Source of the DNA: Promethearchaeota archaeon
GTDB taxonomy: Archaea; Asgardarchaeota; Lokiarchaeia; Sigyniarchaeales; SOKP01
Assembly: GCA_048938025.1 (NCBI GenBank)
Contig: JBHLMP010000026.1
Location: forward strand, 18,600 to 55,010
Direction of reading: 5' to 3'
DNA length: 36,411 nucleotides
The position numbers were made by a program, and so were the translations under genes. Below the pieces are notes generated by a model. It worked only from the letters and a program-made list of their open reading frames with translations. It did no database searches and had not been told where the DNA came from. How positions within the stretch are numbered: the stretch's first letter is position 1; every line of letters begins with the position of its first letter. Shown one piece after another: positions 1 to 36,411 of this stretch.

Positions 1-462
1 GCTTCTAAACCAGCAGTAAAAGAAGAGGTTAAACCAATACCTAAACCTGAGCCAATGCCAGAACCTAAACCTGAGCCTACTATTGCGCCCACAGTCTCAA
101 AACCCACTACTCCAGAGAGAAAAGTTCAAGTGGCCTCCGAGTATGCTGCAGAAGAGGAAATGCCTTCTATAAAACCAAAAGAAAAATTAGAACCTACCGA
201 GTTAGTATCAAAAATTCAACTTACTACTGATGCCAAAATCGCATTTGTAATTAGTGGTATAATTGATCATTTTGCTGATGTTTGGATTTCAAAAAAAGAA
301 GATGGTAGTTTCGCAGTTGAGGAAATGAATGGACCTATTTGCACTTTTTCCATAAGGGAAGGAAGCAAAATTAATTTCACATCCGGTAGTTTTTCTGGAA
401 TTGATCCAAAAGTAAAAATCGCCATTCAAAAGAAATTTATAGAACTTACAAAACTATTATAA
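1..462 (+). CDS. 5'-truncated hypothetical protein (Pro/Glu/Lys-rich linker followed by a small C-terminal alpha/beta domain)
   Basis: Frame is open from base 1 (ASKPAVKEEVKPIPKPEPMPEPKPEP...), so the ATG at 55 is probably internal; TAA at 460-462. Confidence 0.7.
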   Translation, partial: ASKPAVKEEVKPIPKPEPMPEPKPEPTIAPTVSKPTTPERKVQVASEYAAEEEMPSIKPKEKLEPTELVSKIQLTTDAKIAFVISGIIDHFADVWISKKEDGSFAVEEMNGPICTFSIREGSKINFTSGSFSGIDPKVKIAIQKKFIELTKLL

Positions 463-559
463 TTTTTTTATTATTATTTTTTTATATTAGGATTTAATAC
501 CAGTTTTTATTCTTAATTTCAATTATTTAACTATAAAATAAATCTAAAATGATTTAAAA

Positions 560-2308
560 ATGAAATTCAATAGGCTAGCCCAGTTATTTTCAAAATTAGA
601 AGGTACAACAAAAAGACTTGAAATGATAGATATTCTATCAGATTTTTTCAATAAAATTAAGGAAGAGAAAGATTTTGAAGATTTAGACAAAGTTATATAT
701 CTTTTACAAGGACAATTGACTCCAAATATAAAGCAGTTTCCTAAAATGGGGTTAGCTGAAAAAATGATAATTGAAGCATTGTCTATTCATTCTGGAGTTG
801 ATGCGAAAAGGATTAAAGATGTTTTAGTAAAAAAAGGTGATATAGGGGCGGCTGCTGAATTGATTTTGGCAAAAAAAAAGAAACAAAAATCTTTATTTGA
901 AGAGAATCAAAGTCCAGGAAATTTACTTAGTATTTCAGAATTATATTCTGAATTAAAAAAAATAGCACTATCTGAAGGATCAGGATCACGAGATTCAAAA
1001 TTGGGCGCATTAAGAGGATTAATGATGAAATGCTCTCCATTAGAAACAAAATATTTACTGCGAATTATAACATCAACATTGAGAGTGGGGGTTCAATCAC
1101 CCACTATTATTGAAGGTTTAGCTCTTGCTTTTACAAATCTAAAACAAAATAAAGATTTTATAGAAAGAGCTTATACATTGCATCCGGATCTAGGCGAAAT
1201 TTCAAAAGTATTAGCAGAAAAAGGTTTGGAAGAAGTTAAAAAGATTGATATAGAATATGGAACACCAATTCTTAGTATGCTTGCCTCAAGAGAAATCTAT
1301 ACTGAATTCATCAATAGATTGGGAGTGCCCTTTGTTGCTGAACACAAATTAGATGGAGAGAGACTTCAAATCCATAAAATTGGTGATAATATAATATTAT
1401 TTTCTCGCCGTTTATTGGATATTTCAGAACAATATCCAGATGTTTGTCAGTTCATTAGAGAGAATATTAAAGCTGAAAATGTGATAATTGAAGGAGAAGT
1501 CGTAGCAATGGATCCTTTTTATGAAAAAATGCTCCCCTTTCAAGTTTTAAGTCAGAGAAGACGAAAGTATGATATTGAAAATATAACTAAAGAAGTTCCA
1601 GTATGTTTATTTATATTTGATCTTTTAAAATTTGGTGATGATTCATATGTTGATAAACCTCTTCCAGAACGAAGGAAATTACTTGAGGAAATTGTTAAAG
1701 AAAGAGATGAACTAAGGTTAGTTGAATCTATACTAATAAATTCAACTGATGAATTACTCGAATTCTTTAATAAAGCTAGAGAAGAAGGAACAGAAGGGAT
1801 AATGGCAAAATCAATTAAGGAGGATTCCATATATCAAGCAGGAAATCGTGGTTATAAATGGCTTAAATTAAAAAGTTTAGAAGGAGGAAAATTAAAAGAT
1901 ACAATTGATCTAGTCCTAATTGGTGCTTTTTATGGTAAAGGTCGCAGAACAGGAGTATATGGAACTTATATAGGTGCTGTTTATGATCCTGAAAATGATA
2001 ATTTTATAGCTTTCACTCGTTTCTTTTCAGGATTGACTGATGAGTTATCTGAATCTTTAACAAAAGATATGGAAAAATACACAGTAGATAAAAAACCAAA
2101 AAATGTCATTTGTGAAGATAATCCCGACGTATGGTTAAACCCAGAGGTAGTAATGGAAATAACAGGAGATGAGATTACAATTAGTGACAAATTTGCTACT
2201 TTAGGGTATTCTATGAGGTTTCCAGTTTTCCTAAGAATGCGTCCTGAGAAAGGTCCTAAAGACATAACTACTGTGGATGAAATTAAAGAATTATATGAAA
2301 CTCAATAA
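560..2308 (+). CDS. lig: ATP-dependent DNA ligase (archaeal type)
   Basis: Motif I EHKLDGER, EGEVV, FDLL, EGIMAK, WLKLK, DLVLIGAFYGKGRR, MRFP..R.R; PIP-like QKSLF in the N-terminal domain. Confidence 0.97.
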   Translation: MKFNRLAQLFSKLEGTTKRLEMIDILSDFFNKIKEEKDFEDLDKVIYLLQGQLTPNIKQFPKMGLAEKMIIEALSIHSGVDAKRIKDVLVKKGDIGAAAELILAKKKKQKSLFEENQSPGNLLSISELYSELKKIALSEGSGSRDSKLGALRGLMMKCSPLETKYLLRIITSTLRVGVQSPTIIEGLALAFTNLKQNKDFIERAYTLHPDLGEISKVLAEKGLEEVKKIDIEYGTPILSMLASREIYTEFINRLGVPFVAEHKLDGERLQIHKIGDNIILFSRRLLDISEQYPDVCQFIRENIKAENVIIEGEVVAMDPFYEKMLPFQVLSQRRRKYDIENITKEVPVCLFIFDLLKFGDDSYVDKPLPERRKLLEEIVKERDELRLVESILINSTDELLEFFNKAREEGTEGIMAKSIKEDSIYQAGNRGYKWLKLKSLEGGKLKDTIDLVLIGAFYGKGRRTGVYGTYIGAVYDPENDNFIAFTRFFSGLTDELSESLTKDMEKYTVDKKPKNVICEDNPDVWLNPEVVMEITGDEITISDKFATLGYSMRFPVFLRMRPEKGPKDITTVDEIKELYETQ

Positions 2309-2333
2309 GTTCATGATAACAATATAGAAACTT

Positions 2334-3680
2334 TTAAAAATAGATTTTGACTCCTTTTTGTTTAAGTTTGTTTAATAATTTTAAGGATTCAGTTAGATTA
2401 TTTTCTGATAAATATAATTCTTTTAATTTGGTGAGGTATTTAAGTGATTCTGGTAAAAGACTCAATCTATTTCTAGATAAGTATAAATATTGGAGAGATG
2501 TAAGATTTCCAATTGTATCTGGAATAATATCTAATTTATTATCACTTAAATTTAATACTTTTAATGATTTTAAGGACCCAATTTCCTCAGGAATAGCTGT
2601 TAATTCATTTCTTTCTAAATCTAATACCTTAAGAACAGTAAGTTTTCCTATGGTAGTTGGAAGCGCTCTTAATTTATTCCAACTCAAGTTAAGAGTTTCT
2701 AATGAATTAAGGTAACCTACTGTTTCTGGAAGATAATGCAATTTATTATCATGTAAATTTAATTCTCTAAGTGAAGATAGATTACCAATAGTATCTGGCA
2801 ATGTTTCTAACTGATTAAGTCTTAAGTTTATTCTTTCTAATTTAGAGAGACAACCAATTCTTTTAGGGAGCGCCTTAAGTTTATTTTTCCAAAGTAATAA
2901 TTCTTTTAGCGAAGCAAGTGAATCTATTGTTTCCGGTAACATTTTAATATTATTTACATTTAGATTTAAACTTTCAAGCGAAAATAAATTACCAATCCAT
3001 TCTGGGAGAGTAGTTAATTGGTTGTATCTAAAGATTAAGGTTTTTAATGATGAGAGATATTTAATAGGTTCTGGTATTTCAGTTAAACCTTTAAAAATGA
3101 AATCAAGCTCGATAAATTTACAATTTTCTATTTTAAATTTGATTCGCCAATATATTTTTTTCAATAATAAAAACGTAAAATAGTTGATTAAAATTTCAGC
3201 TAACTCTTTATTGGTCAATTTTTCTATTGATTTTACTTTAAATAATTGTTCAAGGCTACTTCTAAATTCTCGCTCCCTAATTTTTTTAACTTCACTATAT
3301 AATATTTGCTGATTATTTTGTACCATATTTTTTATGATTTTTATTAAAGTTGTATGGATTGTGTTTAAACAAGAAGGAGATTCTTCATGAATAAGTGCCC
3401 ATTTCATTGGTTCTAATGCTCTATTGATATATAGATTTTTCAATATCAATGCAGCTGAATTTCGTACTCTTTCGCTAGAATCAGAAATTAATAAATTTTC
3501 TAAGAATCTAAAAGATTTATTATCATCAATTTTAATTTTTTCTAGCGCTTGAATACATTCAACTCTAACTTTATCACTCTCACAATTGTCTATTAAGGAG
3601 ATTAATAATTTAGCAGCCGATTGTTTATCTAAATTATTTTTAAAATATTCCTCGTGAATTTTTGAGGGAGTTAATTCCAT
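2334..3680 (-). CDS. HEAT-like N-terminal domain + leucine-rich repeat protein (paralog 1)
   Basis: N-terminal LENLLISDSSERVRNSAA..LK block; about ten 23-aa LRRs of type LxxLPxxIGxLxxLxxLxLxxN; C-cap KQKGVKIYF. Confidence 0.92.
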   Translation of the reverse strand: MELTPSKIHEEYFKNNLDKQSAAKLLISLIDNCESDKVRVECIQALEKIKIDDNKSFRFLENLLISDSSERVRNSAALILKNLYINRALEPMKWALIHEESPSCLNTIHTTLIKIIKNMVQNNQQILYSEVKKIREREFRSSLEQLFKVKSIEKLTNKELAEILINYFTFLLLKKIYWRIKFKIENCKFIELDFIFKGLTEIPEPIKYLSSLKTLIFRYNQLTTLPEWIGNLFSLESLNLNVNNIKMLPETIDSLASLKELLLWKNKLKALPKRIGCLSKLERINLRLNQLETLPDTIGNLSSLRELNLHDNKLHYLPETVGYLNSLETLNLSWNKLRALPTTIGKLTVLKVLDLERNELTAIPEEIGSLKSLKVLNLSDNKLDIIPDTIGNLTSLQYLYLSRNRLSLLPESLKYLTKLKELYLSENNLTESLKLLNKLKQKGVKIYF

Positions 3681-3745
3681 CTTGAATTGATAAATTATTA
3701 GCTTTTAAATTAATGTTTATATTTTATTTTATAATCTGCTTGTCA

Positions 3746-5251
3746 TTATTTATAGATTTTGAGTCCTTTTTGTTGTAGATCTTTAATAGACTCAGGGAGT
3801 TTTGTAGGGAATTTATCAAAATTCAAATTTAAAATTTTAAGCGAGGAAAGTGACCCTAATGATTCAGGTAATGACTTAAGTTTATTTCCCCATAGATTTA
3901 ATTCTTCTAATGAAGTAAGATCACCTATCCAATTTGGAAGAAAAGTAAAATTATTCCAACTTAAATCAAGTTTTTTTAATCGTTTTAAATTTTTAAATGA
4001 TTCTGGTAAATTTGTTAGTTTATTGTTGCTTAATATTAAAATCTTTAAAGATATCAATGAAGTTATAGACTCTGGAAGCTCTTTAATATTATTATCATAT
4101 AAATTTAATTCAATTAGTGAATTTAAAGATTTAATCCATTCATCAAGATTATTTATAAATTTATTTCCACCTAATCCTAAGATTTTTAAATTTTTAATAT
4201 TTTTTATCCAATCTGGGATGGATTTTAGACTATTTAATCCTAATTCTAACCGATTTAATGAATTAAGATTTTCCAATGATTTAGGTAATTCATTCAATTG
4301 ATTTCCGTGGAGATCTAAAACCTTTAAGAATATTAAGTTGCTAAATGCTTTTGGTAAGGTTTTTAAGTTATTATGTCTTAAATCTAAGGTTTTTAATCTC
4401 TGTAAATTGCTAATAGAATCTGGAAGGCGTGTTAAATTATTATATCTCAAAAATAAAAATTCTAATGATTGTAATGATCCAATAGATTCGGGTAATACCT
4501 TTAATTTGTTATTACTCAAATCTAAATATTTAAGAAAAGAGAGCTCTCCAATAGAATTAGGTAATTTTGCGATTCTATTTATGTTCAGATCCAGTTTCTT
4601 TAGACATTTTAAAATTTCAATAAATTCTGACAAATTTCTTAGAATGTTCCAACCAAAAATATTATTGCTTATTCCAGATAAATCTAACTCTGTAACTAAA
4701 CCTTCTTCTACTTGGTAATTAATATTATCCAATTTTTCCTCAAAAAATTTGATAATATAGTAATTATTAATTATTTCAGCAAGTCTTTTAGAATTTAAAA
4801 TTCGAATTTTTCCTGTTTTGATTAAATCAGCTAAAGCCTTATTAAAATGATAATTATCAATGATTTTTATTTTCTCAAGTAGAAAAGATTTAGATTGCTC
4901 ATTATTAATTTCTCCTATTGTTGATACAATTGTGAGTAAACATTGTAGAGATGCTTCGTGATCAACAGCCCACATCATTGGTTCTAATGCTTTATCTAAA
5001 TAATTATTCTTTATTACTCTTGCAGCTAAATTTCTTACTTTCTCTTTTGAATCAGAAATTAATAGATTTTCTAGTAAATTAAATACTCTATCATCTCTTG
5101 AGCCAATTTTATCCAAAATCTCAATGCTTTCAATTCTATCAATATGACTCTGAGAATTGTCGATCAAGTATAGCAATTGATCAATGGCAGAAGTTTTATC
5201 TAAAATTTTTTCAATATATTCTTTGTAAATATGTTCAGGAGATCTTTCCAT
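3746..5251 (-). CDS. HEAT-like N-terminal domain + leucine-rich repeat protein (paralog 2)
   Basis: Same N-terminal block (LENLLISDSKEKVRNLAA, ALEPMMWA), 23-aa LRRs, C-cap QQKGLKIYK. Confidence 0.92.
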   Translation of the reverse strand: MERSPEHIYKEYIEKILDKTSAIDQLLYLIDNSQSHIDRIESIEILDKIGSRDDRVFNLLENLLISDSKEKVRNLAARVIKNNYLDKALEPMMWAVDHEASLQCLLTIVSTIGEINNEQSKSFLLEKIKIIDNYHFNKALADLIKTGKIRILNSKRLAEIINNYYIIKFFEEKLDNINYQVEEGLVTELDLSGISNNIFGWNILRNLSEFIEILKCLKKLDLNINRIAKLPNSIGELSFLKYLDLSNNKLKVLPESIGSLQSLEFLFLRYNNLTRLPDSISNLQRLKTLDLRHNNLKTLPKAFSNLIFLKVLDLHGNQLNELPKSLENLNSLNRLELGLNSLKSIPDWIKNIKNLKILGLGGNKFINNLDEWIKSLNSLIELNLYDNNIKELPESITSLISLKILILSNNKLTNLPESFKNLKRLKKLDLSWNNFTFLPNWIGDLTSLEELNLWGNKLKSLPESLGSLSSLKILNLNFDKFPTKLPESIKDLQQKGLKIYK

Positions 5252-5452
5252 TATTTTTAAAATATTAGTTAATTTTATTTAAAGTTATGATTCAAAATAT
5301 AATTTTAATTGTACAAAGAATTTTTGATAAAAATTCAATTAAATTAATCCAGTAAATTCTATAATTGTTTTCGATCTTCAATGATTTTTTTATTATAATT
5401 AAATTTTTATGCTTATAAAATTTTAATTTAGCCTATGTTTAAGTGATTTAAA

Positions 5453-6943
5453 TTAAATTTTGATTATTAGCCCCCTTTTTCTCTCTAATCGTCTCAGTGG
5501 CTCTGGAATATTTTTAATTTTATTAAAATTTAAATCTAATATTCTAAGTGAAGGGAGTAAGGCAATTGATTCAGTTAATTGTTCAAGTTGATTTCCCCAT
5601 AGATTTAATTCTTCTAATGAGGATAATTCCCCAATCCATTCTGGAAGAAAAGTGAAATTGTTCCAACTTAAATTAAGTTCTTTAAGATTTTTTAAATTCT
5701 GAAACGATTCTGGTAAGCTACATAGTTTATTATTCCGTAAAATCAAATTTTCTAATGATGTCAAGTTCCCAATCGAATCTGGTAGTTTAGTAATATCATT
5801 ATCATATAATTGTAACCTTTTCAGAGATTGAAATGAAGAAATCCAATTAGGAAGTTTTTTTATCCTATTTCCACTCATATCTAATTTTTCTAATAATGGA
5901 AGAGCTTTTATGCTGGTTGGAACTTCAAAAAAATTATTCCAACCTAAATCAAGTTCGTTAATTGATCCGTTCAATCTAAATTCTATTGAATTTAATTTAT
6001 TTCCATGTAGATCTAAACTCTTAAGTGTTTTAAGAGATGTTATTGATTTAGGAATTTCATTCAGCAGATTATTTCTCAAGTTTAATGTTTGAAGTAATGA
6101 TAAGTTACCTAACGAATCAGGGAGATTCCATAACCTATTTGATTTTAAATTTAAAATTTTTAAAGATTTCAATTTATTTATAGATTCTGGAAGTCTAATG
6201 AGTTTATTATAACTTAAATCTAAAGATACAATTGAATCTGATTCATTTGAGATTTCTGATAGTTTGAATAAATGATTAAACCTTAGATCAAGAACTTTAA
6301 GTTGCTTGAGAGAGAATATCGAGTCAAGGAAGTTAGTCAAAAAAATACCCTGCGGATCTACATTTGTTAAATCTAATTTAGATATATAACCCAAATTGTT
6401 AAATTCATATTTTATGTAACCAAACTTAACTTTTAAAAATGAGATGAAGTAATAATTAATTAATAGTTCTGCAAGATCTTTATGAGAAAAATTTTCAATC
6501 TTTTTTCCTTCAAAAACATCTTTTAAATTATATTTATATTTTTGATTATACAAGTTGAGTAATTTCTTAACTAAAATTGATTTAGATTTCGTGTTATTAA
6601 TTTCAGATAAAGTAGAAATTATTGTTATTAGGCACCTTAATGATGTTTCATTTTCAAGAGCCCATTTCATCGGTTCTAAAGCTCTCTCTAAAAAAAGATT
6701 TTTTATTAGAGATGCCGCTAAATTTCTTACATTTTCATTTAAATCAGAAATTAACAGATTCTCCAAAAGTTTATAGACTTTATCATCCTTCGCCTGAATT
6801 TTTTCTAAAATCTTAATGCTCTCTAATCTGGTATCAACATTATCTGTATTATCAATTAATGTGATTAATAATTCAAGTGCTGAAATATAATCTAAATCTT
6901 GATTCTTTAAATCCTTATATATTGCTTTTGGAGTTAAAGGCAT
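5453..6943 (-). CDS. HEAT-like N-terminal domain + leucine-rich repeat protein (paralog 3)
   Basis: Same N-terminal block (LENLLISDLNENVRNLAA, ALEPMKWAL), LRRs, C-cap RKRGLIIKI. Confidence 0.92.
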   Translation of the reverse strand: MPLTPKAIYKDLKNQDLDYISALELLITLIDNTDNVDTRLESIKILEKIQAKDDKVYKLLENLLISDLNENVRNLAASLIKNLFLERALEPMKWALENETSLRCLITIISTLSEINNTKSKSILVKKLLNLYNQKYKYNLKDVFEGKKIENFSHKDLAELLINYYFISFLKVKFGYIKYEFNNLGYISKLDLTNVDPQGIFLTNFLDSIFSLKQLKVLDLRFNHLFKLSEISNESDSIVSLDLSYNKLIRLPESINKLKSLKILNLKSNRLWNLPDSLGNLSLLQTLNLRNNLLNEIPKSITSLKTLKSLDLHGNKLNSIEFRLNGSINELDLGWNNFFEVPTSIKALPLLEKLDMSGNRIKKLPNWISSFQSLKRLQLYDNDITKLPDSIGNLTSLENLILRNNKLCSLPESFQNLKNLKELNLSWNNFTFLPEWIGELSSLEELNLWGNQLEQLTESIALLPSLRILDLNFNKIKNIPEPLRRLERKRGLIIKI

Positions 6944-6992
6944 TTTTTCCTAATTAGTAAAATAGAATAAAATCAAAAATGTAATAAGAAAA

Positions 6993-8531
6993 TTAAATTC
7001 TTTCAATCATCATTCCACCTAATACTATTGGACCACCAGTTGAATTGTAAATTTTCTCTGCTCTCTTTAATTTAGATTGACTTTCTGAATAGATTCTAAA
7101 GACTAAATCACCCTCTTTTATTCTTGCACCTTGTTTTTTTATAACTTCTACTCCAGAACTTTTTGAAAAGGGACATCCTGCAGCTTTGGCAATTTGATTA
7201 ATTATTGCATTATTTACACCAGTTATATGTCCTCCCTTAATAGCATAGAATTCCTTCGTATGTGGTCCTAACTTGATTTCTTCTGGTTTTATGTTAGGTT
7301 CACCTCCTTGAACCTTAATTATTTTTTTCATTGTGTCATAAGCCTTGCCAGATCGTAAGATATCTTTAGCTAATTTTTGACCCATTCCTTTCTGAGCTTT
7401 TCCACCCATTTCAAGAAGAATCCCTGCTAAGTCAGTTGCTTTTTCTATTAAAGAATTAGGTCCGGCAGAGTAGTTCATTAACAGATTAAGCGCCTCTTTA
7501 GCTTCTAATGCTGGTCCAACAGCATGACCTATTGGTTGATGAGCCAGAGTTAACGCACATTCCGCTTTTACCCCCACGTTCTTAGCTATTTCTTTGAAAA
7601 TATAAGCGAAATTTTTTCCATCATTTGGTGTAGGAAATTTAGTTCCTGGGCCAACAGGGATATCTAAAACTAATTTCTTTACTCCCATACTTATTTTTTT
7701 AGCAAGAATAGATGGAATCATCAAACCTACAGGATCCATATGGAGAGGTCGTTCAATTTCTATTAAGATATTATCTGCAGGAGCTATATCAAGGGCTCCT
7801 CCCCAGATTATACAGGCTTTTTCTTCAGATATAATTTTCTTTACTTCTTCTGAATCAAAAATAACCGGGGCTAAAACTTCCATTGAATCTGCTGTGCCAG
7901 ATGGTGATGTTATTGCTCTTGTTGATGTTTTAGGGATTATTAAACCCGCAGTTGCCACTACTGGGACTACAATAAGAGAAACTTTATTACCTGGAACACC
8001 CCCCGTCGAATGCTTGTCGTATACATCTGGACCGAAATCAAAGATTTCTCCACTCCTAGCTTCCGCTAAAGTAAGAGCAGTCATTTCTTCATTATCCATT
8101 CCATGAATATTAATACTTGTTATAAAAGAAGATAATTCTATTGAGCTTAAAAGACCTGAAGAAGAAGCAGATACAATATTATTTATTTCTTCACTGCTTA
8201 ACTTATTTCCAATGATTTTTTTTTTAATATATTTGAAGGAATCTGGATGTTCTGCTGGTTTTACAGAAACTATAGCATTATTTTCAATATCTTTTAATGT
8301 ATCTATAAAAAGTCCAATCTCTCCTGGAGCAATAATTGAATCGGAATATGCTATTTCTACTATTGCAACACGATATTTACCATTAATAGATTTTGATTCA
8401 ACATTTTTAATCATAATGCGATCTCCGGCTTTCTGCCCTAATTCAGCGGCATCTTGAAAATTTAGAATGACATCCTTGGTATTACCAGTTTCAAAATTAA
8501 TTTTTTTAACTTTTAATTTCATTATTCTCAA
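6993..8531 (-). CDS. deoA: AMP phosphorylase (archaeal thymidine phosphorylase family)
   Basis: DKHSTGGVPGNK, PKTSTRAITSPSGTAD, DIPVGPGTK, QPIGHAVGPALEA; has the N-terminal extension typical of AMP phosphorylases. Confidence 0.93.
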   Translation of the reverse strand: MRIMKLKVKKINFETGNTKDVILNFQDAAELGQKAGDRIMIKNVESKSINGKYRVAIVEIAYSDSIIAPGEIGLFIDTLKDIENNAIVSVKPAEHPDSFKYIKKKIIGNKLSSEEINNIVSASSSGLLSSIELSSFITSINIHGMDNEEMTALTLAEARSGEIFDFGPDVYDKHSTGGVPGNKVSLIVVPVVATAGLIIPKTSTRAITSPSGTADSMEVLAPVIFDSEEVKKIISEEKACIIWGGALDIAPADNILIEIERPLHMDPVGLMIPSILAKKISMGVKKLVLDIPVGPGTKFPTPNDGKNFAYIFKEIAKNVGVKAECALTLAHQPIGHAVGPALEAKEALNLLMNYSAGPNSLIEKATDLAGILLEMGGKAQKGMGQKLAKDILRSGKAYDTMKKIIKVQGGEPNIKPEEIKLGPHTKEFYAIKGGHITGVNNAIINQIAKAAGCPFSKSSGVEVIKKQGARIKEGDLVFRIYSESQSKLKRAEKIYNSTGGPIVLGGMMIERI

Positions 8532-8659
8532 TAATTTTTTTGATTATAATTAATTAGAAAATCTAATCAATTAAATTTATTTATGAGCTTTGTATTTCTT
8601 ATGCTTGTTTTACTATATTAGAGATTAGAATATTTTAATTCAAGAATTAACGAATTAAT

Positions 8660-8668
8660 AAAAAAAAA
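8660..8668 (-). terminator. Possible oligo-U terminator
   Basis: T9 run on the minus strand about 10 nt after the stop of the 771-aa gene. Confidence 0.35.
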
Positions 8669-8677
8669 TAAGAATAA

Positions 8678-10993
8678 TTAAGCTGGCGTAATCTTATCTT
8701 CTGCGGTTCTTATGATTTCGAGATAGTAATCAACATAATATTTGTTTACAATACCTCGGTATCTTGAAAGAAAATCTGTGATTTCTCGCATCATTGATAT
8801 GATTTTATTAGGTTCCATTAAAGTTTCAAGTCTTTCTCTGAATTCAATGAGTTTTGCTCTAACTCCTCTAATAACTTGTTCTTCAACATCAATAGGAAAA
8901 AACTTATTTACAAATATTTCAGCCTCCTTAAAGAGAGTTGTCTCTCCTTTCCACGATTTTAGATGTATACCAAATTTATCTTCAAATGCCTCTGAAAACT
9001 TTTTAATCCGTTTGTGGATTATTGGGAGATCTTTTTCTCCTAACATTGCAGTTGTGGTAGAATTTCCATGGTATAACATTACTTTCTTATCTTCTTGATC
9101 TACAGTGCGGAGGGATTTTTTACTCCCTGTAGCTTCTCGCACAAAATTAGTGAGTGCGGCTATCATTCCAGAAATCAGTGCTGGATCTTGAATTTCAATC
9201 CCAAAAGAGTATTCATATAGACTTAAACCATCTTTTGTTAGAACAAAAAGATTTCGCAAAGATTTTTCCCAATTTCTTTGCATAATATATTTTCGAGCGA
9301 TTAATCCTGTAGGTATTGCCAGAGCAGCTAATCCAATTGATAACATCACCCAAGGTAGGATGTCAACTTCAACTATTTCTTCAATCACAAATGTTGTTGA
9401 AAAATAAGCTATTTCAATACCATTTGTCCAAAAAATGATAACTTCATAGACTCCTTTTTTAAATCCTGAACTTAAAATAACCTCTGAGCTACTCATGGTT
9501 CCATTATTCGCTGTTAGACTCGTCTCGTTATAAAGTACTTGTCCTGAGGATGACTTTATAATAATTTGCCCGGTTCCTCCTGATATTGGTTCGTTAAGAG
9601 GGTTAAATATTTCTGCATCAATTCTTATAGTCTGATCTTTTTTGAATGTAATTTTATCTACAAAATCACTTCCGTCCTTAAGTTTAGTACTGATAGTGTG
9701 GCAATAATTTGGTGAGGTAAATACTCCTGTATAGGTCCCCCATTCTAAAGGTGGTCGAAGAAGAGTTGTAATCCCATAATAAGAATGATTATAGAGATTT
9801 ATCGGACCAAAAAAGATTTGTTCTACCTCATATCCATAAGAATCATAGAATCCCATAAAATTCCAATCCCTCTCAAATAAAAAGAAATAAAAATAGGTAA
9901 GACCTTCATATGGATAATCAATAGTCCATTGTATCATATCTTCATCAACAGAGTATGTTCCTGTTGCATTTCTTTGGTAAATATAGAGAGCTTCAATATA
10001 TACATTGCAAAACTGCAATGTTTGATTAGTAATTACTGTAACATTAAAATCGCTGGTCACAGGTGCATCAAGAACAATGGGATAATATGCTTCATATCCC
10101 AAAAACCCCCATGAACTTTGCTGATAAATTGGATCAATTATTTCACCATTAATTATATACTTTAAATCAAAATCTGCTGGATTAACTAAGGTTGAATAAG
10201 TGAATTTACATAACATATCAACAGTGTCATCATTAGGAATTGGAATTAAGGTTACTCCATCATATATTCTGGTAATTCCTTTATTATAAGTTGAACTGTT
10301 ATATTTTTCTGCTCTCCAAAAATCATTAGGAATTAGAACAGGTGGGTCTTTTGGAACTAAAAGATAAAAGAACAAATTATATTTTTTCTCAGGCTCAAAA
10401 ATATTAGCACGAGGATAGAAATCAACCCATTCTTCTAGATCCCATTTGTGTTCTTCTAGATACATCCAATCAATTTCTTCAGTGAAATCCTCATTATAAA
10501 TTTCGAGAATCATATAATAAGAATCAGTAGTTGGTTCTATTATCACTGAGCTATAATTCAAGTATAATGATATTGTCTCTATAGCAATTAAATCTTCTAC
10601 TGTGAATTCTTGTGTATAGCCAAGTGCAGGTGTTAAGCTTATTTGATTAGAAATATTATCTGCGATAATGATTTCCCCCCAAGCTGTTAAATTCCAAAAA
10701 TTATCTGTCCAGATTTCCAAAGTATGGATTTTAAATTCACGACCACTAAAAGATTCATTATGAGGGATTATAGTAGTGCTAGAATTTTGATATGACCAAA
10801 TATTGGTCTGAGATGTTTGATTATAATATAATATAGATATATCTCCATCATAATTTCCAGTATATATTCCATTATCTGCAGTACTTAATCCATTTTGTGT
10901 GTTATTTTGGGTACTAATAAAATTAAATCCAATAGAGATAATCGAGAATGTTATTAAACAGCTAATTATTATAATTTTTGAGTTTTTAGACAT
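8678..10993 (-). CDS. Single-pass membrane protein: signal/anchor, large beta-rich extracellular region, TM helix, cytoplasmic longin/roadblock-like domain
   Basis: N-terminal hydrophobic stretch; many NxS/T sequons; TM ILPWVMLSIGLAALAIPTGLIA followed by RK; C-terminal LFVLTKDGLSLYEYSF...DPALISGMIAALTNFVRE...FEDKF...WKGE pattern typical of Asgard longin-like domains. Confidence 0.75.
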   Translation of the reverse strand: MSKNSKIIIISCLITFSIISIGFNFISTQNNTQNGLSTADNGIYTGNYDGDISILYYNQTSQTNIWSYQNSSTTIIPHNESFSGREFKIHTLEIWTDNFWNLTAWGEIIIADNISNQISLTPALGYTQEFTVEDLIAIETISLYLNYSSVIIEPTTDSYYMILEIYNEDFTEEIDWMYLEEHKWDLEEWVDFYPRANIFEPEKKYNLFFYLLVPKDPPVLIPNDFWRAEKYNSSTYNKGITRIYDGVTLIPIPNDDTVDMLCKFTYSTLVNPADFDLKYIINGEIIDPIYQQSSWGFLGYEAYYPIVLDAPVTSDFNVTVITNQTLQFCNVYIEALYIYQRNATGTYSVDEDMIQWTIDYPYEGLTYFYFFLFERDWNFMGFYDSYGYEVEQIFFGPINLYNHSYYGITTLLRPPLEWGTYTGVFTSPNYCHTISTKLKDGSDFVDKITFKKDQTIRIDAEIFNPLNEPISGGTGQIIIKSSSGQVLYNETSLTANNGTMSSSEVILSSGFKKGVYEVIIFWTNGIEIAYFSTTFVIEEIVEVDILPWVMLSIGLAALAIPTGLIARKYIMQRNWEKSLRNLFVLTKDGLSLYEYSFGIEIQDPALISGMIAALTNFVREATGSKKSLRTVDQEDKKVMLYHGNSTTTAMLGEKDLPIIHKRIKKFSEAFEDKFGIHLKSWKGETTLFKEAEIFVNKFFPIDVEEQVIRGVRAKLIEFRERLETLMEPNKIISMMREITDFLSRYRGIVNKYYVDYYLEIIRTAEDKITPA

Positions 10994-11221
10994 ATTTTAA
11001 ACCCCATTTTATACAAAAAATTTAATTTGATTATAAAAGTAATAAAAATTGTTGTTTATATAACTAACTTTCAATGAAATTAGTTATTCTTTATTCTAAT
11101 CAAATTATAGAACTAGATTGATAAATTAATTCAAAGTTTATAAAGTAATTTGGTAAATTTTTAAGTATTAACCGAAGAATTTTTAAAAATAAACCAAGAG
11201 AGTTTATTTTGAATTATAGAA

Positions 11222-12520
11222 TTATAATTTTATTGAAAACGGGAATTCTTTAGTTTCTGTTATTTGGTTCGAATCGGGATCTTTAAAAGCAGTATCAATT
11301 TTGATTATATAATCTCCGACTTCTAAAGGTTTTAGGTTAATTTCCCATTTCATATCTTCGTTTGGCTTAAGAGAGTATATTTGTTTCTTTAAGGTTCCTC
11401 TCATTACTTTCATTTCATCTGGAAATTCAACTTCCACGTTAAGATCTAAAGCCTCTCCTTCACTTCTATTTTCTATTAATATTTCTAAAGGAAAAGTTTT
11501 ATCAATAAGAGGTGGTCTTAAATTATTTATTGATATATCTAATGAGGGAGGAGGGGATATTAGATTAGGGGTTAATTGTTGAGTTGTTTCGTGATAAAAA
11601 TTCAATTTACTATCTATTTCAGAAGTTAACAAAATTGGTCCTATGAACGGCTTTTCTAATTGAAAATGAGGTTTTATTTTAAATTTTAAAGTATACAATT
11701 GACCGGGATTTAACATAATAGGTAATTCTGGTTTCTCGTGAGTTGTAAAATTATCAGAAAGCTTTATTACTATTTTATTGATTTTTAATTCTCTTATTTG
11801 ATACTCGTAGAATGCATAATCCGAGATTTCTAATAGTGGATTTGTATCAATTTCTAAAGTTAATGTTATCAGATCATTAGTAGTATAAACATCTTTATCT
11901 AGATTTAAATTTGTTTTTAATATATTGTAAATTTTTGCTACTACTAACGCCTTTTTTACCAGATCTATTTCGGGCTCTCGAAAATTAAACTTATGAAAAT
12001 CACGTTCAATCTTTTTTAAATATTCAATTTTTTTATCATTAATTGCAATTGTTAAATCTTTAACAAGCCTAGTGAAATTATTTTCTTTAAAATATCTGTC
12101 ATCAACATAATTTTTAAATTTTTTAACTAAATTCAAACCCTCCTCTTGCCTTCCTTTTATAAGTAAACATAAATAAGACAGACAGGAAAATAATAAGATA
12201 TGATAATATCGATCACTCGAGTTTTTTAAATTTGGGACATACTCTAATGCTTTTTTATAAAAATCATATGCTTCTATAAAATTATCACTAAAAAGAGAGG
12301 TCCCACCAGCATTTCTTAAAGAATCTATACTTTGATAGATTTTTTCAATTTCCAAGTAAGATTTTGCTGCATTGAAAAAGCACTCTTTTGCCATTTCATA
12401 ATCACCTAAATCTACATAAGAGTTTCCCAAAGATGTAAAGCTTTTTGCAGCTTTTTTATACTGCATTGCATTATATAATTTATTAGCTTTATTTAGTAAT
12501 TTTTCAATGTCCTTTCCCAT
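11222..12520 (-). CDS. TPR/alpha-solenoid protein with C-terminal Ig-like beta-sandwich domains
   Basis: N-terminal helical repeats (KAAKSF..LG..Y..LGDYEMAKECF..AA); C-terminal FPLEILIENRSEGEALDLNVEVEFP...LKP.E.G.Y strand pattern. ATG at 12520 preferred over TTG at 12526. Confidence 0.7.
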   Translation of the reverse strand: MGKDIEKLLNKANKLYNAMQYKKAAKSFTSLGNSYVDLGDYEMAKECFFNAAKSYLEIEKIYQSIDSLRNAGGTSLFSDNFIEAYDFYKKALEYVPNLKNSSDRYYHILLFSCLSYLCLLIKGRQEEGLNLVKKFKNYVDDRYFKENNFTRLVKDLTIAINDKKIEYLKKIERDFHKFNFREPEIDLVKKALVVAKIYNILKTNLNLDKDVYTTNDLITLTLEIDTNPLLEISDYAFYEYQIRELKINKIVIKLSDNFTTHEKPELPIMLNPGQLYTLKFKIKPHFQLEKPFIGPILLTSEIDSKLNFYHETTQQLTPNLISPPPSLDISINNLRPPLIDKTFPLEILIENRSEGEALDLNVEVEFPDEMKVMRGTLKKQIYSLKPNEDMKWEINLKPLEVGDYIIKIDTAFKDPDSNQITETKEFPFSIKL

Positions 12521-12614
12521 TTTCAACTCACTTTACTAAAAAATCATATTAATTTTAAAATTAAAAATTAAAAGAAACATATAAATTATTAAATATTTTT
12601 ACAAATTTAATTTC

Positions 12615-12679
12615 CCGAACCCTTTGCAAGGCTAGTCCTTTTGCGACTATAATTTTCTCACAAAAGTCATTCTATTCGG
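12615..12679 (-). promoter_or_regulatory. Eukaryote-like (Lokiarchaeota-type) SECIS element
   Basis: RNA reads CCGAA-UAG-AAU-GA-CUUUUGUGA-GAAAAUUAUAG-UCGCAAAAG-GA-CUA-GCCUUGCAAAGGG-UUCGG: AUGA/GA tandem core, 9-bp upper stem, A-rich loop, directly after two UGA-containing genes. Confidence 0.9.
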
Positions 12680-13151
12680 TTTTTTTCTTCTTTTGGTCAT
12701 TAGAATCCTTATTTTTTTCTATTAATAAAGATTCTTTTATAGGGTTGCTGCCTAAATTTTCAATGATCTCTGAAATTCTAATCATTTCTTCTTGAAATCT
12801 CTGACCTTCTGCAGAGCTACAATGAAGCATTTGGACTCTATCTGGTGAAATTCCAGTAGTTTTCAAGATATCTTTAACGTAATTTACATTTCTTTCTGCT
12901 ACAAGATTTCCAGTCTCATAATCACATTCTCCTTCATATCATCCAGCCACTATGATTCCATCTGCTCCTTTACCAATTGCTCGCATCATTAAACTAGGAG
13001 TTACTCGTCCTGTGCAATTAATTCTTACTGGTCTAATTGTAGAAGGGTATTGGGCTCGAATTGTCCCTGCCATATCAGCACCTCCGTACCCTCACTTCAA
13101 ACATAGAAAAGCTAATATTTTTCTATCTCTACTTTCTGTTATTTTTATCAC
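12672..13151 (-). CDS. mvhD: MvhD/VhuD [2Fe-2S] hydrogenase delta subunit, selenoprotein with 2 Sec
   Basis: Reading through TGA at 13092-13094 and 12939-12941 gives KILAFLCLK-U-GYGGAD...RINCTGRV...GADGIIVAG-U-YEGECDY..GN, matching the MvhD CxxC / C / GC...C motifs. 159 aa from GTG; the ORF track shows only the last 64 aa. Confidence 0.93.
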
Positions 13152-13155
13152 CTCT

Positions 13156-15138
13156 TTATAATTCCTCCAATATTGCATCAATTTGCTTTTCATATTGAGG
13201 TTCTCGATAATATCTTAAAGTTATTGCTTCCGAAGGGCAATTAGCTAAACAAGATCCGCAACCTCTGCATAATATCTCGTTTACTTCCGCTCCATCATCC
13301 ATTAACTGTATTGCGTCATAAGGACAATTTAACTCACACAGACCACACTTCGCGCATTTTTCTTTATCAACAGTAGCACGAATTAATTTAATCCTATAAA
13401 TTTCCTTACCCATTAATCTTGAGAGTGACGATGCCGCCGCTCTACCTTGAGCTATTGACTCAGCTATAGATTTTGGACCCTGAGAGGCTCCTGCAAGAAC
13501 AATACCTGGAATTTTTGTATCTATTGGATTTAATCTTGAATGGAACTCTTTGAAAAATCCATCTTGACTGGTTTCAAGTTTTAATATCTTCTGAATTTTA
13601 TCAATTCCTTTCGCGGGAACCATTGATGCTGATAAAACAACTAAATCATATTCGAATTCTTTTATTCCTAAAGATTCCCTAAGAGTATTTTGGATGATGA
13701 CTTTAATATTATGAGTTTTAGGATCTTCTTGTAACTTGGAAATATTAGTTCTGATGTATCGAATACCTTCTTTTCGCGATGCCGTAAAGTATTCCTCATA
13801 ATCTTTACCAGCAGCTCTTATATCCATATATGCTACATCAATCTGAGTATCAGGATAATGTTGTTTAATTAATTTCGAGTTTTTAATTGCGATCATACAG
13901 CAAACACCTGAACTACAATACGTATTTTTGTTTAAATCTCTTGAACCTACACATTGAATAAATAGAACTCTTTTTGGTATTTTACCGTCAGATGGTCTGA
14001 AAAGATGTCCAAGTGTGGGTCCGTTAGGAGCTAAAATTCTTTCTAGTTTCAATTCTGTAATTACATTTGGATATATATTATAGCCAAGATAGCCTGTTTC
14101 TGGTTCGTATTCATCCCACCCTGTTGCTACAAGAACCGATCCTACTTTTAAAGTAATAAGTTCATCTTGTTGATCAAAATTAATTGCATCTAATTCACAG
14201 GCTTTCTGGCATAATCCACATTTAATACATTGGTTCATATCTATTTGAGCTATAGAAGGGACTGCTTGAGCAAAAGAAACATAGATTGCTTTTCTTGGAT
14301 TCATACCTTCATTGAACTCATCATAACCATAAACAGGACAAGGATCTATACAAGCTCCACACCCATTACATTCGTTTGTAACATATCGTGCTCTTTTCCT
14401 GATTGTTACGTTAAAGTTTCCCACGAATCCAGATATTTCTTCCACCTCACTATAAGTATAAAGATTCACTCCAGTAGTTCTTGAAGCTTGAAGCATGACC
14501 GGCCCAAGAATTCATATACTGCAGTCATCTGTAGGAAATGTTCTATCTAGCATTGCCATTTTTCCGCCAATAGTAGGATTCTTCTCAACTAGATGGACTT
14601 CAAACCCTTGTTCTGCTAAATCAATACCAGCAGTTAATCCGGCGACACCCCCACCTATTATTAATGCTTTTTGAGTTATATCTACTTCTTTTACTAAAAT
14701 TTTCTCTAAAACAGCAGCTCTAGCGACTCCGGATCTAATAGCATCTTCTGCTACCTTTTGAGCACCAGGTTTATCATTTCGATGTACAAAACTAGCATGC
14801 TCTCTAATATTTACAAATTCTAAGTATGAAGGATCTAATCCCATCGACTCTAAAACGCTTTGAAACACAGGCTCATGAGTTATAGGGGTGCATGATGCTA
14901 CAATCAATCTATTTGCATTATTTTCAATCATATTTTCTTTTATAAATTCAGCTCCAGGCTCCGTACATAGACTAATATAATCAGAAGCTCCTACAACATT
15001 AGGTAATGTTTTTGAAAATTCAACTAAAGCTTTACAATCTATTATCTCTGCTATATTTATACCTCACTGACAGACAGCAACATAAATTTTCGGTATTTCT
15101 CCGATATCTTTAATTTCATCGTGTTTGGTTTCTACCAT
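13156..15138 (-). CDS. hdrA: Heterodisulfide reductase subunit A, selenoprotein with 2 Sec
   Basis: One frame from ATG 15138 through TGA 15064-15066 (VAVCQ-U-GINIA) and TGA 14512-14514 (FPTDDCSI-U-ILGP) to TAA 13156; 660 aa. FAD motif GGGVAG, FIQCVGSRD, four CxxCxxC...C ferredoxin motifs. Joins track ORFs 14512..14931 and 13156..14496. Confidence 0.96.
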
Positions 15139-15337
15139 TGCATATCATTCCATTATATAATTTTTGATTGTCCTCCAAATCTTCGAGTTTTTTTATAATT
15201 ATAAATCTAAATATTATATTTTAATTAAATAAATTTAAATCAAAAATGTTTCTTATATCTTTTATAATATAGTCAGTTAAAAATTATTTTAAAAATAAAC
15301 TTAAGACTTTAAAATTAAACTTAATTTCATTGGTAAA

Positions 15338-15763
15338 ATGATACTAATGATATTCCAAGATGATACTCCCCTAATTGAGGATTTTATACCTCTCATTATT
15401 TTAGCAGCTTTGTTAATTGGAGATATTTTACTTTTAAAGCTTTTCTTGATAATAACTAAATCAGAGTCAAAAAAAGAAATAAAATGGGTTGTAATCAGTT
15501 TTGGTATCCAATTTGGATTGATTTTCTTTATCTGCCTTCCTCTATTTATAATTGGTCTTACAGGAGGATTTGATGAGCATGGACCAGACCCCGGAATAAT
15601 TATTCCATTTGTATTACTTTCTATGTTTATAGATTTGAATCTTATAAACGTAATTCATAAAATTGGAATTAAACGATCAGTAATTGTTGCATTTTTTATT
15701 TCAGCTCCAATAATTGCTGCAATGTTTATTTTAGGTCCATTAATTGCAAATCCGCCTGTCTAA
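15338..15763 (+). CDS. Small hypothetical membrane protein (about 4 TM helices)
   Basis: Four hydrophobic segments; divergent from hdrA. Confidence 0.75.
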   Translation: MILMIFQDDTPLIEDFIPLIILAALLIGDILLLKLFLIITKSESKKEIKWVVISFGIQFGLIFFICLPLFIIGLTGGFDEHGPDPGIIIPFVLLSMFIDLNLINVIHKIGIKRSVIVAFFISAPIIAAMFILGPLIANPPV

Positions 15764-15770
15764 AACTTCT

Positions 15771-16694
15771 TTAAAGTTTGATTTCTCTATTTATTTCATT
15801 ATTTATATTGATAATTTCATCTCTAGCAGCAACAGCAAATTTCTCTGGAGTATATTTATTATCTTTATTATATGCAAACATCACTCCACGAGAAGAATTA
15901 ACAATCCCTCCTAAACCATTTTTTTTGAATCCATATTTTATATCGATTGCCTGAGCACCCTGTGCTCCATAGCCTGGGATTAATATAAAAGAATTTTCGA
16001 CAATTTCTCTAATTCTTTTTAACTCATTTGGATAAGTAGCACCAACTACCACCCCTAAATTATGAAAACCAGAACGATTTCTTTCAAGGGTTAGTCCCCA
16101 ATTATAGACTAACTTTGCCATTTTGATATAATTTCTTTCTAACTTAATTGATTCTATTTCAAATTCAGTTTGTGAGTTTGAAACATTTTCAATCTTAGCA
16201 CAAAATAAATCTTGAAAGTCCTGACTACTTGGATTCGAAGTTTTTACTATAATGAATAGCCCCTTTTCTTTATAGTCTAAAAATGGTTTGACTCCATCGA
16301 TTCCAAAATATGCATTTATAGTACATGCATCTGCTTTATAGATAGTGTACGTAGCATCGGCATACGCTTTTGAAGTTGTTCCAATATCATTACGTTTTGA
16401 ATCTAATATTACTAATAAATCATTTTTATGAGCAAATTTAATAGTTTCCTTTAAAGCGTTTAAAGCTTCATATTTTTCATAAAAAGCAATCTGTGGTTTA
16501 ATAACTGGAATTAAGTCATGAGTATTTTCAATTAATTCTTTATTAAATTCTAAAATAATTTTGTCAGGGTGTTCATATTCTTTAATTAAATATTTGGGAA
16601 TTTCTCCCTCGTTATCCATTCTGGGATCGAGCCCCATAGAAACAACGCTTCTTTTTTCTTTTATTAATTGAATTAATTGTTCAATAAAATCCAT
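15771..16694 (-). CDS. pyrF: Orotidine-5'-phosphate decarboxylase
   Basis: GLDP, KPQIAFYE, DSKRNDIGTT (DxKxxDIxxT), KTSNP, VVGAT, LIPGYGAQG, NSSRG. ATG at 16694 (MDFIEQL) is more plausible than TTG at 16739. Confidence 0.95.
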   Translation of the reverse strand: MDFIEQLIQLIKEKRSVVSMGLDPRMDNEGEIPKYLIKEYEHPDKIILEFNKELIENTHDLIPVIKPQIAFYEKYEALNALKETIKFAHKNDLLVILDSKRNDIGTTSKAYADATYTIYKADACTINAYFGIDGVKPFLDYKEKGLFIIVKTSNPSSQDFQDLFCAKIENVSNSQTEFEIESIKLERNYIKMAKLVYNWGLTLERNRSGFHNLGVVVGATYPNELKRIREIVENSFILIPGYGAQGAQAIDIKYGFKKNGLGGIVNSSRGVMFAYNKDNKYTPEKFAVAARDEIININNEINREIKL

Positions 16695-17156
16695 AATGAG
16701 AATAGATTCATTTTTATGTATTTTAAATAAATTTGGCAATGCTCATATTAGTTATTGACATTAAATGATCAAATTTTAGAAATTTTTGATAATGATATTA
16801 CATTCTTAAATCTTATGAAATTTTCCATCTGATTATAATTAAGAAGTGGATTCTAAAAAAATTAGTGATTGGTGATTTTTTTAGAAAAATTTGGGAATAA
16901 CATCTATAAAAACTGTGGTTTTTATTAATAACATCATAGTTTACTGGATTATTTATACGAATTTTTTCAAATTTATTTAAAGATAAGATATTAAAAAAAA
17001 TTCCTATGAATTCTAAATTTGTATATAAAACTTTAAAAAAAAATATCATTATTGAAATTTTCTTAATTTTCAATTTTTTTCGTGAAATTACAAAAAGATG
17101 TAATTGAAATAGTTATTTATTTAATTAATCAATGAGTTATTTCATATATAAATAAT

Positions 17157-17171
17157 CGAAATACTTAAATA
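17157..17171 (+). promoter_or_regulatory. Putative archaeal BRE/TATA promoter
   Basis: CGAAA followed by TACTTAAATA; the expected start site (about 17190) coincides with the first leader hairpin. Confidence 0.45.
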
Positions 17172-17190
17172 TCAAACTATTTCTTAGTTA

Positions 17191-17353
17191 TTTGGGTTGA
17201 GAAATAAAATTCATGAAAAATCAATCCAAAGTGAAAAAAAATGTTTATTTTTAACATAAAAAGATCGAATTGTGTATTTAGCACAAATCGATTTTATGAA
17301 TAAATTCTGAAATATTCTTCTTTTATTCTCCTAAAAAAATAGGGGGTAATATT
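17191..17353 (+). promoter_or_regulatory. Structured 5' leader with three hairpins, the last covering the SD-like GGGGGU
   Basis: UUUGGGUUGA/UCAAUCCAAA (17191-17230); CAUAAA..AUCGA.UUGUGU/GCACAA.UCGAU-UUUAUG (17255-17298); UCUCCUA/UAGGGGG (17327-17346). Confidence 0.5.
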
Positions 17354-19099
17354 TTGAAAAAAATTAAAAGACAAAATTCAAGAAGTAATAACGATAAAAG
17401 GATATTGATTGCTTGCATAGGTCAATGTGTACATGTTGCGGGGGCTCATAATTTTATGAACATCGCTACCCACCTCGGTTATGAATGTAAATTTTTAGGT
17501 CCAGCAACCCCAATTTGGAAATTAATAAATGAAATGCAAAATTATAACCCTGGAATTGTTGGATTAAGCTATCGTCTTACCCCATCAACCGTAAAACCAT
17601 TACTTAAGAACTTTTTTAAAAATTTTGAAAATATAGAAAACAAACCAAGTAAGTTATACTTTGCAGGAACTTCAGAAGTCATCAATGTTGCAAAAGAGTT
17701 CAAACAGTTTAATGAATACTTCATAGGAGGTGAATCAAAACATAGAGTGATCGCAATTTTAAAAGATGAGAAACAACATGTTAAAAGCAAATTAGACATT
17801 CCAATGGATTTAATATCAAGAATAGAATGGAAAAAGCCATATCCGATAATTAGAGCGCATTTTGGTTTATCCAATTTTAAAGAAACCGTAAGAGGAATCA
17901 AAATAATAGCGAATGCTGAAGTTTTAGATGTGATTTCCATTGCCCCTGATCAAAACACGCAGGCTAATTATTTTCATCCTGAGCAGCAAATTCAAGAGTT
18001 ATCTGGAGCTGGAGGTGTTCCCTTAAGAACTGAGGAGGATTTTCTTAAATTACATAAAGCAAGATTAACAGGAAACCATCCACTGCTAAGAATTTATGCC
18101 GGAACAAGAGATTTCATTAAACTAGCTGAATTATACCAACGCACAATAAAAAATGTTTGGGCAGCTATTCCTATTTTCTGGTTTAATCAAATGGATGGGA
18201 GAGGACCCCTATCCTTAAAAGAATCTATAAAACAACACTTAAAAACAATTCAATGGTATGCTGAAAATGATGTACCAGTAGAGATAAACGATCCTCACCA
18301 TTGGAGTCTTAGAGATGCACCAGATGTAATCGCTGTTGCGGATATGTATTTATCAGGAATTATAGCAAAGAAATTAGGTGTTAAATATTTTATAGCACAA
18401 TACATGTTTAATACTCCTCCATCAAGCTCGCTTGACATGGATTTCGCCAAAATTTTGGCTAAAGATGAGCTTCTTCAAACTTTAGTAGATAATTCATTTT
18501 CAGTAATTAAACAAGTTAGAACCGGATTGGCAAGTTTTCCAATAGATTTAGATAAGGCTAAAGGACAGCTAGCTGCAGCCACTTTAATACAATTAGCAAT
18601 AAAACCTGATATTGTTCATGTTGTTAGTTATTCTGAAGCTAATCATGCTGCTCGTCCAGATGATATTATTGAAAGTTGCAACATTGTGGATCAAGTAATA
18701 AATACTTCATTTTCCAGTAAATTAAATTTTATTGATAAGAAAATTAGGAAAAGGAAAGAAGAATTAATAAGAGAAGCCCAATGGATTATTAATCTGATTC
18801 CTCGCTTAGCAAAAACATATGAGGAACAAAAAAACCCGTTGATAAACTATAAAATTTTAAATCGGCTCGTAGAATATGGAATTTTTGATGCTCCTCATTT
18901 AAAGAATAATCCATTTGCATTAGGGAAAATTAAAACGAAAATTATTAATGGTGCTTGTTGCTCTTGGGACATTAAACACCAAAAGGTAATTAATGAGAGA
19001 GAAAGGATTAAAAAAATCGTTGAAAAGTGTTCTAATATATTAATATCAGAAGATAAATTCCAAAAAGAATTCTTTTATGGTAAGGTGATGAATGAATGA
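17354..19099 (+). CDS. Cobalamin-binding domain fused to a glutamate mutase E-like TIM barrel (uncharacterised B12-dependent enzyme)
   Basis: N-terminal IACIGQCVHVAG...VGLSYRL B12-binding fold; downstream blocks PLLRIYAGTRD..LAE, AKKLGVK, FPIDLDKAKG..AAT, SEA, GIFDAP are collinear with GlmE as recalled. Confidence 0.75.
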   Translation: MKKIKRQNSRSNNDKRILIACIGQCVHVAGAHNFMNIATHLGYECKFLGPATPIWKLINEMQNYNPGIVGLSYRLTPSTVKPLLKNFFKNFENIENKPSKLYFAGTSEVINVAKEFKQFNEYFIGGESKHRVIAILKDEKQHVKSKLDIPMDLISRIEWKKPYPIIRAHFGLSNFKETVRGIKIIANAEVLDVISIAPDQNTQANYFHPEQQIQELSGAGGVPLRTEEDFLKLHKARLTGNHPLLRIYAGTRDFIKLAELYQRTIKNVWAAIPIFWFNQMDGRGPLSLKESIKQHLKTIQWYAENDVPVEINDPHHWSLRDAPDVIAVADMYLSGIIAKKLGVKYFIAQYMFNTPPSSSLDMDFAKILAKDELLQTLVDNSFSVIKQVRTGLASFPIDLDKAKGQLAAATLIQLAIKPDIVHVVSYSEANHAARPDDIIESCNIVDQVINTSFSSKLNFIDKKIRKRKEELIREAQWIINLIPRLAKTYEEQKNPLINYKILNRLVEYGIFDAPHLKNNPFALGKIKTKIINGACCSWDIKHQKVINERERIKKIVEKCSNILISEDKFQKEFFYGKVMNE

Positions 19100-20367
19100 G
19101 ATTTTGCGTAATTGGTGCAGGATCAGGTGGTAGAGCATTTGCTGCCTATATTTCTTCGAAAGGATTCCCAGTCTCACTTTATAACCGCTCTTATTCAAGA
19201 ATAAGTGCTATTAAACAAAAAGGAGGAATTAAAGCAAAAGGTGCACTAGAAGGTTTTTTTCCTCTTGAATTAATTACGCAAAACTTAAAATTGGCTATTA
19301 AAGACGCAGATGTAATAATGATTGTCATTCCTGCTTCAGGTCATAAGAGTATTGCAAAAAAATTGGCTCCTATATTATCTAATAATCAAATCATAATATT
19401 AAATCCAGGAAGAACATTTGGTTCAGTAGAAGTCAAAAGAATTATTGATAAGAAAAACGGGAAGAATTTCATTAGAGTTGGTGAGACTCAGACACTCCTT
19501 TTTACGTCAAGAGAATTAGCTGGAAATGAGGTTAATATAATTACAATTAAAGATGCAGTTGATTTTTCAACTTTTCCCGGTAAATTTACATTTTTAGTAT
19601 ATGATTTGTTAAAAGAAGTATTCCCTCAACTTATTCCTGTTGAGAATTACCTCGAAGTGACTTTAAATAATATAGGAATGTTATTACATCCTGCGATATC
19701 TTTATTAAATGCAGGTATGATGGATTTTGGTAAAAAATTTAAGTTTTATAAAGAAGGAGCTACTCCACGAGTATGTGAAGTACTCGAGAATATTGAATTA
19801 GAGCTAAATGAAATTTTTTTAAAGTTAGGATTAAAACAATTAAAATATCATAAATGGGTAAAAAAGTCCTATGGTGTTAATACAGATAAGATTTATGAAT
19901 CTATTCAAAATGTCGAAGCATACAAAAACATAAATGCTCCTGATAAATTGATAACAAGATATTTTACAGAAGATGTATCTACGGGGCTTGTACCAGTTGT
20001 TTCATTAGCCAAGTTCTTAAATATATCCACACCTACAATTAACGCAATAATTCATTTATCTAGTATTTTATGTGGTGAAGATTTTAAGAAAACAGGAAGG
20101 ACCTTACAAAACCTCAAATTATTTGATTTCTTTGTAAACTATTTAAAAGATTTAAAAATTTTGGAATGGAACTTAAAAGGGTATTACAAAATAAAACAAA
20201 TTTTTTCACATCCAAGAGATTTTAAGATTTGTTCTATTTGTGACACTATAAATTCATTAAATAACAAATTTTGCTGGGTTTGTCATTTCAATAATTTTAG
20301 AGAATTAAAACTAGAAGATAGAATGATAATTAATAAAAAGGATCCTAATGTACTGATAAGAACCTAA
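19096..20367 (+). CDS. NAD(P)-dependent opine (octopine/nopaline-family) dehydrogenase with C-terminal zinc-ribbon
   Basis: GAGSGG Rossmann motif, LNPGRTFG, NIGMLLHP, FYKEGATP, RYFTEDVSTGLVP; tail CSIC-x10-CWVC; ATGA overlap with the upstream gene. Confidence 0.88.
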   Translation: MRFCVIGAGSGGRAFAAYISSKGFPVSLYNRSYSRISAIKQKGGIKAKGALEGFFPLELITQNLKLAIKDADVIMIVIPASGHKSIAKKLAPILSNNQIIILNPGRTFGSVEVKRIIDKKNGKNFIRVGETQTLLFTSRELAGNEVNIITIKDAVDFSTFPGKFTFLVYDLLKEVFPQLIPVENYLEVTLNNIGMLLHPAISLLNAGMMDFGKKFKFYKEGATPRVCEVLENIELELNEIFLKLGLKQLKYHKWVKKSYGVNTDKIYESIQNVEAYKNINAPDKLITRYFTEDVSTGLVPVVSLAKFLNISTPTINAIIHLSSILCGEDFKKTGRTLQNLKLFDFFVNYLKDLKILEWNLKGYYKIKQIFSHPRDFKICSICDTINSLNNKFCWVCHFNNFRELKLEDRMIINKKDPNVLIRT

Positions 20368-20543
20368 ATTTTTTTTAATATAGGGCATATAAAATATGCT
20401 ACATTTTAGCAATCCTTTCGATTACTATAGATTAACGTTTGATAATGATTATTCTCATAAAAAACTAACATTAAATCATAATTAACGAATGAAGTTTAAA
20501 TTTGAAATGAAATTGCTTAAAATAGAATGGAAGGAAAATCTTC

Positions 20544-21893
20544 TTATTGCCCAAATTGTTCTATAATGTTATAAATTTCTTCAATGAGATTAGTTAATTC
20601 AATAGTTTTTTGATCTTCTGTCTTCATGTTTCTAACTGTAATTTCATTTTTTTCCATTTCTTGAGGTCCAATAATTAAAGTTATCAATACTCCAAGCTCA
20701 TTTGCTCTACTTAATTGACTTTTTAAATTTTTAAATCGATAATCAATTAAGCATGGAAGTTCCTCATTACGAATAATTTTAGCAACTTGATAAGTATAGT
20801 TAAATACTTCGTCATTAATTGATGCGATATAAATTGTATCAGTATAATCTTTTTCTCGAATTTCTTCAGGAATTAAGCCATATGTTTTAAGGAACAAAGA
20901 GAGCATTAAAACACCCATACCAAATCCAGTACCAGTTATTTTTTCATCTGAAAATAGTGATAATAAATCATCATATCGACCTCCTCCGAAAATACTTCTT
21001 ATATTCTCTTTTCCAGTGTCAAATACTTCATAAATAATTCCTGTATAGTAATCTAAACCTCTCACAGTACCAGAAGAAAAAGTACAATAGTCTGAAATTC
21101 CTACCTCAGATAATAAGCTTTCAAAATCAATTAATTCAAGATAACCTATAGAATTGTAAAATTCTTTAGGGATATCATTAAACTTCTCTAATAATTCTTT
21201 TACGCTTTTCGCATCTTTTAATTTAAATATCCCTTGTATTAACATTTCGTCATTAAAAGTATCAATTACATATTTCTCAAACTCATTATCTTCCATTTTG
21301 TCTGATTTATCTAATATCTTGTATACGAGGGGTATTTTATTTTCATTTATTTTAAGTATAAATTTACAAATTGAGTCCATGAATCGTCGACTGTTATAAT
21401 AAATTTGAAATTGATCTGATGTGGCTCCAAATTCAGTAAATATATCTATAATTATATTAAATATTTCAAGATCAGCGTAAAGGCTCTCATCCCCAAGAAT
21501 GTCAAAATTAGGCTGTTTAAAGGATCTTTTCCTACCTTTTTGAGGTCTTTCATAGCGATAACAAGTTGGAATTGAAAACCATCTTATTGGTTTTTTTAGT
21601 TCTTGACTTTTTTTCGCTACCATTCGTGCTAAGGATGGTGTAAGCTCTGGTATAAGTATTAGTCTTTCTCCTTCTTTTTTTTCGACAATAAAAGATTGTT
21701 CATTAACTAATTCATCAGAAGACTTAGCAGCAAAGATTTCAATTGGTTCTAAAAGAGGAGATTCAAATTCTTCATAACAATATCTCTCGGCTACATCCCT
21801 TATTGTTTCAATTATCCAATTTACCTCGCGTAATTCAGATGGATAATAGTCTTCCATTCCACGAATTGGCTGTGTACTGAATTTTTTGGACAT
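20544..21893 (-). CDS. hisS: Histidine--tRNA ligase
   Basis: RGMEDY, PELTPSLAR, YRYERPQKGR, VRGLDYYTG, GGGRYD, C-terminal anticodon-binding domain. Confidence 0.97.
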   Translation of the reverse strand: MSKKFSTQPIRGMEDYYPSELREVNWIIETIRDVAERYCYEEFESPLLEPIEIFAAKSSDELVNEQSFIVEKKEGERLILIPELTPSLARMVAKKSQELKKPIRWFSIPTCYRYERPQKGRKRSFKQPNFDILGDESLYADLEIFNIIIDIFTEFGATSDQFQIYYNSRRFMDSICKFILKINENKIPLVYKILDKSDKMEDNEFEKYVIDTFNDEMLIQGIFKLKDAKSVKELLEKFNDIPKEFYNSIGYLELIDFESLLSEVGISDYCTFSSGTVRGLDYYTGIIYEVFDTGKENIRSIFGGGRYDDLLSLFSDEKITGTGFGMGVLMLSLFLKTYGLIPEEIREKDYTDTIYIASINDEVFNYTYQVAKIIRNEELPCLIDYRFKNLKSQLSRANELGVLITLIIGPQEMEKNEITVRNMKTEDQKTIELTNLIEEIYNIIEQFGQ

Positions 21894-22070
21894 CTAATCA
21901 CTTAAACTAAGTTTATTTAGAATTAAATTTAAAAAAGAATATTCTCAAATATTTTTTTCGATTTATCAGTAATCTTTTTCTAATTTTTTATATGTAATTT
22001 ACTAAGCTTTTAATTATTATAAATAAAATTTTTAAATAAATGAATAAATTACTGTTTAGGAGATACTGAA

Positions 22071-22718
22071 ATGTCCCAAGAGGAGATATATACAGAAATG
22101 TGCAATGCAATTGTTAATTTAGATGAACAAAAAGCTATAAATCTAGCTAACAAGGCAATTAATGAAGACATAGATTTACTTAAAGTTATTGAGAATGGAT
22201 ATGCTGCTGGGATTAGACGAGTAGGGGAATTATGGGAAGACGGAGAATATTTCTTACCAGAATTAATGAAAGGAGCACAGATTATGCAAAATTGCATGGA
22301 CATCATTATTCCCCATCTCCAGAAAGGTTCAGAAAGAGTAAATCTTGGAACTGTAGTAATCGCAACGATTGAGGGTGATATCCACTCAATTGGGAAAACA
22401 ATTGTTGCTACAATGTTAAGAGCTTATGGTTTTGAAGTTTTTGATTTAGGAGCAGATGTTCCAGCTGAAAAAATTATTGACATTGCGATTGAAAAGAATG
22501 CAGATATTATTGGTGTTTCAGCACTCTTAACAACAACGATGATTGGTCAGAAAAAAATTATTGATCTTTTAAAAGAAAAAAATCTAGCAGACAAGTTCAA
22601 GGTAATTTTTGGTGGCGCTCCAGTAACAACTACATGGGTAGAAGAATGTAACGCTGATGGATTTGCTGATAATGCTATTGAAGCTGTCAAATTAGTGAAA
22701 TCTCTTTTAGATAAATAA
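22071..22718 (+). CDS. Methyltransferase cognate corrinoid protein (MttC/MtbC-like)
   Basis: Cap domain GEYFLPEL, GDIHSIGK (DxHxxG), SALLTTT, GGAP. Confidence 0.93.
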   Translation: MSQEEIYTEMCNAIVNLDEQKAINLANKAINEDIDLLKVIENGYAAGIRRVGELWEDGEYFLPELMKGAQIMQNCMDIIIPHLQKGSERVNLGTVVIATIEGDIHSIGKTIVATMLRAYGFEVFDLGADVPAEKIIDIAIEKNADIIGVSALLTTTMIGQKKIIDLLKEKNLADKFKVIFGGAPVTTTWVEECNADGFADNAIEAVKLVKSLLDK

Positions 22719-22749
22719 AAATTGAAGGTTTTAGAGAGGTTAGATACAA

Positions 22750-23628
22750 TTGTTATTTAATGACTGGTTGAAAGATAATTCTAAAATTATTCTATTTAAT
22801 GGTGCTATGGGTACAGAATTAATTAAAAGAGGACTAACACCTGGGAAAATTCCAGATTTAATGAACATCGAAAATCCTGATATGATTATTGATGTTCATA
22901 AATCATATTATAAGGCAGGTTCTGATATGTGCCAAACGAATACCTTTGGTTCAACACCAATGAATTTAAAGCGATATAAACTAGACAATCAAATTGAAGA
23001 CATTATTACAAAAGCATTAGAAAATATTAGAAAAGCATGTCCTGAAGGTCATTTAATTGTTGCAGATATTGGTCCTACTGGTGAATTTAGATTACCTGTA
23101 GGAAGTGCTACTACTGAACAGTGGCATTCTAGTTTTTCTATTCAAGCAAAATTATTAGAGAAAGGAGTTGATCTTTGGCATATTGAAACGATTTCCGATA
23201 TCGAAGAGATGATAACAGCGATTAAAGCAATTAGAGGTGTTTCTAAAAAACCGATAATCGCGTCAATGACATATAATAAAACAAAACGAGGATTTTTTAC
23301 AATAATGGGTGATTCTTTGGAAAAATGCATTCAATTATTAGAAAATGAAAAAGTAGATGTAATTGGAGCGAATTGCACCATTGGTTCTAAAGAAATGGTT
23401 GAATTATTTAAAATTGCCGTTAATCTTACTAATAAACCGTTTTCAGTAAAACCTAATGCTGGAAAGCCAAGAATTGAGGGAACAAGGACATATTATGAAC
23501 AACCAATAGAAGATTTTGCCAAAGATATTTATGAAATGATACAAAATGGCGCTAAAATAGTAGGGGGATGTTGTGGGACGTCTCCTCAAACAATTAGAGA
23601 ACTTAGAAGAATTATTGATTCGATTTAA
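22750..23628 (+). CDS. Stand-alone homocysteine S-methyltransferase domain (MetH N-terminal-like)
   Basis: GAMGTEL, TNTFG, DIGPTG, ET..D, GANC, KPNAG.P, GGCCG zinc ligands; TTG start. Confidence 0.92.
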   Translation: MLFNDWLKDNSKIILFNGAMGTELIKRGLTPGKIPDLMNIENPDMIIDVHKSYYKAGSDMCQTNTFGSTPMNLKRYKLDNQIEDIITKALENIRKACPEGHLIVADIGPTGEFRLPVGSATTEQWHSSFSIQAKLLEKGVDLWHIETISDIEEMITAIKAIRGVSKKPIIASMTYNKTKRGFFTIMGDSLEKCIQLLENEKVDVIGANCTIGSKEMVELFKIAVNLTNKPFSVKPNAGKPRIEGTRTYYEQPIEDFAKDIYEMIQNGAKIVGGCCGTSPQTIRELRRIIDSI

Positions 23629-23658
23629 AATTAAAACTCAAGAGGAGAAAATTTTATC

Positions 23659-25086
23659 ATGCCAATTATTAGACCAAAAATTAATTTGTTAGATACTGAA
23701 CATAAGAAATCAATTTTTAATGAAGCTAAATCAATATTAGAGACTCAAGGAGTATTCGTTGAAAATCAAGAAGCAAAAGAGTTATTTAACCAGCATGAAA
23801 TTGATTTTAAAGGTTCACGTTATTTTATTCCACATGATTTAGTAGATAAATGTTTAGCCTCTGTACCTAGAGAAATAACTTTGTACGATAGAGAAGGAAA
23901 TGAGTATATTCATTTAAAGGATGATGAAGTTCATTTCAATCCTGGTTCTGCTGCGATATTTATTCTTGATGAAAATACTGGAATAATTAGAGAAGCTTTG
24001 TCTAAAGATTTTATTCGCTTTTCAAAAGTCGTTGAGCACTTAAAATTTATTGAAGCTCAAAGTACAGCTTTAATTTATAAAGATGTTCCTAATGTAGCTC
24101 AGGACTGGCATCGATTATATATAGCTTTATCTAATTGTTATAAACCGGTAGTAACCGGAACATTTCGTAAAGAAAGTTTTTCAATCATGCGGGAAATACT
24201 ATTAACTTGCAGGTTATCTGAAAATGATTTGGTAAAAAAACCACTAGCTATCTTTGACGCATGTCCAAGTCCTCCATTGAAGTGGTCTGATCTTACAACT
24301 CAATCTTTAATTGATGCGGCTAAAAGTATGATACCATCTGAATTTGTCTCAATGCCCTTAGCAGGTGCGAGCGCACCCATAACATTAATAGGATCTATTA
24401 CACAACATTGTGCGGAATGCTTGGCTGGAGTTGTAATTGCTCAATTAACAAAGTCTGGTGCACCCTTAGTATGGGGAGGTTCTCCGGCAGTATTTGATAT
24501 GAAACAAGGTACTACTCCCATGGGTGCAATAGAGACAATGATGATAAACATCGGAGATATTGAAATGGGAAAATTCTTGAATATGCCTACTCATGCATAT
24601 ATGAGTTTAAGTGATTCCAAAGTTCCAGATAGCCAAGCAGGTTTTGAAGCAGGAATAGGAGCTATTTTAGCAGCACTTGCTGGAAATAATATGGTTTCTG
24701 GTCCTGGGATGTTAGATTTTGAATCTACGCAAAGTATAGAAAAATTAATAATTGATAATGAAATTGTAGGAATGGTAAAACGATTTATCCAAGGGATAGA
24801 GGATTATGGTTCTCCTTTTGCATCTGAAATTATAAAAGATTATGAAGAAACTCAAGAACTATTATCTCATCCAACAACTTTAAAACATTTTAGAAAAGAA
24901 TTATTCATTCCAAGTCCTATTATTGATAGAACAACTCGTGATACTTGGAAAGCATTAGGATCTAAATCTGCAAGAAAAAGAGCTAGAGAAGAGGCTGCTA
25001 AATTAGTAAACAAAGCACCGATAAGGCCTATTGATGAATCTCTTAATAAAGATTTAGATAATATAGTGGAAAATGCATTAAAATAA
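23659..25086 (+). CDS. MttB-superfamily methylamine/betaine:corrinoid methyltransferase, non-pyrrolysine
   Basis: SPPLKW, MPLAGASAPITLIG, DSKVPDSQAGFE, GMLDFE...EKLIIDNEI; no in-frame TAG. Confidence 0.9.
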   Translation: MPIIRPKINLLDTEHKKSIFNEAKSILETQGVFVENQEAKELFNQHEIDFKGSRYFIPHDLVDKCLASVPREITLYDREGNEYIHLKDDEVHFNPGSAAIFILDENTGIIREALSKDFIRFSKVVEHLKFIEAQSTALIYKDVPNVAQDWHRLYIALSNCYKPVVTGTFRKESFSIMREILLTCRLSENDLVKKPLAIFDACPSPPLKWSDLTTQSLIDAAKSMIPSEFVSMPLAGASAPITLIGSITQHCAECLAGVVIAQLTKSGAPLVWGGSPAVFDMKQGTTPMGAIETMMINIGDIEMGKFLNMPTHAYMSLSDSKVPDSQAGFEAGIGAILAALAGNNMVSGPGMLDFESTQSIEKLIIDNEIVGMVKRFIQGIEDYGSPFASEIIKDYEETQELLSHPTTLKHFRKELFIPSPIIDRTTRDTWKALGSKSARKRAREEAAKLVNKAPIRPIDESLNKDLDNIVENALK

Positions 25087-25216
25087 TCTTTACTTTATGC
25101 TTAAATTTTTAAAAAGTGAGTGAGTGGTTTTAGAAACACTTAAATTAATTTAAATTGAAATTTATAACTATTAAAATATTAGTTTATATAAATCAATTAA
25201 TCAGCAAAATGAAAAA

Positions 25217-25489
25217 ATGCCAAAATTAATAGAAAATAAAGAGAAAAAGTTCACTCTTTTCTTAAATAAAGATAGATGTGGGGGATGTCGAGCATGCATC
25301 GCTATATGTCCCACAGGTATTTTAGAACTTAGCGATGAATTGAACTACAGGATTGCTTATGTTCCAAAAGTTAAAGAAGGAAAAGCAAAATATTGTACAG
25401 GATGTAGAAGATGTGAATATTGTTGTCCTGATTGGTGTATTTATGTTTTAGAAGAAGAAGAAACTCAAGCTGAAAGAGCTAAGACTTAA
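25217..25489 (+). CDS. 2[4Fe-4S] ferredoxin, 2-oxoacid:ferredoxin oxidoreductase delta subunit
   Basis: CGGCRACIAICP and CTGCRRCEYCCPD; first gene of the kor-like operon. Confidence 0.9.
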   Translation: MPKLIENKEKKFTLFLNKDRCGGCRACIAICPTGILELSDELNYRIAYVPKVKEGKAKYCTGCRRCEYCCPDWCIYVLEEEETQAERAKT

Positions 25490-25508
25490 AGAGGTGAATA
25501 AAAAGAAT

Positions 25509-26675
25509 ATGAAAAATAATAAAAGGTATTTACCAGAAGGGAAATATGTAATGATGGGAAATGTTGCAATGGCAGAAGGTGCATTAGCTGCCGGATTGAG
25601 CTTTTTTGGAGGTTATCCTATAACTCCTTCAACTGAGATCATAGAACATCTCTCCAAAAGATTGTTAGAGGTTGGAGGAAGTTGTATGCAAATGGAAGAT
25701 GAATTAGCATCAATAAACGCTGTCATCGGGGCTTCTTTAGTTGGTGCAAAAGCAATGACGGCAACTTCAGGGCCAGGTCTTTCTTTAATGGTTGAAACAA
25801 TTTCAATGGCAGCAAATTTAGAAATTCCATTCGTTTTATGTGACGTTCAGCGCGTTGGCCCTGGTAGTCATGGACCTGTAACTGCCCCTCATCATAATGA
25901 TTTAGGATTGATACGTTTTGCGGGTCATGGGGAGTTTCAAATTATTGCATTAGCACCTATGAACTGTCAAGAACTCTTTGATTTAACGATACAGGCTTTT
26001 AATCTTGCTGAGACTTATCGATGTCCAGTTTTTATTCTCTCTGATGCCTATTTAGGACATCTTCATGAACCTATTTATATTCCACCAAAAGAAGAATTAA
26101 TGAAGAGAGTTATTAATCGTGAATTACCTCAAGATTATACTAAGAAGTTCTCTTATAAGAATGATAGTACTGGAGAATACGTGATCCCAAACCCTCCAAT
26201 AATCGGTACAGATTATTTTCCATTAATGCCTCTTCATCTACCTCATAACTATGAAGGGCTTCCTAAAGCTGATATGTTAGGTTTCATGGAAGTTCTTATT
26301 GAAAAGATAAAAACAAATATAGATGAAATTTCTATAATAGATGAATACAGATTGGACGATGTGGATATTGTTATTATTGCATATGGTCTACCAGTAAGAA
26401 CCTGTTATCATGCAGTTGATATAGCCAGGAAGGAAGGAATAAAAGTTGGAATATTTAGATTAGTAACAGTATGGCCTTTTCCAGATGAAAAAGTAAAGAA
26501 AGTAGTTAAAAATGCTAAAGCCATTATTGTCCCAGAGTTAAATTACACAGGATTCATTGCTGAACAAGTAGAAAGAGTAACTAATCCTGAAACACCAATA
26601 ATTAAAATTCCTAAAGTAGGTGAATTTCATCATCCAAATGATATATTAAAAGTTATAAAGGAGGTCTCAAAATAA
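25509..26675 (+). CDS. 2-oxoacid:ferredoxin oxidoreductase alpha subunit (KorA-like)
   Basis: GYPITPSTE, QMEDE, TATSGPG, QRVGP, VPELN. ATG at 25509 preferred because the GTG at 25494 lies inside the SD-like GAGGTGA. Confidence 0.93.
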   Translation: MKNNKRYLPEGKYVMMGNVAMAEGALAAGLSFFGGYPITPSTEIIEHLSKRLLEVGGSCMQMEDELASINAVIGASLVGAKAMTATSGPGLSLMVETISMAANLEIPFVLCDVQRVGPGSHGPVTAPHHNDLGLIRFAGHGEFQIIALAPMNCQELFDLTIQAFNLAETYRCPVFILSDAYLGHLHEPIYIPPKEELMKRVINRELPQDYTKKFSYKNDSTGEYVIPNPPIIGTDYFPLMPLHLPHNYEGLPKADMLGFMEVLIEKIKTNIDEISIIDEYRLDDVDIVIIAYGLPVRTCYHAVDIARKEGIKVGIFRLVTVWPFPDEKVKKVVKNAKAIIVPELNYTGFIAEQVERVTNPETPIIKIPKVGEFHHPNDILKVIKEVSK

Positions 26676-27592
26676 TGTCAGGCATGGGTCCAGTGTATCC
26701 AAAGGAAAAACCTGATCATCCTTATGTCCAATTTTCCACAGGAGGATATCTTTTTAGAAATTATAACTCTCTTTTTTGCGCAGGATGTGGTTATGGTATT
26801 ATTGGTCACATTTTCACTCGTGTATTTGAGGATGATAAAATAGATCCAAAACTATTTCCATTAATTATAGGAATTGGTTGTTATACTCAATTAGTGACAT
26901 TAGTGCATCATGCTTCTCAAAAATTTTTTGCACTTCATGGTCGAGCACCAGCAGTAGCTACAGGGATGAAGATGGTGAATCCTAAATTAAAACCCATTAT
27001 ATTTTCTGGTGATGGAGATTGTTTAGGAATTGGTGGAAACCATTTTATTCATATTTGTCGTAGAAATCTTGATTGTGTTATTTTTATTTTTAATAATAGT
27101 ATTTATGGAATGACAGGAGGCCAAGCTGCTCCAACAACTTTGTATGGTGCAGAAAGCACAACTACACCATATAAGATGTTTGAAAACAGAATTGATGGCG
27201 TACAACTAGCTTTAGTTGCTGGTGCAACGTATATAGCAAGAACAACGGTAGCACATCCGCGAACACTTATGAAATATTTTAGAAAAGCATTAAAACATAA
27301 AGGTACATCTGTAATTGAAGTAATAACTCCCTGTGTTACTTACTTTGGAAGGAAAAATTTAGATCGTTTAGGAGTGGAATATCTAGATATAAGAGGTGAA
27401 AAAATGGATAATACAGGAAGAATGCTAGATTGGATAAAAAGGAACAGTGTACGTATCAATCAAGCAAAATTCATGACAGAAGAAGAATTATTCAATAATT
27501 ATATTATTGGAGAATTCAGATATGAGCCTGATAAACCAGAATATTCTGAAGAATATGCTAAAATTCAAAAAATCGCAATGGAGGAAAAGTAA
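26675..27592 (+). CDS. 2-oxoacid:ferredoxin oxidoreductase beta subunit (KorB-like)
   Basis: FCAGCG, GIGC, HGRA, TPP motif GDGD...NN, YGMTGGQ, PCVT; TAATG overlap with the alpha subunit. Confidence 0.94.
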   Translation: MSGMGPVYPKEKPDHPYVQFSTGGYLFRNYNSLFCAGCGYGIIGHIFTRVFEDDKIDPKLFPLIIGIGCYTQLVTLVHHASQKFFALHGRAPAVATGMKMVNPKLKPIIFSGDGDCLGIGGNHFIHICRRNLDCVIFIFNNSIYGMTGGQAAPTTLYGAESTTTPYKMFENRIDGVQLALVAGATYIARTTVAHPRTLMKYFRKALKHKGTSVIEVITPCVTYFGRKNLDRLGVEYLDIRGEKMDNTGRMLDWIKRNSVRINQAKFMTEEELFNNYIIGEFRYEPDKPEYSEEYAKIQKIAMEEK

Positions 27593-27595
27593 ATT

Positions 27596-28195
27596 GTGAC
27601 TCGATATGAAGTACGAATCTCTGGATTTGGAGGTCAAGGTGTTATTACTCTTAGTAAGATGATAATTACAGCAAGTTCATTATATGAAAATCTAGCAGCA
27701 ACTCAAACAGAGTCTTATTCTGCTTCGGCTCGAGGAGGAAGATGCTGGGCAGAAGTTGTAGTTGATTTAGATAAAGAGATTAAAATAATCGATTACCCTA
27801 AAGCCTTAAAACCATATGATTTTCTAATAATTCTCTCTGAAGAGTCAGCTAATCTCATTAAACCAGAAGATATTAAAAAAGATGAAAATACGGGATATTT
27901 AATATGGGATCCATCGACAATCAAAAAATTTAAAGCAGTAAGAAGATTTGAAAAAGCATTAAGTATTCCAGTTCAGAAATTAGCGGTTGAGAATTTTGGA
28001 AATATTGTTTTTGGAAATTCTATCCTTTTTGGGGCATTTACTGTCCTTTCTGGATTAATTTCTGAAGAATCTGCTATTGAAACTCTTAAAAATTTCGTAC
28101 CAAGTCCTACATTAGATAAAAATTTGGAAGCATTTGAATTGGGGAAAAAAGAAGCTCAAGAATTTTTAAAAGGATTAGAAGAGGGTAAGAATTAA
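27596..28195 (+). CDS. 2-oxoacid:ferredoxin oxidoreductase gamma subunit (KorC-like)
   Basis: GFGGQG, SYSASARGG, NSILFG, NLEAFELG. Confidence 0.92.
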   Translation: MTRYEVRISGFGGQGVITLSKMIITASSLYENLAATQTESYSASARGGRCWAEVVVDLDKEIKIIDYPKALKPYDFLIILSEESANLIKPEDIKKDENTGYLIWDPSTIKKFKAVRRFEKALSIPVQKLAVENFGNIVFGNSILFGAFTVLSGLISEESAIETLKNFVPSPTLDKNLEAFELGKKEAQEFLKGLEEGKN

Positions 28196-28196
28196 A

Positions 28197-30014
28197 ATGT
28201 TCATTGAGAAATTCCAAAAAGGATGGAATGAACTAGATTCTGAAATTATTAAAACAAGCAAATGTACTTATTGTGGTGCGTGTGGTGCTTTTTGTGCGAA
28301 TATAAAATATGATCAAGAAAGAGAAATCCCGTTAGAAGATGGTTCATGTAAGGATATTAATACGTGTAGAGATGGTTTTGGTGTTTGCTATAATTTATGT
28401 CCTAAAACAAATGTTCAGCAACTCCCAGTCTGTTTATTAGATAAATGGACATTTGGAAAAAGTCATGATAAAATCCTAGGACATTATAAAAAGATCATAT
28501 CTGTTAAAATTACAGATGTAGCGAGAGAAAAGATACCACCAGAAGCAGGGCTTATCACTACTTTGTTATATATCGCAATGGAAGAAGGTTTAATTGATGC
28601 CGCAATTGTCACCGATAAGGATGAGAATTTTCGACCGTTTCCGATGATCGCTGAATCTCATAAAGGTTTATTTAAAGCGATCGGCTACAAACCAAGTCAA
28701 AGTCCTACACTTAGCAAAATAGGAGAAGCAATCAATAAAGAATATGCAGATATAGCAGTGGTTGGGACTCCTTGTCAAATTCATGCATTGAGGAAAATAC
28801 AAAATCACCCTAGATTTGATTTTGAAGCTTATGATTTAGTATCTTTAGCAATAGGGACTTTTTGTTTTGGTACTTTTCATAATAAACAATTAAATGAGTG
28901 CTTTAGGGAAAATGGTATTAATTCTAGAGAAATCTTAAAAATTAAAACTGATAATGAAAATTTTAAAATGATAATAACAACTAAATCTGGAAAGAAAACG
29001 ATTTCAATTAATTATCTCTATGATAAAGCAATAAGGAATGCTTGTTTTTCTTGCTCTGATTATACGTCTGAATTTGCTGATATATCAGTTGGAAATGTGG
29101 GAAGCGAAGATGGATATAGAACTGTAATTGTTAGAACTAAAAAGGGAAAGAAACTTATTAATTTAGCTATTGAAAAAAAAATGCTAGAACTGAAGCCTCT
29201 TACGAAAGATAATGAAGAGTTAGTATTAGAAATAACAAAATGTAAAACAGACATAGTCAAAATCGAGAGGATCATTGAACACTCTTCAGAGATAAAAAGT
29301 ATCATAATAAGAAATGAAAGGATTGCTAGAGCATACAGACCAGGAATGTTTGTTGTTTTATGGGTTCTAAATTACGATTTTTTACCAATGTCGATCTCAA
29401 ATATAGACGATAATTTAATTGAAATCACAATACAAAAAATTGGTGAAGGTACAACTCGATTATTTGATTTAAAGGAAGGTGATAGTATTGGAATTCGAGG
29501 TCCTTTTGGAAATTCTTGGAATTATGAAGATGCTTCGAATATATTGATAGTCGGTGGAGGTATGGGTATTGCTGCTCTTACTTCATTAATTGAACCATTA
29601 AAGCAAAATAAGAAAAATATGATAGTGACAATAGGTGCTAAAGATGAACCTTCCTTAATCTTTGCGGATAGATTAGTAGATCTTATTCCTAATACCTTGT
29701 GTAGCACTGATGATGGATCAAAAGGGAAAAAATGTTTTGTTACTGATACAATAGAAGATATCCTTGCTGAGAATCCCATTGATTTAATAATTACATGTGG
29801 TCCAGAAGTCATGATGAAGAAAGTTCTCGAGATTGCAGAACCAAAAAATATCGAAGTTCAAGCATCTCTAGAAAGAAAAATGAAATGTGGGGTTGGTTTA
29901 TGTGGTTCTTGTAGTATAGGAGAGAAGAATGATATAACAGTTTGTAAAGAGGGTCCAATTTTTAATTCGCTCCAATTAAAAGAAATTCCTCAGTTTGGAA
30001 AGTATACTAAATAA
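28197..30014 (+). CDS. FrhB-family (F420-binding) domain fused to a PyrK/FNR-like FAD/NAD(P)/[2Fe-2S] domain
   Basis: N part: CTYCGAC...C, VGTPCQ, GTFC, CFSCSD...ADISVG.VGS. C part: PMSI, RGPFG, GGGMG, TDDGS, CGP..M, CGVGLCGSC...VCKEGP. Confidence 0.88.
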   Translation: MFIEKFQKGWNELDSEIIKTSKCTYCGACGAFCANIKYDQEREIPLEDGSCKDINTCRDGFGVCYNLCPKTNVQQLPVCLLDKWTFGKSHDKILGHYKKIISVKITDVAREKIPPEAGLITTLLYIAMEEGLIDAAIVTDKDENFRPFPMIAESHKGLFKAIGYKPSQSPTLSKIGEAINKEYADIAVVGTPCQIHALRKIQNHPRFDFEAYDLVSLAIGTFCFGTFHNKQLNECFRENGINSREILKIKTDNENFKMIITTKSGKKTISINYLYDKAIRNACFSCSDYTSEFADISVGNVGSEDGYRTVIVRTKKGKKLINLAIEKKMLELKPLTKDNEELVLEITKCKTDIVKIERIIEHSSEIKSIIIRNERIARAYRPGMFVVLWVLNYDFLPMSISNIDDNLIEITIQKIGEGTTRLFDLKEGDSIGIRGPFGNSWNYEDASNILIVGGGMGIAALTSLIEPLKQNKKNMIVTIGAKDEPSLIFADRLVDLIPNTLCSTDDGSKGKKCFVTDTIEDILAENPIDLIITCGPEVMMKKVLEIAEPKNIEVQASLERKMKCGVGLCGSCSIGEKNDITVCKEGPIFNSLQLKEIPQFGKYTK

Positions 30015-30016
30015 TA

Positions 30017-30030
30017 TTTCTTTTTTTTTT
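30017..30030 (+). terminator. Oligo-U terminator of the kor/frhB-pyrK operon
   Basis: TTTC followed by T10 immediately after TAA, at a convergent gene junction. Confidence 0.55.
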
Positions 30031-30052
30031 GAGATTGAAAATAATAGAGTCA

Positions 30053-31654
30053 TTATTCAAGCTTACTTAGTTTTCTTAAACCAAAGTAAAATAATGGAAG
30101 TGAACTTGCAAGTGTAACCAATAATATTGGTGTAAGAAAAAGAAACTTAGCTAATTCAGGGGAAGAAGGTTCTGGGACAAGAATTAGTACCACTATAAAA
30201 ATAAATTGAAAAGGAATCATTTGTAGTACCATCAATGCTAAAATATTTGTTGTCATAGCCCGTCCTTTCTCTTCAAATGATGGATTTAAACATTGAATTC
30301 CAACTGCTTGAAAAATTACAATTTCACTATTTATTAAATAGAAAGTGAAGAAAAAGATAATATTAAAAATATCAAAGTCAAAATAAAATGTAAAAAAGAT
30401 TGTGATTCCTAAGGCCATTAGAAAATTAAATACAAACATCGCAATCAAATAAGAATATACTAATGCCTTTATATTTCTTGGACTTCTTTTATAAACCCAG
30501 ATAAGGTCCTTTGTACCAACAAAGATATAACTTCCAAACAATAAGCCATACATCATACCACCCATTATTATAAGAAGGACCATTAATATTGATTGCCCAA
30601 TTAAGTCCGTAATTCCCTCCATTGTAAATGAAAAAATAACCCCTAATACCGATACCAATCCACATAAATACACAATTTTCATAATGGTTTCTCTCCGTCT
30701 CAAGAACTCCTTCAATTGAGTAATAATTAATCCTTCCCACTTATGACCTGACAATTTCCTTATCAATAAATAAAATTTATTTTCTTTCTCTATTATAGAT
30801 GAGATCTTCTCAATAGCTCCTTCTACAGTGAAAAACTTATTTGCTCTTTTATATGCTATAAAAAGAATTATTATTGGAATAAAAATTGCTAAAGCGCTAC
30901 TAGTCCAAATATTTAGAATATAGCTACTTATTAAACTTGGATCCAAGAAAAATAAGATTATATTAGAAAACCATAAAGCGGGGTAAAACATTAACCAATT
31001 TTTTAATTCTGGATTATCTGCAAGAAATTCAAAGAGAAATTGTAGGGAATACATGATCGCGACCATAGCAATTGAAAGTAGAAATAATAAAACTTTACCT
31101 AAATCTCGAGCTCGTTCGCTTTTAGCAATTTTATGTTCTAACCAAGACGAGATTATCGAACCCAATAGAGCAGCAAATACAATCATACCAAATATACAAA
31201 TATAAATTATAATATACTGGATTAGATCTAAATTTATTATTGGATTTATCATTCCTATTAATACAGGGGCTAATATTAATAAACCAGCGGAATATATTGG
31301 AAATTTACCTATAAATTCCCCTAAAAAAATATCTCCTGAACTAGCAGGGGAAGCAAGTAAAATTTCTTTAAACCCAATTTCTGTTTTTCTATATATCGTA
31401 TTTAAAGGATAAATTATAATTGCTAAAAAGAAAGCCATCATTATGTATTCCATGGTCAAAGCTACAGCAATTAAAATTTGAGGTACTCTTTTTATTAAGG
31501 TTGGCATAAACATATCAAAAAGTAATGGACATAGAAAAAACGCCCATATTAATAATGAAGAATATAATAATACAAAAAATAGAACTCTATGGTTTCTAAA
31601 ACGGCTGGTTCTAAGACGAATTTCGTTTTTTGCTATAGCTTTCCAGAGACTCAT
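30053..31654 (-). CDS. ABC-2-type exporter permease (about 12 TM, internally duplicated layout)
   Basis: IAKNEIRL, LLASP...DIFLG motif, many TM helices; 1 nt from the ABC ATPase gene. Confidence 0.8.
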   Translation of the reverse strand: MSLWKAIAKNEIRLRTSRFRNHRVLFFVLLYSSLLIWAFFLCPLLFDMFMPTLIKRVPQILIAVALTMEYIMMAFFLAIIIYPLNTIYRKTEIGFKEILLASPASSGDIFLGEFIGKFPIYSAGLLILAPVLIGMINPIINLDLIQYIIIYICIFGMIVFAALLGSIISSWLEHKIAKSERARDLGKVLLFLLSIAMVAIMYSLQFLFEFLADNPELKNWLMFYPALWFSNIILFFLDPSLISSYILNIWTSSALAIFIPIIILFIAYKRANKFFTVEGAIEKISSIIEKENKFYLLIRKLSGHKWEGLIITQLKEFLRRRETIMKIVYLCGLVSVLGVIFSFTMEGITDLIGQSILMVLLIIMGGMMYGLLFGSYIFVGTKDLIWVYKRSPRNIKALVYSYLIAMFVFNFLMALGITIFFTFYFDFDIFNIIFFFTFYLINSEIVIFQAVGIQCLNPSFEEKGRAMTTNILALMVLQMIPFQFIFIVVLILVPEPSSPELAKFLFLTPILLVTLASSLPLFYFGLRKLSKLE

Positions 31655-31655
31655 A

Positions 31656-32501
31656 TTAATCTTTCTTTTTTTTCTTGTTTTTCTTGTTTTTCTTGTTTTC
31701 AGAAGTAGTTGCTACTTCCTCTCTCCACGCTAGTAAATCTTCAATACGGGTCGCACCCATTATCTTTAAATAAGCATCTTCTAGATCATTAGCTTCTTGG
31801 GAAGCTATAATATCTTTTGGACTTCCTTCAACTCTCAATATCCCTTGATCAATTATTCCAATAAGATCACATAATTCTTCAGCAGCATCAAGAAGATGAG
31901 TACAGATGAAAATAGTTTTATCTGCTTTTTTAGCAAGGTCAGAGATAAGATCTTTAACCATTCGAGCTGCTGCGGGATCTAAGTTTGAAGTAGGTTCATC
32001 TAAAAATATTATTTTAGGATCTTGAATCAGTGCAGCACATAAACAAACCTTTTGTTTCATACCTCTTGAATAACCTTCTAAAAGATCATTTTCACGTCCT
32101 TCCAAATCAAAAAGATCTAATAACTCATTAATACGGGAGGATATAACTTCTTTAGGTAAATAATATAATTCTCCAACAAATTCTAAGAATTCTTTAGCTG
32201 TTAATTTTTGATACAAACCAGGAGATTCTGGTAAAAAACCACAATTTATTTTAACTTGTTGGCTTTCTGTAATGATGTCATAACCTACAATTTTAGCGGT
32301 CCCTGAAGTTGGAGAAATTATTGAATTTAACATTCGAACAGTAGTAGTCTTACCAGCTCCATTAGGTCCTAATAATCCGTAGGTTATGCCATGCCGTATT
32401 TTTAAATTAAGATCTTTTACAGCGACTACATTCCCAAAATCTTTTGTTAGGTTTAGAGTCGTGATTGCATAATCAGAAATTTTATCTGAAATATTTAACA
32501 C
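31656..32501 (-). CDS. ABC transporter ATP-binding protein
   Basis: GPNGAGKT, YSRGMKQK, FLDEPT, CTH, LEDAYL. Confidence 0.95.
   Translation of the reverse strand: MLNISDKISDYAITTLNLTKDFGNVVAVKDLNLKIRHGITYGLLGPNGAGKTTTVRMLNSIISPTSGTAKIVGYDIITESQQVKINCGFLPESPGLYQKLTAKEFLEFVGELYYLPKEVISSRINELLDLFDLEGRENDLLEGYSRGMKQKVCLCAALIQDPKIIFLDEPTSNLDPAAARMVKDLISDLAKKADKTIFICTHLLDAAEELCDLIGIIDQGILRVEGSPKDIIASQEANDLEDAYLKIMGATRIEDLLAWREEVATTSENKKNKKNKKKKKD
31671..31697. repeat. 9-bp tandem repeat x3 (TTTCTTGTT) encoding NKK-NKK-NKK
   Basis: Three exact copies in the 3' end of the ABC ATPase gene. Confidence 0.8.
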
Positions 32502-32678
32502 CTTTTCAATTCATTTATTAATTTAATATTTCAAAATCTTTTTTTATAAATAAATCTTATTTGAGGGATTTGGATAGAATTATTATAATTTCTCTTTTTT
32601 AACAAACATTTTAAAATTTTAATGAAAACTCATAGAATTCAATTAATTTTAATATTTCTCGACTTTTACATATCTATC

Positions 32679-33629
32679 GTGCAGAGTGAAAATTTAAAGA
32701 AAGGTTTAATCTTTGGAACCATTGGAGTTGTTTTTGTTGGTTTACAACCAATTGTCGCAATATTAAGACCTTCTGCCATGGATGCATATCAGTTTGCTGC
32801 TATGACATGTTTAATTGAAACAATACTATTTTTCCCTTTAATGTTAATAGAGATTAAAAAAAGAGATTCAAATAAAAAAAATGAAGTTGATGATGTGAAA
32901 TTAGGGAATTCTATTTTAAAGGGCTGGAAAAATAATTTTTGGCTTTTAATTTTTATAGGAATTATATTTGGAATTAATCAAATCTTCTTTTTTATAGGTT
33001 ATGACCTAGCAGGAGCGATAAATGGATCATTAACTCAAAAAACTACAGTCTTTTTTTCGTTAATTTTTGGATATCTAATCTTAAGTGAAAAAATCACAAA
33101 ATTACAGATCATATTTTCATTTATCTTATTTTTAGGATTGAGTATAGGTATAACACAGTTTTTTTCTCTTTTTGAAATTAATATTACTATCTTATATGGT
33201 GTGTTAATTTTATTGTTAATAAGTTGCTTATGGATGTTAGGACATACTATGACAAAACCAATCTTTAATAGGAATGAAGTTACTCCTATTCAAATGGTTT
33301 TTCTTAGGAATATCCTCTCAGGTTTTATTTTAATTCTTACTTACTTAATATTTTTTCCAATAGAAAATTTTAAAGTGCTATTTGATTTTGATAATCAAGT
33401 TTCCTTTATTCTGATGGGAGCAGTTTATGGTTCAGGATTGTTTTGTTGGTATAAGACGCTTTCGTATCTTGATGTGTCTAAAGCAAGTGTAGTTTTTTCT
33501 CCTACTCCTGTTACCTCTGCCATATTTGCAACAATTATTTTGGGAGAGGTATTTACAATAGCTCACTTAGTTGGAATTATCCTTGTTATAGTATCTATTA
33601 TAATAATCGTTAGACAAAAAAGAAGTTAA
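32679..33629 (+). CDS. DMT/EamA-family transporter
   Basis: About 10 TM helices in two EamA repeats (LILSEKI, IILGEVF). Start uncertain: GTG 32679 or ATG 32622. Confidence 0.88.
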   Translation: MQSENLKKGLIFGTIGVVFVGLQPIVAILRPSAMDAYQFAAMTCLIETILFFPLMLIEIKKRDSNKKNEVDDVKLGNSILKGWKNNFWLLIFIGIIFGINQIFFFIGYDLAGAINGSLTQKTTVFFSLIFGYLILSEKITKLQIIFSFILFLGLSIGITQFFSLFEINITILYGVLILLLISCLWMLGHTMTKPIFNRNEVTPIQMVFLRNILSGFILILTYLIFFPIENFKVLFDFDNQVSFILMGAVYGSGLFCWYKTLSYLDVSKASVVFSPTPVTSAIFATIILGEVFTIAHLVGIILVIVSIIIIVRQKRS

Positions 33630-33839
33630 CCCACATAAATATATAAAATAGGTATTTAATTATTATTTAAAGAATATATATTTATATATAGAAAAAATTA
33701 GATTTCCGCTTGAAATTCAATTATTATTATTTATTTAAAAGAGAAACGCAATATTTAAATATAAAAGTATATAGAATTATATCAGAAAATATATTGGTTA
33801 AAAAAATATAGTAAAAAAAATTCATTCAATTGATTAAAT

Positions 33840-34637
33840 ATGTCTGACAGTGAAGTAATAGTCGTCAAGGATTTAAAAAAGTTTTTTAGCGATGTTAAAG
33901 CAGTTAATGGCATTTCTTTTAACGTACATCAAGGTGAGGTTTTTGGGCTTTTAGGCCCTAATGGTGCAGGAAAAACAACTACAATAAAACTTCTATTAGG
34001 ACTACTTGAGCCAAATGAAGGAGAAATGAGCGTTTTTGGAATGAACCCCGAACGTGATGAAGTTGAGATAAAGCGTCGTATTGGGTATGTGAGTGAGGAA
34101 CCTCTTATTTTCAAATCGTTAACACCAAAAGACTTGTTTAATTTTATTACATCTGTAAGAAAACTTGATGAAGTTAAAACTACTGAGTTAGTAAGAGAAT
34201 ATCTAGAAAGTTTGGAAGCATTAGAATATTATGATCAATTAATTGCTACTTTATCACATGGTAATAAGCAAAAATTGCAGCTAGTTGCTGCAATAATCCA
34301 TGAACCAGATCTACTTATTTTGGATGAGCCAATTGCCGGTCTTGATGCAAAATCAGTAAGAGTTGTTAAATCTATATTAGAACTTCATACACAGCGCGGT
34401 GGTTCAGTCCTTTTTTCTACCCATATTATGGAAATTGCTCAAGAATTATGTGATCGAATTGGGATCATTCACAAAGGTAAAATGGTAGGAATTGGGACGT
34501 TAGAAGAACTCCGGAAACAAGCTGATAAACTTGGGGCTACTTTAGAAGATGTATTTTTACGGTTAACTGAGCAAGATACTTCTGTAATCGAGATTGTGGA
34601 TAGACTTAGAGCTTCATTTAAGAAGAAAAATATGTAG
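33840..34637 (+). CDS. ABC transporter ATP-binding protein
   Basis: GPNGAGKT, LSHGNKQK, ILDEP, STH, LEDVFL. Confidence 0.95.
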   Translation: MSDSEVIVVKDLKKFFSDVKAVNGISFNVHQGEVFGLLGPNGAGKTTTIKLLLGLLEPNEGEMSVFGMNPERDEVEIKRRIGYVSEEPLIFKSLTPKDLFNFITSVRKLDEVKTTELVREYLESLEALEYYDQLIATLSHGNKQKLQLVAAIIHEPDLLILDEPIAGLDAKSVRVVKSILELHTQRGGSVLFSTHIMEIAQELCDRIGIIHKGKMVGIGTLEELRKQADKLGATLEDVFLRLTEQDTSVIEIVDRLRASFKKKNM

Positions 34638-34648
34638 GGATATTAAAG

Positions 34649-36411
34649 ATGGAATTAGAAAAGATAAAATATTATCGTCTATCAAAATATCCTTGTTATG
34701 AAATTTTGATGGAAGGCCAGATTGCAAGCGCAGGTGCTCATCAAGCAAGACTTATTGAGAAATTTAAAAAAAACAAGAATTATATAAAACATCAATTTTT
34801 GGCGCTTAAAGTTGTATTTGGTATTATGTTTTTGGTTTTACCTGTTCTACCATTAGTTGCATATTTCAAAATCGGTGAATATCTTGAGCTTGGTATATAT
34901 TCAATAAATACAATCTTTTTTATATCATCATTACTTTTTATGCTATTTTTTGGGATGATAATTCTTTATATGTTAATGTTTGGTTTGGTATCAACCAGTT
35001 CTTTCATGTCAGGTAATGCTTTTAGATGGCTGCAAACCCTTCCCTTTTCTAAAAAAAATTTAAAAAAGATTGGTTTTATGACTATATTTCGAAATCTTGA
35101 TATCCCGTTAATATTATTAATTGCTGGATTTCCGATAATTATGCTTATTGCGACACAAAATATTTTGGTTTTTTTTACTTCTTTTTTAATATCTATTGTT
35201 AATGTTATATTTAGCTTTAGTATTCTGGTTCTTATTGGAGAGAAGATGAGTTATCTTTTTTCAGAATCGAAAGGTACGTCTAAAAAAGCGAACATAGTTC
35301 GAATTATAACGATGCTTGGGTATTTTATCATCATGTTTACTACTGGATTTATATTTAGTTGGGGAATAAATGCTATTGACGTTTTTTTTAATATTTTTAC
35401 TACTTCTCAACCTTCTATAGCTTTAAACATTCTTTTAAGCTTGATACCATACCCTTTTGCCCCTGCATATTTAATATCATTAAGTACTATTCCAAATCAA
35501 GTACCTCCGTTATTATTGATGAGTACACTTGTTGGAGTTGCTTTATTCATAGTATTAACATGGGTTTTTTTAAAAGTTACTCAAAAAGCATTACATAGTG
35601 CAATTTCGACTGAAATTAAAACTGAAGAGGTGGAGAAAAAGGAGATCCAAGTTGAGTTAAAACCTATTACACCTATAAAAGCATATTTACGTAAAGATTT
35701 AATTTCATCAATAAGAGATATACAGTCTTTTATGTTTATCTTCTTCCCCATTTTTTATCCTTTAATATTAGTTTTAACATTACAGGGACCTATTTTAAGT
35801 GAAATTACAGGACCAGAAGGTATATTAATCTTATGGTCAATTGTGCTTTTAGTTTATCTGTTTATTCCGCCAATGTTAACTGCTGGTTTTCTAAACCTTG
35901 AAGAATCAGGCTCATCAACAATATCATCATTACCTATTATCCCTCGTGATCAAGCAAAAGCCAAAATTATTTTGATGTTTTCTATACAAGGCATATCACT
36001 CACATTTATTTCTATTATACTTACATTCCTGACTAATTCAATACTTGTATTACTCTTATTCTTAGTTACATTACCTTTTGCTTGGATTTTATTGCTATTT
36101 ATGTTTGAAATGAAGATTAAGCTGTTTGGTCAAATGAAATACAAATATATTTTAGAAGAATTACAAAAGGAGCATAAGATAACAAAATGGATAAGTATGA
36201 TACTTTCGGAATTTGCTATTTATTTTGTGATTTTAACAACAGGAACAATTCTGTTTATTAGTTATGACATTATTACCACACTAATCACACTATTTATTAT
36301 TGGCGTGAGTGGATTATCTATTTTAGTATTTGTTTTTACTAGAATGTTCCCAAAGTTGGAAAAAGTGGGAGAATACATAACAGGAGGTTTTTTAAGAGAA
36401 CATGTGAATGT
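34649..36411 (+). CDS. ABC-2-type permease, 3'-truncated by the window end (absent from the ORF track)
   Basis: ATG 34649 (MELEKIKLYRLSKYP...), frame consistent at both ends of the stretch; many TM helices, WLQTLP and AYLRKDLISSIRD motifs; follows an ABC ATPase. Confidence 0.85.
   Translation, partial: MELEKIKYYRLSKYPCYEILMEGQIASAGAHQARLIEKFKKNKNYIKHQFLALKVVFGIMFLVLPVLPLVAYFKIGEYLELGIYSINTIFFISSLLFMLFFGMIILYMLMFGLVSTSSFMSGNAFRWLQTLPFSKKNLKKIGFMTIFRNLDIPLILLIAGFPIIMLIATQNILVFFTSFLISIVNVIFSFSILVLIGEKMSYLFSESKGTSKKANIVRIITMLGYFIIMFTTGFIFSWGINAIDVFFNIFTTSQPSIALNILLSLIPYPFAPAYLISLSTIPNQVPPLLLMSTLVGVALFIVLTWVFLKVTQKALHSAISTEIKTEEVEKKEIQVELKPITPIKAYLRKDLISSIRDIQSFMFIFFPIFYPLILVLTLQGPILSEITGPEGILILWSIVLLVYLFIPPMLTAGFLNLEESGSSTISSLPIIPRDQAKAKIILMFSIQGISLTFISIILTFLTNSILVLLLFLVTLPFAWILLLFMFEMKIKLFGQMKYKYILEELQKEHKITKWISMILSEFAIYFVILTTGTILFISYDIITTLITLFIIGVSGLSILVFVFTRMFPKLEKVGEYITGGFLREHVN

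Follow-up and report, generated by a model that had tools for sequence, protein, structure and literature searches.

A predicted lokiSECIS element behind an Asgard hdrA-vhuD gene pair: kink-turn core and conserved three-way junction

The window analyzed here, i.e., the whole stretch of 36,411 nucleotides from a Promethearchaeota archaeon, contains on its minus strand, at 12679-12615, a SECIS-like element located at the 3' end of a vhuD-like gene. This element is very probably a lokiSECIS (Asgard eSECIS-like type I), acting as the 3' recoding signal of a bicistronic hdrA-vhuD mRNA and made of a kink-turn (K-turn) and a three-way junction. Since its core matches the lokiSECIS feature for feature, the finding is mostly already in print apart from the side hairpin. 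To our knowledge, the conserved three-way junction is an addition to the published lokiSECIS, the core being already described.

The element lies behind two genes, both on the minus strand. The first one is hdrA-like (HdrA2-type; 15138-13156, 660 codons, stop UAA at 13158-13156) and matches NF040770 (HdrA2) with an E value of 2.6e-231. The second one is vhuD/mvhD-like (13151-12672, 159 codons, stop UAG at 12674-12672) and matches NF045873 (VhuD, named as the iron-sulfur subunit of an F420-non-reducing hydrogenase) with an E value of 3.2e-41. Both matches are below the curated cut-off of their family. The start of the vhuD-like gene is likely the GTG at 13151, and the hdrA-like frame ends four bases upstream of it. 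Each frame contains two UGA codons predicted to be read as selenocysteine (Sec): 15066-15064 and 14514-14512 in the hdrA-like gene, 13094-13092 and 12941-12939 in the vhuD-like gene. A third in-frame UGA is found on the same strand at 15147-15145. It precedes the Met at 15138, the likely hdrA start, in an open frame beginning at 15192, and probably lies 5' of the real start. A search of the hdrA-vhuD operon for a second SECIS element gave no further covariance-model match. One lokiSECIS would direct Sec insertion at the four UGAs, which are 271, 424, 1844 and 2396 nt upstream of it. Judging from the sequence, these four codons would encode Sec by means of the element.

The fold considered here was proposed in a first-pass annotation of the window, and all its pairings are present on the minus strand: a pair check over 12679-12615 gives 21 standard pairs out of 21, one of them being G-U. 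Read from the 5' side, the element starts with CCGAA (12679-12675), the 5' strand of the outer helix P1, still within the coding sequence. The UAG stop codon (12674-12672) is the 5' strand of P2, i.e., helix I or the C helix of the K-turn. It is followed at 12671-12667 by a 3-nt bulge, AAU (12671-12669), then GA (12668-12667); the AUGA core is thus at 12670-12667. The 5' strand of helix II (9 nt, 12666-12658) leads to an apical loop of 11 nt (12657-12647) that starts with GAAAA, with A at positions 2-5, and ends with AG; the 3' strand of helix II (9 nt) is at 12646-12638. Next comes the GA of the non-bulged strand (12637-12636), the presumed partner in tandem G.A/A.G pairs. The 3' strand of P2, CUA (12635-12633), is separated by a single G from the side hairpin P4 (CCUU-GCA-AAGG, 12631-12621), itself separated by a single G from UUCGG (12619-12615), the 3' strand of P1. 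At the sequence level the parts of a simple K-turn are found, i.e., a C helix (UAG/CUA), a bulge (AAU), GA plus GA and an NC helix (helix II), and a K-turn geometry is predicted for the element. Inspection by eye revealed no pairing of the P4 loop with the apical loop.

It had also been stated in the annotation that similar elements are described in Lokiarchaeota, and the published features are indeed matched. In the text of Mariotti 2016 (PMC4989117), the lokiSECIS is described with AUGA before a 9-bp stem and GA after it, and with an 11-nt loop in which the first five positions prefer A and the last position is an ultraconserved G, usually preceded by A. According to the same text, the element is close to the coding end and a single one downstream of vhuD serves hdrA-vhuD; a kink-turn is expected; the element may extend into the coding sequence, and the AUGA of VhuU.1 doubles as the UGA stop. 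In the window, AUGA is found 5' of the stem (12670-12667) and GA, one of the two forms GA/AA, 3' of it (12637-12636). The stem is of 9 bp and the loop of 11 nt, as in 115 of 135 relatives, the loop starts with A-rich GAAAA and its terminal G is preceded by A. The element is near or overlapping the stop of a UGA-containing gene, and only one is present after vhuD for both hdrA and vhuD. The account of Mariotti 2016, as given in its text, covers stem, loop and core; the outer helix, the side hairpin and the junction are added here.

The element also fits the eSECIS-like type I model reported for more than 400 Asgard genomes by Huang, Xiao and Zhang 2024 (PMC11227280), i.e., a GA_[G/A]A core, an upper stem of 7-15 bp and a loop of 8-20 nt; in the text of these authors UGA stops often overlap AUGA, and hdrA/frhD share one element. 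As described there, however, the lower stem is plain, with an internal loop, and no flanking nucleotides are conserved across families, whereas here the lower part branches into a junction whose side hairpin has a GC(A) loop. A description of such a junction is absent from the main texts of Mariotti 2016 and Huang 2024 and from literature searches on archaeal/Asgard SECIS; supplementary material (S4, Fig. S11, the SLoki construct) may bear on it.

The Rfam scan gave no match to the SECIS families, whether at the gathering score or at E <= 10; in the text of Mariotti 2016 (PMC4989117), older tools are likewise reported to give no match. The sole match of the window at gathering score is PYLIS_3 (mttB pyrrolysine insertion sequence), at 24609-24706 on the plus strand with 49.9 bits. 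This site is within an ORF (23659-25086, 475 codons) that has no in-frame UAG; if this ORF is a relative of MttB, the match may reflect coding similarity and not a recoding signal.

The comparison was extended to vhuD loci of other genomes. From species genomes, 250 stretches gave 122 relatives, and from metagenomes, 407 stretches gave 137 relatives, the best 80 being kept in each case. UGA is found at one or both Sec positions in the 160 best loci so kept, and at both in 158 of them. A strict pattern finds the element in 136 of the 160 loci; one of these hits (L145) is spurious, and the set without it (135 loci) is the one used for the counts per locus. Among the 24 loci missed, L088 is cut short and the others are, on inspection, variants: 1-nt bulge, two mismatches, UUGA or AGGA core. 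Six of the 24 are recovered by the model R1. At L047 (about 1930-2010) the vhuD element has a UUGA core, a variant absent from the texts of the published models.

The closest relatives (group A) were aligned with plain MAFFT. This alignment, A1, has 25 rows, of which one is the window, two are paralogs from the same genome and 22 are distinct close relatives. The U, G and A of the AUGA core are invariant (25 rows out of 25). Helix II is paired in 94.2% of the cells and 8 of its 9 pairs covary; P1 is paired in 88.8% of the cells, with 4 of 5 pairs changed on both sides. Taken as a whole, the proposed structure is paired in 88.4% of the cells (at most 50.2% when the partners are slid), 15 of its 21 pairs change on both sides, and its covariation score is 0.405 (at most 0.129 when slid). 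In alignment A3, which was fitted with the model and leans towards it, 87.9% of the cells are paired and 20 of the 21 pairs change on both sides. The four helices of a second group (group B, 85 rows) are paired in 97.5% of the cells versus at most 41.1% with slid partners. The covariation of helix II thus supports the claim of a eukaryote-type SECIS with an AUGA/GA kink-turn. A covariance analysis over mvhD/vhuD 3' ends had been suggested as a check, with lack of conservation of the GA core or lack of covariation as the refuting outcome; the GA core is conserved and helix II covaries.

The energy of the single sequence leads to a different fold. The 76-nt stretch folds better than 200 of 200 dinucleotide shuffles (z = -3.13), and its minimum free energy (MFE) fold is at -18.4 kcal/mol versus -14.4 kcal/mol for the proposed one, i.e., a difference of 4 kcal/mol. 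The MFE fold has the side-hairpin (P4) region base-paired with the 5' strand of helix II. The functional fold could then be the MFE fold, which hides the SECIS, or the RNA could switch between the two; besides the energy, the fact that the alternative helix is paired in 71.1% of the group A cells speaks for it. This is nevertheless very improbable. In the same alignment, the distinctive helix of the MFE fold has only 2 of 10 pairs changed on both sides, versus 8 of 9 for helix II, and the MFE fold as a whole (78.6% of the cells paired) has a covariation score of 0.208 versus 0.405. RNAalifold on A1 predicts P1, helix II and P4, and not the MFE fold. Moreover, as read from the alignment rows, L001, L010-L013 and group B have a changed helix II strand with no P4 complement seen. 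The single-sequence MFE fold was rejected on these comparative grounds, which alone decide for the proposed fold. P2 is absent both from the RNAalifold prediction on A1 and from the constrained MFE fold.

A covariance model built from A1 matches the 3.52-Mb genome at 8 places with an E value below 1e-4, 7 of them directly behind frames with in-frame UGA. Besides further vhuD paralogs, these frames comprise a vhuU-like gene, small unnamed proteins and an hdrA that no vhuD accompanies. An ordinary terminator, or a hairpin arisen by chance and without a recoding role, is hardly conceivable in this context: although the genome is AT-rich (29% GC) and a loose pattern scan gives 80 raw matches, many of them chance hairpins, the core nucleotides are invariant, helix II covaries and the model matches sit downstream of UGA-containing frames. 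The element is therefore still best read as a lokiSECIS.

Two of the eight places deserve a comment. The eighth one (C67:1470-1556, plus strand, 32.6 bits) is a SECIS-like copy in which helix II has two mismatches and UUUCGG lacks a 5' partner; it looks degenerate and may be decaying, or may be the element of a small frame in which one UGA lies 106 nt upstream. The element at C87:42182-42272 (plus strand) follows an hdrA of 690-odd codons without vhuD behind it, which has the same …ILPEIE tail as the vhuD paralog of C85; here the UGA of the core is the stop codon.

The first-pass annotation had also drawn a side hairpin and an outer helix forming a three-way junction, and the comparison adds support for this part of the proposal. 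When helix II and the K-turn are kept in place, a junction (an outer helix of at least 4 bp enclosing a 3' hairpin of at least 3 bp) is formed by 113 of 121 distinct elements, which are related sequences, versus 390 of 2420 flank-shuffled controls; L145 and two elements with too little flank were left out of this test. The junction is formed by 8 of the 8 elements of the own genome. The 113 junction elements have 49 different P1 strand pairs, e.g., CCGAA/UUCGG, AUGUGUU/AACACAU, CUCCC/GGGAG and GUAGGCUU/AAGCCUAC, and 37 different hairpin stems. The loop of the side hairpin holds GC in 107 of the 113 and the hairpin holds GCA in 93. The P1 helices differ widely even within the genome studied, where CUCCC/GGGAG, GUAGGCUU/AAGCCUAC and an 8-bp AUCCUGAA helix are found. 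Together with the RNAalifold prediction and the covariation, these counts indicate, at the level of sequence comparison, that both the side hairpin and the outer helix exist and have been conserved.

The two groups differ in the details of the junction. Group A, window included, has CCGA(A)/UCGG as P1, a short helix I and side-hairpin stems such as CCUU/AAGG, CCUAU/AUAGG and CUCUU/AAGAG round a GCA-containing loop. Group B (85 rows) has AUGUGUU/AACACAU as P1, a 2-bp helix I (CU/AG) and the hairpin AUGG-NNGCA-CCAU. L136, a contig of the original Lokiarchaeum assembly that was among those analyzed in Mariotti 2016, belongs to group B and shows the junction, with CC/GG as helix I. P1 and P4 vary little within each group; their support comes mostly from differences between groups and between paralogs, so that few independent events are involved. 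P2 is weak (2-3 bp): in group A its G-C pair is invariant (25 of 25 rows), and the remaining pairs hold in 16 of 20 and 19 of 25, so that two of the three are broken in 4-6 relatives. It must be added that at L002 (1960-2085) a vhuD 89% identical to that of the window keeps a group A remnant (CCGAA, UAG, AAUGA) followed by a complete group B element with its own P1 and hairpin; it looks as if one SECIS type had been replaced by the other through recombination.

P1 and P4 could also be no part of the SECIS at all and form a separate 3' element, e.g., a relic of the euryarchaeal type or a hairpin for stability or processing of the mRNA 3' end. The side hairpin of group B is flanked by GAA on its 5' side and by A on its 3' side, like the GAA_A loop of methanogens, and Huang 2024 (PMC11227280) reports euryarchaeal-like structures mostly downstream of eukaryote-like ones. 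Yet group A, including the window, has no GAA_A round P4, and P1 encloses the K-turn hairpin, so that the two cannot fold independently. In addition, the euryarchaeal-like structures are given in the text of Huang 2024 for 49 genes only (3.4%) and are judged there as probably non-functional, versus a junction in 113 of 121 elements here. A separate element is thus improbable, and P1 and P4 are treated below as parts of the lokiSECIS. As to the GAA/A flanks of group B themselves (e.g., L014:1975-2064), they could be left over from a SECIS of the euryarchaeal type or be due to chance.

In the region 12615-12679, the internal loop GAA_A of methanogen SECIS with its flanking G-C pairs is not found. 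The vhuD SECIS of Methanococcales and Methanopyrus, compared by its description in Mariotti 2016, has an AUGA with GAC/AAC on the opposite side and an extra stem, and belongs to the same gene family. However, that AUGA/GA is located at the base of a canonical GAA_A SECIS within one unbranched hairpin.

Among K-turn RNAs, a close motif is the k-junction of Wang, Daldrop, Huang and Lilley 2014 (PMC4005666), i.e., a K-turn made a three-way junction by a third helix in the non-bulged strand. There the third helix enters directly opposite the loop, whereas P4 branches off beneath P2, at a distance of 2-3 bp from the K-turn (in the window after the 3 bp of P2 and 1 nt; in group B after 2 bp and 2 nt). 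Because the insertion lies further down by these 2-3 bp, the element is a relative of the k-junction motif and not a member of it.

The comparison with the eukaryotic type I SECIS (Rfam SECIS_1) shows a common AUGA/GA quartet and an A-rich apical loop; the eukaryotic element acts from the 3' end at a distance, and the archaeal one would do so too. The archaeal one has a shorter helix II and no Rfam match, and part of it is coding; in place of helix I it has a helix of 2-3 bp that leads into the three-way junction. Moreover, it goes without SBP2 according to the texts of Mariotti 2016 and Huang 2024.

The stop codon requires a separate discussion, the element having been described in the annotation as built on it. 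The pairing UAG/CUA is real, but it is not a conserved design: relatives carry their stop at different places, namely helix I, the UGA of the core, the top of helix II or a site upstream. For the 135 loci, UAG is 1 nt before AUGA in 21, the stop is the UGA of the core in 1, it is 10-22 nt upstream in 110 and further in 3; in 133 of the 135 it is within 31 nt of AUGA. Four loci (L085, L090, L092 and L096) end their frame with a UAA three codons upstream and still keep the UAG of helix I. Three elements of the own genome use the UGA of the core as stop. Since the stop position differs between lineages, the stop is not a fixed building block, and what is conserved is the RNA fold; because the stop positions vary in this way, the frame can be said to end wherever a stop falls in or just before the conserved fold. 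Another arrangement is observed in two elements labelled as Helarchaeota (L067:1895-1983 and L154:995-1083), where the core is AGGA and the UAG occupies the top of helix II on its 5' side, so that the coding part of the element is about 25 nt long; the outer helix and the GCAA hairpin are kept.

The proximity of stop and core has a consequence for termination. The mRNA channel of the ribosome covers about a dozen bases 3' of the A site. Given this size, and by geometry, a ribosome with UAG in the A site would have to unfold P1, P2 and the K-turn as well as much of helix II (5' strand); in group B, a terminating ribosome would melt at least P1. It could be proposed from this that the stop inside helix I is a selected device, linking termination to recoding or to the resetting of the SECIS complex. 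The distance of at most 31 nt in 133 of 135 loci, the UAG placed 1 nt before AUGA in 21 of 135 and the three core-UGA stops of the own genome are in line with such a coupling. It is not favored by the variable place of the stop in the structure (helix I, core, top of helix II, upstream of P1), nor by the four loci that end at an earlier UAA while keeping UAG. A simpler explanation is available in the text of Mariotti 2016 (PMC4989117), i.e., a minimal-distance rule by which a nearby UGA is kept from recoding. Little credit can thus be given to a selected coupling; a conserved fold with a stop of variable position is preferred.

The Sec machinery of the genome was also considered. SepSecS is present (385.7 bits, C48:21260-22417). 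For tRNA-Sec, the Rfam model gives only sub-threshold matches; one of them (117 nt, 34.6 bits, C48:22637-22753, minus strand) is about 220 nt from SepSecS, and ARAGORN calls no tRNA-Sec in the genome or at this match. In the published Loki tRNA-Sec, the T loop is interrupted by an intron of 31 nt (Mariotti 2016, PMC4989117), and a similar intron could explain both the weak match and the ARAGORN miss.

As to the SECIS-binding factor, a protein of the L7Ae family had been suggested in the annotation for the role of SBP2. The genome contains two housekeeping genes of this family: L7Ae (TIGR03677, 99.6 bits, below cut-off with a short ORF call) and L30e (NF002172, 99.2 bits, above cut-off). No further L7Ae-family paralog that could stand in for SBP2 was found in the genome. 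In the text of Mariotti 2016 (PMC4989117), a search based on L7Ae likewise found no SBP2, and another protein or L30 is suggested in that role.

The proposed working of the element is as follows. The active part would be the K-turn, made of the 3-nt bulge and the tandem G.A/A.G pairs (AUGA and GA), which would carry helix II (9 bp) and its A-rich loop of 11 nt. On the other side of the K-turn, the short C helix UAG/CUA would open into the three-way junction, in which the non-bulged strand forms a hairpin with a GC(A) loop and CCGAA/UUCGG is the closing outer helix. The junction may stabilize the very short C helix or offer a second binding surface for the archaeal SECIS-binding factor. In a bolder form, the Asgard SECIS would be a composite three-way-junction RNA that is needed as such for function and docks the SECIS-binding factor or the ribosome, the hairpin of group B being a euryarchaeal remnant, so that two SECIS types would be literally fused; this is rather unlikely, though less so than the separate element or the selected coupling discussed above. 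A lokiarchaeal SECIS is reported as inactive in Methanococcus maripaludis in the text of Peiter and Rother 2025 (PMC11881835), which counts against the recoding role predicted for the element. If the composite junction were true, this failure of the bare lokiSECIS in Methanococcus might be explained.

The Asgard elements are taken as the link to the eukaryotic system. The core described here adds nothing to this view, being already published. The junction may be of more consequence: if it is needed for activity, reporter and binding assays restricted to stem, loop and core would leave out a part of the signal, and its inclusion could make covariance models for Asgard selenoprotein genes more specific.

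Follow-up and report, generated by a model that had tools for sequence, protein, structure and literature searches.

A predicted adenosylcobalamin isomerase of the glutamate mutase lineage and its opine dehydrogenase partner in Asgard archaea and bacteria

The two overlapping genes described here encode a predicted adenosylcobalamin isomerase with a substrate other than glutamate (ORF1) and an enzyme of the opine dehydrogenase family (ORF2). Our proposal, on which our judgment is evenly balanced, is that the two enzymes together make an unusual amino dicarboxylic acid with an osmotic or cell-envelope use. We infer the order of the reactions, the nature of the substrate and the physiological role of the pair. 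The genes lie in the window, which is the whole stretch of 36,411 nucleotides analyzed from a Promethearchaeota archaeon (GCA_048938025.1, contig JBHLMP010000026.1), and their features are collected in Table 1. The initial annotation of this DNA had described a B12-binding domain and a barrel in one ORF, joined by an ATGA overlap to an opine dehydrogenase gene, and its coordinates were exact. The hexamer GGTGAT precedes the ATGA overlap, and the T run past ORF2 is a possible archaeal terminator, both as read from the sequence.

Table 1. Features of the gene pair, numbered from the first nucleotide of the window.
Feature	Position	Strand	Description
Shine-Dalgarno-like GGGGGT	17342-17347	+	6 nt 5' of the ORF1 TTG start; read from sequence
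ORF1	17354-19099	+	581 aa, TTG start; fused B12-binding domain and GlmE-like TIM barrel
B12-binding Rossmann domain of ORF1	17387-17773	+	Residues ~12-140
TIM-barrel domain of ORF1	17802-19033	+	Residues ~150-560; secondary structure of model
ATGA overlap	19096-19099	+	ORF1 stop TGA 19097-19099, ORF2 start ATG 19096-19098
ORF2	19096-20367	+	423 aa; opine dehydrogenase family, CENDH-like
CxxC...CxxC in ORF2 C-terminal tail	20230-20283	+	Residues 379-382 and 393-396; sequence
T run	20369-20376	+	8 nt, just past the ORF2 stop; read from sequence

The pair is not an undescribed system, as the initial annotation had called it, since it was flagged twice in 2009. It was listed as a predicted novel B12-dependent family that is always next to pfam02317 (Zhang, Rodionov, Gelfand, Gladyshev 2009, BMC Genomics 10:78, PMC2667541), and the same pair was noted as operon Hore_09740/09750 when the genome of Halothermothrix orenii was described (PMC2626281). 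The family was then known from 11 bacteria in four phyla, or from a handful of thermophilic genera, and the passages of both papers that treat it recognize only the B12 domain and propose no reaction (PMC2667541, PMC2626281). The loci in our analysis contain the same family and the same neighbor, and they reproduce the pairing reported in those passages. No measured activity, cofactor form or substrate was found for the ORF1 family in the literature searched.

The two domains of ORF1 fall outside the reach of the Pfam families. Over residues 16-78 the B12-binding family scored 21.8 bits (cut-off 32.1), and over residues 297-485 Met_asp_mut_E (PF06368) scored 26.1 bits (cut-off 26.6). In the genome-wide search ORF1 was the sole match to PF06368, at 25.6 bits and again under the cut-off. 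A profile of the ORF1 family matches B12 domains in the PDB, and alignment to 4jgi, 1bmt and 9cbr places His27 (codon 17432-17434), within the motif C-V-H-V-A-G, on the cobalamin-ligand His of DxHxxG. Adenosylcobalamin isomerases of the base-off/His-on class carry DxHxxG, SxL and GG motifs; ORF1 has SYRL and F-x-G-T motifs, and across the set designated A1 conservation is complete or reaches at least 90% at residues H27, G30, S72, Y73, R74, L75, F103 and G105. The ORF1 clade has Cys in place of the Asp of DxHxxG, and a sister clade retains DPHTxG. In the barrel, R167, G171, D192, S195, G221, G240, Y248, D281, E310, D324, H422 and G533 are invariant in the family. Orthologues across Asgard metagenome-assembled genomes are 65-88% identical to ORF1.

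An AlphaFold2 model of ORF1 (pLDDT 89.4) supports a barrel of the adenosylcobalamin-isomerase type, nearest to GlmE. The best PDB match of the model was GlmE 1cb7_B, and also 6h9e_B (Foldseek E 2.5e-17; TM 0.57/0.67), followed by ornithine and lysine aminomutases (E 1e-11 to 1e-10) and methylmalonyl-CoA mutase. Methionine synthase was matched through the B12 domain only (TMq ~0.2), and among the top 40 Foldseek matches every one covering the barrel was a GlmE-, OAM-, LAM- or MCM-type isomerase. The radical-isomerase-type barrel of the initial annotation agrees with this ranking, and the methyltransferase fold that it had named as a test was not what the model resembled. We infer that ORF1 uses adenosyl- rather than methylcobalamin. 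Indirect support comes from the MutL/GlmL fusions of paralogues and from an adenosyltransferase of the CobA type encoded in the host genome, which is 96.7% complete and also has three MCM-like genes.

Glutamate mutase GlmS/GlmE (Clostridium cochlearium, 1cb7/1ccw) shares with ORF1 a TIM barrel and a B12 domain of Rossmann type with a His at the ligand position, and GlmL/MutL, the reactivase-like protein that accompanies it, is fused to relatives of ORF1. However, ORF1 holds both subunits in one chain with the B12 domain first, its motif is CxHxxG instead of DxHxxG, and its partner is an opine dehydrogenase instead of methylaspartase. When aligned to canonical GlmE with hhalign (probability 27.7%, 347 columns, a GlmE profile of only two sequences), ORF1 is collinear with all four GlmE blocks named in the initial annotation, each of which is found in chain 1cb7_B. 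In this alignment R66, R100 and R149 of GlmE pair with H169, Q203 and Y248 of ORF1, and E171 falls in a gap, although this mapping may be a few positions off because the alignment is weak and the GlmE profile holds two sequences. We take Arg66, Arg100, Arg149 and Glu171 to be the glutamate-binding residues of GlmE, with the numbering checked here against 1cb7_B, and their pairing with His, Gln, Tyr and a gap agrees with the loss suspected in the initial annotation. Arg167 and Arg246 of ORF1 sit two residues ahead of Arg positions of GlmE and could still provide carboxylate binding. In addition, ORF1 scored 14.9 bits with TIGR01503, for which the cut-off is 390.1, and canonical GlmE occurs together with the ORF1 family in Tepidanaerobacter acetatoxydans and Clostridiaceae 35-E11 (GlmE at 778 and 768 bits). 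Thus, ORF1 is not a glutamate mutase, since it lies under the family cut-offs, the substrate Arg residues are lost and two bacteria hold both proteins. The reported absence of methylaspartase and glmL from the window extends to the whole host genome, in which MutL, canonical GlmE and methylaspartase all gave no match above cut-off.

ORF2 matched Octopine_DH (PF02317) at 134.3 bits (cut-off 30) and NAD_Gly3P_dh_N at 43.7 bits, and an NAD(P)-binding GAGSGG motif lies at its N-terminus. It is a close homologue of the N-(1-D-carboxyethyl)-L-norvaline dehydrogenase of Arthrobacter sp. 1C (1bg6; E 1.2e-77, residues 3-343). The columns of His202, Arg292 and Asp297 of 1bg6, its catalytic residues, are identical in ORF2 in the printed alignment, and the corresponding H198, R288 and D293 are invariant across 21 orthologues. 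On this homology ORF2 is a genuine member of the opine dehydrogenase family, as the initial annotation held. It differs from the 1bg6 enzyme in being paired with a B12 enzyme gene and in carrying a Cys-rich tail of 75 residues, which is confined to the closest orthologues (423-aa versus 366-375-aa forms) and whose CxxC...CxxC motif is possibly a zinc ribbon.

The two genes co-occur and adjoin across Archaea and Bacteria, in agreement with the co-occurrence that the initial annotation had proposed to profile. Of 400 Asgard genomes, 160 contained the B12 gene. Both genes occurred together in 154, a single one occurred in 17 (B12 gene only in 6, opine dehydrogenase only in 11), and neither in 229. 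In 127 of the 133 Asgard genomes with both listed, the two genes were neighbors with the same orientation, in varying order (B12 gene first in 66 pairs, opine dehydrogenase first in 63). This distribution is patchy even within one genus (16 of 53 genomes). A species-representative genome collection gave at least 586 species matches to the ORF1 family, bacterial and archaeal, and an opine dehydrogenase was present at 74 of 80 loci, taken as the best 80 of these matches. We regard the pair in Asgard archaea as an accessory trait that anaerobic bacteria also possess. Judging from record titles, carriers of the ORF1 family are mostly anaerobic fermenters. In the window itself, corrinoid methyltransferase genes lie at 22071-25086 and 2-oxoacid:ferredoxin oxidoreductase genes at 25494-27592. 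Besides the two genes, nothing was conserved nearby in 20 Asgard loci and the window, so these loci offer no local clue to the substrate.

The bacterial loci have further conserved neighbors. Among the best 80 of the at least 586 species matches, AsnB was downstream at 21 loci and a Ddl-like ATP-grasp ligase was nearby at 15. The AsnB of these operons scored as a true asparagine synthase B (642 bits, cut-off 499), and it may simply make asparagine. One ORF1 homologue carries a fused ATP-grasp domain. Three paralogous clades were distinguished (linked to opine dehydrogenase, in polysaccharide clusters and MutL-fused), and each was seen beside an opine-dehydrogenase-type partner. Among the matches listed, all 120 of 120 long homologues (~1220 aa) were fused to MutL/GlmL (PF13941), with ~31% identity over 94% of the ORF1 query, and at the single locus analyzed an Octopine_DH gene precedes this form. 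The sister clade has its own Octopine_DH at 55 of 75 metagenome loci and is located in polysaccharide gene clusters with ATP-grasps, DegT, CapD-like, Bac_transf and glycosyltransferases.

A c-di-AMP riboswitch was identified with Rfam directly upstream at seven of eight Bacillota loci. A profile built from those seven matched 36 of 80 loci, and all nine of the matches that were re-tested exceeded the Rfam gathering threshold. The carriers are Bacillota and one MAG labeled Chloroflexota; the riboswitch was found at 0 of 9 loci from other phyla, and it was not found in the window or in Asgard loci L001-L023. The c-di-AMP riboswitch is tied to osmotic and cell-wall genes, and archaea lack peptidoglycan. 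An osmotic or envelope role may therefore not extend to archaea.

Our preferred reading is that ORF1 and ORF2 would form a self-contained two-enzyme module. ORF1 would be a radical isomerase of the glutamate mutase lineage in which the active site has been remodeled and no longer takes glutamate but some other substrate. ORF2 would use NAD(P)H to condense an amino acid with a 2-oxoacid, for which pyruvate is the likeliest candidate, or carry out the reverse, and its product would be an N-(1-D-carboxyalkyl) amino acid. Because the opine dehydrogenase partner is constant, the chemistry is narrowed to secondary-amine or imine dicarboxylates. First, the opine dehydrogenase would form the secondary-amine dicarboxylate. 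Secondly, the 5'-deoxyadenosyl radical in the B12 enzyme would abstract a hydrogen, and a 1,2-rearrangement of this dicarboxylate would follow; alternatively, the B12 enzyme may work on the amino acid just ahead of the condensation. Third, the outcome would be a non-standard amino dicarboxylic acid. In bacteria the amide-forming Ddl-like ATP-grasp ligases and AsnB would take over this product, and the module would be on at low c-di-AMP, which would place it in osmotic adaptation or cell-envelope building. In the Asgard archaeon the module would stand alone as an accessory two-gene operon.

Other readings of the pair were considered. In a catabolic module, which we think unlikely, the B12 enzyme would move an amino group or the carbon skeleton of a free amino acid and the dehydrogenase would then oxidize the product, feeding amino-acid fermentation in both Asgard archaea and anaerobic bacteria. 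Pairs of an aminomutase followed by a dehydrogenase do exist, for example 2,4-diaminopentanoate dehydrogenase, which acts after ornithine aminomutase. The fermentative carriers and the 2-oxoacid:ferredoxin oxidoreductase genes of the window would suit this reading, as would the rank of ornithine 4,5-aminomutase and lysine 5,6-aminomutase as next-best structural matches, which share with ORF1 the adenosylcobalamin architecture of TIM barrel plus Rossmann domain. However, these aminomutases hold PLP by a Lys in the B12 domain, and no conserved PLP-holding Lys was seen in the B12 domain of ORF1, nor were other PLP-binding features recognized in it. The dehydrogenase is of another family than in the ornithine and lysine aminomutase systems, and no fermentation genes lie near the pair: neither thiolase, CoA-transferase nor other downstream catabolic genes were conserved at the 20 Asgard loci and the window or at the 80 bacterial loci. 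The conserved bacterial neighbors are instead biosynthetic amide-forming enzymes, and the riboswitch is linked to osmotic and cell-wall genes, not to fermentation.

A more doubtful reading is that the pair is a new aminomutase system with pyruvate in place of PLP; the initial annotation had likewise raised an opine or imine as the possible substrate, with a 2-oxoacid adduct in the role of PLP. The opine dehydrogenase would attach pyruvate to a common alpha-amino acid as an N-(1-carboxyethyl) handle, the B12 enzyme would shift the substituted nitrogen to the neighboring carbon, and the same dehydrogenase would remove the handle, freeing a beta-amino acid (e.g., beta-glutamate or beta-alanine) and regenerating pyruvate and NAD(P)H. 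The net conversion would be of an alpha- to a beta- or branched amino acid. Such a cycle needs two genes and two are conserved, strictly paired in both gene orders, and the c-di-AMP link to osmotic control is consistent with it, beta-amino acids being osmolytes in thermophiles and methanogens. The conserved barrel Arg residues (R167, R283, R320, R389 and R467) would also suit a polycarboxylate. Against it, the cycle is drawn from chemical reasoning alone, a 2-oxoacid handle is without known precedent, and the data indicate no specific amino acid; we consider it improbable. If it were true, the handle would stay in place while the B12 enzyme shifted either the substituted nitrogen or the carbon skeleton, the product, a beta- or branched amino acid, would be an osmolyte or envelope building block, and the three paralogous clades would be a hidden radiation of 'opine mutases.'

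It is very unlikely that ORF1 is a corrinoid-dependent methyltransferase, as suggested by 'methionine synthase,' the name that many orthologues bear at NCBI, by the likeness of the B12 domain to MetH and corrinoid proteins and by the plentiful corrinoid methyltransferase genes of the window. The metH model TIGR02082 matched no more than residues 5-81, at 12.8 bits (cut-off 1010.85), the barrel matches isomerases and not methyltransferase barrels, paralogues are fused to the GlmL/MutL family, and Pfam identified no homocysteine, folate or AdoMet domains in ORF1; this candidate was largely refuted on these four grounds. Lastly, an ordinary glutamate mutase in fused form has next to no probability, for although GlmE is the top structural match, the weak Pfam match is to its family and JGI names a few orthologues 'glutamate mutase epsilon subunit,' the scores lie under every family cut-off, the substrate residues are not retained, true GlmE stands beside the ORF1 family in two genomes and the host genome has no methylaspartase or MutL match above cut-off.

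Relative to 2009, the barrel of GlmE type, the occurrence of orthologues in Asgard archaea (160 of 400 genomes), the at least 586 species matches, the riboswitch for c-di-AMP, the fusions to MutL and to ATP-grasp and the sister clade of the polysaccharide clusters are new here. To our knowledge the reactions described for adenosylcobalamin enzymes number only about a dozen, and the ORF1 family is a large, old and uncharacterized branch of adenosylcobalamin enzymes. With the riboswitch comes a physiological setting that can be tested, namely stress of the osmotic or cell-envelope kind. Solving the pair would add a new B12 reaction, give a first cellular role to bacterial and archaeal opine dehydrogenases and correct a widespread 'methionine synthase' label.

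ORF1, the B12 gene, scores just below threshold with the Pfam models B12-binding (residues 16-78, 21.8 bits against a cut-off of 32.1) and Met_asp_mut_E (residues 297-485, 26.1 bits against 26.6), and no NCBIfam model fits it: TIGR01503, the model of the glutamate mutase E subunit (GlmE), gave 14.9 against 390.1 and metH gave 12.8 against 1010.85. ESM Atlas returned only unnamed or "cobalamin B12-binding" clusters (Bacillota, Bacteroidota), plus one MutL cluster. Sequence searches of the PDB with the ORF1 protein and with a 30-sequence profile identified B12 domains only and never matched the barrel, so the link for the barrel comes from its fold and from weak profile matches. The fold was predicted with AlphaFold2 from an alignment of 30 sequences (mean pLDDT 89.4, pTM 0.84). 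The predicted barrel is that of an adenosylcobalamin isomerase and not that of a methyltransferase, for two reasons. First, Foldseek ranked the glutamate mutase E chain 1cb7_B at the top of the PDB (E 2.5e-17), followed by ornithine 4,5-aminomutase, lysine 5,6-aminomutase, methylmalonyl-CoA mutase, 2-hydroxyisobutyryl-CoA mutase and IcmF. Secondly, corrinoid proteins and methionine synthase matched the small N-terminal domain only. A methyltransferase, which would share that domain, is thus already unlikely, given the metH score and the isomerase matches of the barrel.

The B12 domain reads C-V-H-V-A-G and keeps the His of the DxHxxG position. This residue, His27, falls on the ligand His in alignments to 4jgi, 1bmt and 9cbr and is conserved in at least 90% of the family; the Asp of DxHxxG is replaced by Cys in the ORF1 clade but present in a sister clade.

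ORF1 was compared with two canonical GlmE genes from carriers of the ORF1 family, Tepidanaerobacter acetatoxydans and Clostridiaceae 35-E11, which score 778 and 768 bits with PF06368. The T. acetatoxydans protein matches 1cb7_B with E 4.6e-214, and the numbering of the two is identical over the first ~270 residues. The profile-profile alignment of the ORF1 family with both GlmE is of low probability (27.7%) and collinear over 347 columns, and it reproduces all four blocks that the initial annotation had matched to GlmE. In the same 27.7%-probability alignment, GlmE Arg66, Arg100 and Arg149 lie opposite the family-conserved His169, Gln203 and Tyr248, Glu171 meets a gap, Tyr181 lies opposite the invariant Asp281, and ORF1 Arg167 and Arg246 stand two residues ahead of two GlmE arginines. 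The predicted fold is like that of GlmE (1cb7_B), whereas its glutamate-binding arginines and catalytic Glu appear replaced or gapped in ORF1, as had been suspected by eye. From these alignments, the ORF1 pocket seems to be located as in GlmE but rebuilt. A plain glutamate mutase, to which the first structural match would point, is already unlikely, since ORF1 is below the TIGR01503 and Met_asp_mut_E cut-offs, the substrate residues appear replaced, and a search of the whole genome found neither MutL nor a canonical GlmE, nor any methylaspartase that passes its cut-off; the absence of methylaspartase and glmL, reported earlier for the window, thus extends to the genome. A PduO-type adenosyltransferase was not found in the genome. 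A CobA-type adenosyltransferase and three MCM-like genes are present, which implies that the organism both makes and uses adenosylcobalamin.

Fusions to MutL/GlmL, the reactivase-like protein of glutamate mutase, are the strongest indirect sign that the family would carry out adenosylcobalamin radical chemistry needing a reactivase-type helper. At E 1e-10 there are 240 homologues of more than 1017 aa, and all 120 of these that were listed carry MutL/GlmL (PF13941) after a full B12-plus-barrel module. One 863-aa homologue is a fusion with an ATP-grasp domain. In the single genome inspected for context, from the Anaerolineae (locus L090, 9988-15953), an RpiR/SIS regulator, an Octopine_DH gene and a 1281-aa MutL-fused paralogue stand in a row, the fused gene directly after its own Octopine_DH gene. 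A 555-aa family member that lacks a close opine dehydrogenase (ODH) of its own lies 2.4 kb upstream of this row.

ORF2 is a clear Octopine_DH member (134.3 bits). Its residues 3-343 align to the Arthrobacter N-(1-D-carboxyethyl)-L-norvaline dehydrogenase (CENDH) 1bg6 (E 1.2e-77), and it shares with that enzyme the residues at the positions of His202, Arg292 and Asp297, which we take to be catalytic. A C-terminal tail with CxxC...CxxC is confined to the closest orthologues, which have 423 aa; most other members have 366-375 aa.

The overlap of a B12-barrel ORF with an opine dehydrogenase was confirmed by the ORF coordinates, the ATGA common to the ORF1 stop and the ORF2 start, Pfam and Foldseek. 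The genes on either side, for an OMP-decarboxylase-family protein (upstream) and for histidyl-tRNA synthetase (downstream), are on the opposite strand, and ORF1 and ORF2 therefore form a two-gene unit; a run of eight T lies directly 3' of ORF2. The GC content of the window is low, about 30%. A complex prediction for ORF1 residues 12-565 with ORF2 residues 1-350 (score 0.00, mark 0.32) weighs neither way.

Positions of the pair and of nearby features in the window
Feature	Position	Strand	Remarks
ORF1	17354-19099	+	581 aa; TTG start, GGGGGT upstream
ORF2	19096-20367	+	423 aa
ORF2 C-terminal tail	20131-20364	+	residues 346-423
Second cobalamin system	22071-25086	+	in a row: corrinoid protein (B12-binding and B12-binding_2), homocysteine-S-methyltransferase-family gene, MttB-family gene
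MttB-family ORF	23659-25086	+	475 aa
PYLIS_3 match	24609-24706	+	Rfam, 49.9 bits; within the MttB-family ORF
HdrA-like ORF	14512-14931	-	one frame (13156-14931) with the next HdrA-like ORF
HdrA-like ORF	13156-14496	-	
In-frame TGA	14512-14514	-	between the two HdrA-like ORFs

Two other features of the window were observed. The second cobalamin system is unrelated to the pair and lies 1.7 kb from it. Its MttB-family ORF is open throughout without an in-frame TAG, so that it probably encodes an MttB relative without pyrrolysine, and the PYLIS_3 match would reflect a resemblance of its coding sequence to that element. Read-through of the TGA in the HdrA-like frame gives FPTDDCSIUILGPVM, which looks from the sequence like selenocysteine at a conserved Cys position; HdrA is a known selenoprotein in Lokiarchaeota.

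The pairing was examined in 400 Asgard genomes, counting the B12 gene at E at most 1e-10 and the ODH at E at most 1e-20. The B12 gene was present in 160 genomes and the ODH in 165; 154 had both, six the B12 gene only, 11 the ODH only and 229 neither. Adjacency was counted in the 133 genomes having both matches among the 150 places listed per search. Among these matches the genes lie within 300 bp on the same strand in 127 genomes, and the six others include contig-edge cases, so the two genes do co-occur beyond this genome. The B12 gene comes first in 66 of the listed pairs and the ODH in 63, and the occurrence of both orders argues for selection on the pairing itself. No third conserved gene was found in 20 fetched Asgard loci and the window, picked for having both genes; only the B12 gene and the ODH recur. 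The pair looks like an accessory function because its distribution is patchy: in the genus of the window 16 of 53 genomes carry it, and several Asgard genomes at 95-99% completeness have neither gene. One Asgard genome (G266, contig C23, 3190-16683) holds two B12-ODH pairs ~9 kb apart. Selenocysteine in the B12 gene was considered for some Asgard genomes flagged "1 TGA"; in the one case inspected, locus L019, the TGA sits upstream of the start and is therefore not Sec.

Beyond the 400 Asgard genomes, a profile of mid-distance relatives gave at least 586 confirmed species hits among species-representative genomes. The best 80 of these include Bacillota (Thermoanaerobacter, Tepidanaerobacter, Symbiobacterium, Halanaerobiales and others), Planctomycetota, Chloroflexota, Ignavibacteria, Bacteroidales, Bipolaricaulota, Aminicenantes and Truepera, with one Methanomicrobia and one Promethearchaeota genome. 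Of the 80 loci, 74 have an ODH homologue, which with few exceptions directly precedes the B12 gene on the same strand and in many cases overlaps it; 72 loci fall in one ODH group, and two matches are distant (29% identity in L030, 26% in L090). Three of the six loci without ODH (L028, L029 and L087) are short contigs with no upstream room; L032, L033 and L083 have room, yet no ODH was found. In 21 of the 80 loci the next gene downstream is a true asparagine synthase B, which scores 642 bits where the cut-off is 499. A D-Ala-D-Ala-ligase-like ATP-grasp gene, scoring under the Ddl cut-offs (199-208 bits against 243), is near the pair in 15 and in the same operon in about ten. Lgt, Lnt and a thioesterase recur within small groups of related genomes.

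The c-di-AMP riboswitch switches on expression at low c-di-AMP levels, and its regulon consists mostly of potassium and osmolyte transport and cell-wall remodelling genes. In seven of eight Bacillota loci, Rfam recognised this riboswitch (RF00379) immediately 5' of the ODH, at 100-114 bits where the gathering score is 38; in one Bacillota locus it lies upstream of an ATP-grasp gene that precedes the ODH. It was found in none of nine loci from other phyla and not near the pair in the window. An nhmmer profile of the seven RF00379 hits matched in 36 of the 80 loci, without exception at the operon head and on the coding strand, and all nine weaker hits that were re-tested pass the Rfam gathering score. 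Matches occurred in 35 of the 47 Bacillota-labelled loci (counted by eye from record titles); there was no match in the five Halanaerobiales loci, nor in the window or the Asgard loci L001-L023.

The same profile matched just upstream in four of 75 metagenome loci (L112-L186) with a sister clade of the ORF1 family, three of which were re-tested and confirmed by Rfam. Sister-clade proteins have ~612 aa and a DPHTxG motif, and a distant Octopine_DH gene (~424 aa) is present in 55 of the 75 loci. These genes belong to long clusters, all on one strand, that also encode ATP-grasp ligases of two kinds, a DegT-type aminotransferase, a CapD-like dehydratase, an initiating sugar transferase, glycosyltransferases and an aldo-keto reductase. 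The clusters are surface-polysaccharide clusters, most simply read as making an unusual acid that is then amide-linked to an amino sugar.

The pair had been proposed as an undescribed system, and this did not hold: two 2009 papers, by Zhang et al. (PMC2667541) and on the Halothermothrix orenii genome (PMC2626281), already mention it, the former as a predicted novel B12-dependent family with pfam02317 as its constant neighbour, the latter as an operon, Hore_09740/09750, restricted to thermophilic anaerobes. In a Thermoanaerobacter transcriptome study, the ODH (Teth514_2108) is up-regulated in an ethanol-adapted strain (PMC3751872). A full-text literature search, with most subscription journals outside its scope, found no functional study of the pair, no link between pair and riboswitch and no mention in Asgard papers. 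The proposal of an adenosylcobalamin mutase with a new substrate was right in kind, but the pair had been in print before.

What can be said most safely is that ORF1 belongs to the glutamate-mutase lineage as an adenosylcobalamin isomerase for a new substrate, and that ORF2 is a CENDH-type opine dehydrogenase acting on the same small molecule. Beyond this, we infer which compound is the substrate, in what order the reactions run and what the pair would do in an archaeon lacking peptidoglycan. Most likely, the dehydrogenase would form an N-(1-carboxyalkyl) amino acid, and the B12 enzyme would rearrange this compound, or the amino acid just before condensation. An unusual amino dicarboxylic acid would result and, either as such or once ligated through an amide bond, may serve osmotic adaptation or envelope building. 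Rivals to this reading are a fermentative route, in which the mutase would act first and the dehydrogenase second, and a catalytic cycle with pyruvate in place of PLP, the idea of the initial annotation. The pair is a real and widespread B12 enzyme system with a fixed partner, and the new clues make the B12-ODH reaction directly testable.
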